From assembly GCA_031431555.1 (NCBI GenBank), contig JANPDN010000206.1, forward strand, positions 15,558 through 79,557: 64,000 bases of DNA, read 5' to 3'. Every line of letters starts with the position of its first letter. Position 1 is the first letter of the stretch. The notes below the pieces were generated by a model. It had not been told where the DNA came from and ran no database searches. It worked only from the letters and a program-made list of their open reading frames with translations. Source of the DNA: Rubrivivax sp. (GTDB lineage Bacteria > Pseudomonadota > Gammaproteobacteria > Burkholderiales > Burkholderiaceae_C). Position numbers and translations under genes: made by a program. Of this stretch, positions 1 through 64,000 are shown in pieces.

Positions 1-816
1 AAATTCGTCGGCATGTTCGATCGCAAACAGCGTTGCCTCGGCGTTGAGCACGCTGATGTTGTAGGGCGGGCGGACCTTGTCGATCTCATCGATCAGCGCT
101 GCGGCGCCGCAGAGATAACCCATGCGCACGCCGGCGAGGCCAAATTTGCTCAGCGTGCGCAGCACCAGCACATGCGGCTGCGTGGCCATCCGCTGCATCC
201 AGCTGCGCGATGAAAACGGCTGGTAGGCCTCGTCGAAAACGACAAACCCGCGGCCTTGCGCAGCCACCGCGGTGACGATGCTGTCGATCACCGCGTCGTC
301 AAAAAGATTCGCGGTCGGGTTGTTCGGGTAGGCGATGTAGGTGATCGACGGCCGGTGCTCGTGAATCGCCGCGAGCATCGCCGGGCCATCGAGTTCGAAC
401 TCGGTGGTCAGCGGCACACCGATAAATTGCAGCCCCTGCAACTGCGCTGACATCGCGTACATCACAAAACCCGGCAGCGGCGCCAGCACCGACCCGCCGG
501 GCACATCACAGGCCATCGCGAGCAGGCTGATCAATTCGTCGGAGCCGTTGCCAAGCATCAGCTTGCAGCCGGCGGGCAGGCCGACAAACTTCGACAACGC
601 GGCGATGGTGTCGGTCACCGGCTGCGCCGGATAGCGGTTGATCGCGGCGCCACCCAGGCGCTCGCCCAGCTTGCGTTGCAACGCTGGCGGCAGCGCATAA
701 GGATTTTCCATCGCGTCGAGCTTGACCAGCCCGGCGCTGGGCTGGATGGCGTAGGCGTGCATCGACTGCACGTCCTGGCGAATCGTGGTTTGCAGGCGGT
801 CGGGCAACGGGCTCAT
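1..816 (-). CDS. hisC: Histidinol-phosphate aminotransferase, first 272 codons (3' end lies beyond window start)
   Basis: Own minus-strand translation from ATG at 816: MSPLPDRLQTTIRQDVQSMHAYAIQP..LDAMENPY..GNGSDELI..LRTLSKFGLAGVRMGY (aminotransferase PLP-Lys region). It stays open to position 1, so it is absent from the ORF track. Same strand as hisG-hisD. Confidence 0.9.
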   Translation of the reverse strand, partial: MSPLPDRLQTTIRQDVQSMHAYAIQPSAGLVKLDAMENPYALPPALQRKLGERLGGAAINRYPAQPVTDTIAALSKFVGLPAGCKLMLGNGSDELISLLAMACDVPGGSVLAPLPGFVMYAMSAQLQGLQFIGVPLTTEFELDGPAMLAAIHEHRPSITYIAYPNNPTANLFDDAVIDSIVTAVAAQGRGFVVFDEAYQPFSSRSWMQRMATQPHVLVLRTLSKFGLAGVRMGYLCGAAALIDEIDKVRPPYNISVLNAEATLFAIEHADEF

Positions 817-927
817 CGGGTGCAGTGCCGGGGCTAAGCCCCCGATGATGCCGCAACAGCAACCACAAGCGCCGCCTGCCCCGCGGCGACGCCGCCCGGC
901 TTCAGCGCCAGGCAACGGGTGCAGCGA

Positions 928-1554
928 TCAGCCCGCGGCTTGCGAGCGCTGGCGCCGGCGTGCCCACAGGCCCAGGCCGGCCAAACCGGCGAGCATCAGC
1001 GCATAGGTCTGGACTTCGGGCACCGCGGTCGCGGTGAACGGGCCGCCATATCCTGGCGCGCCACCCTTGGGCTGGGTGCCGAGCAGGTCGAGCCAGACGC
1101 AGACGGCCGCGCCGCAGGGTTGGTCGATGTGCAGCAGGCCGCTGCCGATGGCCTGCTTGCCATCGGGCGAGATCGTGAAGTCGATCGTCTGTTTGCCGGT
1201 GCTCGTCAGCGAGGTCAGGAAGACGAAGCTGAACTCCAGGTCGCCCTGGGCGTCGATGATGTGCGAGAAGCTGTACTCGCCGCTGGGCATCGCCAGGGAG
1301 TTGATATCCCAGATATCGTGAAACGGCTCGCGGGGCGGGTCAGCCAGCAGGGTGCTGGCAGCACGCAGGCTGCGCAGGCCGACTTCTGGACTGACACCAC
1401 CGCTGAATTCAGTGACGCGGCCAAAACCCAGCAGCTTGAACTCGGTCGAGCCGGTGCTGGTGGGTACCAGTGTCGCGGTGGTGTAAACCTTCGCGGCCAT
1501 CGGGGTGGTGGCGAACAGGGCCAGCGCAAAGGCGGCGGTCAGTTTGGCGTGCAT
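928..1554 (-). CDS. PEP-CTERM sorting-domain secreted protein
   Basis: 208-aa ORF with signal peptide MHAKLTAAFALALFATTPMAA. The C-terminus VPEVQTYALMLAGLAGLGLWARRRQR is PEP motif + TM helix + Arg cluster. Confidence 0.8.
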   Translation of the reverse strand: MHAKLTAAFALALFATTPMAAKVYTTATLVPTSTGSTEFKLLGFGRVTEFSGGVSPEVGLRSLRAASTLLADPPREPFHDIWDINSLAMPSGEYSFSHIIDAQGDLEFSFVFLTSLTSTGKQTIDFTISPDGKQAIGSGLLHIDQPCGAAVCVWLDLLGTQPKGGAPGYGGPFTATAVPEVQTYALMLAGLAGLGLWARRRQRSQAAG

Positions 1555-1712
1555 GGTGGTCTTGATCCCAGATGATTGTTGTTGGGCCTGGCGACTGCGA
1601 GGCCTGGCGAATCTATACCAGAGAATAGGGCGGTCGGGAAGGGCACGTCACCCGACCCGCCACGACGGCGCCGCCGCGCCAACCATCCGCCCTACCGCAT
1701 GCCAACCCGCCC

Positions 1713-4700
1713 ATGACCGAACGCGAGCAGATCGAAACCGGCATCCAGGCGCTGCAAGCGCAGCGTGCCGTGCTCGGCGACGCTGTCGTCGAGATGGCAC
1801 TGGCGCCGCTGCGTGCGCGGCTGGCGGCGATCGAACTGGTGCTGCCCGCCGCCGCCGAACAGCAGCTCAAGCAGGCGACGGTGCTCTTCACCGATGTTGT
1901 CGGCTCGACAACCCTGAGCCAGCACCTCGACCCGGAAGATATCCACGCCATCATGGACGGCGCTTTGCAGCGCTTTACCGCCGTCGTCGCCGACCACCAC
2001 GGCCGCGTCTTGCAATACGCCGGCGACAGCATGCTGGCGGTCTTCGGCGCCGCCGAAGCGCATGAAGACGACCCCGAGCGCGCGGTGCGCGCCGGTCTGG
2101 CGGTGATCGCCGAAGCGCAACTCGTCGCCGCCGAAGTGCTGCTGCAGACCGGCCACGCCGGCTTCAACGTGCGCGTGGGCATCAGCACCGGGCATGTGCT
2201 GCTCGGCGGTGGTGTGGATGAAGAGAACAGCGTGCGCGGCATCACCGTGAATACCGCTGCGCGCATGGAGCAGACGGCGCCGGTCGGCGGCCTGCGCATC
2301 AGCCACGACACCTACCGCCATGTGCGTGGCGTCTTCGATGTCGTCGAGCAGCCGCCACTCCTGGTCAAGGGCCGCGACGAGCCGCTCGTCACCTACTTCG
2401 TGCTGCGCGCCAAGGCGCGGGCATTCCGTGTCGTCACGCGCGGCGTCGAGGGCATCGAAACGCGCATGGTCGGGCGCGACGCCGAATTCGAAAGCCTGCA
2501 AGAGGCCTTCTTGTCGGTCTTCAAGCGGCAAACGCTGGTGCCGATGATCGTGGTCGCCGAAGCTGGGGTCGGCAAGAGCCGGCTGCTCTACGAATTCGAG
2601 AACTGGGCCGAAGCCCAGGCGCGCATGTACTTCGTGCTGCGCGCTCGCGCGCAACCGCTCACCCAACATGCGCCCTACGGCCTGCTGCGCGAGCTCATCG
2701 CCTGGCGCTTGCAGATCGGCGACAGCGACGACGCGGCCACCGCGCGCGCCAAGCTCGTCGACGGCATCGCGCCGCTGTTCGGCGACGAAGGCCAGGCCCA
2801 GGCGCATGTGCTCGGGCATTTGATCGGGCTGGACTTTTCCGACAGCCCGCATGTGCGGGGCCTGCTCGACGACGCCAAACAGCTGCGCAACCGGGCCTTC
2901 CACGTCGCCGCGCAGACGCTGCGCCTGCTGAACGCGCAACTCGGTCACCCGGCGCTCGTGGTGCTCGACGATATCCACTGGGCCGACCAGGGCTCGCTGG
3001 ACTTCGTCAACTACCTGATCCAGGTCAACCGCGACGTGCCGATGTTCCTGCTCTGCCTGGCGCGCCCGGTACTGTTCGAGCGCCACAGCAGCTGGGCCAG
3101 CGTTGAAAAGACCTTCCAGCGCATCGACCTCGTGCCGCTCGACAAACGCGCCAGCCGCGAGCTCGCGCTCGAACTATTGCAGCGGCTGGAATCGGTGCCC
3201 ACCGCCTTGCGCGACCTGCTCACATCGGCCGCCGAAGGTAATCCGTTCTACATGGAAGAACTGGTCAAGATGCTGATCGACGACGGCGCCATCGTGGCCG
3301 GCGCCGAGCGTTGGGCGGTGGTGCCCGACAGGCTCGTCGCGGCGCATGTGCCGCCCACGCTGACCGGCGTCTTGCAGTCGCGGCTGGACAGCCTGCCGGC
3401 GGCTGAAAAACTCGCCGCCCAGCAGGCCGCGGTGATCGGTTATGTTTTCTGGGACCAGGCGCTGGCCGCGATCGACCGCGCCTCAGGCGAGCTGCTCGGT
3501 GCACTCGTCAAGCGCGAGCTCGTGCACCGGCGCGACTCGGACACTTTTGACGGCCTGCGCGAGTACGACTTCCGCCATCAGGTGCTGCACCATGTGGCCT
3601 ACGAAAGTGTGCTCAAGCGCGAGCGCCGCGAAATACATGGCCGCGTCGCACGGTGGCTTGCCGGCTTAGGCCCTGACCGCGCCGGCGAGAGCCTGGGCCT
3701 GACCGCCGAGCACTTCGAGCGTGCCGGCGACGCGACCAAAGCCGCCGAGTACTTCTGCCGCGCCGCCGAACATGCCGCCGCCCGGTATGCCAACGACACG
3801 ATGCTCGCCTACGTTGCACGCGCACTGGCACTCGCCGATGAGGCTGACCACCAAACCCGCTGGCGGTTGCTCGTCGTGCGCGAAAAATTCCTCCGTTACC
3901 AGGACAACAAGGTCGCACATTCGATCGACCTCGAAAGCCTCGAGACGCTCGCGCTGGCCCTCGGCGACGACGCGCGCCAGGCCGAGGTGGCCTACTGCCG
4001 CGCGAGCAGCTTCAATTTTGGCGGCCACTACCGCGAGGCCGAAGCCTGCGCTCATGAAGCGCTGCTGCTCGCCGACCGTGCCGGCGCGCTGACGCTGGCC
4101 ACCCAGGTCGGCTGCACGCTGGCCGACACCCTCGTGCGCCAAGGCCGTTACGACGCGGCGCAGGCGGTGCTCGACGCGCGCCTGGTGATCGTGCGCGACC
4201 AAGGCAGCGACCCGGCAGACGAAGCGCCGCTGCTGCTGGCCGCTGGCGTGATCGCGATGGAGCGGGGTGAGCTGACCCGCGGCGTTCAGCTTTTCGAGAA
4301 GACACTCGGCATGGACCGCAGCAGCGGCAATCTGCGCCGCCAGAGCATCGAGCTGAACAACCTGGGCGCGCTGCATTCGCTGCTCGGCAACTACGCCGCG
4401 GCGCGGGCTTATCTCGACGACGGCTTGCGCATCGCACGCGCCGCCGGCCGCCGCGACCTCGAAGCCTCGGTCCTGGTCAACCTGGCCTCGGCGGCCCATT
4501 TGCAGGGCGACGACACGAGCACGCTGGCCTACGCCAACAACGCTTTCGAGGTCGCCACTGCCTGCAGCCAGCGCGACCTGGTGGCCTACGCGCGCCTGGT
4601 CGCCGGGCATGGCGAGTTGGCCCTGGGCCGGCACAGTTTTGCAGAAACCGCTTACCGCGAATCGCGCAACCTGCTGCTCGAGTTGCAGATGCGCCCGCAG

Positions 4701-5042
4701 CAGGTGCTCGACCCGGTCGCCGGCTTGGCGCGGGTGGCGCTCGCGCGAGGCGAACCGAAAGCGGCGCTGGTGCAGGCCGAACTGATCCTGACCCACATCC
4801 ACGCTGGCGGCAATTTTGATGGCGCCGAAGAGCCCCTGCGCCCGCCGCTGACCTGCTACCACGTGCTCGCCGCCGCAGGCGACCCGCGCGCTGACGCAGT
4901 GCTCACGCAGGCCCATGTCGATTTGATGAAACAGGCCGACCGCATCGACGACGCGCAAGCCCGGCGTGGCTTCTTGAACAACGTGCCACACAACCGCGAG
5001 ATCGTCGCCGCCTGGTCGCGCCGGCAAGCGGCCAGTGTCTAA
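1713..5042 (+). CDS. Class III adenylate/guanylate cyclase fused to STAND-type P-loop ATPase and TPR-like repeats
   Basis: 1109-aa ORF. Cyclase motifs [12 protein letters not shown] and [11 protein letters not shown]; P-loop [11 protein letters not shown]; Walker [12 protein letters not shown]; long helical-repeat C-terminus. Confidence 0.9.
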
Positions 5043-6829
5043 AGCCGCAGGATCATCTTCAACTCGCCGTCGTCGACTTCGCCGGTGTAGCTGAAGCCGA
5101 GCTTTTCGTAGAACGGGCCCGCATGGCCCGGCCCGGCTTGATGCGACAAGCCCACCGAGGCCACGCCCATCCGCCGCGCTTCTTCAACCACCCAGCGCAT
5201 CGCAAGCAGGCCCAGGCCGCGCCGCTGGTAACGGGCGTCGACCATCAATCGCCAGACGTAGAGCTGTTCTTGCGGCTTCTTCGCGTCGGCGCGTGCGTCG
5301 TAGAGCAGCAGCAGGCCAACCGGCAACTCGCCGTCGTACAGCCCCAGCGGCCGGCCGGCGGGCTCGTACGCGGCCTGCGCCAGCGAGCGCGCGACATCGG
5401 CGACAAACTGCCGCTGCCCTCGCGCCACTGCCAGCTTGAGCAGCGCGTCGACGTTGTCCTTGCTGACCGCGACAACCCGCAGATCGGGCTCGGCCGGCGC
5501 GGCAGTCGGCTCGCCGCCGCTCAGGCGCATCTCGGCAGCGCGTGCATGTGCTTGCAGGCCTTCGCCGTAGGCCAGCTCGGCAGCGATCGGGCCGAGCTTT
5601 TGTGCGCCAGCAGCGCTGACCTCAATCACGCTGCTGCGCTTGCAAAAATCGTAGACGCCGAGCGGAGAGCTGAAGCGCGCAGTGCCCGATGTCGGCAGCA
5701 CATGGTTCGGGCCGGCGCAGTAGTCGCCCAGGCTTTCGCTGGTGTAGGCGCCGAGAAAAATCGCGCCGGCATGTTGCAGCAGCGGCTCCCAACGCTGCGG
5801 CTCGAGCGCGCTCACCTCCAGGTGCTCGGGCGCAATGCGGTTGCTGATCGCGCAGGCCTCGTCCATCGAGCGGGTGTGGATCAAAGCGCCGCGGCCTTCG
5901 AGCGATGCGCGGATGACATCGCGGCGCGGCATCTCTGGCAGCAGGCGGTCGATCGCCGCTTGCACCTGTTCGATGTAGGCGGCATCCGGGCAGAGCAGGA
6001 TGCTTTGTGCGAGCTCGTCGTGTTCGGCCTGGCTGAACAGGTCCATCGCCACCCAATCGGCTGGTGTCGAGCCGTCGGCCAGGATCAGGATCTCGCTCGG
6101 GCCCGCGATCATGTCGATGCCGACCTGGCCGAAGACCCGCCGCTTGGCGCTGGCGACATAGGCGTTGCCCGGGCCGGTGATCTTGTCGACCCGCGGCACG
6201 CTCGCGGTGCCATAGGCCAACGCGGCCACGGCCTGCGCGCCGCCGATTGTGAAGATGCGGTGCACGCCGGCCAAATGCGCGGCGGCCAGCACCAGCGCAT
6301 TGCGCTCGCCGTTCGGCGTCGGCACGACCATCACGATCTCAGCCACGCCCGCCACCTGCGCGGGAATCGCATTCATCAACACACTCGACGGATACGCCGC
6401 CTTGCCACCCGGCACGTAAATGCCGACACGGTGAATCGCCGTCACCTTCTGGCCCAACCGCGTGCCGTCGGCGTCGAGATAACTCCAGCTGCGCGCGCAG
6501 GCGTCGAGCTGGCGCAGGTGATAAGCGCGCACGCGGTCAGCCGCCGCGCGCAGCGCGCTGCGCTGCGTCGGCGTGATGGCCTGGAGTGCAGCCGCACACT
6601 CAGCGGCCGTGATTTCGAGCGCCTGCACCGACGCCGCCTGCAAGCCATCAAAACGCGCCGTGTACTCGAGCACCGCGGCATCACCACGCAAACGCACGTC
6701 GGCAATGATCGCGGCGACGCTGTTTTCGATCGCCGCGTCAGCCGCAGCCGACCAGTGCAGCAGCCGTTCGAGCTGCACATCAAAATCCGCCGCGGCGGTC
6801 TGCAGCTGGCGGATGTTGACGGCGGTCAT
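5039..6829 (-). CDS. hisD: Histidinol dehydrogenase with C-terminal GNAT acetyltransferase domain (in-frame fusion)
   Basis: 596-aa ORF. Residues 1-436 are HisD-like ([24 protein letters not shown], ending AAEMRL). A 13-aa linker [13 protein letters not shown] follows, then 147 aa of GNAT ([18 protein letters not shown] acetyl-CoA motif). The start overlaps the hisG stop by 4 nt. Confidence 0.9.
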
Positions 6830-7473
6830 TTGGCAGCCCGCTGCACCGCGGCGTCGATGGCGTCGATCAAGGCGCGGATCGGTTCGCGCTTGAGTTTGAG
6901 CGCGGCCTGGTTGACGACCAGGCGCGCGCTGATGTCCATGATCTTCTCGACCTCGACCAGTTGGTTGGCGAGCAGTGTGCTGCCGGTGGAGACAAGATCG
7001 ACGATCGCATCGGCCAGACCGGTGAGCGGCGCCAGCTCCATCGAGCCGTAGAGTTTGATCAGGTCGACATGCACACCCTTGTCGCTGAAATGCTGGCGCG
7101 CGACGCCGGTGTATTTGGTCGCGACGCGGATGCGCGCACCCTGGCGCACCGCAGCGGCGTAGTCGAAGCCGGCATGCGCGGCCACGCTCATGCGGCAGCG
7201 TGCGATCTGCAAATCCAGCGGCCGGTACAGGCCGTCGTCGCTGTGCTCGATCAAGGTGTCCAGGCCGGCGACGCCGAGGTCGGCGCCGCCATGTTGCACG
7301 TAGGTCGGCACGTCACTCGCACGCACCAGCACCACCCGCACATCGGGCCGGCTCGTCGCCAGGATCAGCTTGCGGCTCTTCTCCGGGTCTTCGGTGACTT
7401 CGATGCCGGCAGCGCGCAGCAGCGGCAGCGTCTCTTCGAAGATGCGGCCCTTGGGCAATGCAAAAGTAATCAT
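6826..7473 (-). CDS. hisG: ATP phosphoribosyltransferase, short form
   Basis: 215-aa ORF starting [26 protein letters not shown]. Located between murA and hisD. Confidence 0.93.
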
Positions 7474-7504
7474 CAGTGCCCGCCCGGCCGCCCGAAGGGC
7501 ACTG
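7474..7504 (-). promoter_or_regulatory. 8-bp-stem hairpin abutting the hisG start codon (possible translational or transcriptional element)
   Basis: cagtgccc-N15-gggcactg lies immediately 5' of the hisG ATG on the mRNA strand. No Shine-Dalgarno is visible. A second GC hairpin (gccccc-ttg-gggggc) is at 7507-7521. Confidence 0.2.
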
Positions 7505-7546
7505 ACGCCCCCTTGGGGGGCAGCGAACGAAGAGAGCGTGGGGGCT

Positions 7547-7681
<135 letters not shown>

Positions 7682-8812
7682 CTACGCACGCAGGTCGGTG
7701 GCCATCACCGTCGCGCCGGACAACATCGGCACGCCTTGCACCACCGCGGTCCGGCCGTCGATGCTGATCTGCGCGCCCAGGCGCACCAGCTCGTTGACAT
7801 GCATGAAGCGGTTCTCGAAAATCGTTTCGCTGATCGTCGCGCTGCCCTCGGCGACGCAGTCCACGGCCATCAACTGGGCCTGCATGTCGGTCGGGAAGAG
7901 CGGATATTCGCTGGTCCGAAAACCCACCGCGCGCGGGCGCTGATCCATCTTGATGCGGATCCAGCCGGCACCGGATTCGATCTGTGCGCCGGCCTCGCGC
8001 AGCTTGTCGATCACGGCGCCAAGATCGCCGGCATTCGCGTTTTTCAACACCACCTCGCCGCCCGCCGCCGCCGCCGCGCACAAGAAGGTGCCGGTTTCGA
8101 TGCGGTCCGGGATGATGTGGTGCGGCGCCGCCGGTGCATGCAGGCGCTCGACGCCCTGGATCACGATGCGGCTTGAGCCATGGCCTTCGATGCGCGCGCC
8201 CATCGCGATCAGCAACTCGGCCAGGTCGGGGATCTCGGGCTCGCGGGCGGCGTTTTCAAGCACCGTTTCGCCGTCGGCCAGCGTCGCCGCCATCATCAGG
8301 TTTTCAGTCCCGGTGACGGTGACCATGTCGGTCGTGATGCGCGCGCCTTTCAGGCGCGTCGTGCGGGCCACGATGTAGCCATGTTCGACCGAAATCTCGG
8401 CACCCATCGCCGCCAGGCCCTTGATGTGCTGGTCGACCGGCCGCGAGCCGATCGCGCAGCCGCCGGGCAGCGAGACCTTGGCCTGGCCAAACCGCGCCAG
8501 CAGCGGGCCGAGCACGAGGATCGACGCACGCATCGTCTTGACCAGCTCGTATGGCGCCTCGGGCGCGCCGATCTGCGATGCATCCAGCGTCACCCGGTCG
8601 GGCTGCGATTCGCTTCGTTCGGCGGCAACGCCCATATGCCGCAGCAGCCGCAACATCGTCGCCACATCCTGCAGCCGCGGCACGTTGGCCAGCGTCACCG
8701 GCGCGGCGCAAAGCAAGGCTGCGCAGAGCTCGGGCAAAGCGGCGTTTTTGGCGCCGGTGATGGTGATCTCGCCGTTCAGGCGGCGGCCACCGCGAATGAG
8801 AAGTTTGTCCAT
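7682..8812 (-). CDS. murA: UDP-N-acetylglucosamine 1-carboxyvinyltransferase, ORF truncated by in-frame TAG (376 aa instead of about 421)
   Basis: [40 protein letters not shown] (active-site Cys loop)..VMATDLRA then TAG. Confidence 0.9.
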
Positions 8813-8943
8813 GGGCTCGGGCTTCGGATTGGGCTTGGATGCGGAGTGTTGGATTTCAGCGCGGCGGGCAGCGGGCAGCAGGCAGATCGGCGGCGCTTCA
8901 AGCGGCAGCCGACGCCGCCCGAGGGCTCAAGCCGCAGCATCAG

Positions 8944-9249
8944 TCAGGGCCGGTGGTGGCCGACGGCAGCGCCGCTGGGCGCGTTGTCGGCGGCGTTGTC
9001 AGCGACATTCGCAGCCGCAAATTCAGCAGGGGTGAGCGTCTTCATCGACAGGGCATGGATCTGCTCGCGCATTCGATCGCCGAGGGCCTTGTAGACCGCC
9101 TGGTGGCGACGCACCCGCGAGTTGCCTTCGAAGTCGGCGCAGACGATGGTCGCAAAGAAGTGCCGGCCGTCGCCTTCGACCTGTACGTGCTCGCAGCGCA
9201 GCCCGGCGGCGATGAACGATTGGACTTCAGCGGGGGTGGGGTCGGCCAT
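8944..9249 (-). CDS. ibaG: BolA-family protein (IbaG/YrbA-like)
   Basis: 101-aa ORF with BolA-like core HFFATIVCADFEGNSRVRRHQAVYKAL. It sits directly upstream of murA, as ibaG does in E. coli. Confidence 0.75.
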   Translation of the reverse strand: MADPTPAEVQSFIAAGLRCEHVQVEGDGRHFFATIVCADFEGNSRVRRHQAVYKALGDRMREQIHALSMKTLTPAEFAAANVADNAADNAPSGAAVGHHRP

Positions 9250-9450
9250 GCGGACATTATCGGGGACGCGGGTCGGGGCGGTGCACTTGCGCTGCCGCGC
9301 CGGCTGCTGACCTGCGGTTCGCCGCGGACCGCATCCTTTTGGGCGGCGCGAACGTCATAGAACCAAGCGGGCTCTGAACCCGGCGTGCTGCCGCGGCATC
9401 AAGATGCGAGTGCAGAGGATGAATTGCAGACCCTTGAGCGAAAGGCGATC

Positions 9451-9756
9451 ATGAAAATGATGGTGAGCTACAAACTCGAGCCCAACCGGGTCGAAGAAAA
9501 CGAACGCTTGGTCGCCGCGGTCTTCGAGGCACTCCGCCAAGCCGCGCCGCCCGGCCTGCGTTATGCCAGCTTGCGGCAGGCTGACGGGGTCAGCTTCGTT
9601 CACCTGGTTTCGCACGACAGCATCGAGGCCCGCAATGCGCTGACCGCACTGCCGGCCTTCAAGGCTTTTGTCGCGAATATCAAAGACCGCTGCGAAACCC
9701 CGCCGGTCAGCGTTGAATTGACCACGATCGGGTCGTATGGCTTCGCCGCCGAGTGA
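9451..9756 (+). CDS. Small ABM (antibiotic-biosynthesis-monooxygenase)-like protein
   Basis: ATG at 9451 (MKMMVSYKLEP..) preceded by gaaagg. About 100 aa with an alpha+beta barrel-like pattern ..FVHLVSHDSIEARNALTALPAFKAFV... Overlaps the downstream ECF sigma gene start. Confidence 0.45.
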   Translation: MKMMVSYKLEPNRVEENERLVAAVFEALRQAAPPGLRYASLRQADGVSFVHLVSHDSIEARNALTALPAFKAFVANIKDRCETPPVSVELTTIGSYGFAAE

Positions 9757-10723
9757 CCGAAGTCACCCCAGTGGCGCGGGTGAGCCCGCTGCCGCGCCCG
9801 ACGCGCTCATCGGCCTGCTCGGTCAGGGGCGCAAGCAGTTCCTGGCGCTGATCGATCACATCCGCCCGGAGCTGCATCGTTACTGCTCGCGCATGACCGG
9901 CTCGGTGGCCGATGGTGAAGATGTGGTCCAGGAAACGCTCGCGCGCGCCTGCTACGAACTGCCGCAGATGCAGACCCTGCCGCCGCTGCGGCCCTGGCTC
10001 TTTCGCATCGCCCACAACCGCGCCATCGACCAATGGCGGCACCAGGCCCACCGTGCGACTGAGCCGCTCGACATCGCGATGGAGATCGCCGCTGAAACGA
10101 TGCACGAGCCCGACCAGATCCTGGCGCGCAACCAGGCGGTGCAGGCCGCGATCGGTTGTTTTCTCGAGCTGGCGCCGGCGCAGCGCGGCTGCGTGATCCT
10201 GAAGGATGTGCTCGAACACTCGCTCGACGAGATCGCCGCCGAGCTGGGCTTGAGCGTCGCGGCGGTCAAGACCGCGTTGCACCGCGGGCGGGCCGCGCTG
10301 CGCAAGCTGAACGTGGCCGCGGCCGCGTCGACAGCAACGCCGCGCGCGCCGTCACCCGCGCTGGCGAACTACGCAAGCCTGTTCAACGCCCACGACTGGG
10401 CTGCGGTGCGCGCGCTGCTCGCCGACGATGTGCGCCTGGACCTCGTGTCGCAGCGCAAGTCGGCCGGTCGCCGCGACGTCGGCCTGTACTTCACCAACTA
10501 CGAACGCGCAGCGACCGTGCAGTTGGTGCCGACATGGCTCGACGGCCGCGAAGTGTTGGCGGTGCTGCCTGAACCCGCCGCCACCAAACCGAGCTACTTC
10601 ATCGAAGTCGTCTGGCGCGAAGGGCAGGTCGACCTGATCCGCGACTTCCGCTACGTGCCCTACATCGCGCAGGACGCCATTTTCGAGTTGCCGACATCGA
10701 GCCACCGCCGGAGCCCTGCATGA
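9737..10723 (+). CDS. ECF sigma-70 factor with C-terminal SnoaL/NTF2-like extension
   Basis: 328-aa ORF. Region 2 is DGEDVVQETLARA..WLFRIAHNRAIDQWR; region 4 is LDEIAAELGLSVAAVKTALHRGRAALRK. A roughly 130-aa extra C-terminal domain follows and there is no adjacent anti-sigma gene. Confidence 0.85.
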   Translation: MASPPSDRSHPSGAGEPAAAPDALIGLLGQGRKQFLALIDHIRPELHRYCSRMTGSVADGEDVVQETLARACYELPQMQTLPPLRPWLFRIAHNRAIDQWRHQAHRATEPLDIAMEIAAETMHEPDQILARNQAVQAAIGCFLELAPAQRGCVILKDVLEHSLDEIAAELGLSVAAVKTALHRGRAALRKLNVAAAASTATPRAPSPALANYASLFNAHDWAAVRALLADDVRLDLVSQRKSAGRRDVGLYFTNYERAATVQLVPTWLDGREVLAVLPEPAATKPSYFIEVVWREGQVDLIRDFRYVPYIAQDAIFELPTSSHRRSPA

Positions 10724-11124
10724 AAACCGAACTGTTCTACCTGCTGCTCACCGCCATCCTGACCGGCGTCTTGTGGATTCCGGTCGTGACCGGCTACACC
10801 TCCGCTGGGCGCCGCCTCACGCCGGCGACCTACAAGGTCGCATCGACCACACCGCTGCCCGACTGGGTCAACCGCGCCAACCGCGCCCACCTCAACGCTG
10901 TCGAAAGCTTTGCGCCCTTTGCGGCGCTGGTCCTGGTCGCGCAGGCCACCGGCCTGTCCAACGGCGTGACGGCAGCTTGCGCGGCAGTCTTCTTCTACGC
11001 GCGCCTGGCGCATGCCGTGATTCACCTGAGCGGCTTCGGCCTACTGCTGGCACGCACGATCGTCTTCACCGTGGCCTGGCTTGCATTCATGACCTACGCC
11101 GTGGTGCTGCTGCGCACGATGTGA
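10720..11124 (+). CDS. MAPEG-family membrane protein
   Basis: 134 aa with multiple TM helices. Motif ..RAHLNAVESFAPFAALVLV..FFYARLAHAVIH.. is typical of MAPEG. Confidence 0.75.
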   Translation: MKTELFYLLLTAILTGVLWIPVVTGYTSAGRRLTPATYKVASTTPLPDWVNRANRAHLNAVESFAPFAALVLVAQATGLSNGVTAACAAVFFYARLAHAVIHLSGFGLLLARTIVFTVAWLAFMTYAVVLLRTM

Positions 11125-11155
11125 TCGATCCCGACGACCCAACAAGAGGACCCGC

Positions 11156-11563
11156 ATGACCGCCCTGAACCGCACCAAGGACCAGCCCTGGAAACTCAAG
11201 ACCGCGCCAGGCACATCCGAATACACGATGCATGTCGACGACGTGAAGGGCGTGCGGATGCTCGTGTGCACCGTCGGCACGACCGTTCTCTACTACGACG
11301 CCCGCTGCGTCGACGATCTGCACATGATGCTCAAGGCCCGGGCCGATTGGGTCGAGCTCGGCGGCGCTGACGAAAACAAGCCCGCCAAGGAAGGCAGCGT
11401 GGAAGCCTGGGGCCGCTCGCCAGACAACCCGGTTGGCGGCTGGTACGGTCTGAAGAAAGGTCTGCGTGGGCGTTTTGGCGTCTACCTGCCACCGCTGCTC
11501 GAAGGACTCGGTTTGTGCGAGCTCGAGCACCAGCCGAAGAACAACCGCATGCGTGCCAGGTAG
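11156..11563 (+). CDS. Conserved hypothetical protein
   Basis: 135-aa ORF with coding-like GC3 bias. The sequence (..WVELGGADENKPAKEGSVEAWGRSPDNPVGGWYGLKKG..) resembles a widespread uncharacterised family. Function unknown. Confidence 0.6.
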   Translation: MTALNRTKDQPWKLKTAPGTSEYTMHVDDVKGVRMLVCTVGTTVLYYDARCVDDLHMMLKARADWVELGGADENKPAKEGSVEAWGRSPDNPVGGWYGLKKGLRGRFGVYLPPLLEGLGLCELEHQPKNNRMRAR

Positions 11564-11696
11564 ACCGGCTGCCTGCCCGTTGCCGGGTGCCAGGCAAAGG
11601 GTCGAGTGAGCCACTGCGGGTCATGGGCTGCAGGCCGGGCCTGCGCTTCGCAGGCGCTGGCGGCACCAGCGCAGCCGAGCGGGACTTGCCCTTGAC

Positions 11697-12065
11697 TCAG
11701 GTGCTGATAGCGGTGGTGAAGGTCAGGCGGTTGCCGAAGGGGTCGGTCAGCGTCATGTCGCGTGTGCCCCAAGGCATCGCGTTGATGTTCGGGCGCGCGT
11801 GCTTGTAGGCCTTGGCGGACAGCTCGGCGTGCAAGGCATCGATGTCGCTGGTCTCGATGCGCATGCCCGCGCCGGGGCAGACGTCGCCGTGATGCTCGGT
11901 CAGGTGCAGCCGGCAATCGTCGCGCACGATGCCCATGTACAGCGGCATGCCGGGCTCGAAGCGGTGCTCGAAGACAACCGAAAAGCCGAGGAAGCCGAGA
12001 TAAAACTCGCGTGCCCGGGCTTCGTCGAAAATGCGCAGCAGTGGTGTGGTCTGGCCGAGGGTCAT
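11697..12065 (-). CDS. VOC/glyoxalase-family protein (bleomycin-resistance-like)
   Basis: 122 aa: LLRIFDEARAREFYLGFLGFSVVFEHRF...DPFGNRLTF, typical of the glyoxalase/bleomycin-resistance fold. Confidence 0.8.
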   Translation of the reverse strand: MTLGQTTPLLRIFDEARAREFYLGFLGFSVVFEHRFEPGMPLYMGIVRDDCRLHLTEHHGDVCPGAGMRIETSDIDALHAELSAKAYKHARPNINAMPWGTRDMTLTDPFGNRLTFTTAIST

Positions 12066-12141
12066 GGTCCTGTGTCCGGTTGAAATTTGAGGCTCAATTC
12101 GGGGGTTGCCCGACGCCAGTATGGCCGCGATGCCGGGGCGC

Positions 12142-12915
12142 TCAATGCCGCAGCTTGTAGCCCGAGCGCAGCAACTGCATCGCCACCACAGAGACGAGCA
12201 CGAAGCTCGATCCCACGACGGCCAAGCTCAACCACGGCGAGACATCACTCTGGCCGAAGAAGCCGCGCCTGAAGCCGTCGATCATGTAAAAAAACGGGTT
12301 CAGGTGGCTCGCCGTCTGCCACACCGGCGGCAGCGACTGCACCGAGTAGAAGACCCCCGAGAGCATCGTCATCGGCATGATCAGGAAGTTTGAAAACGCC
12401 GACAGCTGGTCGAACTTGTCGGCCCACAGGCCAGCCACCAGGCCCAGCGTGCCGAGCATGCCGGCGCCGAGCAGCGCAAAGACCACGATCCACCAGGGCT
12501 CGGCCAGCGCCGGTGGCGCAAACCACACCGTCACCACCATCACGCCCAAGCCGACGACCATGCCGCGCACTACCGACGCGCCGACATAGGCCAAAAACCA
12601 GGCCGCCGGCGACAGCGGCGTGACGAGCAGGAAGACCAGGTTTCCGGTGACCTTGCTCTGGATCAGCGACGAACTGGTATTGGCAAATGCGTTCTGCAGC
12701 ACGCTCATCATGACCAGCCCGGGGATCAGGAAGCTGGTGTAGCCGACGCCCGGAAAGACCTCGACCCGGCCTTGCAGCACATGGCCGAAGATGAGCAGGT
12801 ACATCACCGCGGTGAGCACCGGCGCGGCGACGGTCTGGAAGGCGACCTTCCAGAAACGCAGCACCTCTTTGCGGAACAGCGTGCCGGTGCCAGCGATCGA
12901 TAGCGTGGTGGTCAT
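12142..12915 (-). CDS. ABC-2 type exporter permease (YadH-like)
   Basis: 257 aa with six TM segments. N-terminus ..LFRKEVLRFWKVAFQTVAAPVLTAVMYLLIFGHVL. Confidence 0.85.
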   Translation of the reverse strand: MTTTLSIAGTGTLFRKEVLRFWKVAFQTVAAPVLTAVMYLLIFGHVLQGRVEVFPGVGYTSFLIPGLVMMSVLQNAFANTSSSLIQSKVTGNLVFLLVTPLSPAAWFLAYVGASVVRGMVVGLGVMVVTVWFAPPALAEPWWIVVFALLGAGMLGTLGLVAGLWADKFDQLSAFSNFLIMPMTMLSGVFYSVQSLPPVWQTASHLNPFFYMIDGFRRGFFGQSDVSPWLSLAVVGSSFVLVSVVAMQLLRSGYKLRH

Positions 12916-12969
12916 GCCGGGACGATAACCCGAGATGCAGGAGCATCCCGGCCACCCCGAGCCGCCGCA

Positions 12970-12997
12970 GCTGCCGGCTGCCGGCTGTCGGCTGCGG
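12970..12997. repeat. Heptanucleotide tandem repeat (GCTGCCG-like x4)
   Basis: gctgccg gctgccg gctgtcg gctgcgg, read directly. Intergenic, between the dehydrogenase stop (13001) and the permease start (12915). Confidence 0.85.
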
Positions 12998-13000
12998 CGG

Positions 13001-14491
13001 CTAACCGGCCCGGGCCCCGGCGCGCCGGCGCGCTGCGCCTGCCACGCCGGCCGCGCCGATGAACATCAGCAGCCAGGTCGCCGGTTCAGGCACCGGCGTG
13101 ATGCGGTAGACGATGCCGCCGCTGCCGTTGGACGGCGTATTCGTCACCAGCGCATAGAGCTCGCCGGCGGCGTCTTCACCAAAGCCATGCACCGTCAAGC
13201 CGTTGGGCAGCAGGCCGTTGTCGAAATCAGGCAGCAAAAACTCGAAGATCTGGCCGGTGTCGAGATCGGCGTAGAACAGCCGCCCATCGACCCGCGGCGG
13301 CGCGTTGCGAAGCGCCAGGTCGCCGAAGACGTACTTGCCGTACAGCTGTGAGATCGCGCTGCCGCGGTAGACAAAACCGCCGGTGATCGAGATGCCGTCG
13401 CCATGGTCGTATTGCAGGGTGCCCAGCGTGCCGGTGATCGGGTCGATGAGTCCGGCCGGCGCGCCCGGTGCACGGGCACCGACCTGGCCGGTCGTGCGGT
13501 CAAAGAGGAACTCGCCTTCCTTGATCGCCCAGCCATAGTTGCCTCCGAGCAAGACGCGGTCGATCTCTTCGACCGTGCCCTGGCCGACATCGCCGACGAT
13601 CAGGTCTCCGGTGACACGATCAAATGAAAAGCGGTACGGGTTGCGAAAGCCGTAGGCGTAAATCTCGGGCACCTGGCCGGCGCCCTGAAACGGGTTGGTC
13701 ACCGGAATCCGGTACTGGCCGTTGGCGCTGACGGCGTCGCTGCTGCCTGCGGTGAGCGCGGGGTTGAGCGGGTCCAGGCGCAGGAATTTGCCCAGCGGCG
13801 TACTCAGGTTTTGCGCGTTGCCGCCGGGCTCGATATGGCTGAGCCCCACATCGCGCGCATTGCCCCCGTCGCCGGTGCCGAGGTACAGGTAGCCGTCAGG
13901 CCCGAAGGCCACCGTGCCACCGTTGTGGTTGTTGGCGTTTTTGCCGAAAGAGATGATCTCGCGTCGCGAGCCCGGGTCGACCGTGCCCGGGGTGGTCGCG
14001 CTCATCTTCCATTCTGATATCAGGTTGCGGTAACCCATCGTGGCGTTGTTCGGCGCGGCATAGGTCGGGCCGATTCCGGCAGCGATGGGCTCGCTGGTGT
14101 AGGTGTACAGCGTCGCGAAGCCAGGGCTGGCCGGGGTGGCGAATCCGGGGTGGAAGGCGAGCCCGAGAAATCCGCGCTCGTCGTTCGCATTGGTGGGCAC
14201 CAGCGGTGGCGACACCAGCGCGCGAATGTCCAGCGCCGGCGTGCCGAGCAAGCTGCCGTTCTGGATCACCCGCAGGAGACCGTTTTGCTCGACCACATAC
14301 AGCCGGCTGGCGTCACCCGGCGCGCTGATCGCGTAGTCCGGCGCGGCCAGGCCAGTGGCCACTGGATCGAGCTTGATCGCGATGTTGCCGCGCGGGATCG
14401 GCGGCAGCACATCGGTCTGGGCGTGCAGCCCGGCGACGCCGAACAGCAGCACGGCGCAACCAGCGCGGCGCAGGTTGATGAGGTGGTTCAT
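13001..14491 (-). CDS. PQQ-dependent sugar (glucose/sorbosone) dehydrogenase-like protein with PEP-CTERM anchor
   Basis: Start set at ATG 14491 (MNHLINLRRAGCAVLLFGVAGLHAQ, AGGAGG Shine-Dalgarno upstream). Motifs HNGGTVAFGPDGYLYLGTGDGG and GFRNPYRFSFD. C-terminus VPEPATWLLMFIGAAGVAGAARRR. Confidence 0.8.
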   Translation of the reverse strand: MNHLINLRRAGCAVLLFGVAGLHAQTDVLPPIPRGNIAIKLDPVATGLAAPDYAISAPGDASRLYVVEQNGLLRVIQNGSLLGTPALDIRALVSPPLVPTNANDERGFLGLAFHPGFATPASPGFATLYTYTSEPIAAGIGPTYAAPNNATMGYRNLISEWKMSATTPGTVDPGSRREIISFGKNANNHNGGTVAFGPDGYLYLGTGDGGNARDVGLSHIEPGGNAQNLSTPLGKFLRLDPLNPALTAGSSDAVSANGQYRIPVTNPFQGAGQVPEIYAYGFRNPYRFSFDRVTGDLIVGDVGQGTVEEIDRVLLGGNYGWAIKEGEFLFDRTTGQVGARAPGAPAGLIDPITGTLGTLQYDHGDGISITGGFVYRGSAISQLYGKYVFGDLALRNAPPRVDGRLFYADLDTGQIFEFLLPDFDNGLLPNGLTVHGFGEDAAGELYALVTNTPSNGSGGIVYRITPVPEPATWLLMFIGAAGVAGAARRRAGARAG

Positions 14492-15201
14492 GAGCGGTCC
14501 TCCTGGTGCAATGGCGCCGGTGCGGCGCGGTCGGTGAGGCATGCGGCGCCGCGACGGCGCCAACGTGATCCGGCGATCACGGCGAGGCCGGCCAGGGTCA
14601 ACCACGCGGCTGCCGGCTCAGGCACCGCAGTGACGTTGTCCAGCCCCAGCGTGCCGACCACCGCGGCGCCGGGGAATGCCGGCGCGGTGGCGTGGAACAG
14701 GCGCAATTGCCGGACGTCGCCGAGGGTCGCCGCGACTTGGCCCTGCAGGGCGCTGGTGTCGAGCGCAAAGCTGACAGCTGTCCAGTCTGCGCCGGCTGCA
14801 AGTGCGACGGCTTGTGACGACACCGCGCTCGCGCCCGGCGGGCCGGCCAACCACAGCCGCAGGTGCAGGGGCGTGCTGCCGAGGTTGCTGACATCCATCG
14901 TGATCCGGTTGACGCCGGCGGCGAGGTAGTCGCCAGCCCATTGCGCACCGGCGATGACGGCCAAGCGGCTGTTCGCTCCCGCCCCGCCAAGCGCGACGAC
15001 GGCAAGGTAACCATCGCCTGCACCGCCCGCGCCGCCGTTGGGGACGACCGTTGGCGGGACGATGATGGCCGGGCCGGCGGCCCAGCCGGCGTCGGCACCG
15101 GCTTCAAATGTGTCGACCATGCCCAGCGACAGTGCCGCTGCCGGGCCGGCGCAGGCGATCAACGCCGCCGCGAGCGCCCCACGATGCGATCGGAAAGCCA
15201 T
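14488..15201 (-). CDS. PEP-CTERM sorting-domain secreted protein
   Basis: Last 237 codons of the 551-aa ORF. ATG at 15201 gives signal peptide MAFRSHRGALAAALIACAGPAAALS. C-terminus VPEPAAAWLTLAGLAVIAGSRWRRR. ATGA overlap with the downstream dehydrogenase gene. Confidence 0.7.
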   Translation of the reverse strand: MAFRSHRGALAAALIACAGPAAALSLGMVDTFEAGADAGWAAGPAIIVPPTVVPNGGAGGAGDGYLAVVALGGAGANSRLAVIAGAQWAGDYLAAGVNRITMDVSNLGSTPLHLRLWLAGPPGASAVSSQAVALAAGADWTAVSFALDTSALQGQVAATLGDVRQLRLFHATAPAFPGAAVVGTLGLDNVTAVPEPAAAWLTLAGLAVIAGSRWRRRGAACLTDRAAPAPLHQEDRS

Positions 15202-15399
15202 GGCCGTGTCCTTCGCGCAGCGCCACCGCGAGCCGGTGGCCGATGACGGATATACGGAGCACTGCGGCTGGGGCTTCCGCCGAGATGTATCAAGCGGCAA
15301 CAGCGACGCGCCGACCGCTGCCACGCAAGCACGCTGCCGCGCCGCCGCGCCGCCGCGCTTCCAGATCGTGCGACCGACGTGGGTTCGTTTTTGCCGTGT

Positions 15400-15427
15400 G
15401 GAATGACTGGCGCGCGCCTTCCGTACA
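15400..15427 (+). promoter_or_regulatory. Putative ECF-sigma-dependent promoter (GGAAT-N17-CGTACA) upstream of the CHRD gene
   Basis: ggaatgactggcgcgcgccttccgtaca ends 41 nt before ATG 15469. 21 of 28 positions are identical to the site at 16191-16218. Confidence 0.4.
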
Positions 15428-15468
15428 ACAGCCAGAACAAACCCCGTTCCAACTTCGAGGAGGCCATC

Positions 15469-16104
15469 ATGAACTTGACTTTCGCACGCACTATTGCGAG
15501 CGCCTACGCCGGCACCTTTGCCAGCACCGGCATCGCCCTGGGCCTGTTGTGCACGCTTGCGCAACCCGCCCTGGCGCATCAACAGGTCTACAACGCGGTG
15601 CTGACCGGACTTGCTGAAAACCCGAGCAACGCCTCGGCCGGGCTCGGTTCGGCCGTCGTCACCTTTGACCTCGACCTGATGACGATGCGCCTGCAGACCA
15701 CCTTTGCCGGTCTCACCGGATTGGTCACCGCTTCGCACATCCACTGCTGTGCGCTGATCCCGGGCGTGAGCAACGCCGGCGTCGCGTCGCAGACACCGAG
15801 CTTCGCGGGCTTCCCGCTGGGTGGCAGCTCTGGCGCGTATGACCACACCTTCGACCTGGCGCTGGCCTCCAGCTACAACGCCGCCTATGTCACCGCCAGC
15901 GGTGGCACCCTGGACAGCGCGCTCGCCGCCTTGCTGGCCGGCGCCGAAGCCGGCCAGGCGTACCTGAATATCCACAGCAGCTTCAGGGCGGGTGGCGAGA
16001 TCAGGGGCTTTCTCGTGCCGGTCCCCGAGCCCAGCAGCTATGCGTTGCTGCTCAGCGGTATCGCGCTGCTGGGCTGGGCGGCACGCCGCCAAAAGCGCGG
16101 GTGA
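15469..16104 (+). CDS. CHRD-domain protein with PEP-CTERM anchor
   Basis: ATG 15469 with GAGGAGG Shine-Dalgarno. Signal peptide ..LLCTLAQPALA; CHRD pattern ..LTGLAENPSNASAGLGSAVVTFDL..ASHIHCC..AYLNIHS; C-terminus VPEPSSYALLLSGIALLGWAARRQKR. Confidence 0.8.
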   Translation: MNLTFARTIASAYAGTFASTGIALGLLCTLAQPALAHQQVYNAVLTGLAENPSNASAGLGSAVVTFDLDLMTMRLQTTFAGLTGLVTASHIHCCALIPGVSNAGVASQTPSFAGFPLGGSSGAYDHTFDLALASSYNAAYVTASGGTLDSALAALLAGAEAGQAYLNIHSSFRAGGEIRGFLVPVPEPSSYALLLSGIALLGWAARRQKRG

Positions 16105-16190
16105 TGAGCCTGCGCTGCTGCGCAGAACGCGGATCGACCGCAACGCTCAGGGGGTGGGTCGGCAGGTGACCCCGCCACGGCCACGGGCCG

Positions 16191-16218
16191 GGAATAGCTC
16201 GGGTGCGCCATTCGTACA
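16191..16218 (+). promoter_or_regulatory. Putative autoregulated ECF promoter (GGAAT-N17-CGTACA) upstream of or overlapping the ECF sigma gene start
   Basis: ggaatagctcgggtgcgccattcgtaca. It overlaps the first ORF-track start (GTG 16203), so the true start may be GTG 16227 or later. Confidence 0.4.
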
Positions 16219-16766
16219 CTTCAACAGTGCATGCCCCGCCTGATTTTCGTCGCCAATTGCTTGCAGCAATCCCGCGCCTGCGCCGCTATGCGCGCTCGTT
16301 GACCTTCGACACGTCAGCTGCGGACGACCTGTCGCAGCAGACCTTGGAGCGCGCGCTGTTGCATTGGCAGCAGTTCGACCCGCAGCGCGAAATCGGCTTG
16401 TGGTTGCTCTCGATTGCGCACAACGCGCACCGCGACTGGGTGCGCCGGGAGTCCCGCATGACGGTGACCGACCCCGAAGAGCTTCAGCGGGTTCAGGACG
16501 ACCGGGGTGGTGAGCCGGGGCAGGACGTCGGCCTGCGCCTGGACTTGGCTGCCGCGCTCGCGCTGTTGCCCACCGAACAGCGTGAGCCGCTGCTGCTGGT
16601 CTGCGTGGAGCAACTCAGTTATGCCGATGTCGCCGCACTGCTGCGCATCCCGATCGGCACGGTGATGTCGCGGGTGTACCGTGGGCGCGCGGCACTGCGC
16701 AAATTTCTTGATGGTCACGGGCGCCAAAGACCCGAAGTCGGCGGCCCGCTACGGCGGGTGATATGA
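16203..16766 (+). CDS. ECF sigma-70 factor (start uncertain: 16203, 16227 or later)
   Basis: 187-aa ORF. Region 2 is AADDLSQQTLERALLHWQQF..WLLSIAHNAHRDWVRR; region 4 is LSYADVAALLRIPIGTVMSRVYRGRAALRK. Confidence 0.85.
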   Translation: MRHSYTSTVHAPPDFRRQLLAAIPRLRRYARSLTFDTSAADDLSQQTLERALLHWQQFDPQREIGLWLLSIAHNAHRDWVRRESRMTVTDPEELQRVQDDRGGEPGQDVGLRLDLAAALALLPTEQREPLLLVCVEQLSYADVAALLRIPIGTVMSRVYRGRAALRKFLDGHGRQRPEVGGPLRRVI

Positions 16767-17626
16767 CGATGAGCAACGAACGCTTCAGCGACGAACAGAT
16801 CAGCGCCTGGGTTGACGGTGAGCTCGACGCCGTCGAGCGCGAGCGCATCCAGGCCTGGCTCCAGGATCACCCGCAGGAGTTGGCCCTGGCGCAGGGCTGG
16901 GCCGCCGACCGCGCGGCGCTGGCGGCGGCCTTCGGCCCGGTGCTGGCCGAGCCGGTACCTGAAGCCTTGCTCGCCACCGTCGCGCAGCGGCCGTCTGCCG
17001 AGCGAACACCACGCTGGTTGATGGCCGCGGCGGCTGCCGGCCTGCTTGTCGCCGGCGCGCTGCTCGGCGGTGGCGGCGTGTGGCAGTGGCAACAACAGCG
17101 ACTCGCCGAACAGACATCGATCCTGCTCACGCAGCAGGCTGCTGGCACGGCGGGGGGCTGGGTCCAGCGCGCGGCATTCGCACACGCGATCTATGTGGCC
17201 GAGCCGCGCCATGCGGTGGAAGTCAAAGCGCACGAAGAGCACCTCTCGCGCTGGCTCACCCGCCGCATCGATATCCCGGTGAAATTGTTCGACCTGCGCG
17301 AGCAGGGCTTCGAGCTCGTCGGCGGCCGGTTGCTGCCGGACGGCCCGGGCAAGAGCGCGCAGCTCATGTACCAGGATGCCCAGCAACGCCGCGTCACGGT
17401 CTACCTGCGCAAGCCCGAGCAGGGCACCGATGCGGCATTCCGATATGAGCAGCAGGGCCGGCTCGGGATGTTCTACTGGATCGAGGCCGGCGCCGGTTAT
17501 GCACTCGCTGGCGAACTGCCCAAGCCGACGCTGCTGGACCTGGCTCAAGCCATCTATCGGCAGCATCCCGGGGTCCTGCCCGAGGCGCCGAAGGTGCCCG
17601 CCAGCGCGGCATCTTCGCCGCGGTAG
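16763..17626 (+). CDS. Anti-sigma factor (single-pass membrane)
   Basis: ATGA overlap with the sigma gene. N-terminus FSDEQISAWVDGELDAVERERIQAWL is typical of an anti-sigma domain. TM helix WLMAAAAAGLLVAGALLGGGGVW, then a periplasmic C-terminal domain. Confidence 0.7.
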   Translation: MTMSNERFSDEQISAWVDGELDAVERERIQAWLQDHPQELALAQGWAADRAALAAAFGPVLAEPVPEALLATVAQRPSAERTPRWLMAAAAAGLLVAGALLGGGGVWQWQQQRLAEQTSILLTQQAAGTAGGWVQRAAFAHAIYVAEPRHAVEVKAHEEHLSRWLTRRIDIPVKLFDLREQGFELVGGRLLPDGPGKSAQLMYQDAQQRRVTVYLRKPEQGTDAAFRYEQQGRLGMFYWIEAGAGYALAGELPKPTLLDLAQAIYRQHPGVLPEAPKVPASAASSPR

Positions 17627-17710
17627 TGCGGTGGCCGTCGGCCGTGGGTCGATCAGTCCCACGAGTTCATGTCTGGGCCCATGCCGACCTGGGCCGGCCT
17701 CGAGCAGTTC

Positions 17711-18133
17711 TCAGTCCGGCATGCCCAGCGCAAAAGCGCGCAGCAACTTGGCGGTATCCAGGTAGTGGCGAAACCGGCTGACCTTGCCCGCGGCATCGAA
17801 GGTCCACAGGTGCAGTTCTTCGTCGTGGTAACGGCGGCCGGTTTTGGTCACGCTGAAGTCGATCTCGATCTCGGCCGCGACCTGGTGGCCACTGGCGACC
17901 AGGCCGACGACCTTGAAGCCGTGCATCTGCACGCCGGCGAGCTCCTGGAAAAATGCCTGCACCTGGTCGGGGCCGCGGCGCGCCTGCATCAGCGGCACGC
18001 CGGCCTGCTGGGCGCTGTTGCCGGCCCAGTCGTCCCAACGCACGTCGGCGGCAAGTGCTGCCAGGATCGTTGGAATATCGCCGCTGCCAAAGGCCTGGTA
18101 GATCGATTGCACGGTCTGCACGGGAGAGTTCAT
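17711..18133 (-). CDS. SnoaL/NTF2-like (ketosteroid-isomerase-like) protein
   Basis: 140 aa: VQSIYQAFGSGDIPTILAALAADVRWDD.. pattern, about the size of a cone-shaped alpha+beta fold. Confidence 0.65.
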   Translation of the reverse strand: MNSPVQTVQSIYQAFGSGDIPTILAALAADVRWDDWAGNSAQQAGVPLMQARRGPDQVQAFFQELAGVQMHGFKVVGLVASGHQVAAEIEIDFSVTKTGRRYHDEELHLWTFDAAGKVSRFRHYLDTAKLLRAFALGMPD

Positions 18134-18244
18134 GGGGTGCTCCGGGGTTGAAGGAGAGCACTACGATAGGCACCGCGCCGGCAGCGCGCATCGGCCGGAT
18201 GGCCTATCGTGTGGTGTGGGCGATGCGGGCGGGCCCGGCCAGCG

Positions 18245-19822
18245 TCACCGGAACAAGCCCTGTTCGACCGCCCACAGCGCTGCCCCGGCGCGGCTCTTGA
18301 CCCCCGTCTTGGCGTAGATGTGGATCGTATGGTGCTGCACCGTGCGCGGCGAAATCGCCAGCGCTTGCGCGACCTGCTTGTTCGACAGGCCGCGCACGAC
18401 CAGCCTCAGTACGTCGACCTCACGCGGGCTGAGTTCGCCCGCGGTGGCCGCCGCCGGCCTCGCCGGGGCCTGGCCGGCGGCGGCCAGCACGGCGTTGGCG
18501 GCTTGCCGGCACAGCCTGCCGTGGCGCACGCCATCATCGAGCACGGCGCGCGCCTGCGCTGCCGTCAGCGCTACGCGGTGCGCGCGGTCTTCGGTGCAGG
18601 CGCGGTAGACATCGGCGGCGGCGAGCAGCCGCGGCGCGGCATCGAGCGACGGATCGCCGTGGGTGTCGCGGTGGGTGTCGAGTCGATGCTCGCGGCCCCG
18701 CTCTCCGCGGTGGTAACCGCTGCCGTCGAGCCGCTCGTGGGTGCGCCCGGCCATCTCGGCATAGGTTGCCAACGCCGGGCTGCGCCGCAGCACGCGGTCG
18801 GTGTAGTAGCTGTGCAGGTGGACTCGCTCCCACTCCGCCGCATTCAGCGCGCCGGGTTTGTCCCAGACGCCGGTGGCCACCGCAACACGGCCGAGGTCGT
18901 GCAGCAGCGCCGCGCGACCGATCTGCGCGGCTTGGTCGGGGCCCAGGCCGTGGATCTGGGCGGCCGCCACGACCAGCGCGGCAACGCCTTGTGAATGCCC
19001 GGCGAGATAGCCCGACTTCAGGTCCGCGACCAGCGCAAATGCATCGAACAGCGGCATCAGCGAGGCCTCGTCGAGCAGCCACAGGCCCGGCTCGCAGGCC
19101 AGGTAGTCGTCCCACACCGATGCCGCGCCCAGGCCGCGGCACAGCGCTGCGGCGTCGCCGACAAAACGCTGCACGATCGCCGGGTCGAGATGCCCACCGG
19201 CGCGGCGTTGCAGTTCGGCCACCGCGGCTGTTTCGCCGCCCAGCGCATGAAAAACCACCGCGATGCGCGCGACCTCGACGCAACGCTGCGCCAGCGGCAG
19301 CGCGTCACCGGCCTTGCCCTGCGGCTGGCCGCCGCCGTCGAAACGTTCGTCACCATCGGCGAGGGCGTCGATCACCGCCGCTGGCATCAACAGCTTGCGC
19401 CCGCAGTGCACCGCAGCGTCGCATTGCGCATGGGCATGTGCTGCCGGCGCGCCCGGGCTGGTCAGCAGCCGCGTGACGCCGCGCAGGCGCTGCGCCAGCG
19501 GCGCGCCGCGGCCGACATCGTTGAGCACCGCATGCAGGAACTGGCTCGGCCGGCCGAGGTCGTGCTGGACAAAACTGCGCCGCAGGCCGATGTCGTCGCC
19601 ACTCGCAAACGCCGCTTCTTCGACCGCATAGCCGTTGCAACCCAGGTAGCGCAGGACACCCGTCCAGAAGATCTCGGCGCGCACCGAGACCGGCTCGCCC
19701 TGCACCAGCCGAGATGCCAGGATCGCGATGCGCAGGCCGTCTTCGGCCGGCATGCCGTTGCCAAGATCGGTGGCCAGCGACAACGCGCCGAGCAGGTCGG
19801 CCAGACGCAGAGCAGCGGCCAT
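18245..19822 (-). CDS. HD/HD-GYP-like domain protein fused to LuxR-type HTH
   Basis: 525 aa. HSQGVAALV..LLHDLGRVAV..HERLDGSGYHRG (HD-GYP with GYH). C-terminus LSPREVDVLRLVVRGLSNKQVAQALAISPRTVQHHTIHIYAKTG. Confidence 0.8.
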   Translation of the reverse strand: MAAALRLADLLGALSLATDLGNGMPAEDGLRIAILASRLVQGEPVSVRAEIFWTGVLRYLGCNGYAVEEAAFASGDDIGLRRSFVQHDLGRPSQFLHAVLNDVGRGAPLAQRLRGVTRLLTSPGAPAAHAHAQCDAAVHCGRKLLMPAAVIDALADGDERFDGGGQPQGKAGDALPLAQRCVEVARIAVVFHALGGETAAVAELQRRAGGHLDPAIVQRFVGDAAALCRGLGAASVWDDYLACEPGLWLLDEASLMPLFDAFALVADLKSGYLAGHSQGVAALVVAAAQIHGLGPDQAAQIGRAALLHDLGRVAVATGVWDKPGALNAAEWERVHLHSYYTDRVLRRSPALATYAEMAGRTHERLDGSGYHRGERGREHRLDTHRDTHGDPSLDAAPRLLAAADVYRACTEDRAHRVALTAAQARAVLDDGVRHGRLCRQAANAVLAAAGQAPARPAAATAGELSPREVDVLRLVVRGLSNKQVAQALAISPRTVQHHTIHIYAKTGVKSRAGAALWAVEQGLFR

Positions 19823-19842
19823 CGTCGGCGCCTTCGAAGGTC

Positions 19843-20766
19843 TCAGGCCGGGGCGCCGGCGCCCATGATCTGGAGAAAAACATCTTCGAGGTCGGCGCGG
19901 CCGATCTCGAGATCCTCGACCTTCACCGCCCCGGCGCGCAACGCCGCGAGGATCGATTCAACTTCGGTGGCGTCGTGCGCCGCCGCCTGCACGATGCGGC
20001 CAGTGACACGCGCGCGCACCGCCACCGCCGCCGGCAGGGTGTCGTCGGTCTTGAAGCGCAGCATCGTGTGCGCGGTGCCGGCGAGCAGCGCCGAGGTTTT
20101 GTCCAGCGCCACCACGCGACCCTGCTTCAACATCGCGATGCGCCCGCACAGCGCCTCGGCTTCTTCGAGGTAGTGGGTGGTCAGCAAGACGGTGTGGCCT
20201 TCGCGGTTCAGGCGCGCGATGAAGCGCCACAGGGTCTGGCGCAGCTCGACGTCGACACCCGCTGTCGGCTCGTCGAGCACGATCACCGGCGGGCGGTGCA
20301 CCAGCGCCTGCGCGACGAGCACGCGGCGCTTCATGCCGCCCGAGAGCTGGCGCATGTTTTCGTTGGCCTTGTCGGACAAACCCAGCTCGGCGAGCAGCTC
20401 GTCGATCCAGGCGTCGTTGTGGCGGATGCCGAAGTAGCCGCTCTGGATGCGCAGCGATTCGCGGACGCTGAAAAACGGGTCGAAGACCAGCTCCTGCGGC
20501 ACGATGCCCAGGCACATGCGCGCCGCTGCGTAGTCGGCCACGACGTCGTGGCCCAACACACGCACGCTGCCTTCGGTCGCGCGCGCCAGGCCGGCCAGGA
20601 TGCTGATCAGCGTGGTCTTGCCGGCACCGTTGGGGCCGAGCAGACCAAAAAACTCACCCGGCTCGATATTGAAGCTGACCGCATCCAGCGCACGCAGCGT
20701 GCCGCGCGCGCCGCTGTAGGTCTTGCCGACTTGTGTGAACTCGATTGCGGGGATCTGCTGGGCCAT
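19843..20766 (-). CDS. ABC-2 type exporter ATP-binding protein (YadG-like)
   Basis: ATG at 20766 (MAQQIPAIEFTQVGKTY). Walker A GPNGAGKTT, signature LSGGMKRR, Walker B VIVLDEPT. Confidence 0.9.
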   Translation of the reverse strand: MAQQIPAIEFTQVGKTYSGARGTLRALDAVSFNIEPGEFFGLLGPNGAGKTTLISILAGLARATEGSVRVLGHDVVADYAAARMCLGIVPQELVFDPFFSVRESLRIQSGYFGIRHNDAWIDELLAELGLSDKANENMRQLSGGMKRRVLVAQALVHRPPVIVLDEPTAGVDVELRQTLWRFIARLNREGHTVLLTTHYLEEAEALCGRIAMLKQGRVVALDKTSALLAGTAHTMLRFKTDDTLPAAVAVRARVTGRIVQAAAHDATEVESILAALRAGAVKVEDLEIGRADLEDVFLQIMGAGAPA

Positions 20767-20861
20767 TGCAGCCGATTCTAGGGCGCGTGTTTTGCTGCCG
20801 GCCAGCGCCGGGTTGCCCACGATGCCGACGCGCTGCGCCGGGTGCCAGAATCGCAGCCACC

Positions 20862-21524
20862 ATGGCCGAGCCCAAGAAAAAACCGCGCCGCACCGCCGAG
20901 AGGATCCTGGAGGTCACGCTCGACCTGTTCAATCGCTTTGGCGAGCCCAATGTCAGCACGACGCTGATCTCGGCCGAACTTGGCATCAGCCCGGGCAACC
21001 TCTACTACCACTACCCGGCCAAGGACGAGCTGATCAATTCGCTCTTCGGGCGCTACGAAACCGCGCTCAGCGAATTGCTGCAAGCCGCCGACGCGGTGCG
21101 CAATATCGAAGATGCCTGGCTGTTTTTCCACATGCTCTTCGAGCTGATCTGGCAGTACCGGTTTTTGTACCGCGACCTGAACGATCTGCTGTCGAAAAAC
21201 CGGCGCCTGGAAACCCACTTTCAGTTTGTCCTCAAGAACAAAGGCGCCGCGGTGCGCAGCCTGCTTGAAGGCCTGCAAACTGGCGGCGCAGTTTCGATCG
21301 ATGCCAGCGAATCGGCGCCGGTGGCGACCTCGATGGTCGTCGTGCTGACCTACTGGCTGAGTTACGAATATGTGCGCGACCCGCGCCGCGCGCTGGAGCC
21401 CGCCAGCGCCGGCGCGGCGCTGGCGCGCGGCGCCTTTCACACGCTGAGCCTGCTGATGCCCTACCTCGACGCCGAATCAAAAGCGCACCTGCTCACCCTG
21501 GTCGGCTCCTACGCCGACAGTTGA
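20862..21524 (+). CDS. TetR-family transcriptional regulator
   Basis: ATG 20862 (MAEPKKKPRRTAERILEVTLDLFNRFGEPNVSTTLISAELGISPGNLYYHY). Divergent from the ABC ATPase gene. Confidence 0.9.
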   Translation: MAEPKKKPRRTAERILEVTLDLFNRFGEPNVSTTLISAELGISPGNLYYHYPAKDELINSLFGRYETALSELLQAADAVRNIEDAWLFFHMLFELIWQYRFLYRDLNDLLSKNRRLETHFQFVLKNKGAAVRSLLEGLQTGGAVSIDASESAPVATSMVVVLTYWLSYEYVRDPRRALEPASAGAALARGAFHTLSLLMPYLDAESKAHLLTLVGSYADS

Positions 21525-21600
21525 ACCGGCTGCGTCGACACCCACCAACGGCACCGCAGCTTCAACCGCTCACATCGACACACCACAACCGGAGACCCCG

Positions 21601-22374
21601 ATGGCCAAATGGACTGCTTTTCCCTACGACAACGCCGCCTACAGCCATGACGCCGCCGGCTTGAAAAAAGTCTGGGCGCGGCTGCACACTGGCGACACCG
21701 AGCCGCTACCCAAGGACGACAAGCTGCTCGCCGGCTGGGCGCTGTTTCATGCCGGTGACTTCGAAAAAGCCTTCGATGCCGGCATCAAGCTCGGCGGTGC
21801 CGGCATCACGCTGGCCAACAAGTCGCAGTGCATCTACGCCAACTACCTTGAAAAGAGCGAAAAGACCAAGCTCGCGATGTTTCTCGAAGCCAGCGAGCGC
21901 GCCGAAGCACAGCAGGCCGACGAGCCGAAGAACCCGAATGCCTACTACTGGCAGGCCTACGCGATCGGCCGCTACGGCCAGGGCATCAGCGTGGCCAAGG
22001 CGTTGACCCAAGGCCTGGGCAGCAAGTGCAAAAACGCGCTGGAGACGGCGATCAAGCTGGCGCCCAAACATGCCGACGCGCGTATCGCGCTGGGTGCCTT
22101 TCATGCCGAGGTCATAGACAAGGTCGGCAAGCTGCTCGGCCGCACCCAGGGCGCTGACTCGGCGACCGGGCTGAAGATGTTCAAGGAGTCGCTCAAGCTG
22201 AACCCGACCAGCGCGATCGCGATGATCGAATACGCCAACGGCCTGGTCATGCTCGAAGGCGACAAGAAGATGGCCGAAGCCGAAAAGCTCTATGCCGATG
22301 CGGCGGCCTGCAAGCCGATGGACGCGATGGAGCGGCTCGACGTCGAAACCGCCAAGGCCGAGCTCGAAGATTGA
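21601..22374 (+). CDS. Hypothetical helical-repeat (TPR-like) protein
   Basis: 257-aa ORF with an AGGAGA-like Shine-Dalgarno (ccggagaccccg ATG). Lys/Ala-rich helical sequence with no catalytic motif recognised. Confidence 0.55.
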   Translation: MAKWTAFPYDNAAYSHDAAGLKKVWARLHTGDTEPLPKDDKLLAGWALFHAGDFEKAFDAGIKLGGAGITLANKSQCIYANYLEKSEKTKLAMFLEASERAEAQQADEPKNPNAYYWQAYAIGRYGQGISVAKALTQGLGSKCKNALETAIKLAPKHADARIALGAFHAEVIDKVGKLLGRTQGADSATGLKMFKESLKLNPTSAIAMIEYANGLVMLEGDKKMAEAEKLYADAAACKPMDAMERLDVETAKAELED

Positions 22375-22500
22375 GCTTCTTCGCCGCGGTGGCCGCGACC
22401 CGGGCAGCAAAGACCCGCTTGCAGTAATCCCCGATTGGTACCGGATCAGGTTTCAGGCAAGCTGGCCTTTCAATCTGGTTCCATTGAGAGGCCCCAAGCG

Positions 22501-24096
22501 ATGTCCATCCTCACCCGCCGTGCCACCGCCGCCGCGCTGTGCGCCACCACGCTGTTGATCTTCGGCGCCACCACGCCAGTGCTGGCGCAGAACACCGTGC
22601 TGCGTGTCGTGCCGCATTCGAACCTGGCGATCCTGGACCCGATCTGGACCACCGCCTACATGAGCCGCAACCACGGCTACATGATCTACGACACCCTCTT
22701 CGGCACCGACGAAAACGCCAAGATCAAGCCGCAGATGGTCGACACCTGGTCGGTCACGCCGGACAACCGGCTGTGGACCTTCAAGCTGCGCCCGGGCCTG
22801 GCATTCCACGACGGCGCCCCGGTCACCGGTGACGACGTGATCGCCTCACTGCAGCGCTGGGGTAAGCGCGACGCGATGGGCAGCGCGCTGTTCACCTTTG
22901 TGCAGCGCATGGACAGCCCGGCGCCCGACACCTTCCGCATCTTCCTCGGCGAGGCCTGCGGTTTCATGCTCGAAGCGCTCGGCAAGCCGTCGTCGAACGT
23001 GCCCTTCATCATGCCCAAGCGCATCGCCGAGACCGATGCCTTCAAGCAAATCGAAGAGCACATCGGCTCCGGCCCCTACACCTTCAAGCGCGACGAGTTC
23101 AAACCCGGCGACAAGGCGGTGTACCTGAAATACGCCAAGTACGTGCCACGCAGCGAGCCACCGTCGGGCACCACTGGGGCCAAGCAGGTCTACATCGACC
23201 GCGTCGAATGGAACCTGGCGCTGCGTGATGCACAGGCGCAGGTCAATGCGCTGAAAAAGGGCGAGGTCGACATCATCGAGGCGCTGGGCTTCGACTTCTA
23301 CGAAGCGGCCAAGACCGACGCTGACATGCAGTTGCCCAAGTACGCCAACCTCGGCTTGCAGTACATGGCGCGTTTCAACCACCTGCACAAACCTTTCGAC
23401 AACGCCAAGGTGCGCCAGGCGGCCATCGCAGCGTTTTCGCAAGAGCCGTTTTTGCGTGCGCAGGTGGGCGTGAAGGAACTGTACAAAACCTGCCCATCGA
23501 TGTTCATCTGCAACACGCCTTTTGGCAGCACCGCGGGCAGCGACATCCAGGCCAAGAGCAATATGAAAAAGGCGCAAGACCTGCTCAAGGCCAGCGGGTA
23601 CGACGGTACGCCGATCGTGATCATGAAACCCACCGACCTCGCCAGCATCCAGAAGCTGCCGGATGTCGCCGCGCAGCTGCTGCGCCAGGCCGGCTTCAAG
23701 GTCGACCTGCAGGCAATGGACTGGCAGACGCTGGTTGGCCGCCGGGCCAAGAAAGACGCCCCCGACAAGGGCGGCTGGCATATGTTCCTGACCGCCTGGA
23801 ACGTCTTCGACGTCTGGAGCCCGATCGCCAACCCGACGATGGACACGCGCGGCGAAAAGTCCGGCTGGTTCGGCTGGGCCAGCGACGACAAGCTGGTCAC
23901 GCTACGCGCGGAGTTCATGCGCGCGACCGACGAAGGGGTGAAGAAAAAGCTCGCCGACCAGATTCACGCACGCGCTTTTGAAGTTGGCACCCATGCGCCG
24001 CTGGGCGAGTACATGCAGCCGATGGCCGCGCGCAAGAACATCAGCGGCTTCTTCGTGACCAACGGCAACATCTACTGGAACCTGAAGAAGAACTAA
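22501..24096 (+). CDS. ABC transporter substrate-binding protein, family 5 (peptide/nickel, DppA-like)
   Basis: ATG 22501 gives signal peptide MSILTRRATAAALCATTLLIFGATTPVLAQ. About 530 aa. First gene of a five-gene operon. Confidence 0.9.
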   Translation: MSILTRRATAAALCATTLLIFGATTPVLAQNTVLRVVPHSNLAILDPIWTTAYMSRNHGYMIYDTLFGTDENAKIKPQMVDTWSVTPDNRLWTFKLRPGLAFHDGAPVTGDDVIASLQRWGKRDAMGSALFTFVQRMDSPAPDTFRIFLGEACGFMLEALGKPSSNVPFIMPKRIAETDAFKQIEEHIGSGPYTFKRDEFKPGDKAVYLKYAKYVPRSEPPSGTTGAKQVYIDRVEWNLALRDAQAQVNALKKGEVDIIEALGFDFYEAAKTDADMQLPKYANLGLQYMARFNHLHKPFDNAKVRQAAIAAFSQEPFLRAQVGVKELYKTCPSMFICNTPFGSTAGSDIQAKSNMKKAQDLLKASGYDGTPIVIMKPTDLASIQKLPDVAAQLLRQAGFKVDLQAMDWQTLVGRRAKKDAPDKGGWHMFLTAWNVFDVWSPIANPTMDTRGEKSGWFGWASDDKLVTLRAEFMRATDEGVKKKLADQIHARAFEVGTHAPLGEYMQPMAARKNISGFFVTNGNIYWNLKKN

Positions 24097-24138
24097 AGCC
24101 GACGGCCGCCGTCGCGCGCGAGAGAGCACCCACCCGCG

Positions 24139-25080
24139 ATGTTTGCGTTTCTCGCGCGCCGGCTGGCGTCGACCATTCCGGTGCTGCTGATCGTCTCGGT
24201 ACTGGTATTTTTGATGCTGCGGCTGACCCCCGGCGACCCGGCTGCGGTGCTCGCCGGCGACGCCGCCAGCACCGAGCAGATCGCGCAGATCCGCGAGGGC
24301 CTGGGCCTGAACCGGTCGATCCCCGAGCAGTACGTGATCTGGTTCGGCCGGGTGCTCAGCGGCGACCTCGGCCAGTCGTTTTATTACAAGACCCCGGTGA
24401 CCACGCTGATCGGCCAGCGCATCGAAGCCACGCTGTCGCTGGCCTTGATCACGATCAGCATCGCGGTGCTCGTCGCGGTGCCGCTCGGCGTGCTCGCCGC
24501 CTGGCGCTTCGGTGGCTGGCTCGACCGCGGCCTGATGGGTTTTTCGGTGCTCGGCTTTTCTATTCCCATCTTCGTGCTCGCCTACCTGCTGATCTGGCTG
24601 GTGTCGCTCAAGCTCGGCTGGTTGCCGGTGCAGGGCTACAAACGCATTGCCGACGGCGTCGGGCCCTGGCTGTACCACCTGACGCTACCCTCGATCACGC
24701 TGAGCATCATCTACATCGCGCTCATTGCCCGCGTCACCCGCGCCTCGGTGCTCGAAACACTCGGCGAGGACTACATCCGCACCGCACGCGCCAAGGGTCT
24801 GCCCGAGTCGACGGTGCTGATGCGGCATGCGCTGACCAACGCCGCGGTGCCGATCGTCACCGTCATCGGCATCGGCATCGCGCTGCTCATTGGCGGGGTG
24901 GTCGTCACCGAATCGGTCTTCGCGATCCCCGGCCTGGGCCGGCTCACGGTAGACGCCGTGCTGGCGCGCGACTTCCCGACGATCCAGGGCGTGATCCTGC
25001 TGTTTTCTTTTGTCTACGTGATGATCAACCTGGGCGTCGATCTCTCGTACGTCTTCTTCGATCCGCGAATTCGGTATTGA
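24139..25080 (+). CDS. ABC transporter permease (DppB-like)
   Basis: 313 aa: MFAFLARRLASTIPVLLIVSVLVFLMLRLTPGDP.. and an EAA-loop region. Confidence 0.9.
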   Translation: MFAFLARRLASTIPVLLIVSVLVFLMLRLTPGDPAAVLAGDAASTEQIAQIREGLGLNRSIPEQYVIWFGRVLSGDLGQSFYYKTPVTTLIGQRIEATLSLALITISIAVLVAVPLGVLAAWRFGGWLDRGLMGFSVLGFSIPIFVLAYLLIWLVSLKLGWLPVQGYKRIADGVGPWLYHLTLPSITLSIIYIALIARVTRASVLETLGEDYIRTARAKGLPESTVLMRHALTNAAVPIVTVIGIGIALLIGGVVVTESVFAIPGLGRLTVDAVLARDFPTIQGVILLFSFVYVMINLGVDLSYVFFDPRIRY

Positions 25081-25103
25081 CGTCGCCGAGGCTAACGACT
25101 GAT

Positions 25104-26039
25104 ATGAGCGACAGCGCCAGCAACTTCGAAACCCTGTCGGTCGAGTCCGCATCGGTGGTCCCTCAGCCGAGTGCCTGGGCGCGCGTGCGCAAGAGCATTT
25201 CAGTGCGCATCGGCGGCACGGTGCTCGCGGTGCTGGTGCTCATCGCGCTCGCCGCGCCCTGGCTCGGCACCGTGGATCCGTCACTGTTCGACCCCGCCAG
25301 CCGCGACCTGCTGCCCGGCCAGCACGGCGAGATCACCACGCTCGAAGGCGAGACGCTCAAACATCGCTTTCTGATGGGCTCCGACAGCTTCGGCCGCGAT
25401 ATCTACAGCCGCGTCATCTACGGCACCCAGGTGTCGCTGATCGTCGGTGTCTGCACGGCGATCGTTGCGCTGGCGATCGGCATCAGCCTCGGCTTGAGCG
25501 CCGGTTTTTTAAGGGGGCTCGACGGCCCGTTGATGCGCGTGATGGACGGCGTGATGGCGATCCCCGCGATCCTGATCGCGATTGCGCTCGTCGCGATGTG
25601 GCGCGGCAGCCTGCTCACCGTGGTCATCGCGATTGCGGTGCCCGAGATCCCGCGTGTCACGCGCCTGGTGCGATCGCTGGTGCTGACGATCCGCGAAGAG
25701 CCTTATGTCGAAGCCGCGATCTCGCTGGGCACGCCGACGTGGAAGATCATGCTCCGCCATATCCTGCCGAACACCGTGGCGCCGCTGGTCGTGCAGGGCA
25801 CCTTCATCTGCGCATCGGGCATCCTGGTCGAGGCGATCCTGTCCTTCCTCGGGGTCGGCCTGCCGCCAGAAACCCCGACCTGGGGCAATGTGATGGCCGA
25901 AGGCCGGGCGCAGTTCAACGCCTACCCGCACAACATCTTTTTCCCCGGCATCTTTCTGGCGCTGACGGTGCTCGCGGTCAACATCCTGGGTGACGGGCTG
26001 CGCGACACGCTTGATCCGAAGATGGCCAAGCGGGTATGA
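25104..26039 (+). CDS. ABC transporter permease (DppC-like)
   Basis: ATG 25104 (alternative TTG at 25077). ..GSDSFGRDIYSRVIYG.. is typical of DppC/OppC. Confidence 0.9.
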   Translation: MSDSASNFETLSVESASVVPQPSAWARVRKSISVRIGGTVLAVLVLIALAAPWLGTVDPSLFDPASRDLLPGQHGEITTLEGETLKHRFLMGSDSFGRDIYSRVIYGTQVSLIVGVCTAIVALAIGISLGLSAGFLRGLDGPLMRVMDGVMAIPAILIAIALVAMWRGSLLTVVIAIAVPEIPRVTRLVRSLVLTIREEPYVEAAISLGTPTWKIMLRHILPNTVAPLVVQGTFICASGILVEAILSFLGVGLPPETPTWGNVMAEGRAQFNAYPHNIFFPGIFLALTVLAVNILGDGLRDTLDPKMAKRV

Positions 26040-27766
26040 GCGGCGCAGACACCAGCGGCTCGGCACCCGCCGCGACCCAGCCGATCCTCGAGGTCACCGA
26101 CCTGACCATCGCGCTGCCCCCTGGTGGCGACCGCGCGACTGCGGTGCAGAAGGTGTCGTTCAGCGTCGGCCGCGGCGAAATCCTGTGCCTGGTCGGCGAA
26201 TCGGGATCGGGCAAATCGGTGATCGCCCAGGGTGTGATGGGCCTGTTGCCCAAGGCGCTGCCGGTGACCGCCGGGCGCATCGTGCTGCAAGGCGAAGACA
26301 TCACCCACGCGCCGCTGTCGCGCCTGCGCGAATTGCGCGCGACGCGCATGTCGATGATCTTTCAGGAGCCGATGACGGCGCTGAACCCGGTCATGACCTG
26401 CGGCGACCAGATCGACGAGGTGCTGCGCCAGCACACGCCGCTGGCGCTGCCTGAGCGCCGCCGCAAGGTGCTCGATATCGTGCGCGAGGTGCTCTTGCCC
26501 GACCCCGAGCGCATGGTGGCGAGTTATCCGCACCAGCTCAGCGGCGGCCAGCGCCAGCGCATCATGATCGCGATGGCGCTGGTGCTCGACCCGGTGCTGC
26601 TCATCGCCGACGAGCCGACGACGGCACTCGACGTCACGACGCAGGCGCAGATCCTCAAGCTCGTGCTCGACCTGCAACAGCGCCATGCCGCCGGCGTGCT
26701 CTTCATCACCCACGACTTCGGTGTCGTCGCCGAGGTCGCGCACCGCGTCGCCGTGCTGCGCCTGGGTGACCTCGTCGAGATCGGCCCGAAGGCCGCCGTG
26801 CTGCAACAGCCGCAGCACGACTACACCCGGATGTTGATGCGTGCGGTGCCGACACTGCAACTGAAAGAACGGCCCAGCGACCCCGGCGCACCGCTGGTGC
26901 TGCGGGTCTTGGGCCTGCAAAAAACCTACGACGACAAAAGCTGGTTCGGCAAGCGCCGCTCGGTGCACGCGGCGCAGGACGTGACGCTGGAAATTCGCCG
27001 CGGCCAGACTCTGGGCCTCGTCGGCGAATCGGGCTCGGGCAAGAGCACGGTGGCACGCTGCATCGTGCGCCTGATCGACCCCAGCGGCGGCTCGATCCTG
27101 CTCGGCACCGGCGGCAGTGGCAGTGGCAGTGGCAGTGGCAACAGCGATCGTGCCGACGGCGCTGGCCTTGGTGACGCCGACGCCACCACCGATATCGCGA
27201 TGATGCCGGCCGCCGCGCTGCGCCCGTTGCGCCGCCGGGTGCAGATCGTCTTCCAGGATCCTTATCGTTCGCTGAACCCGCGCCGCACGGTGCAGCAAGC
27301 ACTGGTCGAAGGGCCGATGAACTTCGGTCTCAGCCACGCCGACGCGATGCAGCGCGCGCGCCAACTGCTGAAACTGGTGCGCATGGACGATGCCGCGCTG
27401 GAGCGTTATCCGCACCAGTTTTCCGGCGGCCAACGCCAGCGCATCTGCATCGCCCGCGCCTTGATGATGGAGCCCGAACTGCTCATTGCCGACGAAGCGG
27501 TTTCTGCGCTTGATGTCTCCGTGCAGGCCCAGGTGCTGCAGCTGTTTGAAGAGATCCGCAGCCGGCTCAACCTGGCGATGCTCTTCATCACCCACGACCT
27601 GCGCGTGGCCTCGCAGGTCTGTGACCAACTCGCCGTGATGTCGCAGGGCCGGATCGTCGAATACGGCCCCGCGCACCGCGTCTTCGGCGCGCCGCAGCAC
27701 GACTACACCAAGGCGCTGTTTGCGGCCGCACCGGGGCGCAACTTTGCCTTCGGCGGCGCGGCCTGA
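26036..27766 (+). CDS. Fused double-NBD ABC ATP-binding protein (DppD/DppF-like)
   Basis: 576 aa. Two Walker A motifs ([18 protein letters not shown]), two signatures (LSGGQRQR, FSGGQRQR) and two Walker B motifs ([16 protein letters not shown]). Confidence 0.9.
   Translation: MSGADTSGSAPAATQPILEVTDLTIALPPGGDRATAVQKVSFSVGRGEILCLVGESGSGKSVIAQGVMGLLPKALPVTAGRIVLQGEDITHAPLSRLRELRATRMSMIFQEPMTALNPVMTCGDQIDEVLRQHTPLALPERRRKVLDIVREVLLPDPERMVASYPHQLSGGQRQRIMIAMALVLDPVLLIADEPTTALDVTTQAQILKLVLDLQQRHAAGVLFITHDFGVVAEVAHRVAVLRLGDLVEIGPKAAVLQQPQHDYTRMLMRAVPTLQLKERPSDPGAPLVLRVLGLQKTYDDKSWFGKRRSVHAAQDVTLEIRRGQTLGLVGESGSGKSTVARCIVRLIDPSGGSILLGTGGSGSGSGSGNSDRADGAGLGDADATTDIAMMPAAALRPLRRRVQIVFQDPYRSLNPRRTVQQALVEGPMNFGLSHADAMQRARQLLKLVRMDDAALERYPHQFSGGQRQRICIARALMMEPELLIADEAVSALDVSVQAQVLQLFEEIRSRLNLAMLFITHDLRVASQVCDQLAVMSQGRIVEYGPAHRVFGAPQHDYTKALFAAAPGRNFAFGGAA
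27113..27142 (+). repeat. Hexanucleotide tandem repeat (GGCAGT x4 + GGCAAC) inside the ABC ATPase gene
   Basis: Read directly. It encodes GSGSGSGSGN within a low-complexity insert of the second NBD. Confidence 0.9.
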
Positions 27767-27797
27767 AGCACAAGTCAAAGACCGCACACTCCAGCCC

Positions 27798-29303
27798 ATG
27801 CCCCGCATCCTGATCGCCGGTTACCAGCACGAGACCAATACCTTCGCCCCGAGCCTGGCCGACTGGGCAGCGTTCACGCGCGGCGACTCCTTCCCGGCCT
27901 TTGTGCGCGGCGCCGCGATGCAAGCGCAGCTCAGCGGCATCAATATCCCGATCGCCGGTTTTATCGCGTCGGCAAAACACCGCGGCTGGAGCCTGGCGCC
28001 ATCTTGCTGGGCCGGTGCAATCCCGTCGTCTTACGTCACCCGCGACGCCTTCGATCGCATCGCCGGCGCGATCTGCGAAGACGTCTCGCAGGCTTGCGAA
28101 TCCGAAGCCGGCCTCGACGCGATCTACCTCGACCTGCATGGCGCGGCGGTGGCAGAAAACGCCGACGACAGCGAAGGTGAACTGCTCGCGCGGCTGCGCG
28201 CGATCGTCGGCCCGAAGCTGCCGATCGTGGCCAGCCTGGACCTGCACGCCAACGTCACCCAGCGCATGTTGAACGAAGCCGATGCGCTGGTGGCCTACCG
28301 CACCTATCCGCATGTCGACATGGCGGCCACCGGCGAGCTCGCCGCCGAGCTGCTCGCGCGCCGTTTCAAGGCCGGTGTGCGCGAACCCATGCACAGCGCG
28401 CGTTTGCCGTTCCTGATCCCGCTGAATGCACAGAGCACGATGCAGGCGCCGGCGCAGGATCTGTACGGCGAGCTGGTCGAAATCGACCGCAAGTTGGGCA
28501 CTTGCTTGAGCTTCTGCATGGGCTTCCCGGCGTCGGACTTCGAAGAATGTGGCGCGATGGTCTGGGGCCATGGCGAACATGCACAGGCCGCTGTCGAACG
28601 CCTGTTTGCTGCCGTGTCGCAGCCGGCGCAATGGCGGCTCGACATCGTCGACGCCCGCGCGGCGGTGCAGCGCGCGATGGCGCTGGCCGAAAAGTCATCG
28701 AAGCCGGTGGTCATCGCCGATACGCAAGACAACCCGGGCGCCGGCGGCGACAGCAATACCACCGGCATGTTGCACGCGCTGCTCGCCCAGGGCGCCGGGC
28801 GGCGCCTCCCCGGCCGGGTCGCGCTCGGGTTGCTATTCGACGCCGCGGCAGGCCGCGCGGCTTTTGAAGCCGGTGTCGGCGCGGAGCTCGAATTGAGCCT
28901 GGGCACCGCGGTGCCCACCTTCAGCGGCGCCTTGAGCGACGCGCCGCTGCGCGGCCGCTTCAAGGTGCTCGCCATCAGCGACGGCAAGTGCACGCTGACC
29001 GGGCCGATGATGACCGGCCTGACGGTTCACCTGGGGCCCAGTGCGTGCCTCGAGATCGACGGCATCCGCATCGCCGTCGTCAGCGGCAAGAAGCAGCTGC
29101 TCGACCGCCAATTGCTGCGCATGGTCGGCATCCACACCGAGCAGATGCAAATCGTCGTCGTCAAAAGCTCGAACCATTTCAGGGCTGATTTCCAGCCCCA
29201 CGCCAGCCATGTCATCGTCGCCAAGGCGGCTGGCCCGATGGCCGCCGACCCGGCTGATCTGCCGTGGCAAAAACTGCCGGCGGCGATGCGGCGGCGGCCC
29301 TGA
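27798..29303 (+). CDS. M81-family metallopeptidase (MlrC-like), paralogue 1
   Basis: ATG 27798: MPRILIAGYQHETNTFAP..LDLHGAAV..DSEGELL..SLDLHANV. Last gene of the peptide-transport operon. Confidence 0.85.
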   Translation: MPRILIAGYQHETNTFAPSLADWAAFTRGDSFPAFVRGAAMQAQLSGINIPIAGFIASAKHRGWSLAPSCWAGAIPSSYVTRDAFDRIAGAICEDVSQACESEAGLDAIYLDLHGAAVAENADDSEGELLARLRAIVGPKLPIVASLDLHANVTQRMLNEADALVAYRTYPHVDMAATGELAAELLARRFKAGVREPMHSARLPFLIPLNAQSTMQAPAQDLYGELVEIDRKLGTCLSFCMGFPASDFEECGAMVWGHGEHAQAAVERLFAAVSQPAQWRLDIVDARAAVQRAMALAEKSSKPVVIADTQDNPGAGGDSNTTGMLHALLAQGAGRRLPGRVALGLLFDAAAGRAAFEAGVGAELELSLGTAVPTFSGALSDAPLRGRFKVLAISDGKCTLTGPMMTGLTVHLGPSACLEIDGIRIAVVSGKKQLLDRQLLRMVGIHTEQMQIVVVKSSNHFRADFQPHASHVIVAKAAGPMAADPADLPWQKLPAAMRRRP

Positions 29304-29454
29304 GCGGCCGAGCACTCTGGGCACGCCGGCGAATGACCGCGGCTGGCGTTGAATCGCAAAAGCGTGCACCGCAGGCAATGGGCCTGCGTGGCTCCCACGG
29401 TCGTTCTGCGTTGTTCGGCGGGGTCGGCGTAGCGCGAGGCAGGCGGCCCGGGCA

Positions 29455-29766
29455 TGCGTTCTCCGGCCCACGCTCGCGGGGCGCCGCCCGATGGGCCGGA
29501 CGATCACCTCGTCAACACCGCCGAGGCGCCCGTAGCGAGTGGCGACCGCGAATGGGGCCTGCGCCCGCACACCCGAACCGCCTGCCCAGATCGATCGTGG
29601 TGTTCCGGCAATACACCCACGGCTGTGGCCGCAGGGTGGTGGTGGTGTCTGCGGGCGCAGGCCCCATTCGCGGTCGCCACTCCCGGTTGGTAACCGACGC
29701 CGGAAATGACGGCACGGCGTACCGGCACCAAAGGCGGTCCCCCGCGAGCGTGGGCCGGAGAACGCA
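29455..29766. repeat. Nested perfect inverted repeats (27-bp outer arms, 33-bp inner arms); REPIN/MITE-like element
   Basis: Outer arm 29455-29481 is the reverse complement of 29740-29766. Inner arm 29537-29569 is the reverse complement of 29650-29682. Both verified base by base. Intergenic. Confidence 0.9.
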
Positions 29767-29890
29767 GGCGCCGCCGCCGCCCTGCCGCGCCGACTCGCCA
29801 GAGGAGACACGGCAACGCAACGAATCTCGACAGCGCAGAAAACAGCAGTTCGTCATTCGCGCGGCGATGCACCACTGATCGCAACTTGGC

Positions 29891-30787
29891 ATGAGCTCTC
29901 CAGTGCGCCTGACCCTGATCGCCCCGCTGCTGGCGCTGGCCTGGGGGCTGAACTGGCCGGCGGTGAAGATCATGTTGTCGACGATCCCGCCGTTCACCGC
30001 CCGAGGGCTCGGCCTCGGCCTCGGTGCGCTGCTCCTGCTCGGTCTGGCGGCGCTGCAACGCAAGCCGCTGTGGCCGACGCGTGCGGCCTGGCCGGGCATC
30101 GGTTTTGGTGGCCTGTTCACGGTCGCGATCTTCAACTTCTGCACTGCTTTTGCGCAGCTCAATACGAGCACCTCGCGGGCGGCGGTGTTGACCTTCACGA
30201 TGCCGCTGATGGCGGCCGCATTGGCCTGGATTTTTCTCGGCGAACGGCCGGGCCGGCGCGGCGTGGTGGCGCTGCTGCTCGGCGCTGCCGGCATCGGTGT
30301 GCTGGCCGCGCCGGTGCTGCGGGGCATCGGTTCGGCGCCGCCGGGGGCGCTGGTCGGCCTGCTCTTCCCGCTGCTCGCCGCGGCGGCCTGGGCCATCGGC
30401 ACGGTGATCGCCAAACGCTGGCCGCCGCAGGGTGACCGCATCGTCTTCACCGCCTGGCAGTTGTTGCTCGGCGGCCTGGCCGGTGGCATCGCGGCTGTGA
30501 TCGCTGGTGAATCCTGGCCCAGCGTCTGGCCGCCGCGGGTGGTCGCCGCGCTGACCTATCACGTGCTCATCGCCACTGCGGTGGCCTATGTGCTCTGGTA
30601 CATCCTGCTCGAGCGCCTGAGCGTGACCGTCTCTGCGCTGACCACGCTGGCAGTGCCGGTAGTCGGCGTGATCGGCGCGATGGCGCTGGTCGGTGACCGG
30701 CCGAGTGCGGCTGATGGGCTGGGCTTTGTGCTCGTGCTCGGCGCCGCGGCACTGGTGCTGGTGCGGCTGAAGACGGCTAACGGGTAG
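29891..30787 (+). CDS. EamA/DMT-family transporter
   Basis: 298 aa with ten hydrophobic segments. ..LAWGLNWPAVKIML.. is typical of EamA repeats. Confidence 0.85.
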   Translation: MSSPVRLTLIAPLLALAWGLNWPAVKIMLSTIPPFTARGLGLGLGALLLLGLAALQRKPLWPTRAAWPGIGFGGLFTVAIFNFCTAFAQLNTSTSRAAVLTFTMPLMAAALAWIFLGERPGRRGVVALLLGAAGIGVLAAPVLRGIGSAPPGALVGLLFPLLAAAAWAIGTVIAKRWPPQGDRIVFTAWQLLLGGLAGGIAAVIAGESWPSVWPPRVVAALTYHVLIATAVAYVLWYILLERLSVTVSALTTLAVPVVGVIGAMALVGDRPSAADGLGFVLVLGAAALVLVRLKTANG

Positions 30788-30876
30788 GCGCATCGGCGGG
30801 GCAATTGGCGGCGCTTCAGTGGCGCATCCGCGGCGCAATTGGCCGCTTGCCGATCAAGCCCCGGCCGCTCTGTCCC

Positions 30877-32286
30877 TCAAGGCGCTGCCGGCAGCGATTG
30901 CACAAACCGCTTGAAGTCCGCCGACTGCGCCAGCCCGCGGCGTGCGGCCTGGCGCAGCAAGGCACGGTCGGCATCTGAAATCCTGAACGCGGTCGGGATC
31001 GCGTGCAAGCGCTGGGTCAGGTCGGGGTCGTCCAGGTCGGTGAGCTTGAGCTCGATCGAGAAGATGTCCGCGCCTGCCGACGGCGCCCAACGGGGATCGG
31101 CGCGCAGCTCCTTGCGCCACTGCTCGACGGCGTCACTGAACAGCAGCGAGGTTTCTTTCGAGAAGCGCCCCAAGCCGCCAAAGGCGACGGCGTTGAGCAC
31201 GTCGACCATGCCCGGCACTTCGCCCTGCTGGTCGATGGCCATCCCGACGTTGCTCTCCGAGTTCACCGACAGCAGGACGATGCGCGGCGGCACCGGCGCC
31301 TCCCCGGCCCGGCCGGCACCGAGCATCGCCATCACCGCGCCGATGCCACCTGCCTTGGCCACATAGTCGGTGAGCCGGCGCGTGCCGAGGTTGTCCGACA
31401 AACCGCCGTCGACGAGGTGAATGAACCGGCGCTGGCCACGGGCGATCGAATCCGACTCCGCCTTGGCCAGCCTCACCCGCGCCGGGTCACCAGCGGTGGT
31501 CGTCGAGCCCGGGCCCGCGACGGGACTTTGTGCGCAGCCTTCGCTGTGGTTCTGCAAGGTGATCGGGCTGAGCAGCAGCGGCACGGCGCTGGACGAAGCG
31601 ACCGCGGCCGACAGTGGCACCCAGTCGATCGACGAACACAGCAGCGCCATGCGATCGGATGTGAAGTTGAACGGTGCACCGGTCGACAGGTCGGTCGCAC
31701 CGATGATCAGGTACGGCCGGCCGCCGAGCTGAGCCAGTTGCCCGAAGGTGGCGCCCTTGAACAGGGTCGCGTCCAGCGCTTCGGCCAGGACATGGCCACG
31801 GCCGAACCAGGGCGAGCTCACGCGGTGCACATTGCGCGGCGCGAAGATCGCATTGACCAGCTGGCCTTGAAAGTCGACTGCGAGAAAGTCAGCCTCGAAC
31901 CGCGCCAGGTGCTCAGGCGCGCCATGCAAGGCCAGATGCGCGGCCGCGACGCTGCCGCCCGAGATGCCGGTGACCATGTCGATTTCGCGCGCCAGCGTCG
32001 TTTCGCGGCCGCGCCAGCGAAAAGGCGCAGCGTCGAGCTCGCTGAGCACCGCGTGGGCGAAGGCCGCTGCTCGAGATCCGCCGCCGGAAAAGTTGGCCAC
32101 CACCAGCATGTCGGGCAGGCGGCTCGAGTCGAACAATTGCGCCAGGCCGTCGTAGCGCACGGTCTCCTGGGCCTGCAGCGGCCCATTCGACCAGGGCCGC
32201 ACGCTGGAGCAGCCGCTGGTGACCAGCGCCACCATCAACGTGCCCGCAAGCAAGGCAAAACGCCGCAACGACAGCATCGTCTTCAT
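30877..32286 (-). CDS. Patatin-like phospholipase, probable lipoprotein
   Basis: 469 aa. Lipobox-like LVTSGC; oxyanion FSGGGSRAAAF; nucleophile elbow GISGGSVAA; catalytic VDGGLSDNLG. Confidence 0.85.
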   Translation of the reverse strand: MKTMLSLRRFALLAGTLMVALVTSGCSSVRPWSNGPLQAQETVRYDGLAQLFDSSRLPDMLVVANFSGGGSRAAAFAHAVLSELDAAPFRWRGRETTLAREIDMVTGISGGSVAAAHLALHGAPEHLARFEADFLAVDFQGQLVNAIFAPRNVHRVSSPWFGRGHVLAEALDATLFKGATFGQLAQLGGRPYLIIGATDLSTGAPFNFTSDRMALLCSSIDWVPLSAAVASSSAVPLLLSPITLQNHSEGCAQSPVAGPGSTTTAGDPARVRLAKAESDSIARGQRRFIHLVDGGLSDNLGTRRLTDYVAKAGGIGAVMAMLGAGRAGEAPVPPRIVLLSVNSESNVGMAIDQQGEVPGMVDVLNAVAFGGLGRFSKETSLLFSDAVEQWRKELRADPRWAPSAGADIFSIELKLTDLDDPDLTQRLHAIPTAFRISDADRALLRQAARRGLAQSADFKRFVQSLPAAP

Positions 32287-32315
32287 CGTCTTCTCGTCTT
32301 CGGCGCGATCCGCGA

Positions 32316-33116
32316 TCAGCGATGCGCTGGCGCCAGCATGGTGTAGTCAATCCGCGCGTCCAGGGTCTTGAGCTTGCTGCCGTCGGTCTGCATCGGGGGC
32401 ACCCGGCCTTCGTAGCTGACCAGCGCGCGGCTCTTCGTGTCGAAGGTCAGTTTCAGCGGCGCAATCGCCAGCCTGACGAAGACGCTGCTCGGCGTGATCG
32501 AAAACGACGTCGTCGCCTCGGCACCCGGGAGCCGGCGGATGACAAAGCCGTAGCTCGTCTTCTCAGCCAGCACGATCATGCGCAACGGGACCGCCTGGCC
32601 GCCCGCCAGTGCATCCCAATGCTGCAATACAAAACCGTACAGCGAGGGCCCGGCCACCGCGGGTTCGGTCAGGTCCTCTGACGCGGTCGTGACCTTGCCG
32701 TTCTGGCTCAAGCGGTACTCAAGATGTTTGCCGTCGTTGCTGACCACCACCGAGCCGCTGAAACCTTGCTGCTGGTTGGCAACATCCAGGCGCTGCAGCG
32801 CATAGGCCGGGCTGAAGCGGGCCTCTTCCGCGATGATCACGGCGCCGGTCGGGTCCCGCGTGATGTGCGAACCCGACAGCCCGCTGGGGGTCGTCGCGAC
32901 GCGGCGGTCGTAGTTGAAGAGCGCCTTGCCGTCGGCCGGCTGCTGCGCGTACACCATGCCCCGATAGATCGCAGTGCCTGCCAGATCGGGCGATTGGCGC
33001 AGCGCTTCGAGTCGCGCCATGGCCGCCGGATCGGGCTGCGCGTGCAGTGCGGTAACGGCGGTCGCCAGCAGGGCGAACACCCCAACGGTGCGTGATGAGA
33101 AGGTCGCGAGTTTCAC
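32316..33116 (-). CDS. Hypothetical secreted protein
   Basis: GTG 33116 with GGAGA Shine-Dalgarno. Signal peptide VKLATFSSRTVGVFALLATAVTALHAQ. No recognisable motif. 29 nt upstream of the patatin gene. Confidence 0.55.
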   Translation of the reverse strand: MKLATFSSRTVGVFALLATAVTALHAQPDPAAMARLEALRQSPDLAGTAIYRGMVYAQQPADGKALFNYDRRVATTPSGLSGSHITRDPTGAVIIAEEARFSPAYALQRLDVANQQQGFSGSVVVSNDGKHLEYRLSQNGKVTTASEDLTEPAVAGPSLYGFVLQHWDALAGGQAVPLRMIVLAEKTSYGFVIRRLPGAEATTSFSITPSSVFVRLAIAPLKLTFDTKSRALVSYEGRVPPMQTDGSKLKTLDARIDYTMLAPAHR

Positions 33117-33162
33117 TTTGGATCTCCAGGACAAGCGTTTCAGAGCAGTGCCGGGGTTGTGG

Positions 33163-33909
33163 TCATGCCGGTGCGGCTGCAACGGTTGATGACGCTTTGC
33201 GCGCGGCCTTGGGCAAGCGCAGCAATACAACCCCCAGGGCCAGCATCCAGATCGGCAGCACGACATTGTTGATGGCAGCGATCGGCTCCACGAGAGGGGT
33301 CGCGTTGCGCAGCATCGCCACCCAGCCGATCAGGCTTGCTGCCACGCCGGCGGCGACAAGCCAGCGCCGTCGGCCAGCAGCGGCCGGCGCCAATGCCAGC
33401 GTGGCGATGAGAAAAAACGAGTTCAGGAAAAGCTCGCCCAGCAACTCGCCGATGAAGTTGCCGAGGAAACTGTTCGACGCTGCAAAGACCGCGCCAATCG
33501 CCTCGCGCGCCGGCGGCGATGCTTCAGCGTAGGCCAGCGCGAGTTGCCAATGCAGGCTGGGCCAGCGCAGCAGGCCGACCATCATGCTCGCCGCACTGAG
33601 CACGGCCACGATGACGGCGGCGCGCGTGGCCATCGGCGCCGCCTGCGAAGCTGCCGCGTAGACGCCGATCGCGGCGGGGATCAGCAACAACGGGATCAGC
33701 CCGTAGAGCACCCACACGGCGCGCCCGGCAGGCCCGAGTGCCAGCAGCCGAGGCAACACCTCAGCGGCCGGCAGGTCCAGCACTTCGGGGTAGCCGAACG
33801 AGCGCGCCAGGTAGACGAAGACTGCAGAAAAAAGCAGCGTCGCAGCGATCAACGCCCAGCCACCGATGACTGCGGCGGTGTGCGGTTTTCTGGTCGACTC
33901 AAGTTGCAC
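33163..33909 (-). CDS. Polytopic membrane protein (possibly DUF4386-like)
   Basis: GTG 33909 with GGAGAG Shine-Dalgarno. About 249 aa with six hydrophobic helices. The family assignment is tentative. Confidence 0.5.
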   Translation of the reverse strand: MQLESTRKPHTAAVIGGWALIAATLLFSAVFVYLARSFGYPEVLDLPAAEVLPRLLALGPAGRAVWVLYGLIPLLLIPAAIGVYAAASQAAPMATRAAVIVAVLSAASMMVGLLRWPSLHWQLALAYAEASPPAREAIGAVFAASNSFLGNFIGELLGELFLNSFFLIATLALAPAAAGRRRWLVAAGVAASLIGWVAMLRNATPLVEPIAAINNVVLPIWMLALGVVLLRLPKAARKASSTVAAAPA

Positions 33910-34037
33910 AATACTCTCCGGTTGGCGCTTTTGATGACATGACCGCAGTCTGCGCCGGCATGGGCAGATCCGCCATGACATGGCGCGCCAGCGCGCTTGA
34001 CCCGGCACGCCAGATTTCACCCCAAGGAGCCGACCCG

Positions 34038-35051
34038 GTGCGTGAAGCCACGATCGCGACATCGCTGCTGATCGACTTTGTTGCCTTTCTCGAGCGCCGG
34101 GGTCTGGACGCTGCGACGGTGTGTCGCGCGGCGCGAATCGACCCGCGCTGGATCGACGAACCCAACTCCCGCGTGCCGGCGTCGGCGATGGAGCGGCTGT
34201 GGGCGGTTGGCGAGCAACTCAGCGGCGACGCCGACCTGGGGCTGCGCAGCGCAGAGTCGTACAACCCCGGCGCGCTGAGCATCGTGGGTTATGTGATCCT
34301 GAGTTGCCGCACGGCGGCGCAAGCGCTGGACCGCCTGGCCCGCTACGCGCCGCTGCTCAACGAAGGCCTGCAGGTCAGCGTCATCGAGGAGCGTGGTTCA
34401 ACCTGCTGTCGGTTTGGCGCTGCCGATGGTTTTGACAGCTATCTGCACCGTTCACCGCGCCAGGCCATCGAGACCATCGCTGCCGGCATCGTGCTCACGC
34501 TGAAGCAACTCACCAGCCGCCCACCCGAGCCGACGGCGGTGAGCTTTCAGCATGCCGCGCCAGCATCGACCACCGAGCACCGCCGCCTGCTCGGGCCCGT
34601 GGTGCGCTTCGAGCAAGCCGAAAACAGGGTCGTCTATCCGACCGCCGCGCTGGCAGTGAGCATGCTGTCTGCCGACCCGGCTTTGCTCGAGGTCTTCGAG
34701 CTCGATGCCCAGCGTCGGCTGGGCCAGCTCAGGGCCGCCGGTACGGTCAGCGCCCGGGTGCAAATCATCGTCGGGTCGCGGCTCAGGGGTGAAGTGCCGA
34801 GCCTGGCCAGCGTCGCGTCTGACCTCGCGATGAGCGAGCGCTCGGTGCAGCGCAGCCTGAGCGAAGAGTCCACCTCGTACCGGGAAATCGTCGACGTGGT
34901 GCGCAAGAACCTGGCGCTGTCGCACCTGTCGCAGCCCGACCGATCGGCAGCCGACGTGGCCTTCTTGCTCGGGTTCTCGGAGCCGAGCGCTTTCACGCGT
35001 GCCTTTCGGCGCTGGACCGGCAGCTCGCCGGCGCAGTTCAGGTGCGCTTGA
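34038..35051 (+). CDS. AraC-family transcriptional regulator
   Basis: GTG 34038, 8 nt after AAGGAG (the ORF track starts at 33939). C-terminal HTH ..AADVAFLLGFSEPSAFTRAFRRWTGSSPAQFR. Divergent from the membrane-protein/patatin operon. Confidence 0.85.
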   Translation: MREATIATSLLIDFVAFLERRGLDAATVCRAARIDPRWIDEPNSRVPASAMERLWAVGEQLSGDADLGLRSAESYNPGALSIVGYVILSCRTAAQALDRLARYAPLLNEGLQVSVIEERGSTCCRFGAADGFDSYLHRSPRQAIETIAAGIVLTLKQLTSRPPEPTAVSFQHAAPASTTEHRRLLGPVVRFEQAENRVVYPTAALAVSMLSADPALLEVFELDAQRRLGQLRAAGTVSARVQIIVGSRLRGEVPSLASVASDLAMSERSVQRSLSEESTSYREIVDVVRKNLALSHLSQPDRSAADVAFLLGFSEPSAFTRAFRRWTGSSPAQFRCA

Positions 35052-35128
35052 AGCGCCGGCGCGCGGTCGGTGTGATCGGCCGCGGCTGCGCTTGAAACGA
35101 TCTCACCGTCGTCGTCCGTACACGCCGA

Positions 35129-36064
35129 TCACCGATCGGCGTGCACCGCGCAGCTGTCCAGCCCGGCCTGCAAGGCCGCTTCGGCACAGGCCCCTTTGAG
35201 GCCGATGATCACCAGCGCGGCGCCGTCCTCCGGGGCCGACTCGATATGCAGCACTGCACTGCGGCGGCCGGCAAACTGGAGCTCGAGCCAGCCGCCGTCA
35301 CGGCCTTGCAAAAAACCTTTCAGGCGCAGCACGCCGGCCGGCAGTTGGCCCAGCCAAGCCGCAACCGCGCTTTTGTCGTACTGCCCGGCCGGCCGCGCCG
35401 ACCAGGTCTCGAAGCGCTCGCCGTGATCGGCGGCCTGCACACCGCCACGCGCCCGGTGCAGACCCGCGCCGGTGATCACCGCCAGCGGCACCCGTGCCTG
35501 CACGGTCTCGATCAACGGCACCGCGCCGGCATGGCGGGCAACCCAGGCGCGCACCTGCGCGAGCTGGCCGGAGTCCACCAGATCGGCCTTGTTCAGCAGC
35601 ACCACGTCAGCACGTTTGAGCGGCCGCTCGACGCTATCGGCGAGCAGCGGGTCGGCGGCCTGCGACAGCACCGCGTGCGCATCGACGACCACGATCACGC
35701 CGTCGAGCCGCAACTGCGGGTCCGCGATCGCATATTGGGCGATGCGCCAGGGGTCGCCGACGCCGCTGGCTTCGACGACGATCGCGTCCCAGCGCGGGCC
35801 CGCCGCGGGGTCGGGCACACGCAGCAGTTGCATCAGTGCGGCCGACAGGTCACCGCCGATCGAGCAGCAGACGCAGCCGTTGCTCAAGCGAATGCTGTCG
35901 TGGCCGCGGCGCGCGACCAGCGCGGCGTCGATGTTGACTTCTCCAAAATCGTTGACCAGCACCGCGATGCGCTGGCCATGGCTGCCGGCCAGCCAATGCA
36001 TGAGCAGGGTCGTCTTGCCGGCGCCGAGAAAGCCGCCGATCACGCTGAACGGGATGCCGCTCAC
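35129..36064 (-). CDS. COG0523/CobW-family G3E GTPase (putative metallochaperone)
   Basis: 311 aa. P-loop GFLGAGKTTLL; metal-binding CVCCS (CxCC) motif. Confidence 0.85.
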   Translation of the reverse strand: MSGIPFSVIGGFLGAGKTTLLMHWLAGSHGQRIAVLVNDFGEVNIDAALVARRGHDSIRLSNGCVCCSIGGDLSAALMQLLRVPDPAAGPRWDAIVVEASGVGDPWRIAQYAIADPQLRLDGVIVVVDAHAVLSQAADPLLADSVERPLKRADVVLLNKADLVDSGQLAQVRAWVARHAGAVPLIETVQARVPLAVITGAGLHRARGGVQAADHGERFETWSARPAGQYDKSAVAAWLGQLPAGVLRLKGFLQGRDGGWLELQFAGRRSAVLHIESAPEDGAALVIIGLKGACAEAALQAGLDSCAVHADR

Positions 36065-36105
36065 ATCAAACGTTAGCTTGCGGTTCGCCAGCGCTTAGCC
36101 TGCGC

Positions 36106-37818
36106 TTAGCCAGCAAGCGAGGCCAGCGCCGCGCCGGCCGGCCGCACCCGCCCGTCGATCACGGTGCCCCAGACGGCGATGTCCTTCAAGGCCAGCGGCG
36201 ACACCTCGAGCGGGTCGTCTTCGAGGACGCAGAAGTCAGCCCGTTTGCCGACTTCGATGCTGCCGATTTCGCTATCGAGCTTGAGGGTCCAGGCCGCGCC
36301 GAGCGTGATCGTGTGCAGCGCCTCGGGCACGGTCAGGCATTCGGCGGCACCGAGCACGCGGCCCGATGGCGTGACCCGGTTCACCGCGCACCAGGCGGTG
36401 AACAGCGGCGCCAGCGGCGTCACCGGGGCGTCGGAATGGATCGCCAGCGCAACCCCGGCGTCGAGCGCGCTGCGGCAGGCGTCGAGCCGGTGCGCGCGAT
36501 CCGGGCCGAGGGTGATGTCGTGGTGCTGGTCGCCCCAGTACCAGAGGTGGTTGGCAAACAGGTTGGCGCACAAGCCGAGCGCGGCCATGCGGCGGAACAT
36601 CGCGCGGCCGATCATCTGGCCATGCTGCAGGGTGTGGCGGTGGTCGGGCCGCGGCGCACGCGCGAGCACCCGCTCGATGGCGTCGATCGCAACCTGGCTG
36701 GCTTCATCGCCGTTGGTGTGGGTGTGGACGATGAAACCGGCGCGGTGATAGACCTCGAAGTCGGCCTCGAACTGCGCCGGCGCCGTGACCCAGATGCCGT
36801 TCGGTGCGCCGTTGAAATGCCCGGGGCTGCGCAGGCGCGCCGAGAAGCCCTGGATCGAGCCGTCGAGCATCATCTTCACAACACCGAAGCGCAGCCCGGC
36901 CCGGCTGCGTGGCATCAAGCCGCGCAGATATTCGGCGCCCTGCGCAGCGCCGTGGCTGCCGTGAAAGGCCTGGAACGCCGGCACCAGGCGCACCGCAAAA
37001 TCGCCGTCGCCGGTATGGCGCTCGAGCATCTCGACGTCTGCACGCCCAAGCCGGTTGACCATGTCAGTGGCGGTCGTCACGCCACCGCGGCAGGCGATCG
37101 CGGCAAAGCCGCGCATGCCACGGTCGTCCATCGGCGCCAGGATGCCGGCCGGCCCGATCACCCGCCACACCAGGTGCATGGCGGCCGGCTCGGCGAGTTC
37201 GCCATTCGGCTGGCCGTCAACGAAGGTCAACACGCCGTCGATCTGGGTTGCGGTCTCGGCGCTGATGCCCGCGCGCTGCAGCATCGCGCGGTTGACATTC
37301 AGCACATGGCCGTTGGCATGGGCGACGACGATCGGCCGCGGCACGGCAGCCGCGGCGCCTGCGTCATCTGCAGCGCCAACGCCGTCAAGGTCCCGCACGG
37401 TCATGCGCGTGCCGCCGGCGAAGTAGATCGGATCGAACCCCCAGGCGACCAGCGGCTCGTCGGCAGGGCGGCCGGCCGCGGCCATCTGTTGGTCAATTTC
37501 GCGCAGGCGATTGACCACCGCCGCCATCGAGCGCAGGCCTGGCCAGACCAGGCCCTGCGGGTCGCGGCGGTCAAACCAGCCGAGGTAGGGCCAGGCCCAC
37601 ATGCCACCTTCCCTGAGGTGGCAATGGCCTTCGACAAAACCCGGCAGCAGCACCTTGTCGGCAAAACGGTCGTCGATCTCGAAGCGGCCCCAGGCGCGCA
37701 TGCGGTCGAGCTCGCCCACCGCGAGGATGCCGCCGTCGCGCACCGCCACATGCGTGGCGGTGGGTTGCGCCGGGTTCATCGTGACGATGCGGCGCGCGGG
37801 ATAGACGGTGATGGTCAT
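36106..37818 (-). CDS. Metal-dependent amidohydrolase (amidohydrolase-3/YtcJ-like)
   Basis: 570 aa. ..LPGFVEGHCHL.. (HxH metal motif), ..VHTHTNGDEA.., ..IHSDAPV... Confidence 0.85.
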   Translation of the reverse strand: MTITVYPARRIVTMNPAQPTATHVAVRDGGILAVGELDRMRAWGRFEIDDRFADKVLLPGFVEGHCHLREGGMWAWPYLGWFDRRDPQGLVWPGLRSMAAVVNRLREIDQQMAAAGRPADEPLVAWGFDPIYFAGGTRMTVRDLDGVGAADDAGAAAAVPRPIVVAHANGHVLNVNRAMLQRAGISAETATQIDGVLTFVDGQPNGELAEPAAMHLVWRVIGPAGILAPMDDRGMRGFAAIACRGGVTTATDMVNRLGRADVEMLERHTGDGDFAVRLVPAFQAFHGSHGAAQGAEYLRGLMPRSRAGLRFGVVKMMLDGSIQGFSARLRSPGHFNGAPNGIWVTAPAQFEADFEVYHRAGFIVHTHTNGDEASQVAIDAIERVLARAPRPDHRHTLQHGQMIGRAMFRRMAALGLCANLFANHLWYWGDQHHDITLGPDRAHRLDACRSALDAGVALAIHSDAPVTPLAPLFTAWCAVNRVTPSGRVLGAAECLTVPEALHTITLGAAWTLKLDSEIGSIEVGKRADFCVLEDDPLEVSPLALKDIAVWGTVIDGRVRPAGAALASLAG

Positions 37819-37854
37819 TGCGATCGTCAGGGGTTGTTGGGCAAGGCCCGGGGG

Positions 37855-38298
37855 CTAGCGATGCCGGCGTGCATCGGCGTCGCGCCAGAATTTTTCCATC
37901 GCGATATAGAGGTACGACGCCGACCAGCCGATCAAGAGCAGACCGTTCAAGGCTTCGACACCGGCGAGCCAGCGAACGGGCCCCAGCGGCCGCACGTCAG
38001 CGAAGCCGAGCGAGGTGTAGCACTCGGCGGACAAGTACATGCTCGCCTCCAGCGACGATTCCAACGGCCCGTCGAGACTGCCCACCCCGAAGTGCCTGAC
38101 GAGCAAAAACATGGCCAGCCCGTAGGCCGCGATCTCGACCGCATGCGCAGCAAAAGTGACCGAGACAACGACCAGCAGCTTGGGCCGGTTCGGCATGCGC
38201 AGCCTCGGCAGCCAGGTGTTGAGAAGGCGCAGCACCTCGTAGTGAAAAACCGTGGTCAGCGCAATCAGCACCAGGCAGGTCAGGACGACAGCGAACAT
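37855..38298 (-). CDS. Small two-TM ion-channel-like protein
   Basis: ATG 38298 gives 147 aa. Hydrophobic helices flank a pore-like loop YTSLGFADV (compare the K+ channel TxGYGD). The upstream part of the 209-aa ORF was rejected. Confidence 0.5.
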   Translation of the reverse strand: MFAVVLTCLVLIALTTVFHYEVLRLLNTWLPRLRMPNRPKLLVVVSVTFAAHAVEIAAYGLAMFLLVRHFGVGSLDGPLESSLEASMYLSAECYTSLGFADVRPLGPVRWLAGVEALNGLLLIGWSASYLYIAMEKFWRDADARRHR

Positions 38299-38380
38299 GT
38301 GGGGACTTTCATGGCCGCGCCCGGCGGCGCTGCGCTGAAGATGGTGACCGCGGCGCGCCAGGGCGCGTCGCGGGCTTCGT

Positions 38381-39880
38381 TCAGATCGAATCCAGCGGAT
38401 AGATCGGCCGCCGCACATGCTTGAAAGCCAGCGCCGCGTAGTCCGATGTGCACACGCCCGTGCCGGCACATTCGACCACCGCATGCGCCAGCGACTTCAA
38501 GCCCGCGCGCCAGTGGACGCGGCTCTTGAGCATCACGAAGCGCTGGCGTGCGGGGTCAATGCCGACGGCGGTGAAGGCTGCCATGTCGTGCGGCTCGACA
38601 TGGTTGCTGATGACCACGATCTGCACCCGGCCGGTATCGAGCACCGCGGTTGGGCCCATATCGTTGAACTCGCCCTTGGACATCGGCCCCAGGTTCTGGA
38701 AGCGGCCATCGCAGAGCAGGCGCACGCGGCCACAGACTTCGCGCGGCGCGCCTTTCAAGCCGATGGCGGGCATGTCAAGTTTGCCGCCGAGCGCCAGCGT
38801 GACCTGCGCGCCGACACCCGCGGCCTGCATCTGCCGCACCGCAGCGGGGTCGAAGATCGCAAACGCCGCGACACCGTCAAGGCCGGCGTCGAGGATCGCG
38901 CTGAGCACGGTCATGGTGTCCATCGTGCCGCCAGACGCACAGTTGTCGCTGTGGTCAAGCAGGATCACCGGGCCGCTGCCGGCGGGTTTGTTGGCGGCGA
39001 GCTGCTGCGCCCGCGCCATCGAATCGGCCAACGGCTCGATTTCATAAACAAACTTCGCGCGCTCTTCCCAGGCCAGCGCCAGCAATTCGTCGCACCAGCG
39101 GCGCGCCAGCGCTGCGTCGTTGTTGGTGACGACCACCGCTGACAGGCCGGCAAACTGGATATCGGCATTCGGGAAGCCGACAAAGACCGACGCGCTGAGC
39201 GCACCCTCGGCCTCCATCTGCCGGCAGCGTGCCTGAATCTCGCGGTTGGGCCTGTCGTCGGTGCCCTGGCGCATGACATGCGGCAGCATCGGCTGGCGGC
39301 CCCAGGCCATCGTCGGCTTCGCTTGCGCCTCAAGCATGGCCAGCACCGCGCGGCCGGCGCGCAGGCCGGTCTCGTACATGTCGACATGCGGGTAGGTCTG
39401 GTAGCCGGCGATGACGGTCGCGCGCTCGGCGCAGGCGTCGTAGAGGTTGGCGTGCATGTCGAGCGCGACGCCGATCGGCACCGTGGGTGCAATCGCGCGG
39501 ATGCGGCGCAGCAACTCGCCTTCGCCGTCGTCGTAGGTCTGCGTGACCATCGCGCCGTGCAGGTCGAGCAGCACCGCGTCGCAGCCCTGGGCCACCGCGT
39601 CGCAGATGCGTTGGCAGATGAAGTCGAAAGCCGCGTCGTGCACCGGCCCACTCGGCCAGGCGCTGGCGGCGACGGGAACAGTGAACTGCGCGCCGGCGGC
39701 CTCGGCCAGCTCGATGAAGGCGGCAATCGCCGAGCCGGTGCCGCGGTAGGCCGCCACCGCTGCGTCGCCTGAAGGCGGCTCACCGCCGGCTTGCGAGAAG
39801 CTCGCAAACCGCGCCAGCGGCGTCGGCACCGGCGAATACGTATTGGTCTCGTGTTTCATCTGCGCGATGATGAGTTTCAT
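38381..39880 (-). CDS. M81-family metallopeptidase (MlrC-like), paralogue 2
   Basis: ATG 39880: MKLIIAQMKHETNTYSP..LLDLHGAMV..DGEGELL..ALDMHANL. About 499 aa. Confidence 0.85.
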   Translation of the reverse strand: MKLIIAQMKHETNTYSPVPTPLARFASFSQAGGEPPSGDAAVAAYRGTGSAIAAFIELAEAAGAQFTVPVAASAWPSGPVHDAAFDFICQRICDAVAQGCDAVLLDLHGAMVTQTYDDGEGELLRRIRAIAPTVPIGVALDMHANLYDACAERATVIAGYQTYPHVDMYETGLRAGRAVLAMLEAQAKPTMAWGRQPMLPHVMRQGTDDRPNREIQARCRQMEAEGALSASVFVGFPNADIQFAGLSAVVVTNNDAALARRWCDELLALAWEERAKFVYEIEPLADSMARAQQLAANKPAGSGPVILLDHSDNCASGGTMDTMTVLSAILDAGLDGVAAFAIFDPAAVRQMQAAGVGAQVTLALGGKLDMPAIGLKGAPREVCGRVRLLCDGRFQNLGPMSKGEFNDMGPTAVLDTGRVQIVVISNHVEPHDMAAFTAVGIDPARQRFVMLKSRVHWRAGLKSLAHAVVECAGTGVCTSDYAALAFKHVRRPIYPLDSI

Positions 39881-40194
39881 GTCGCTCGTCCCGGTCGGTG
39901 CACCCTGCCCCGGCGCCATCGTAGACGCGGCCAGCGCAGGCGCCATTCGATCAATCCCGGGCCCGCCCCGCTGCGTCGTCATGCCCTTCACCCCGTGGGC
40001 TGCGCGCCCGCTGTTGCTCACCCTATGTGCGCTGGCGAACAGACTGATCGCCGCCGCCAACATAGATTGCGAATCCGCCGCAGGCCGGGCCCCGCCGTCA
40101 GGGTGTCGATGCCACTTCCCACGCTGAACCACCGTCGCGCGCTTTTACCCTGTCGCGATCGCTTCGCTGCGGCAGCGGCGATGGCGCTGCGACC

Positions 40195-41004
40195 ATGATG
40201 CGCAATCTGAAGGCAGTTTGCAGACGCGGCCTGATTGCCTGCGCAGCCCTGCTGGTGGTGGCGGCGGTGCTGGCCGTGCCGGCGGTCCTGTTGCCTGGCC
40301 CCGCGCAGGCGGGTGGCGGCGTCGCAGGCTCGGCGTGGCAAGCGGGGGACGACGACGCGGCACCGCCGCTCCGGGCCACCCGGCGTGCCGATTTCGGCGG
40401 CGCGCGGGCGTCGCCGGCAGCGCGCGAACTGGCGCACTGGGTTGCCGCGGCGGCAGACAACGGCGGCGCCGGCTTCGTCATCGTCGACAAGCGCGAAGCG
40501 GTATTGCACGTCTTCGACGCCGACGCCCGGCTCACCGCATCCACTGCGGTGTTGTTGGGTGCTGCACTCGGTAGCGACTCGGTGCCGGGGATCGGGCTGC
40601 GCCCGATGGCGTCGATCCAGCCCGCCGAGCGCACCACGCCCGCCGGGCGGTTTGTGGGCGAACGCGGCCGCAATGCAAACGGCGATGACATCGTCTGGGT
40701 CGACTACGACGCCGCGGTGTCGATGCACCGCGTGCGCCTGCACAACCCAACCGAGCAACGGGCGCAGCGCCTGGCGTCGCCAACGGCCGACGACAACCGG
40801 ATCTCCTACGGCTGCATCAACGTGCCGGCCGCGTTCTACGATCGACATATCCAGCCGGTGTTCGCGGCTCGACACGCGCTGGTGTATGTTCTGCCCGACG
40901 TGAAGTCGGCACAAGAGGTTTTTGGGTCGTTCGCAGTGAGTGCCCAGGCATTTGGACGCGTACCATCGACACCGCCCAATGAACCGAACGAAAGCGTCAA
41001 GTGA
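40195..41004 (+). CDS. L,D-transpeptidase (YkuD)-like exported protein
   Basis: 269 aa. N-terminal TM/signal ..LIACAALLVVAAVLAVPAVLL. C-terminal ..DNRISYGCINVP resembles the YkuD catalytic xxGC(I/V)(R/N) motif. Confidence 0.55.
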   Translation: MMRNLKAVCRRGLIACAALLVVAAVLAVPAVLLPGPAQAGGGVAGSAWQAGDDDAAPPLRATRRADFGGARASPAARELAHWVAAAADNGGAGFVIVDKREAVLHVFDADARLTASTAVLLGAALGSDSVPGIGLRPMASIQPAERTTPAGRFVGERGRNANGDDIVWVDYDAAVSMHRVRLHNPTEQRAQRLASPTADDNRISYGCINVPAAFYDRHIQPVFAARHALVYVLPDVKSAQEVFGSFAVSAQAFGRVPSTPPNEPNESVK

Positions 41005-41435
41005 GCAACGCGAACGCGCAGGGTGGTGGGATGGCAGACCCGTTGGCGCATCGGATCCGCAACGACGCTGACGTTGGCCAGATTGCCGACGCCCTTGTCG
41101 ACACGTGGCGATCGATCGATTCAAAGTTGGTCCCGCTCATCGGGCAAGGCGGCGTCGGGGCCCTGTTCAGGCGCAGCGCGCACCTCACCATGCACGCCCA
41201 CCCTTGGCTGGCCGCAGCGCAGGAAGGCACCGTTGGCGCCATCGACCTGGTCGCGCTGAAGGCGCTGATACTGCGCAAGAACGCCGCGCAGGCCAGGGCG
41301 GGCGGCACGGCGATGCTGCATTCGTTTTACGCGCTGCTTGCCGGCCTGGTGGGCGCGTCACTCACAGAGCAATTGCTGCGTTCCGTATGGCAACCATCTG
41401 CGGGCGCGCCGCCCGCGCAGGACAAACTTTCATGA
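41001..41435 (+). CDS. Hypothetical protein translationally coupled to the kaiC-like gene
   Basis: 144-aa ORF (GTG 41001, or ATG 41031 MADPLAHR). Strong GC3 bias. Its stop overlaps the kaiC-like ATG (ATGA). No motif recognised. Confidence 0.55.
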   Translation: MSNANAQGGGMADPLAHRIRNDADVGQIADALVDTWRSIDSKLVPLIGQGGVGALFRRSAHLTMHAHPWLAAAQEGTVGAIDLVALKALILRKNAAQARAGGTAMLHSFYALLAGLVGASLTEQLLRSVWQPSAGAPPAQDKLS

Positions 41436-42916
41436 GCGCCAAAGTCACGATCAACCGATTGGCCACCGGTGTGCCGGGCTTGGACATCATTCTCGGTGGC
41501 GGCTTGCCGGAGTTCAGTTTCAACCTCATCGCCGGGCAGCCGGGCAGCGGCAAGACGACGCTGGCGCACCAGATCATGTTTGCGCTGGCCACGCCAGCCC
41601 GCCCGGCGATCTATTTCACCGTTTTGGGCGAGCCGGCGCTGAAGATGCTGCGCTACCAGCAGCAGTTCGATTTTTTCGACAACGCCGTGATCAATCAGTC
41701 GGTGCGTTTTGTCAGCCTGTCCGAGGACGCTCAAACCGGTGACCTCGACCGCGTCTTGAGCCGCATCGTCGCCGACGTGCAAGCCCACAGCCCGGCGCTG
41801 GTATTTGTCGATTCGTTTCGCTCGGTGATGCTCGCCGGTGACGGCGGGGCCGGCGCGCCCGGCGCGGCCAACAAGCTGCAATGGTTTGTCCAGCAACTCG
41901 GCGTCCTGATGACGAGTTGGCAGGCCACGACCTTTCTGCTCGGCGAGTATTTCACCGAGAACGACCCCAGCCCGGTATTCACCGTCGCCGACGGCCTGAT
42001 CTGGCTGCGCCAGAGTGCGCAACGCAATTCGGTGGTGCGCAAGATCCAGATCATGAAACTGCGCGGCCAGGCCACGCTGCCGGGGCAGCACACCTTTCGC
42101 ATCTCGACTGCGGGTGTCCGGGTTTTTGCGCCTGCCGAAGCGGTGGCCCCGCCGCGGCCGGCGATCGACGCGCCGGCGACAGGCAAGCGCATGTCGATGG
42201 GCATACCAGAGCTCGACGCGATGCTCGGCGGTGGTCTCCTCCAAGGCTACTCGCTGCTCGTTGCCGGGCCATCGGGGTCGGGCAAGACGGTGCTCGCCTC
42301 GGCCTTCCTCGAGGAGGGTGCACGCCAAGGGGAAACCGGCGTCATTGCCGCCTTCGAGCAGCGGCCCAACCGGGTGCGCAGCCCGGCGCTGGTGGACCTG
42401 ATCACCAGCGGGAAAGTCGGCCTGATCGACGCTCGCGCGCCTGACTTGTCGATCGACGAGATCGTGCTGTTGCTGATCATCGAGATCGACCGCCTCGGCG
42501 CGACCCGCGTCGTCATCGATTCACTGTCGGGCTTCGAACTCAGCCTGGCGCCAACTTTCCGCGAAGACTTCCGCGAGTCGGTGTCGCGTCTGGTGCTCGC
42601 CCTTGCCGCCACCGGCGTGACTGTTGTGATGACCTCGGAACTCGAAGACCGCTACATCGACTTGCGATTCAGCCCCTATGGCACGGCCTTCATGACCGAT
42701 GCGATCATCTTGCAGCGCTACATCGAACTCGACAGCCGACTGCAGCGCGTGATGGCGGTGGTGAAAGCCCGGGCCAGCGCGCACTCCGATGAGCTGCGGC
42801 TGTACCACATCGATGGCGACGGCATTCACGTCGGTGAGACCTTGCCCGAACAGGAGGGCCTGCTCGGCGGCCGGCCCAGACTGCGCACGTCGCCGCCATT
42901 GCCGGGTGATGCGTGA
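41432..42916 (+). CDS. KaiC-like double-domain RecA-superfamily ATPase
   Basis: ATG 41432 (MSAKVTINRLATGVPGLDIILGGGLP). Walker A GQPGSGKTT and GPSGSGKTV; Walker B LVFVDSF and RVVIDSL. 494 aa. The N-terminal part of the 603-aa ORF was rejected. Confidence 0.85.
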   Translation: MSAKVTINRLATGVPGLDIILGGGLPEFSFNLIAGQPGSGKTTLAHQIMFALATPARPAIYFTVLGEPALKMLRYQQQFDFFDNAVINQSVRFVSLSEDAQTGDLDRVLSRIVADVQAHSPALVFVDSFRSVMLAGDGGAGAPGAANKLQWFVQQLGVLMTSWQATTFLLGEYFTENDPSPVFTVADGLIWLRQSAQRNSVVRKIQIMKLRGQATLPGQHTFRISTAGVRVFAPAEAVAPPRPAIDAPATGKRMSMGIPELDAMLGGGLLQGYSLLVAGPSGSGKTVLASAFLEEGARQGETGVIAAFEQRPNRVRSPALVDLITSGKVGLIDARAPDLSIDEIVLLLIIEIDRLGATRVVIDSLSGFELSLAPTFREDFRESVSRLVLALAATGVTVVMTSELEDRYIDLRFSPYGTAFMTDAIILQRYIELDSRLQRVMAVVKARASAHSDELRLYHIDGDGIHVGETLPEQEGLLGGRPRLRTSPPLPGDA

Positions 42917-42973
42917 ACCGGCCTGTGAGCGGGCCTGTGAGCGGGCCTGTGAACGGGCCCTTGAACAAGCCTT
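42914..42973 (+). repeat. 12-bp tandem repeat (5 units, TGA(A/G)CGGGCCTG-like) starting at the kaiC-like stop codon
   Basis: tgaaccggcctg tgagcgggcctg tgagcgggcctg tgaacgggccct tgaacaagcctt. Every unit carries a TGA in the kaiC reading frame. Confidence 0.9.
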
Positions 42974-42998
42974 CCGAGCCACGCCCCGTGAGAGCCGA

Positions 42999-44690
42999 GT
43001 GAGCGACACACCTGATCCCGACCGCGGTGCAGCGACGCAGGCTGCCCAGGAACTCGAACGCTTGAAGGGCGAGATCGGCGCCGCGCGCGCGGTCCTGGTC
43101 CGTTTGCTGCAAGACGTCGTCGACGCCGAGACGGCGCTGCGCTACCCGCCGCCGAGCGAACTCGTCGAGATCAACGAAAAACTGGTGGTGACGGCGCTGC
43201 GCGCGCAGGCCGAAACCGAAATGGCGAGGCGGGCGCTGAACGACGTTTCGCGCTCGGCCGAACTCGACAGCCTGACCCAGCTCCCGAACCGCCTGCTGAT
43301 GCTCGACCGCTTGGCGCAGGCGATCACGCAGGCACGGCGTCATCGCGCGCCGCTGGCGGTGATGTTTCTGGACCTCGACAACTTCAAGGACATCAACGAC
43401 ACGCTGGGCCATGCGGTCGGTGACGAGGTGCTCAAGCTGGTGGCCGGCCGGCTGGCGTCGACGATCCGCGCCGCCGATTCGGTGGGCCGGTATGGCGGCG
43501 ACGAGTTTTTGATTCTGCTCGTCGAGGTGACGCTGCCGGCGGACGCCACGCTGATCGCCGACAAATTGCTCGCCGCACTCAGCGCGCCAACGCTGGTCGG
43601 CGAGCATGTGCTGCGCTTGGCCGCCAGCATCGGCATCAGCATCTATCCTGACGACGGTACGGACCCGCAGACCCTCATCGCCGATGCCGACGCCGCGATG
43701 TACCACGCCAAGCGGCTGGGTCTGGGCCGGGCCACCTGGGGCGACCTGGTGGCATGGAAGGCGCTTGCGCTGCAGCAGCCTGACGGCAGCGCGGCGGCAG
43801 CTGCGTCAGCAGAGGCAGCGGCGGCAATGGCACCGACGCCGGTGGCAATGGCACCGACGCCGGTGGCGCGACTGACGCAAGCCCTGGCCGATCACGACCA
43901 ACGCCATGCCCTGCTTCGTGAAGCCAACGAAAAGCTGGTGCTGGCCGCGCTTGACGCCCAACATTTGCAGGCCGCCGCTGAAGCAGCGTTGCAACGCCAA
44001 TCGACGTTCCTGGCCATCGTCGCCGACGAGTTGAGCGACCCGCAGGCACCGATCCGCCTGGCCACGGCGATGCTCGGCCGCACGCTGACCGACGAGCCGC
44101 TGCTGCCGCGTGCGCAAGAGATCTTCGACCAGCGGGTGGCGCAGATCAGCCAGGTCGTCAACACCCTGCACGCCGTGTCACACGCCGGCGACTCTGCGAT
44201 GCCGGTGCAGCGCCTGCCGATCGACCTCGGTGCGGTCCTGAACGCCGCCGTCGTGAACTGCCGGCCGGACGTCGACATGCGCATGCAGCATCTCGAACTG
44301 CGGCTGCCGGCGCGGCCGGTGGTGCTGCAAGGCGACTTCGCCCGTCTCGTCCAGGCAGTGAGCAACCTGCTCGCCAACGCCAGCCAGTACACCAACCAGG
44401 GCGGGCGGATCGAACTGAGCGCTGAAGTGTCGGGCGATGCCGTGGTGCTGACCGTGGCTGACAACGGCATCGGCATCTCGGCCAGCGCGATGGCCACGAT
44501 CTTCGAGCCCTTTGTGCAGGACAGCCGCGCCGCCGGCTACAACGGCGTCGGACCCGGCATCGGCCTGACCGCGGTGCGCGCGGTGGTGCAAGCGCATGGC
44601 GGCACGGTGCTGGCAAGCAGCGACGGCCCGGGGCGCGGCAGCCGCTTCGTCGTCACCTTGCCGCTCGGCGCGGGCGCAGCGGCGGCTTGA
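42999..44690 (+). CDS. Hybrid diguanylate cyclase (GGDEF) / histidine-kinase-like protein with degenerate H-box
   Basis: GTG 42999 (uncertain). GGDEF domain with I-site RAAD-x5-GGDEF (RYGGDEFLIL). Then FLAIVADELSDPQ where HisKA normally has SHELRTP. HATPase N-box LLANASQYT, G1 DNGIGI, G2 GPGIGL. Confidence 0.85.
   Translation: MSDTPDPDRGAATQAAQELERLKGEIGAARAVLVRLLQDVVDAETALRYPPPSELVEINEKLVVTALRAQAETEMARRALNDVSRSAELDSLTQLPNRLLMLDRLAQAITQARRHRAPLAVMFLDLDNFKDINDTLGHAVGDEVLKLVAGRLASTIRAADSVGRYGGDEFLILLVEVTLPADATLIADKLLAALSAPTLVGEHVLRLAASIGISIYPDDGTDPQTLIADADAAMYHAKRLGLGRATWGDLVAWKALALQQPDGSAAAAASAEAAAAMAPTPVAMAPTPVARLTQALADHDQRHALLREANEKLVLAALDAQHLQAAAEAALQRQSTFLAIVADELSDPQAPIRLATAMLGRTLTDEPLLPRAQEIFDQRVAQISQVVNTLHAVSHAGDSAMPVQRLPIDLGAVLNAAVVNCRPDVDMRMQHLELRLPARPVVLQGDFARLVQAVSNLLANASQYTNQGGRIELSAEVSGDAVVLTVADNGIGISASAMATIFEPFVQDSRAAGYNGVGPGIGLTAVRAVVQAHGGTVLASSDGPGRGSRFVVTLPLGAGAAAA
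43824..43865 (+). repeat. Perfect 21-bp tandem duplication inside the GGDEF/HK gene
   Basis: gcaatggcaccgacgccggtg x2 encodes (A)MAPTPV twice in the inter-domain linker. Confidence 0.9.
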
Positions 44691-44848
44691 AGGCGTCTGG
44701 ACCAGCCTGACCGCCGCGCCGCTGCATCGACCCGCAGCGAGCGGCAGCCGGCGCCGGAGGATCCTGGTGCGCTCGTGAGGGCAATCCCCGGCCGTCAGGA
44801 CCTCGCGGCGGGGCCAAGATGCCGGCACTTGGAGCACCTGGAGGGCCC

Positions 44849-45829
44849 ATGCCGACAAAACGCCGTTGCACTGCCTTGTTCGCGCTGTGGGTGATTGGCG
44901 CGCTGCCGCTGCCGGCTTCGGCACAACCGGCCTGGCCCGACAAGCCGATCCGCATCGTGCTGCCCTACCCGCCCGGCGGGCCGAGCGATATCGTGATCCG
45001 CATCGCAGCCGAGAAGATGCAGGCCACGCTGAAGCAGCCGATCGTGATCGACAGCCGGCCCGGCGCCGGTGGCAACCCGGGCAGCGCCGAAGTCGCACGC
45101 GCTGCGCCCGACGGCTACACCTGGCTCTGGGGCACCGATACCCTCGTCACCGTGAACCCGCATGTCTACAAGTCGATGCCGTTCAAGGTGGACGACCTGA
45201 CGCCGGTGACGATCGGCACGCAGTTCAACCAGACCCTGGTCTGCAACCCGGCGGTGGGTGTCAAGACATTGGCCGAGCTGATCGGCAAGGCGCACAAAGA
45301 GAAGCTGAGTTATGCCTCGGGCGGCAACGGCGTGCCGGGCCACTTGTCGATGGAACTGCTGCTGGCCACCGCCGGTTTTGAGATGACCCACATCCCCTAC
45401 AAGGGCCCGGCACCGGCGGCGCAGGACGTCATCGGCAACCAGGTGCCCTGCGGCCTGCTCGCCGGGCCGACGGTATTGCCGCATGTGCGTGCCGGCAAAC
45501 TGGTGGCGCTGGCGGTGTCGGGAAGCACCCGTTCGCCGACGTTGCCCGAGGTGCCGACGATGGCCGAAGCGGGTGGGCATGAGTTGGCCCGCTACGAGGC
45601 CAATTTTTCGCTCGTGATGTATGCGCCGCGTGGCACGCCGGCGGCGATCGTGGCGCAATTCCGGCAGGCATTCGTCGATGCGCTGCGGATGCCTGACGTT
45701 TCAGCCAAGCTGCAGCAAAGCGACCAGGCTGTCGTCGGCAGCACGCCGGCCCAGGCCGCCGCGACGCTGGCCGCCGACTCGGCGAAATGGGGCGCGGTGG
45801 CGCGGCGCATCAAGCTCGGGCTGGATTGA
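44849..45829 (+). CDS. Bug-family (TctC-like) tripartite tricarboxylate transporter substrate-binding protein
   Basis: ATG 44849 with GGAGGG Shine-Dalgarno. Signal peptide ..ALWVIGALPLPASAQ, then PAWPDKPIRIVLPYPPGGPSD, typical of Bug proteins. Confidence 0.85.
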   Translation: MPTKRRCTALFALWVIGALPLPASAQPAWPDKPIRIVLPYPPGGPSDIVIRIAAEKMQATLKQPIVIDSRPGAGGNPGSAEVARAAPDGYTWLWGTDTLVTVNPHVYKSMPFKVDDLTPVTIGTQFNQTLVCNPAVGVKTLAELIGKAHKEKLSYASGGNGVPGHLSMELLLATAGFEMTHIPYKGPAPAAQDVIGNQVPCGLLAGPTVLPHVRAGKLVALAVSGSTRSPTLPEVPTMAEAGGHELARYEANFSLVMYAPRGTPAAIVAQFRQAFVDALRMPDVSAKLQQSDQAVVGSTPAQAAATLAADSAKWGAVARRIKLGLD

Positions 45830-45860
45830 GAATTCGTCCACCTCAGACCATCGAACAACT

Positions 45861-45896
45861 GCCCACGCCAACGCCAACGCCAGCGCCAACGCCAAC
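45861..45896 (+). repeat. Hexanucleotide tandem repeat (GCCAAC-like x6) 5 nt upstream of the amidase start codon
   Basis: gcccac gccaac gccaac gccagc gccaac gccaac, then ccatc ATG (45902). Confidence 0.9.
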
Positions 45897-45901
45897 CCAT
45901 C

Positions 45902-47350
45902 ATGACCGCCACAAACCTCGCCGACTGCACCGCCACCGAACTGCTCGCGCTCTACGGCAGCGGCCAGGCTTCGCCGGTCGAAGCCACACAAGCCGTGCTC
46001 GCGCGCATCGAAGCGCTGAACCCAGCGCTGCTGGCCTTTTGCCATCTCGAGCCGCAAGCCGCACTGGCCGCGGCGCAGGCCAGCACCGCGCGCTGGCAGG
46101 CGGCGCGCGCAAACGCGGCCACTGCTGCGGCGGCAGTCGGCCCCCTCGACGGCGTGCCGACATCGATCAAGGACCTGATCCTGACGCGCGGCATGCCGAC
46201 CCTGCGCGGCAGCCACACCGTCGACGCCAACCAGCCCTGGGACGTCGACGCGCCGGCGGCAGCGCGGCTGCGCGAAGCCGGCGCGGTGTTGCTGGGCAAA
46301 ACGAGCACGCCGGAATTTGGCTGCAAGGGCGAGACGAATTCGCCGCGCACCGGCATCACGCGCAACCCCTGGGACCCGGAAAAAACACCCGGCGGGTCGT
46401 CGGGTGGCACGGCAGCTGCGGTGGCGGCCGGCATGGGCCCGATGTCGGTGGGCACCGACGGCGCGGGCAGCGTGCGCATCCCGGCATCGTTCTGCGGCAA
46501 CTTCGGTTTGAAGCCGAGTTTTGGCCGCGTGCCGGCGTATCCGCTGTCGCCATTTGGCTCGGTCGCGCACCTCGGGCCGCACACCATGAGCGTGGCCGAC
46601 GCAGCGCTGATGATGAACGTGATTGCGCGGCCCGACGAACGCGACTGGACGTCGCTGCCGACTGACTTGCGCGACTACCGGGTCGGCCTCGACGACGGCA
46701 TTCGCGGCCTGCGTGTGGCCTGGTCACCGACGCTCGGCTACGCCAAGAACGTGCACCCGGAAGTCGCCGCAGCCTGTGCCAGCGCGGTGCAAAAACTGGC
46801 CGAACTCGGTGCCCATGTCGAAGCCATCGACCCCGGGTTCGACGACCCACTCGAGATCACGACCGGCCTGTGGTTTGTCGGCGCGTGGACGATCTGGAGC
46901 GGCTTGGACCCGGCGCAGCAGGCCGTCGCCGACCCCGACTTCTGCGCCGAGGCGCGGCTCGGCGAGCGCTTGAGAGCGCTCGACATCCAGCGCCTGCATC
47001 TGCGCCGCGGCGCGCTCGGCTCGTTGATGCGCCAGTTCATGCAGCGCTTCGACCTGCTCGTGACACCCACCGTCGCGGTGCCGGCCTTCGATGCCAAAGC
47101 CGCCGGCCATGCACCGATGGAGCCCGTCGCGATGCTCGGCTGGACACCATTCAGTTATCCGTTCAACCTGACCCAGCAGCCGGCCTGCACGATCCCTTGT
47201 GGCTTGACGCAGGCCGGCCTGCCGATCGGCCTGCAATTTGTCGGCCCGATGTTTGGTGATGCGCTGGTGCTGCGCGCCGCGCGGGCTTTTGAGAGCGTGA
47301 TGCCGATCCCGCGGCCGCCGCTGCAGCGGCTGCTGGCAGCGGCGCGCTGA
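45902..47350 (+). CDS. Amidase (amidase-signature family)
   Basis: 482 aa. GGSSGGTAAAVAAG..GTDGAGSVRIPA (AS signature). Confidence 0.9.
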   Translation: MTATNLADCTATELLALYGSGQASPVEATQAVLARIEALNPALLAFCHLEPQAALAAAQASTARWQAARANAATAAAAVGPLDGVPTSIKDLILTRGMPTLRGSHTVDANQPWDVDAPAAARLREAGAVLLGKTSTPEFGCKGETNSPRTGITRNPWDPEKTPGGSSGGTAAAVAAGMGPMSVGTDGAGSVRIPASFCGNFGLKPSFGRVPAYPLSPFGSVAHLGPHTMSVADAALMMNVIARPDERDWTSLPTDLRDYRVGLDDGIRGLRVAWSPTLGYAKNVHPEVAAACASAVQKLAELGAHVEAIDPGFDDPLEITTGLWFVGAWTIWSGLDPAQQAVADPDFCAEARLGERLRALDIQRLHLRRGALGSLMRQFMQRFDLLVTPTVAVPAFDAKAAGHAPMEPVAMLGWTPFSYPFNLTQQPACTIPCGLTQAGLPIGLQFVGPMFGDALVLRAARAFESVMPIPRPPLQRLLAAAR

Positions 47351-47380
47351 GCCGCTGGATTGAACCGCGGCGCGCTGCCC

Positions 47381-48925
47381 ATGACCGTGTCCACGTCGAC
47401 CACCACCCTCGGCCCCGCACTCGGCCCCACGCACGACGCAAGCGCTCTCGCCGCGCGCATCGCCAGCGGCGAGACAACCGCGGCGCAGGCGCTGAGCGAA
47501 ACCCTGGCGCGCATCGAGGCGCTGAACCCGCTGCTCAACGCGGTCTGCCACGTTGACGCCGCGCTCGGCCTGCGCCACGCCGCCGTGGCCGATGCCGCCT
47601 ACGCGGATTGCCGCAACGACGGCGAGCGCGCTGCGCTGCACCACCAGCGGCCGTTTCTGGGCGTGCCGCTGCTGGTCAAGGATCTCGGCACCGCGGCCAC
47701 CGACCTGCCATCGACTTTTGGCTCGCGATACGCCAAGCGCATTAATGGCCCGCTCGGCCGCGGCCAGCATTGGGCGGTCGATTCGACTTTGGTCGCACGC
47801 TACCGCGCCGCCGGTTTTGTGCTCTTCGGCCGCAGCACCAGCCCGGAGATGGGCATCAGCCCGAGCACCGAGGCGCTGGCCTATGGCGGCGCCACGCGCA
47901 ACCCGCACAACAGCGCGCATTCGGCGGGCGGCTCGAGTGGCGGCGCGGCAGCGGCGCTGGCCAGCGGCATGGTCCACATCGCGCATGCCAACGACGGCGC
48001 GGGGTCGATCCGCATCCCGGCGTCATGCTGCGGTTTGATCGGCTTGAAACCTTCGCGCGGCATGATGCCGATGGGCCCGCTGGTCGGTGAAAGCTGGGGC
48101 GGCATGGCGACCGACCACATGCTCACCGTGAGCGTGCGCGACTGCGCCGCGGCGTTTGTCGCCAGCGCCGGCGCGGACGCTGGTGCGCCTTATGCGGCGC
48201 CGGGCGCACCGGCAGCACCGGTCAGCGCGGCGGGCTCGCTGGCAGGGATCGAGCGCGCAGCTGCAACGCCGCGATTGCGCATCGCGCTGTGCGACACCTT
48301 CTTTGAAGGCGATGCGATTCACCCCGAAGTTGCGCAAGCGGTGCGTGCTTTTGCCCAGCGGCTCGAAGCGCTCGGGCACCACATCGAGCTGCGCCGCCCG
48401 CCGCTGGACACACGCCAGGTCATCGAGCCGCTGGCGCATGTCGTGGCCTGTGGCACCGCGATGAGCCTCAACGCGCTGACGCGGCAGCATGGCCCGTTTG
48501 TTGATGGCGATCTCGAGCCGACGACTCGCAGCGCCTGGGAGCTGGGCAACCGGATCAGCGGTGCACAGTACCTGGCGTACCTGAACCAGCTGCACGGCAT
48601 CGGGCGCACGATGGCCGGCTTCTTCGAGGCGAGTGACCTGCTGCTCACGCCGGTGCTCGCCGAGCCACCGGCGCTGATTGGCCGCTGGGCGATGCACAAC
48701 CCGGATTTTCTGGACTACCGCATCGGGCCGGCTGGCCTCTGGCGCTACAGCCCATTTGCACCGTTGGCCAACGTCACCGGCGGCGCTTCGATAGCGCTGC
48801 CTGCCGCTCGCTCGTCGCTCGGGCTGCCGATCGGCGCGATGCTGACCGGCCAGCTCGGTGACGACACGCGGCTGCTGCACCTGGCGGCCGAGCTCGAGGC
48901 CAGCGGCGGGTTTGCGCGCTGGTGA
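47381..48925 (+). CDS. Amidase (amidase-signature family), second paralogue
   Basis: ATG 47381. GGSSGGAAAALASG..ANDGAGSIRIPA. Confidence 0.9.
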   Translation: MTVSTSTTTLGPALGPTHDASALAARIASGETTAAQALSETLARIEALNPLLNAVCHVDAALGLRHAAVADAAYADCRNDGERAALHHQRPFLGVPLLVKDLGTAATDLPSTFGSRYAKRINGPLGRGQHWAVDSTLVARYRAAGFVLFGRSTSPEMGISPSTEALAYGGATRNPHNSAHSAGGSSGGAAAALASGMVHIAHANDGAGSIRIPASCCGLIGLKPSRGMMPMGPLVGESWGGMATDHMLTVSVRDCAAAFVASAGADAGAPYAAPGAPAAPVSAAGSLAGIERAAATPRLRIALCDTFFEGDAIHPEVAQAVRAFAQRLEALGHHIELRRPPLDTRQVIEPLAHVVACGTAMSLNALTRQHGPFVDGDLEPTTRSAWELGNRISGAQYLAYLNQLHGIGRTMAGFFEASDLLLTPVLAEPPALIGRWAMHNPDFLDYRIGPAGLWRYSPFAPLANVTGGASIALPAARSSLGLPIGAMLTGQLGDDTRLLHLAAELEASGGFARW

Positions 48926-48973
48926 CGTGCCTTCGGCTGGTGGCTCACCGGCGGGCTAACCGGCTGCCCGGCA

Positions 48974-49747
48974 TCAAGCCACCGGCGCCGAATCGCGCCG
49001 GAACCCCGCTGAGGCCTGCATCAGGCTGCGGGTGTAATCGGCCTGCACGCGATGCGCCGCGAGGTCGGCAGCGGCCACCATCTCGACCATGCGGCCGCGC
49101 TGCATGACCATCAGGCGCTCACAGAGGTGGGTGACCACGGCGAGGTCATGGCTGACCATGATGAAGGTCAACGTGCGTTTTGCGCGCAGGTCTTCGAGCA
49201 GGTTCAGCACCTCGGCCTGCACCGAGGCGTCGAGCGCCGAGGTCGGCTCGTCGAGCAGCAGCACCTGCGGCTCGAGGATCAGCGCCCGCGCAATCGCCAC
49301 CCGCTGGCGCTGGCCGCCGGAGAGCTGGTGCGGGTAGCGGAAGCGAAAACCATCACCGAGGCCAACATCCAGCAGCGCCTTTTCGATGCGCGACTCGGCG
49401 TCAGCAAACCGGTGGATCGCCAGCGGCTCGGCGAGGATGCGGTCAACCGTCTGGCGCGGATGCAGCGAACCATAAGGGTCCTGGAACACCATCTGCACCT
49501 GGCGCCGGAAGGCCTTGTCGCCGGGCTCGGGCAGCGGCGCCACGCCGCCAGTCAGGCGCACCGTGCCGGCGGCCAGCGGCGCCAGCCCGCAGATCGCCCG
49601 CAGCACGGTGCTTTTGCCCGAGCCCGATTCACCGACGATGCCAAACGATTCACCTGGCCGGATGTCGAATGTCACATCGTCGACGGCGACAAAGCGGTCG
49701 TACTCGACCCGCAGGCCGCTGGCTTGCAGGCCGATCACAGCGCCCAC
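48974..49747 (-). CDS. Peptide ABC transporter ATP-binding protein (DppF-like)
   Basis: 257 aa. [24 protein letters not shown]. Confidence 0.9.
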   Translation of the reverse strand: MGAVIGLQASGLRVEYDRFVAVDDVTFDIRPGESFGIVGESGSGKSTVLRAICGLAPLAAGTVRLTGGVAPLPEPGDKAFRRQVQMVFQDPYGSLHPRQTVDRILAEPLAIHRFADAESRIEKALLDVGLGDGFRFRYPHQLSGGQRQRVAIARALILEPQVLLLDEPTSALDASVQAEVLNLLEDLRAKRTLTFIMVSHDLAVVTHLCERLMVMQRGRMVEMVAAADLAAHRVQADYTRSLMQASAGFRRDSAPVA

Positions 49748-50595
49748 TCCGGCCGGCGGTCGAGCACCGGCAGCGGGTGCCGCGACTCGGCCAGCCGCGG
49801 CAGGCAGTTCAGCAGACCCCGGGTGTAGGGGTGCTGCGCTCGGTGCAGGTCGACTGCTGCGACTTCTTCGACCACCCGCCCGGCGTACATCACGAGCACG
49901 CGGTCGCAGAACGACGACACCAGGCGCAGGTCGTGCGAGATGAAGATCAGCCCCATGCCACGCTCGGCGACCAGCTTGTCGAGGATGCCCAGCACCTCAA
50001 GCTGCACCGTGACGTCGAGCGCCGATGTCGGCTCGTCGGCGATCAGCAGTTCAGGCTGCGCGATCAACATCATCGCGATCATCGCGCGCTGGCCCATGCC
50101 GCCCGAGACCTCGTGCGGGTAGAGCTTGAACACCCGCTCGGGGTCGTCGATCTGCACCGCGGCCAGGGCTTCGAGCGCCTGCAGGCGCGCCGCAGCACGC
50201 GCCACCTTGCGGTGCGCACGCAGTGTCTCGACGATCTGCGCGCCGATGCTCATCACCGGGTTGAGCGAATATTTCGGGTCCTGCAAGATCATCGCGATAC
50301 GCCCGCCGCGCAACTCACGGCGCTGGCGCGGCGGGCAGTCCAGCAGATCGATGCCGCTGAACTGCAGCGTTTGGGCCGTGACACGCCCGCCGGGCGCAGT
50401 GAGACCGAGGATCGCGCGCCCGGTTTGTGATTTGCCCGAGCCCGACTCACCGACGATGCCCAGCCGCTCGCGGCCGAGCTTGAAGCTGACCCCGCGCACG
50501 ACTTCCTGCCAGCCGCCGGCGCGCGCGGGGTAGGCCACGCGCAGGTCGTCGACGGTGAGCAAGGCTGGTGGGGATGCTGCGGCGGCTGAGTTCAT
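49735..50595 (-). CDS. Peptide ABC transporter ATP-binding protein (DppD-like)
   Basis: 286 aa. [25 protein letters not shown]. Confidence 0.9.
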
Positions 50596-51494
50596 TTCAC
50601 GGCCTTCGGATCCAGCGCATCACGCAGCCCGTCACCGAGCAGATTGAAAGCCAGGCTGACGATGAAGATCGCCGCGCCGGGCGCGGCGGCGACCCACCAT
50701 TGGTCGAGCACAAACTGGCGGCCGTTGGCGATCATCGCGCCCCATTCGGGCATCGGCGGCTGCGCGCCCAGACCCAGGAATCCCAGGCCCGCCGCGGTGA
50801 GGATGATGCCGGCCATGTCGAGCGTGACACGCACGATCACGCTTGATAGACACAGCGGCATGACATGCCGCAGCACGATGCGCCCGGGGCTGGCACCGAT
50901 CAGCCGCACCGCGCTGATGTAGTCGGCATTGCGGATCGTCAGCGTCTCGGCACGCGCGATGCGGGCATACGGCGGCCAGGACGTGATCGCAATCGCGATG
51001 ACCGCGTTTTCGATCCCCGGCCCGAGCGCGGCGACAAAGGCCAGCGCCAGGATCAGCCGCGGGAAGGCCAGGAAGATATCGGTGATGCGCATCAGCACCG
51101 CATCCAGCCAGCCGCCGGCATACCCCGATGCGGTGCCGACGAGCAACCCGATCGGCGCTGCCAGCACCGCCACCAGCGCCACGACATACAGTGTGATGCG
51201 CGCGCCGTGGATCAGCCGCGACAGGATGTCGCGGCCCTGGTCGTCGGTGCCGAACCAGTGGGCTTGTGAAGGTGGCAACAGCCGCGCGCCGGCCAGGTCG
51301 CCCACCGTCGCCGAATACGGCGCCAACTGATCAGCAAAGATCGCGACCAGCACCAGGGCGACGACGATCAACAGGCCGACCATCGCCAGGCGGTTTTTGG
51401 CGAAGTTGCTCCAGCCGTTGTAGGCGCGGCCGAGTGACGCCTGCCGGCGCGATTTTGGGCGCTCGCTGAGCAGCCAGGTTTGCAGCGTGCTCAT
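50592..51494 (-). CDS. Peptide ABC transporter permease (DppC-like)
   Basis: 300 aa. ..HWFGTDDQGRDILSRLIHG... 4-nt overlaps with both neighbours. Confidence 0.9.
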   Translation of the reverse strand: MSTLQTWLLSERPKSRRQASLGRAYNGWSNFAKNRLAMVGLLIVVALVLVAIFADQLAPYSATVGDLAGARLLPPSQAHWFGTDDQGRDILSRLIHGARITLYVVALVAVLAAPIGLLVGTASGYAGGWLDAVLMRITDIFLAFPRLILALAFVAALGPGIENAVIAIAITSWPPYARIARAETLTIRNADYISAVRLIGASPGRIVLRHVMPLCLSSVIVRVTLDMAGIILTAAGLGFLGLGAQPPMPEWGAMIANGRQFVLDQWWVAAAPGAAIFIVSLAFNLLGDGLRDALDPKAVK

Positions 51495-52543
51495 CGGGCG
51501 TCCCGCGTGCGCGGGTCGAGCACCCGGTACAACAAGTCGCTCGACAGGTTCAGCCCGATGAATACCGTGCCGACGACGATCGTGCCGCCGAGCACCGCGT
51601 TCATATCGGCGTTTTGCAGCGAGTTGGTGATGTACAGCCCCAGGCCCGGCCAGGCGAAGACGGTCTCAGTAAGCACCGAACCTTCAAGCAGCCCGGCGTA
51701 CGACAGCGCGATCACGGTGACCAGCGGCACCATCGCATTGCGCAGCGCGTGGCGCCAGATGATGCGGGCCTCGCTCAGGCCCTTGGCACGCGCGGCGACG
51801 ATGTACTCCTGCGCCAGCTCGTTGAGCATGAACGAACGTGTCATGCGGCTGATGTAGGCCAGCGAAAAATATCCCAGCAAGCCGGCTGGCAGCACGAGGT
51901 GGCTGAGCGCGTTGCGAAAGGCCTCCCATTCGCCAGCGCGGGCGGCGTCGAGCAGCAGCAGGCCGCTGACACGTGGCACGGTGTACTCGTAGGCGACGTC
52001 GATGCGCCCCGGCCCGGCCACCCAATCGAGCTTGGCGTAGAACAACACCAGCGCCATCAGCCCGAGCCAGAAGATCGGCACCGAGTAGCCCACCAGCGCC
52101 ATCACCCGCACCATGTGGTCGGCGACGCCGCCGCGGCGCACCGCCGCCCAGACGCCTAACGGTACACCGAAGCCGGCACCGATGAAGATGCCCACCGTGG
52201 CCAGCTCCAGCGTCGCTGGGAAGGTCTTCTTGATGTCGTCCCAGACCGGGTTGGACGTCAGCACCGAGGTGCCGAAGTCGCCCTGCAGCGCCTTGGCGAC
52301 ATAGATGCCAAACTGCTGCCACAGCGGCTTGTTCAGGCCCATCTCTTCGCGCACACGCTGGATCACATGCTCTGGCGCGCGGTCGCCGACGATCGCCAGC
52401 ACCGGGTCGATCGGGATCACGCGGCCGATGAAAAAGGTGACCGCAAGCAGACCCAGATAAGTCAGGACGACGACGGCTGCAAACCGCCCGATGGCGGCGA
52501 GCAGCCTCGTCGCGCGCTGTGCGCCCAGACCGGCGTCGCTCAA
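51491..52543 (-). CDS. Peptide ABC transporter permease (DppB-like)
   Basis: 350 aa, polytopic. Conserved ..AARAKGLSEARIIWRHALRNA... Confidence 0.9.
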   Translation of the reverse strand: MSDAGLGAQRATRLLAAIGRFAAVVVLTYLGLLAVTFFIGRVIPIDPVLAIVGDRAPEHVIQRVREEMGLNKPLWQQFGIYVAKALQGDFGTSVLTSNPVWDDIKKTFPATLELATVGIFIGAGFGVPLGVWAAVRRGGVADHMVRVMALVGYSVPIFWLGLMALVLFYAKLDWVAGPGRIDVAYEYTVPRVSGLLLLDAARAGEWEAFRNALSHLVLPAGLLGYFSLAYISRMTRSFMLNELAQEYIVAARAKGLSEARIIWRHALRNAMVPLVTVIALSYAGLLEGSVLTETVFAWPGLGLYITNSLQNADMNAVLGGTIVVGTVFIGLNLSSDLLYRVLDPRTRDAR

Positions 52544-52556
52544 GCCGGCGCCCGGG

Positions 52557-54197
52557 TTACTTCTTGCTCACCAAAAACAGGTAGGTCGAGTCAGAAGTCG
52601 GCCCGATCCTGAAGCCGTTGACATTGGCCCGCACCGCCGCGACTTCGGTCTGCTGGTAGAGCATCACAAAGGGGCTCGACGCACGGAACTCGGCCTGGAT
52701 CTCCTGGTACATCTTGGCGCGCTTCGGGCCGTCGCGTTCGAGCGCTGCGGCATCGGCTTTTTTGGTCAGCTCGGGGATGTCCCAGGCGTTGCGCCAGGCC
52801 AGCGGTTTGCTCTTGGCGTCGTCGGCGTTGTTCGGGTTGCGCGCAAAGGTGTCGGCATTCGTATGCGGATCCCAATAGTCAGCACCCCATTGGCCGACGT
52901 AGATGTCATGCGCGCGGGCGCGGTATTTGGTCAACGTCTGTTTGCCGTCACCGGGCAGGATCTCGAGCTCGATGCCGGCCAGTTTGAGCGTTTGCTGCAC
53001 GGCTTCGGTGATGCCCTGCACCGGCTGCACGGTGCGCATGTCGATCGTGACCTTGAAGCCGTTGGGCAGCCCGGCCTTGGCGAGCAGCGCCTTGGCCTTG
53101 GCCACATCGAGCTTGTACGGGTTGTCCTTGGCCGCACCGAGCAGGCCGATGGGCAGGAAGTTCTGGTGCACGACGCCGATATTCTTGATGAAGGTCTTGC
53201 CGATGGTGTCGTAGTCGACCAGCCACTTGAAGGCCTCGCGCACTTCGGGCTTGGCCAGGTTCGGATTTTTCTGGTTCAGGCTGAAGTAGTAGACCGTGCC
53301 CTTGGGCGTGGCCGTCGTCTTGATGTCCTTGTTGGCGGCCAGCGCGTCCAGGTCTTGCGGCGTCAGGTTGCGCGCGATATCGGCGTCGCCTTTTTCGAGC
53401 AGCAGGCGCTGCGTGGCTGATTCCTTCACATGGCGGTAGATCACGCGCGCCAGCGGCGACTTCTCGCCGTGGTAGTTGTCGTTGCGCTCGAGCACGGCGA
53501 GTTCATTCGCCCGCCATTCGCGAATCTTCATCGGCCCGGAGCCGGCGAAGTTGGTCTTCAGCCAGCCATGGCCGAGGTCACTGGCACCGTCTTTCATCGC
53601 CTCCTTGCTGAGCACCAGCTTCTTGTCGACGATGCCGGCGATGTTGGCCGTGAGGCAGTTGTAGACCAGGGTCGGCGCAAAGGCCTTGTCGGTCTCGATG
53701 ACCACCGTCAGTGGCCCGGTCTGCCGGATCTTGTCCTTGACGTTGTCTTTGGTCAGACCGAACTGCGTCAGGATAAAGGCCGGCGTCTTGTCGAGCAGCA
53801 CCGCGCGCTGCAGCGAGAAGACCACGTCTTCGGCGCTGAGTGGGTTGCCAGACGCAAACTTGACATTCGCCCTGAGCTCGAAGGTGTAGGTGCGGCCATC
53901 GGCACCGACGCTCCAGCTTTTGGCCAGGTCGGGCAGCAGCTTGGACGGGTCGGCAACGTCGTAGCGGATCAGCCGGTCGTAGCCGTTACCCATCAGTTCG
54001 CCGGCCGAAATCTCGAAGGCTTCTGCCGGGTCGAGCGAGATGATGTCGTCGAAGGCCGAGGCGATGACGAGGGTGTCTTTGGGCGTCGCTGCAAATGCCG
54101 GCGCCACGGCCAGGCCAAGGGCCAGGCAGGTTGCGGTGGTTGCAACCGTCGCGACAGCCACGGCGCGGCGGGTAAGGCGGACTGAATGCTGCGTCAT
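52557..54197 (-). CDS. ABC transporter substrate-binding protein, family 5
   Basis: ATG 54197 (MTQHSVRLTRRAVAVATVATTATCLALGLAVAPAFA). About 546 aa. Confidence 0.9.
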   Translation of the reverse strand: MTQHSVRLTRRAVAVATVATTATCLALGLAVAPAFAATPKDTLVIASAFDDIISLDPAEAFEISAGELMGNGYDRLIRYDVADPSKLLPDLAKSWSVGADGRTYTFELRANVKFASGNPLSAEDVVFSLQRAVLLDKTPAFILTQFGLTKDNVKDKIRQTGPLTVVIETDKAFAPTLVYNCLTANIAGIVDKKLVLSKEAMKDGASDLGHGWLKTNFAGSGPMKIREWRANELAVLERNDNYHGEKSPLARVIYRHVKESATQRLLLEKGDADIARNLTPQDLDALAANKDIKTTATPKGTVYYFSLNQKNPNLAKPEVREAFKWLVDYDTIGKTFIKNIGVVHQNFLPIGLLGAAKDNPYKLDVAKAKALLAKAGLPNGFKVTIDMRTVQPVQGITEAVQQTLKLAGIELEILPGDGKQTLTKYRARAHDIYVGQWGADYWDPHTNADTFARNPNNADDAKSKPLAWRNAWDIPELTKKADAAALERDGPKRAKMYQEIQAEFRASSPFVMLYQQTEVAAVRANVNGFRIGPTSDSTYLFLVSKK

Positions 54198-54317
54198 CGG
54201 GTGACTCCATCGATTGATCAACGCCGGCAGTATGCGCGGAATCAGGCCCGGATTGCCCAGTCGCTGCTTGCTGGCAACGACCCGACTGAGCGCGTGTCGC
54301 GCACTCCGTGCCTGGGT

Positions 54318-55889
54318 TCAGGTCGCCGGACCGCCCGCCGGTCTGCGTTTGAAAAACCGAATGGTCTGCTCGCGCACCGGCCGGGCCGGCGCACCATGGG
54401 CGACCAGTGTCTCGTCCAGCTTGACGCCGGCGTCGTCGGCCAGCGCGGCTTCGCGGGCGGCGCGGACTGCCGCTGCACGCTCAGGCGCAGCGTTAGGTAC
54501 TTGCGTTGACGTAGCGAAGGCCAGGTGGTCGATGATGTGCAGCAGGTTGTCCTTGCCACGCTCGTTGGTGCTGCCGTAACCCTTGATGAGCCGGCCGCAC
54601 AGCGCGAGCTCATGGCCGAGCGCCCAGTGTTCGCGCGCACCACGGTCGATCGCCGCCAGCCAGCGCTCGATCAGGCGCTGCTCCAGCGCGAAGCGGCTGC
54701 CGCGACGGCGCTGGCCCTTCAGCGCCGCGGCGGCCTTGAGCGCCAGCGTGCCGAATACCGTGTGGCTGCCGATCTTCAGTGGCAGCGCCCAGGGGTCGAG
54801 GCCGTGCATCACGCGCCGGCGGTCCCAGGCGACCAGCCTGGTCGCCAGTGACGCTGGCAGCAATGCTGCGAACTCGGGCACACCGGGTTTGAAATGATCG
54901 AAAACCTTGACGATCTCGTCGTCGCCCGCCGCGACTTCGCTGCGCACCCGCAACTGGCGGCTTGCAGCGAGCTTGAGCGCTGCGACCTGCACGATATCGT
55001 CGAAGGCCATCCACAGCGCCAGCCAGCGTGTCACCTCCAACGCCGTCGCCCCGCGGTGGGCGGCGCCGGGGTCACCCGCGGCCTCGGCGGCTTCGGTCTG
55101 CGCCATCCGCTTTTCATACAACGCGGTGTAGTCGGCGTCCTGGTAACTCGTCAGGCGCTGCCTGGCGATCGCGCGCAGGTCGGGCGCGCGCGTTAGAGAC
55201 ACCGGTGGCGGTGGCGGTGGTGCGGGCTGCAGTGCGGCGTCGACCACCGCGCGCTGGGCGCGGCGCTGAGTCAATGCATCGAAAGCGAGCGCAAAACCGC
55301 GCAGGCTCGGCTGCACACCTTTGCCCGCGGCGTGGATTGTTTCTTCGTAAACGGCGCGCGAAAAGGGCAACACGCCGCTGGCTGCGATGGCGCCAAAAAG
55401 CACCGCGCTGATCGCGCTGCCGGCGCTGTTCGCGAGCGCTGCAAGGTCGAGCAACTCGGTTTCGCGGCCATGGCGTTGCAGCGTGGTGATGAGCGCGGCG
55501 GCGTCGATGCGGCCGTCGGTCATCTGCATTTTTTCGGCCACCGTCAACGCGCGCGAGGTGCTGCTGATCACAAAAGTGCGCTCGGCGCTGACCATGCCGG
55601 CGCCGACCTGGCGCACCGTCTCGAGCAACTCAGAAGAGACCAGCAGGTCGATGCCGCCGGGTACCGGGTTCAGGCTGAAGACCGGGCGCGGGCCGGCGCG
55701 CGCAGCGTCGGTCTGCGGGTGAATCTCGATGTAGTAGGTGGTGGCGCCGGTGCGCTGCGCGACCCCCGGCACCGACGTCGCCTGCACGCTGTGGCCGGCG
55801 CGCACTGCGGTGTCGTAGAGCCATTCGGCGAGCACGCCGCCGCCTTCGCCGCCCAAGGCGCAGACGAGGACCGTGATCGGAGATTGCAT
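54318..55889 (-). CDS. iorB: Indolepyruvate ferredoxin oxidoreductase, beta subunit family
   Basis: ATG 55889: MQSPITVLVCALGGEGGGVLAEWLY..VPGVAQRTGATTYYIEI. Long C-terminal extension. Confidence 0.8.
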   Translation of the reverse strand: MQSPITVLVCALGGEGGGVLAEWLYDTAVRAGHSVQATSVPGVAQRTGATTYYIEIHPQTDAARAGPRPVFSLNPVPGGIDLLVSSELLETVRQVGAGMVSAERTFVISSTSRALTVAEKMQMTDGRIDAAALITTLQRHGRETELLDLAALANSAGSAISAVLFGAIAASGVLPFSRAVYEETIHAAGKGVQPSLRGFALAFDALTQRRAQRAVVDAALQPAPPPPPPVSLTRAPDLRAIARQRLTSYQDADYTALYEKRMAQTEAAEAAGDPGAAHRGATALEVTRWLALWMAFDDIVQVAALKLAASRQLRVRSEVAAGDDEIVKVFDHFKPGVPEFAALLPASLATRLVAWDRRRVMHGLDPWALPLKIGSHTVFGTLALKAAAALKGQRRRGSRFALEQRLIERWLAAIDRGAREHWALGHELALCGRLIKGYGSTNERGKDNLLHIIDHLAFATSTQVPNAAPERAAAVRAAREAALADDAGVKLDETLVAHGAPARPVREQTIRFFKRRPAGGPAT

Positions 55890-55908
55890 CAGCGCTGGCC
55901 CCCGCGCT

Positions 55909-56892
55909 TCATTCGGCGGTGATCTTGGCTTCGCGGATGAAAGCGCCAAAGCGCGCGCGGTCGGCGTTCTGGCGGTCGATGAATTCCTGCCGCGAACTGA
56001 TCATCGCCTCAGCCCCGAGGCCGCGGATCGCATCAGCCACACGCGGCGCGGCGAGCGCCTTGTTGATCTCGTCGTGCAACAGGCTGACCACCCCCGGCGG
56101 CGTGCCACCGGGCGCGTAGAGGCCGAAGACCGTATCTGCATCAAAACCGGGCAGGCCGCTTTCTGCAATCGTCGGCACATCGGGCAAGGTGCTCGATCGT
56201 TTGGGGCTGCCGACGGCGAGCAATTTCAGCTTGCCTTCGCGGGCGTGGCGCAGGCCCGGGCCGGGGTCGAACATGAACTGCACCTGGCCGGCGAGCAGGT
56301 CGGTCAGCGCCGGCGCGGCGCCGCGGTAGGGCACATGGACTGCAAACAGCCCGAGGCCGCGTTTCATCATCTCAGCCGACAAGTGCGGCGAGCTGCCGCT
56401 GCCGGCCGAGGCATAACTCAGCTTGCCAGGATTGGCTTTGACATACGCAAAAAACTCTTTCACGTTATTCGCCGGCACCGACGGATGGGCCATCAAAAAG
56501 ACCAGCACCCGCGCCGCGCTGGCCACCGGTGTCAGGTCCTTGGCCGGGTCGAACGGCATGTTGGCGTAGAGGAACGGATTGACCGTCATCGCGCCGCCGC
56601 TGCTCATCAACAGCGTGTAGCCGTCGGCGGCTGATTTGGCGACCGCGTCGGCGCCGAGGTTGCCGTTGGCACCGGGCCGGTTCTCGACCACCACCTGCGT
56701 TTTGAGCTGCTCGCCGAGCACCGCGCCGAGCGAGCGCCCGATGACATCGGCCGCGCCACCCGGCGGAAAATTGACGATCAGCCTGATCGGCTTGTTCGGG
56801 AACGCCGGCGCCTGGGCGAGCGCGGCCGTCGGCAGCGCAGCGGCGGCCAGCAGCATTGCGCCGACGAGGTTCTTTGTGAAGACTGGTTTCAT
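55909..56892 (-). CDS. Bug-family (TctC-like) substrate-binding protein
   Basis: 327 aa. Signal peptide, then FPNKPIRLIVNFPPGGAADV. Confidence 0.85.
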   Translation of the reverse strand: MKPVFTKNLVGAMLLAAAALPTAALAQAPAFPNKPIRLIVNFPPGGAADVIGRSLGAVLGEQLKTQVVVENRPGANGNLGADAVAKSAADGYTLLMSSGGAMTVNPFLYANMPFDPAKDLTPVASAARVLVFLMAHPSVPANNVKEFFAYVKANPGKLSYASAGSGSSPHLSAEMMKRGLGLFAVHVPYRGAAPALTDLLAGQVQFMFDPGPGLRHAREGKLKLLAVGSPKRSSTLPDVPTIAESGLPGFDADTVFGLYAPGGTPPGVVSLLHDEINKALAAPRVADAIRGLGAEAMISSRQEFIDRQNADRARFGAFIREAKITAE

Positions 56893-56914
56893 TCGTTAGC
56901 TCCGATATCAGGTT

Positions 56915-59074
56915 TCAGGCCGGCCGCAGCACCGCAGTCAGCGACTGCCGCCAGCGTGCGAGCAGGCGTTCGTGCCACTTCGGGTTTTGCACGATCTCGG
57001 CGCGGTAAAAGCTCGGGCACAGCGTTGCCGCATGCGCGTTGGCGCCACACAGGCCGCAGCCGACACAGCCTTCGATGACGGTGGCCACCGGGTCCACGCG
57101 CAGCGGGTCGGGGTTGTCCTTCAGCGTCAGCGTCGGGCAGCCCGACAGCCGGATGCAGGCATGGTCCCCCGTGCAGACATCTTCATCGACGCCGTACTTC
57201 ACGCGCTCAAGGCGTTCGCCGCGCTTTAACAATCCAGCCATCCAGGGCTTGATGCGGCGCTGGCGTTCGAGTTGGCATTCACCTTCGGCGACGATGACTT
57301 TCAGGCCGGTGAACTTGGCGGTGAAGGCGTCCTGCAAGGTGCGCCGCATGGCGTCGACATCGTAGGTGTGCACGACCCGCATCCACGTAACACCCATGCC
57401 GGCAAGCGTGGTTTCGATGGTCTGGTTTTTGTGCGCCAGGCTCTGGTGCAGTTGTGAATTCAACTCGGCGTCGGCCTTGGCTGCGTCATCGGGGGTATTC
57501 AGGATGTCCTGCGTGCCGGTGGCCGAGGTGTAGCCGTTTTTCATGATCATCAGCACCGCGTCGTCGCCGTTGAACAGCGCCGACTGCACCCCCGTCAACA
57601 GGCCGTTGTGCCAGAACCCGCCGTCGCCCATGATCGCCAGCGTGCGCCGCTGCATCATCGGCGAAACCCCGGCGCGGCTGGCCAGGCTCATGCCGTAACC
57701 GAGGATCGAATGGCCCGATGAAAAGGGCTCGAACGTCGCCAGGGCGTGGCAGCCGATATCGGCGGCGATATGCACCGGGCCGACGTTCTGCTGCGCGAGT
57801 TTGAGCGCTGAAAATACCGGCCGCTCCGGGCAGCCGACACAAAAACTCGGCGGCCGCGCCGGCAAGGTGCCCATCAGCCTGGCGACATCGGCGCGGCGCT
57901 GCGCATTGCCGGCGAGCCAGGCGCGCGCCGCGCTCAGGTCCACATCGGGCAGGTATTTTTCGACAAAGCCGATGAGCCCCGGCACGATCGCCTCGACGGT
58001 GTATTCGCCCACCGGCGGCAGCAGATCCTTGCCATGCACCGGCGTTTGCACATCGTTCTTGCGCAGCGCCTGGACGAGGTCCTTTTCGATGTACTCGGGT
58101 GAGCCTTCTTCGAGCATCAAGACCGCGCGGCGGCCGACACAAAACGCACTGACCTCGGCCGGCACCAGCGGGTAGGTGACATTGAGCACCAGCATCGGCA
58201 GCACGCTCGAGCCCAGCGCATCGGCCAAGCCAAGCTGCTGCAAGGCACGCACCACGGCGTTGTACAGGCCGCCTTGCACGACCAGGCCGACCTCGCTGCG
58301 GGCACCGTCGAAATGTTCATTCAGCCGGTGCTCGGCGATGTACCGCTGCGCTGCGGGCAGCCGCTGTTCGACTTTCAGTTTTTCGTGACGAAAGGTCACC
58401 GGCGGGTGGGCCAACCGCATGTAGTCAAAGCGCGCCGGCTCGTCGATCAGGTCGCGCGTATTGAACCGCGGCGCGACGTTGTCCTTGGCGATAAACGTGC
58501 CGCGCAGGTGGCAGGTGCGGATGCGCAACTCCATCACCGCCGGCATGTTGCTGGCTTCGCTCAAGGCGAATGCATGCTCGACCAAGCGCACCATGTTCGC
58601 CAGATCCGGCCGCGGGTCAAACAGTGCCAGCGTGCTCTTCAATGCAAATGCGTGGGTGCGCTCCTGGATCACGCTGGCACCTTCGCCGTAATCTTCGCCG
58701 ACGACGATCAGCGCCCCGCCAACGACACCGGGTGAAGCCAGGTTGCTCAAGGCATCGGCAGCGACATTGGTGCCGACGATCGACTTCCAGGTCACCGCGC
58801 CGCGCAGCGGATAGTGGATCGACGCGCCGAGCATTGCCGCGGCAGACGCTTCGTTGGCACAGGCTTCGACATGCACGCCGAGGGTGTCGACATAGGGCTT
58901 GGCCTGGACCATCACATCGAGCAGATGCGATACCGGCGCACCCTGGTAGCCGCCGATATAAGCGACCCCGGATTGCAGCAAGCCCTTGGTGATCGCCAGG
59001 ATGCCTTCGCCATGAAAGGTGGCGCCGGCGCCGAGCTTGAGTTGTTCGATCTGGTCGGTGAACTGGACTTCCAT
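56915..59074 (-). CDS. iorA: Indolepyruvate ferredoxin oxidoreductase, alpha subunit (TPP + 4Fe-4S)
   Basis: 719 aa. TPP-binding ..MGDGGFWHNG... C-terminal ferredoxin cysteines CIRLSGCP and CVGCGLCG. Confidence 0.85.
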   Translation of the reverse strand: MEVQFTDQIEQLKLGAGATFHGEGILAITKGLLQSGVAYIGGYQGAPVSHLLDVMVQAKPYVDTLGVHVEACANEASAAAMLGASIHYPLRGAVTWKSIVGTNVAADALSNLASPGVVGGALIVVGEDYGEGASVIQERTHAFALKSTLALFDPRPDLANMVRLVEHAFALSEASNMPAVMELRIRTCHLRGTFIAKDNVAPRFNTRDLIDEPARFDYMRLAHPPVTFRHEKLKVEQRLPAAQRYIAEHRLNEHFDGARSEVGLVVQGGLYNAVVRALQQLGLADALGSSVLPMLVLNVTYPLVPAEVSAFCVGRRAVLMLEEGSPEYIEKDLVQALRKNDVQTPVHGKDLLPPVGEYTVEAIVPGLIGFVEKYLPDVDLSAARAWLAGNAQRRADVARLMGTLPARPPSFCVGCPERPVFSALKLAQQNVGPVHIAADIGCHALATFEPFSSGHSILGYGMSLASRAGVSPMMQRRTLAIMGDGGFWHNGLLTGVQSALFNGDDAVLMIMKNGYTSATGTQDILNTPDDAAKADAELNSQLHQSLAHKNQTIETTLAGMGVTWMRVVHTYDVDAMRRTLQDAFTAKFTGLKVIVAEGECQLERQRRIKPWMAGLLKRGERLERVKYGVDEDVCTGDHACIRLSGCPTLTLKDNPDPLRVDPVATVIEGCVGCGLCGANAHAATLCPSFYRAEIVQNPKWHERLLARWRQSLTAVLRPA

Positions 59075-59226
59075 GCCGTGATTGCGCGCGCTGTGCTTGC
59101 CGGAGATTGCAAGCGCGAACTCTAGGCAGCGGCGGGGGCGTCGTCCATCGGGTCAATCGGCCAACTCGGGCCCGTCACTGCACTGCCGCCCCACAGGGCG
59201 GGCATTCGATGCCGCGAAGCGCGGTC

Positions 59227-59463
59227 TCAGCTGAGCATCAGCGACTGCACCCAGCCGCCGGACTGCACTTGGGCTTCAACCCGGCGCGGTGGCTCGTGAC
59301 GCAGGCCGATCGCAACGCGGCCGGTCCAGAAGATCATGCGGCCGGTGCCGGGCAACCAGGCCGGGCCGGTGTAGCCGCTGGGCATGGCCACCGGCGGCAC
59401 GTCACTTTGGTGGTGGATCGCGGGTTCGTCGGCAAGCAAATCTGCAGTCAATCGGTTGAACAC
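59227..59463 (-). CDS. Small hypothetical protein (weak call)
   Basis: GTG 59463 preceded by AGGAG (the longer ORF reaches 59517). 78 aa, no motif recognised. Confidence 0.3.
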   Translation of the reverse strand: MFNRLTADLLADEPAIHHQSDVPPVAMPSGYTGPAWLPGTGRMIFWTGRVAIGLRHEPPRRVEAQVQSGGWVQSLMLS

Positions 59464-59650
59464 GGGGCGCTCCTGAAACGGTGAACCGATGATCAACAGA
59501 TTCAGCGCCGCGCACATCCACCGGGATGCACGCGCTCATCCACGGGGGCGCGGCCGGCTAGTCGTGAAGCAGTTGTCAAACTGCTGTAACGAGCGTCGAT
59601 TTGTGCCGGCTGGGTTGTAACCATGCGGCTGGTGGCTTGGGCTGTTCTCG

Positions 59651-59723
59651 CAGCCGGGGTTGGGGTGGCCGGCTTCGGTTGTGGAATTCTTACGCCCTAC
59701 GCCGGCCACCCCAGCCCCGGCTG
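59651..59723. repeat. REP-like palindromic element, copy 1
   Basis: 23-bp stem (cagccggggttggggtggccggc / gccggccaccccagccccggctg, one G-T mismatch) around a 27-nt loop containing tggaattctta. Confidence 0.8.
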
Positions 59724-59807
59724 AGCCGGTGGCGGCCGGGCGCTGCAAATACCAGTCTCGCTCGCTGTTCCGGTTCGCACTTCGGAGGCCGACAAATCTG
59801 CTCGCCG

Positions 59808-59880
59808 AGCCGGTGTGGGGGTGGCCCGGCGTAGTGCATAAGAATTCCATAAACGCAGCCGGGCCACCCCAGCGCCGGCT
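59808..59880. repeat. REP-like palindromic element, copy 2 (inverted relative to copy 1)
   Basis: ggggtggcccggc-N27-gccgggccacccc. The loop reverse complement matches the copy 1 loop at 22 of 27 positions (shared tggaattctta). Confidence 0.8.
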
Positions 59881-59981
59881 GTGCGCGCGCCGCTGCCGGA
59901 GTGCGCAATACCCGCAGCGACCTGGCCTTACTCCGGTCCACTGCCGCGCGCGAGACGCGCGGCTGGCCGCGTAAGGCACTC

Positions 59982-60001
59982 GGCTGCGCGCAGGCGCAGC
60001 C
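59982..60001 (-). terminator. GC hairpin 9 nt downstream of the WS/DGAT stop (terminator-like, no U tract)
   Basis: ggctgcgc-gcag-gcgcagcc, 8-bp stem. A second hairpin, ccgcgcg-cgaga-cgcgcgg, is at 59944-59962. Confidence 0.25.
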
Positions 60002-60009
60002 TCATGACC

Positions 60010-61452
60010 TTACTCCGCCCAAGGCATCATCATCGTGAGCATCAGGAGCTTTTCAAACTCAGGCTCGAAGATGTCGATGATGGCTTGCGGGTCGGGGCAG
60101 AGTTTTTGGTCGGTGATCAAACCGAACTGCACGCCGCCGCCATACGACAGGATCGACACGCCGATGCCGATGTCGCCCGAGGCCGGCACCCAGAACATGT
60201 TTTGGCGCAGCGTCGCGCCGCAGAACTTGAGCGGCTCCGCCGGGCCGGGCACGTTGGTCATCACCGCGGTGGCCTTCTTGGAGAACAGGTTCAGCACCGC
60301 GTCCTGCACCGGCTTGATGAACAGGCCACTCAAGGACAGCACCGCAAACGCCAGCAACGGCTGGTAGCTGCCTTTGAGTTCGGCCATGCGCCGGTGCACC
60401 GCGTAGACCCGCTCGACCGGGTTGTCGATGCCGATCGGCAGCACCAGCGGCGCCAGGCCGAAGCGGTTGCCGAGCTGCCAGGCCTTTTCCATCGGCCGCA
60501 GGTTGACCGGCACCATGGCGCGGATTTCCTTGCCCTGCGGGTCTTCGCCGCGGTCGCGCAGAGACTGGCCGATGGCCCCCGCGACACACGACAACAGCAC
60601 ATCGTTGATCGAGCAGTTCAGGCCCTTGCCCACCGTCTTGACCAGGTGCAGCGGCAACGGCTCGCTCCAGGCGACAACCTTCTTGCCGATCGGTTTGCCC
60701 TTCAGCGCGGTCGGCGAATCGTCGGCGAGCAGCGCGAGCGCAGCCACGTCGCTGAGCACCTGCATGCCGGACTTGGCCATGTCCATCGACCCACTCAAGC
60801 CACCGGCGACCGAGCCTTGCGGGTTGGACAACATCTCCAGAGATTTAGTGACACCGCCGCCATACATGCCGATGGCCTTGACCGCGATATCGCTCAAGGG
60901 CTTGAGCACGGCATCGGACAACCAGTCACCGCCATCCGCGTCGGCAGCTGCGGCTTCGCGCTTGCGGCGCTTCGGCGGGTCGGCGCCGCCGTCGGTGATG
61001 CTCATCATCACCGAGATCAGCGCGATGCCGTCGGCGATGCAATGGTGGATGCGGGCGATCAGCGCGCTGCCGCCTTCGTAGTCGTCGATGAGGTGAAACT
61101 GCCACAGCGGCCGGCGCGCATCGAGCGGCGTTGTCGCCAGTTCGCCGCAGAGCAGTTGCAACGCAGCACGTTCGCTTTGGCCAGGCTTCGGCGCCAGGTG
61201 GATCTGCACGACATGGCGCTCGAGGTCGAAGTTGTCGTCGGCGACCCACATCGCGCCCATCGCGTCGGCCACCGCGCGTTGTTTGAATCGGTCGTACTTG
61301 AGCAGCTTGTCGGCGATGCGTTCGCGCAGGGCCTCGATGGTGATCGCCGGGGTCAGCATCCAGACGCCGACGATCATCATCAGGTTGACGTCGTTGTCCA
61401 TCCGCAACCAGGCGGTATCGACGCGCGACATGCGCTCGGTGGGGGTGGGCAT
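60010..61452 (-). CDS. Wax ester synthase / diacylglycerol acyltransferase (WS/DGAT) family
   Basis: ATG 61452: MPTPTERMSRVDTAWLRMD. Catalytic HHCIADGIAL (HHxxxDG). About 480 aa. Confidence 0.85.
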   Translation of the reverse strand: MPTPTERMSRVDTAWLRMDNDVNLMMIVGVWMLTPAITIEALRERIADKLLKYDRFKQRAVADAMGAMWVADDNFDLERHVVQIHLAPKPGQSERAALQLLCGELATTPLDARRPLWQFHLIDDYEGGSALIARIHHCIADGIALISVMMSITDGGADPPKRRKREAAAADADGGDWLSDAVLKPLSDIAVKAIGMYGGGVTKSLEMLSNPQGSVAGGLSGSMDMAKSGMQVLSDVAALALLADDSPTALKGKPIGKKVVAWSEPLPLHLVKTVGKGLNCSINDVLLSCVAGAIGQSLRDRGEDPQGKEIRAMVPVNLRPMEKAWQLGNRFGLAPLVLPIGIDNPVERVYAVHRRMAELKGSYQPLLAFAVLSLSGLFIKPVQDAVLNLFSKKATAVMTNVPGPAEPLKFCGATLRQNMFWVPASGDIGIGVSILSYGGGVQFGLITDQKLCPDPQAIIDIFEPEFEKLLMLTMMMPWAE

Positions 61453-61543
61453 TCGGCAAGGCTCCAAAGGGCTACTGTCTGCGGCCCACGATGCTGGGTA
61501 ACATCGCGACCGTCAATGCCCATTTTCACCCAAGGACAAAGCG

Positions 61544-61798
61544 ATGGCCGACCTCAAAACAACGTTCGACAAAGCGGTGGCAGATTCGAAGAAGCTGCCC
61601 GAGAAGCCCGACAACAACACCTTGCTCAAGCTCTACGCGCTTTACAAACAAGCCACCGAAGGCGACGTCGAAGGCAAGCGCCCCGGCTTCACCGACATGG
61701 TCGGCCGCGCCAAATTCGACGCCTGGGCGGCGGTCAAGGGCACCGCCGATGCGACGGCGATGCAGGACTATGTCGACCTCATCGAATCGCTGAAATAA
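61544..61798 (+). CDS. Acyl-CoA-binding protein (ACBP)
   Basis: 84 aa: ..KLPEKPDNNTLLKLYALYKQATEGDV..KPGFTDMVGRAKFDAW.., the classic ACBP pattern. Confidence 0.9.
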   Translation: MADLKTTFDKAVADSKKLPEKPDNNTLLKLYALYKQATEGDVEGKRPGFTDMVGRAKFDAWAAVKGTADATAMQDYVDLIESLK

Positions 61799-61847
61799 GC
61801 GGCACGGGCGTTCCAACTTAGGGGGAGCGCTTGCCTCGTCGCCCCGC

Positions 61848-63455
61848 TTGCGCTATCAAGCCCGAGTGAAATTCGAACGCCACGCTTTTATCAGCTACGC
61901 GCACATCGATGACGAGCCGCTGCTCGCCGATGATGACGGCTGGGTCACGATGTTCCATCGCACGCTGCAGCAGCAGCTCGCGATGCGCCTGGGCGAAAAG
62001 GCCAATATCTGGCGCGACGAACGCCTGCGCCCGATCGAGGATTTTTCGGCCGAGATCACCGACAAGCTTGCCGGTGCGGCGGTGTTGATCTCGGTGCTCT
62101 CGCCGCGTTATCTCAAATCCGACTGGTGCCTGCGCGAGCTCACGACATTCTGCGATCTGGCCGAGCGCGAAACCGGCCTCATGCTCGACAACAAGAGCCG
62201 GGTCTTCAAGGTCCTCACGCTGCCGCTCGAGAACCGCAACGACGCCAGCCTGCCGGCAGCGATGAACCGTGCACTGGGTTACGAGTTTTTTGCGCCCGGC
62301 CCAGACGGCGACGAGCTGCCGCTGGCGCCGAGTTTTGGCGAAGAGTACAAGCAAAAATTCCTGCGCAAGGTGTCGTCTGTGGCCGCCGACATCAAGCGCA
62401 TGATGACCCTGCTCGACGCCGAAGCGCCGCGCCCCGACGCACTGCCGGCGCAGCCGAAGCCGACGGTTTATCTGGCCACCTGCAGCCAGGACCGGCGCGA
62501 CAGCCGCGAGATGCTGGCCACCGAACTCGAGCGCCTGGGCTGCACCGTGCTGCCCGATCGCCAGTTGCCCACCGACGAGTTGAGCTTTGTCGACGAAGTG
62601 CGTGGCATGCTCGCGCGCAGCCGGCTCAGCGTGCATCTGGTCGGCGCGGCTTACGGCCTGGTGCCCGAAGGTGCTTCGGGCAAATCGGTCGTCGAGCTTC
62701 AAAATCAACTCGCCGTGCAACGTTGCCGCGAGGCCGGCCGCGGCGCGCTGGCACGGCTGATCTGGCTGCCTGAAAACGATTCGAGTTCAGCCACCTCGCC
62801 GCCAGTGCCCGCGGTCCAGGCCGCGTTCATCCATCGCTTGCACACCGATGCCGAGGCACAGTTTGGTGCCGACCTGATCTGCGCCGATTTCGAGACCCTG
62901 AAACTCAGCGTGCGCAACGCGCTCGACCGACTCAACAAGCCGCCCGCAGCGGCACCGCACAGGTCCGACGACACCGTCGGCACTGACGGCCTCGTGACGA
63001 CGGCGTCGCGCCGTCGCATCGTCCACCTCGTGCACTGCGAGCCCGACCGCAAGACCTTCATCGATCTGCTGCGTTTGCTCGGTGAAACTGCCAATGTCAC
63101 GCGCCCGGTCTTCGCCGGCGACGCCGGCGTGCTGCGCGAAGCCAACCAAGCACTGCTGATGGCCTGCGACGAGGTCTGGCTCTACTACGGCAGCGGTGAC
63201 GACGCCTGGAAGTACCACCAGCAAAACGAACTGCGCCGCATCCGCGGACTGCGCACCGAGCGGCCGTTGCCGGCCGACACCGTGGTCCTGGCGCTGCCCG
63301 ACAACGACGACAAGGCGGTGCTGGCCGAAGTCGGCGACCCCGGCTGCGTGGTGCTCGACCTGCGCGCCGGCATCAGCCCCGAGATGCGCTTGGCCGTCGG
63401 CGCGCTGCTGGCGAGCCGCGCGCCTGCGGTTGACCCAGGCCCGCCGCAATCATGA
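61848..63455 (+). CDS. TIR-domain protein with two additional TIR-like/Rossmannoid modules
   Basis: 535-aa ORF (TTG 61848, or GTG 61866). HAFISYAHIDDEP..IWRDERLRPIEDF..AAVLISVLSPRYLKSDWCLRELT. Modules 2 and 3 begin PTVYLATCSQDRRDSREMLATELERLGCTV and RRIVHLVHCEPDRKTFIDLLRLLGE. Confidence 0.8.
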   Translation: MRYQARVKFERHAFISYAHIDDEPLLADDDGWVTMFHRTLQQQLAMRLGEKANIWRDERLRPIEDFSAEITDKLAGAAVLISVLSPRYLKSDWCLRELTTFCDLAERETGLMLDNKSRVFKVLTLPLENRNDASLPAAMNRALGYEFFAPGPDGDELPLAPSFGEEYKQKFLRKVSSVAADIKRMMTLLDAEAPRPDALPAQPKPTVYLATCSQDRRDSREMLATELERLGCTVLPDRQLPTDELSFVDEVRGMLARSRLSVHLVGAAYGLVPEGASGKSVVELQNQLAVQRCREAGRGALARLIWLPENDSSSATSPPVPAVQAAFIHRLHTDAEAQFGADLICADFETLKLSVRNALDRLNKPPAAAPHRSDDTVGTDGLVTTASRRRIVHLVHCEPDRKTFIDLLRLLGETANVTRPVFAGDAGVLREANQALLMACDEVWLYYGSGDDAWKYHQQNELRRIRGLRTERPLPADTVVLALPDNDDKAVLAEVGDPGCVVLDLRAGISPEMRLAVGALLASRAPAVDPGPPQS

Positions 63456-63510
63456 GCCGAAGGGCCGCTCCCGAGGCGAATACCGCAGCGCGTAGCGCAG
63501 AGGTTGCCCG

Positions 63511-64000
63511 ATGACGCTGGAGGCCACGGCCGCTGCGCCGCCGAGCAACCCCTACCCCGGCCTGCGGCCTTTTCGCGAAGAAGAAGAGCATCTGTTTTTC
63601 GGCCGCGAGCACCAGGTCGACGGCATGGTCGACCGGCTGGCGCAGACCCACTTTCTGGTCGTCGTGGGCACCTCGGGGTCGGGCAAGTCGTCGCTCGTCA
63701 ACTGCGGCCTGCGCCCGGCGCTGCACCGCGGTCTGCTCGCCAGCGCCGGCACCCATTGGCGGGTGGCACAGTTCCGCCCTGGCGACCGGCCGCTGCATGC
63801 GCTGGCCGAGGCGTTGGCTGGCGTGCGCCCCGGGTTTGCCGAAGACGGCCCGTTTTCGCTCGACGATTTGATCGAGTCGACACTGCGATCAAGCAAGCTT
63901 GGCCTGCTCGATGCAATCGAAGAGTCGGGCCTGGCTGACGACAACAATTTGTTGATCGTGGCCGATCAGTTTGAAGAGCTGTTCCGCTACCGCGACCTCG
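63511..64000 (+). CDS. STAND-class P-loop NTPase (NACHT/nSTAND-like), N-terminal 163 codons; continues beyond the window
   Basis: Own translation from ATG 63511: ..NPYPGLRPFREEEEHLFFGREHQVDGMVDRL..VVVGTSGSGKSSLV (Walker A)..LLIVADQFEELFRY (Walker B). No stop before 64000, so it is absent from the ORF track. Confidence 0.8.
   Translation, partial: MTLEATAAAPPSNPYPGLRPFREEEEHLFFGREHQVDGMVDRLAQTHFLVVVGTSGSGKSSLVNCGLRPALHRGLLASAGTHWRVAQFRPGDRPLHALAEALAGVRPGFAEDGPFSLDDLIESTLRSSKLGLLDAIEESGLADDNNLLIVADQFEELFRYRDL

Follow-up and report, generated by a model that had tools for sequence, protein, structure and literature searches.

At the downstream end of the window (the whole 64,000-nt stretch of DNA analysed here), two genes are encoded in tandem on the + strand. 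Gene 1 lies within a maximal open reading frame (ORF) at 61848..63455 (+), which specifies 535 aa when read from a TTG codon at 61848. The earlier note had taken this ORF in full as the gene; the ORF itself was recovered, as were all the peptides quoted from it (FISYAHID, VLISVLSPRYLKSDWCLRELT, VYLATCSQDRRDSREMLATELERLGCTV and IVHLVHCEPDRKTFIDLLRLLGE), but its length required revision. Gene 1 most likely starts at the GTG codon at 61866, giving a protein of 529 aa, because the database protein P0001, which is 100% identical, is 529 aa long and because FISYAH is preceded by just five residues in all homologues (alignment A1). An exact-sequence look-up of the 535-aa TTG-start protein returned no match, and the database copy starts at GTG. 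Based on the ORF, the identical database protein and the family alignment, we annotated gene 1 (61866..63455, +) as a soluble protein of three TIR-like modules (M1–M3). A 55-nt spacer delimited by the ORF ends (63456..63510, +), of exactly the length given previously, separates it from gene 2, an nSTAND1-type STAND NTPase by Pfam, which starts with an ATG at 63511 and is still open at the window edge (63511..>64000, +), leaving 163 residues readable.

Both genes are real rather than chance ORFs, since a database protein search returned at least 298 gene 1 homologues of ~500 aa and dN/dS is low. In comparison with L001, an orthologous locus that is 91% identical, dN/dS was 0.16 for gene 1 and 0.07 for gene 2, with flanking genes at 0.07–0.10. 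When gene 1 was divided into its parts, the values were 0.063 for M1, 0.13 for M2, 0.16 for M3 and 0.73 for the linker; all modules are under purifying selection. The AlphaFold2 model of the protein (mean pLDDT 85.9) comprises three beta-alpha modules. Inspection of the window protein by eye identified no transmembrane-grade hydrophobic segment. Among family members, the most hydrophobic 19-residue stretch averaged 1.29 in hydropathy (maximum 1.99) and exceeded the 1.7 threshold in 8 of 196 sequences, compared with a mean of 2.25 for the partner NTPase helices described below, which bears out the original description of gene 1 as lacking a transmembrane segment.

M1 (aa 1–190; 61866..62435, +) is a canonical TIR domain, as judged from Pfam TIR_2, an invariant glutamate and Foldseek. 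The TIR_2 match spans aa 14–103, with E = 2.8e-12 and a score of 47.7 bits (cut-off 28), and the Pfam TIR profile also scored above its cut-off (24.8 versus 21.3 bits). The catalytic glutamate, E91 (codon 62136–62138), lies within the motif S85-x-W-C88-x-x-E91 (SDWCLRE) and, together with S85, C88, Y82 and F95, is invariant in 196/196 unique relatives. Furthermore, the top Foldseek matches in the PDB for the full-length model were the plant NADase TIRs RPP1 and RUN1, along with SARM1. The claim of a canonical TIR with its catalytic glutamate thus holds, and M1 is predicted to be a catalytically competent TIR with NADase activity. We also considered two known TIR families. M1 gave weak ThsB-type matches (PADLOC ThsB, E = 5.9e-4; ThcB4, E = 0.0019); Thoeris membership was rejected on the basis of this ThsB E-value and of the sole conserved partner, which is an nSTAND1 NTPase and not a Ths effector. 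The best NCBIfam match was FxsC (NF040588), at 58.7 bits for the window protein and 46–56 bits for relatives (FxsC_Nterm) where 130 bits are required, and membership of the FxSxx-COOH system was likewise rejected.

M2 (aa 196–362; 62451..62951, +) was assigned as a DUF4062/NIR-like module from Pfam DUF4062 and an alignment to KpSwz. In the window protein the DUF4062 profile (PF13271) scored 16.5–18.9 bits, below its cut-off of 24.7 (E = 0.0017–0.0098); in the gene 1 family it matched 23 of 24 members at E ≤ 1, the best at E = 2.5e-6, and several database relatives of gene 1 carry a precomputed PF13271 annotation. DUF4062/NIR domains have been established experimentally as NADase effectors, and replacing their glutamate with Gln or Ala abolishes function (bioRxiv 10.64898/2026.05.01.722283, 10.64898/2026.09.04.749371). 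In the window protein, this NIR catalytic glutamate (E97 in KpSwz, E108 in PsAvs2) is absent from the aligned position of M2. The M2 profile aligned to KpSwz (PDB 10wc) without gaps over 68 residues, placing a non-conserved Val at the catalytic site. When the S...A motif was used as the anchor, KpSwz E97 faced Q279, at the cost of a two-residue loop insertion; neither alignment yields a conserved Glu. Gln279 (codon 62700–62702), which corresponds to the NIR catalytic position, is Gln in 183 of 196 relatives and Glu in the remaining 13. Position 281 (codon 62706–62708) is Glu in 84% of the family, and we rejected it as a substitute catalytic residue because it is Gln in the window protein and lies on another helix face. 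Searches of the M2 and M3 profiles against PDB sequences gave no significant match (KpSwz versus M2, E = 0.84).

M3 (aa 380–522; 63003..63431, +) adopts a TIR/nucleoside-deoxyribosyltransferase-like fold according to AlphaFold2 and Foldseek. Its modelled structure is confident (pLDDT 94.9), and its PDB matches comprise DNPH1, NDT, the CMP N-glycosidase BcmB and the TIR domains of RRS1/RPS4 and MyD88, with TM-scores of 0.5–0.65 and probabilities of ~1.0 but E-values of only ~1e-3. Within the family, the position of E455 (codon 63228–63230) is always acidic and W448 is invariant. No Pfam match to M3 was found among 23 members, its profile did not align to KpSwz, and hhalign connected M2 and M3 by a weak link (probability 41%, E = 2.7e-4, 94 columns). 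The proposal that gene 1 carries three TIR-like modules is accordingly upheld at the level of the domains, through DUF4062 for M2 and the fold for M3; because M2 lacks the NIR catalytic Glu, the tripled architecture does not amount to three active enzymes.

Gene 2 contains NPYPGLRPFREEEEHLFFGRE, followed by a Walker A motif at G53–S61 (GTSGSGKSS; 63667–63693, +) and a Walker B motif at L147–E156 (LLIVADQFEE; 63949–63978, +) within LLIVADQFEELF, both read directly from the sequence. Together with the Pfam nSTAND1 match (PF20703; E = 3.4e-36; score 126 bits, cut-off 27.1), these motifs confirm that gene 2 encodes a STAND NTPase. The match covers profile positions 1–130 of 379 starting at aa 14. 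Since profile position 1 is already reached at this residue, gene 2 has no N-terminal effector; the profile likewise begins at aa 9–14 in all nine partner NTPases scanned. As the NTPase carries no N-terminal effector in the same polypeptide and PADLOC gave no Avs match, we rejected membership of Avs/AVAST.

To see beyond the window edge, we relied on the L001 orthologue of gene 2, which matches the readable 163 residues at 93% aa identity. It is 1349 aa long and consists of the nSTAND1 module, a hydrophobic helix at ~aa 516 and WD40 propellers, in agreement with the expectation of a long, repeat-bearing protein rather than a short ATPase. Because gene 2 leaves the window at aa 163, its own helix and WD40 repeats are deduced from this 91%-identical locus. 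A single hydrophobic 19-mer follows the NTPase module, at aa 484–532, in 69 of 70 complete partner NTPases, as called by a simple hydropathy scan rather than a dedicated topology predictor. Its place is constant and its sequence is not conserved. Among 74 NTPases of at least 560 aa, mean hydropathy was 2.25 for this helix versus 1.36 inside the NTPase module, Lys and Arg residues numbered 5.5 before the helix versus 3.2 after it, and 66 of the 74 carried more positive charge on the N-terminal side. The single helix and this positive-inside bias point to an N-terminus inside and a C-terminus outside the cytoplasm, so that the variable C-terminus, the sensor end, is predicted to face probably outward. 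This C-terminus differs widely between members: WD40 repeats were found in 20 of 70 partners (including the 1349-aa orthologue), TPR in at least one scanned protein and RDD in at least one, and additional hydrophobic segments follow the helix in some, with 3–4 in four NTPases and 8–9 in three.

We then analyzed how the two genes are distributed. Gene 1 relatives were detected in 494 of ~185,000 species genomes from many phyla, and the family comprises 2250 clusters (50% identity) at E ≤ 1e-30. Among the best 80 genome hits, an nSTAND1 gene lies immediately downstream of the gene 1 relative in 78/78 informative loci, so that the pair is kept together across many phyla. These 80 hits derive from Acidobacteriota, Alpha-, Beta-, Gamma- and Deltaproteobacteria, Binatia, Methylomirabilota, Nitrospirales, Gemmatimonadota, Planctomycetes, Verrucomicrobia, Cyanobacteria and Entotheonella. 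The genes overlap by 4 nt in 62 of 79 non-redundant loci; the 55-nt spacer of the window, ~59 nt longer than in L001, is atypical. The lineages concerned come mainly from soil, sludge and sediment (e.g. Acidobacteriota and Zoogloea). One contig carries two loci, L029 and L036, whose C-termini differ, indicating that more than one copy per genome is possible. The family is also open to testing, because it includes a member in the cultured strain Zoogloea oryzae NBRC 102407.

When 899 called ORFs from 81 loci were clustered all against all, no third conserved gene emerged, and the next largest cluster was present in only 18 loci. In the window, the pair neighbours an ACBP gene and a WS/DGAT-like gene, and the locus shows synteny with a related metagenome-assembled genome (MAG) and host-like GC content. 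In 37 related loci, the pair is flanked mostly by housekeeping genes. Among 131 immediate neighbours, there was no clear enrichment for a defence-island context; PADLOC matches amounted to a handful, mostly generic ATPase families and a few STAND-like proteins. The flanks vary from lineage to lineage, suggesting that the two genes move together. No match came from an Rfam scan at gathering thresholds (50000–64000) or from scanning the entire window for tRNAs, a sigma-70 scan detected no promoter-like site between the ACBP gene and gene 1, and terminator counts equalled the shuffled expectation.

Taken together, our preferred reading, to which we give an even chance, is that genes 1 and 2 form one functional unit: an NLR-like receptor that is split over two polypeptides, spans the membrane and uses a TIR NADase as its output. 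It builds on computed features: the domain identities, the M1 glutamate, the strict pairing with its translational-coupling geometry, the helix with its positive-inside bias and the C-terminal variability. Against it, the two proteins share no adaptor domain that would account for their binding to each other, and the neighbourhoods are mostly housekeeping. In the model, gene 2 would provide a cytoplasmic nSTAND1 ATPase, one transmembrane helix and a lineage-variable C-terminal domain directed toward the periplasm or envelope, and gene 1 would be the output subunit with M1 as its active TIR. M2 and M3 would most likely be non-catalytic or accessory, serving in docking to the NTPase, auto-inhibition of M1 or binding of an NAD-derived ligand. 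Upon detection of a triggering signal by the external domain, the NTPase would oligomerise in a nucleotide-dependent manner and cluster the bound TIR proteins, allowing TIR active sites to assemble. The ensuing cleavage of NAD+ could either deplete it, so that cells stop growing or die, or yield a signal nucleotide. The putative biological role of the pair would be in conflict or defence.

A more specific version of this reading, which we put forward tentatively, is that the pair represents a widespread two-polypeptide, Toll-like outside-in receptor composed of an external sensor (WD40, TPR or other), a single transmembrane helix, a cytoplasmic STAND NTPase and a separately encoded TIR enzyme with two degenerate TIR/NIR-like regulatory modules. 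If true, it would be the first NLR-like system to sense envelope events, such as phage adsorption or injection and interbacterial attack, instead of cytoplasmic ones. Should the topology hold, bacterial NLR-like sensing would reach the periplasm, and the pair would offer a tractable model for the control of an active TIR by pseudo-enzymatic TIR-like domains.

The genomic context bears on whether the target is a phage at all. The pair might instead be an outside-in signalling or regulated-dormancy module with NAD+ turnover as its output, responding to envelope stress, to attack by other bacteria, or to cues from kin or the community. The mostly housekeeping neighbourhoods with no clear defence-island signal, the syntenic and host-like window locus, the prevalence in soil, sludge and sediment lineages, and a predicted external sensor that would see periplasmic rather than cytoplasmic events are all consistent with such a role. 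Nevertheless, the combination of a TIR, an NIR-like module and a STAND NTPase with variable repeats, in paralogues within genomes, is a hallmark of conflict systems, and the lineage-specific flanks suggest mobility of the pair; we thus regard a purely non-anti-phage function as unlikely.

In a second alternative, close to that of the earlier note, the hydrophobic segment would not be a membrane helix, and the pair would form a cytoplasmic Avs-like system in which a soluble STAND protein would bind a phage protein through WD40/TPR repeats and the TIR protein would act in trans as an NAD+-depleting effector. Known antiviral STANDs detect phage proteins within the cytoplasm, and cytosolic STANDs typically carry WD40/TPR sensors (Nature 2026, PMC13581612); PsAvs2 is a further example of such cytoplasmic sensing. 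Moreover, our topology is predicted by hydropathy only. However, a segment of transmembrane-grade hydropathy occurs at the same place in 69/70 partners despite its unconserved sequence and is accompanied by a positive-inside bias, several members carry RDD or up to nine further hydrophobic segments, and PADLOC returned no Avs match, making this alternative quite improbable. Least probable, in our view, is Thoeris-like signalling, in which the TIR protein would be the sensor and signal generator and M1 would make a cyclic ADPR-type molecule read by M2/M3 (kin to SLOG/DRHyd-type binders) or by the membrane NTPase as receptor and effector, for instance one disrupting the membrane: bacterial TIRs do make signalling nucleotides (bioRxiv 10.64898/2025.12.03.692087), M1 has weak ThsB-type matches, M2 without its catalytic Glu is compatible with ligand binding and the partner is predicted to be membrane-anchored, but STAND NTPases are known as sensor switches rather than effectors, no known Thoeris effector domain (SIR2-SLOG, Macro-TM or caspase-like) is present, the variable, paralogue-specific NTPase C-terminus behaves like a receptor and the ThsB scores lie far below any threshold.

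Returning to the split membrane-spanning receptor, we compared it with described systems. Searches of both genes and of full-length relatives against PADLOC 2.0 and NCBIfam yielded no match at the level of a system or an equivalog, and literature searches turned up related themes but no account of the gene pair, in line with its earlier designation as a candidate undescribed operon. The parts (TIR NADases, the newly characterised NIR/DUF4062 NADases and STAND/NLR-like switches) are all familiar from immunity, and their combination is uncatalogued, with three traits standing out: effector and NTPase are obligatorily encoded apart; behind the TIR come two TIR-like modules, with the catalytic Glu lost from at least one; and the STAND is predicted to span the membrane and to bear a lineage-variable domain on the outside.

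The nSTAND1 clade was defined as the NTPase of conflict systems that carry TIR and other effectors (eLife 2021, PMC8195603). Those described by Kaur, Burroughs, Iyer and Aravind (PMC8195603) use the same NTPase clade as gene 2 (PF20703) and, like the present pair, combine TIR or other effectors with variable C-terminal sensors. There, however, an effector or adaptor (EAD) domain is fused at the N-terminus of the NTPase and FGS or lectin sensors dominate, whereas in the present pair the NTPase lacks any N-terminal domain, a distinct three-module polypeptide of 500 aa invariably supplies the effector, the two share no adaptor domain and a predicted transmembrane helix intervenes between NTPase and sensor. 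Avs and bNACHT, whose logic had been proposed for this locus, follow the same tripartite plan, which combines an effector with a STAND NTPase and repeats at the C-terminus and in which a TIR or NIR effector depletes NAD+. The likeness in parts stands, but Avs and bNACHT are single cytoplasmic polypeptides, the present system comprises two genes with a predicted helix that probably places the sensor outside the cytoplasm, and the pair has no PADLOC match to Avs or bNACHT.

Among NIR systems (Swarozyc, Evangelion, Vulcan, Vesta and PsAvs2; 2026 preprints), the likeness to M2 lies in DUF4062 sequence, matched in 23 of 24 gene 1 family members, and the structural matches reported for one NIR domain (CMP N-glycosidase, ribosyltransferases and TIRs) form the same spectrum as those of M3. 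Each of these systems has only one NIR domain, whose catalytic Glu (E97, E108, E98 or E103) is essential, whereas gene 1 places NIR-like modules behind a canonical TIR and the Gln of M2 is itself the experimental inactivating substitution. FxsC of the FxSxx-COOH system belongs to a related TIR subfamily, and its genes likewise accompany a STAND-TPR protein; neither FxSxx peptide nor radical-SAM genes occur among the common neighbours of the present pair. Finally, animal Toll-like receptors provide an analogy of layout only, with a repeat sensor on the outside, one transmembrane helix and a TIR output in the cytoplasm. In the present pair, for which this topology is predicted, the sensor is non-homologous (WD40 and others rather than LRR), a STAND NTPase is interposed, and the TIR resides on a separate polypeptide that keeps its enzymatic Glu.

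Two co-directional genes occupy window positions 61848..64000 on the forward strand. Gene 1, which encodes the TIR-like protein, has a maximal reading frame at 61848..63455 (+). The 535 aa given in the earlier note correspond to this frame, opened by a TTG, but the true start is most likely the GTG at 61866, since a 100%-identical database protein (P0001) is 529 aa long and every homologue begins five residues ahead of FISYAH; we number residues by the 529-aa version. Gene 2, the STAND NTPase gene, starts at an ATG (63511..>64000, +) and is readable for 163 codons before the window ends. The shared strand, the 55-nt spacer and every peptide quoted in that note were recovered from the two reading frames. 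Both are genuine genes: comparison with the 91%-identical orthologous locus L001, from a betaproteobacterial MAG and collinear with the window from 60103 to its end, gave dN/dS values of 0.16 (gene 1) and 0.07 (gene 2). The flanking ACBP and WS/DGAT-like genes gave 0.07-0.10, and the inter-module linker of gene 1 was near neutrality (0.73). Relative to L001, the window carries ~59 extra nt at 63430-63510, covering the 3' end of gene 1 and the sequence between the genes, an addition that turns the usual 4-nt overlap into the 55-nt spacer.

We surveyed pairing in the best 80 genome loci and three metagenome loci, counting those where the DNA extends beyond gene 1. An nSTAND1 gene lay directly downstream on the same strand in 78 of 78 informative genome loci (E ≤ 1e-47 to the window fragment), so that the adjacency first read as a candidate operon proved to be conserved. 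The two genes overlapped by 4 nt in 62 of 79 non-redundant loci, an arrangement typical of translational coupling; the window's spacer is an exception to this pattern. Clustering of all flanking ORFs revealed no third conserved gene. At least 298 gene 1 homologues in 90% clusters were found, almost all of ~500 aa, together with 2250 clusters at 50% identity (E ≤ 1e-30) and relatives in 494 species-representative genomes. The pair occurs in Acidobacteriota, four proteobacterial classes, Binatia, Methylomirabilota, Nitrospirales, Gemmatimonadota, Planctomycetes, Verrucomicrobia, Cyanobacteria and Entotheonella; one relative is a cultured strain, Zoogloea oryzae NBRC 102407.

An AlphaFold2 model of gene 1 built from a 47-sequence alignment (mean pLDDT 85.9) showed three consecutive beta-alpha modules, and Foldseek matched the full model to RPP1 and RUN1, two NADase TIRs from plants, and to SARM1. 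The first module (M1, aa 1-190, +) is the canonical TIR recognized from sequence at the outset (TIR_2, E 2.8e-12, over the cut-off). Residues Y82, S85, C88, E91 and F95 were invariant across 196 unique relatives; hence, the SxWCxxE motif keeps its catalytic Glu throughout. The second module (M2, aa 196-362, +) resembles DUF4062, which was established in 2026 as a TIR-like NADase, alias NIR or TeTIR, with an essential catalytic Glu: E97 in KpSwz, E108 in PsAvs2, E98 in Vulcan, E103 in VstA and E1008 in TEP1 (bioRxiv 10.64898/2026.05.01.722283, 10.64898/2026.09.04.749371). The Pfam match of the window M2 was weak, under the gathering score, and 23 of 24 family members matched (best E 2.5e-6). 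The M2 profile aligned without gaps across 68 residues of KpSwz (sequence from PDB entry 10wc, an E97A construct). Extending the alignment by anchoring on an S-x4-E-x3-A motif, in which S274 and A283 are nearly invariant, placed the NIR catalytic position at Gln279; among the 196 relatives, 183 carry Gln here and 13 carry Glu. Two residues on, position 281 is Glu in 84% of the family and Gln in the window protein. M2 is thus NIR-like and most likely catalytically degenerate.

The third module (M3, aa 380-522, +) matched no Pfam family and was linked to M2 weakly by hhalign (probability 41%, E 2.7e-4); modelled alone (pLDDT 94.9), it adopted a predicted TIR/NDT-like fold. Its best PDB matches were DNPH1, nucleoside 2-deoxyribosyltransferases and the CMP N-glycosidase BcmB, along with the RRS1/RPS4 and MyD88 TIR domains (TM-scores 0.5-0.65, E ~1e-3), the same spectrum as that published for a bona fide NIR domain. 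Among the 196 relatives, residue 455 is always acidic (E/D) and W448 is invariant. The two further TIR-like modules of the earlier note therefore stand as folds, with the reservation that M2 lacks the NIR catalytic Glu. As that note also held, the window protein contains no transmembrane-grade hydrophobic segment; across the family, the best 19-residue hydropathy window averages 1.29, with 8 of 196 members above the 1.7 threshold, compared with 2.25 for the partner NTPase helices. Four-module variants of 650-672 aa also occur (P0121, P0122, P0138, P0151 and others). In P0121 the DUF4062-like module is doubled, and the catalytic-equivalent position is Glu in copy 1 (LENEL) and Ala/Gly in copy 2 (LANGL).

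The readable part of gene 2 bears the STAND signature first noted: it matches nSTAND1 (Pfam, E 3.4e-36), with Walker A (GTSGSGKSS) and Walker B (LLIVADQFEE) intact. Because profile position 1 already falls at aa 14, gene 2 leaves no space for an effector or adaptor domain at its N-terminus. The L001 orthologue, with 93% aa identity across the 163 residues, is 1349 aa long and continues from nSTAND1 into WD40 propellers, as expected of a STAND sensor. One relative, P0213 (783 aa), runs without a break from a gene 1 homologue into the N-terminus of an nSTAND1 protein (NPYPGLRPF...GGSGSGKSS), after which its sequence appears to be out of frame; the explanation is a rare fusion or else a frameshift introduced by sequencing.

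Outside the window, 69 of 70 complete partner NTPases (L001:3350-7399; L003-L084) carry a single strongly hydrophobic segment of ~20 residues within aa 484-532. Ahead of it lie the nSTAND1 module, then the conserved motif DPDLxxALxW...WAxRY...FLxxS, then a charged helix. A simple hydropathy scan of 74 NTPases of at least 560 aa gave a mean 19-residue hydropathy of 2.25 for the segment versus 1.36 for the best window within the NTPase module. Over the 15 residues preceding the segment K+R averaged 5.5, versus 3.2 after it, and the positive bias was N-terminal in 66 of 74. Position and character are conserved for this segment but the sequence is not, a pattern that a membrane helix would be expected to show. 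Most simply, the protein would have a cytoplasmic NTPase, a single predicted transmembrane helix and a variable domain outside the cytoplasm, the latter assigned to the far side by the helix and the positive-inside bias. Past the helix, WD40 occurs in 20 of 70 NTPases, TPR and RDD each in at least one of those scanned, and extra hydrophobic segments number 3-4 in four others and 8-9 in three; in the remaining proteins this variable region received no assignment. A genome may hold more than one copy: L029 and L036, both on contig CAVPOL010000006.1, encode NTPases of 1380 and 574 aa with different C-termini, consistent with receptor-like diversification. Another apparent paralogue pair, L053 and L055 in one MAG, was rejected as near-duplicate contigs (97.8% identical), which probably reflect strain variation or a duplication in the assembly.

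We give about an even chance to the pair forming a split, membrane-spanning NLR-like receptor. A signal would be sensed by the external domain, the nSTAND1 module would oligomerise, and the stoichiometrically co-produced TIR protein would be clustered, whereupon M1 would cleave NAD+, causing depletion or producing a signal; M2 and M3 may serve in docking, auto-inhibition or ligand binding. Computation shows what the domains are, that the genes are paired, what the helix is like and that the C-termini vary; association, topology, oligomerisation, enzymology and trigger are inferred.

A role outside defence, in outside-in signalling or dormancy, is unlikely, yet is kept alive by the neighbourhoods: the 131 immediate neighbour ORFs at 37 related loci are mostly housekeeping (peptidases, ABC binding proteins, aminotransferases), and few match PADLOC models, chiefly generic ATPases and other STAND-like proteins. 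In the window itself, the lipid-metabolism setting and host-like GC content described earlier both held, the neighbours being the ACBP and WS/DGAT-like genes. The segment properties that point to a membrane helix stand against a soluble Avs-like system, in which it would not be transmembrane and which we consider improbable. More doubtful again is a Thoeris-like arrangement with the TIR protein as signal generator.

ADP-ribosylglycohydrolases account for two of the 131 neighbours and AAA_21/AriA-like ATPases for three (neighbour alignment A4). Upstream of the pair, the ~930-nt gap between a 719-aa oxidoreductase gene and the WS/DGAT-like gene holds a GC-rich hairpin element (59640-59890) in two copies ~156 nt apart, with arms at 59651-59678/59696-59723 (89% complementary) and 59800-59830/59858-59888; the copies look like REP/BIME-type extragenic palindromes and had no Rfam match. 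A 646-aa ORF (59881-61821, +), antisense to the WS/DGAT-like gene (60010..61467, -) and overlapping ACBP, has a product rich in Arg/Ala/Gly; this frame most likely reflects high GC content instead of a gene.

The initial TIR-plus-STAND interpretation is thus supported at the architectural level, and its candidacy as an undescribed system held: no PADLOC model matched either gene or their full-length relatives, and the literature searched held no published description of the pair. The TIR, NIR and nSTAND1 parts are known from described systems; what appears new to that literature is a separate three-module TIR protein paired with the NTPase, and its interest lies mainly in the sensor, predicted to be external, and in TIR-like modules that have degenerated. 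FxsC is a related TIR subfamily only (58.7 bits against a cut-off of 130). Gene 2 belongs to nSTAND1, the clade that Kaur et al. 2021 defined (eLife, PMC8195603), but the effectors or adaptors of the published contexts are fused N-terminally, and gene 2 has none. NIR systems have one active NIR domain; in the present protein the NIR-like modules come after a TIR, and the Glu is missing from M2. Avs and bNACHT share their logic with the pair but are single cytoplasmic polypeptides, while here the system is divided between two genes.
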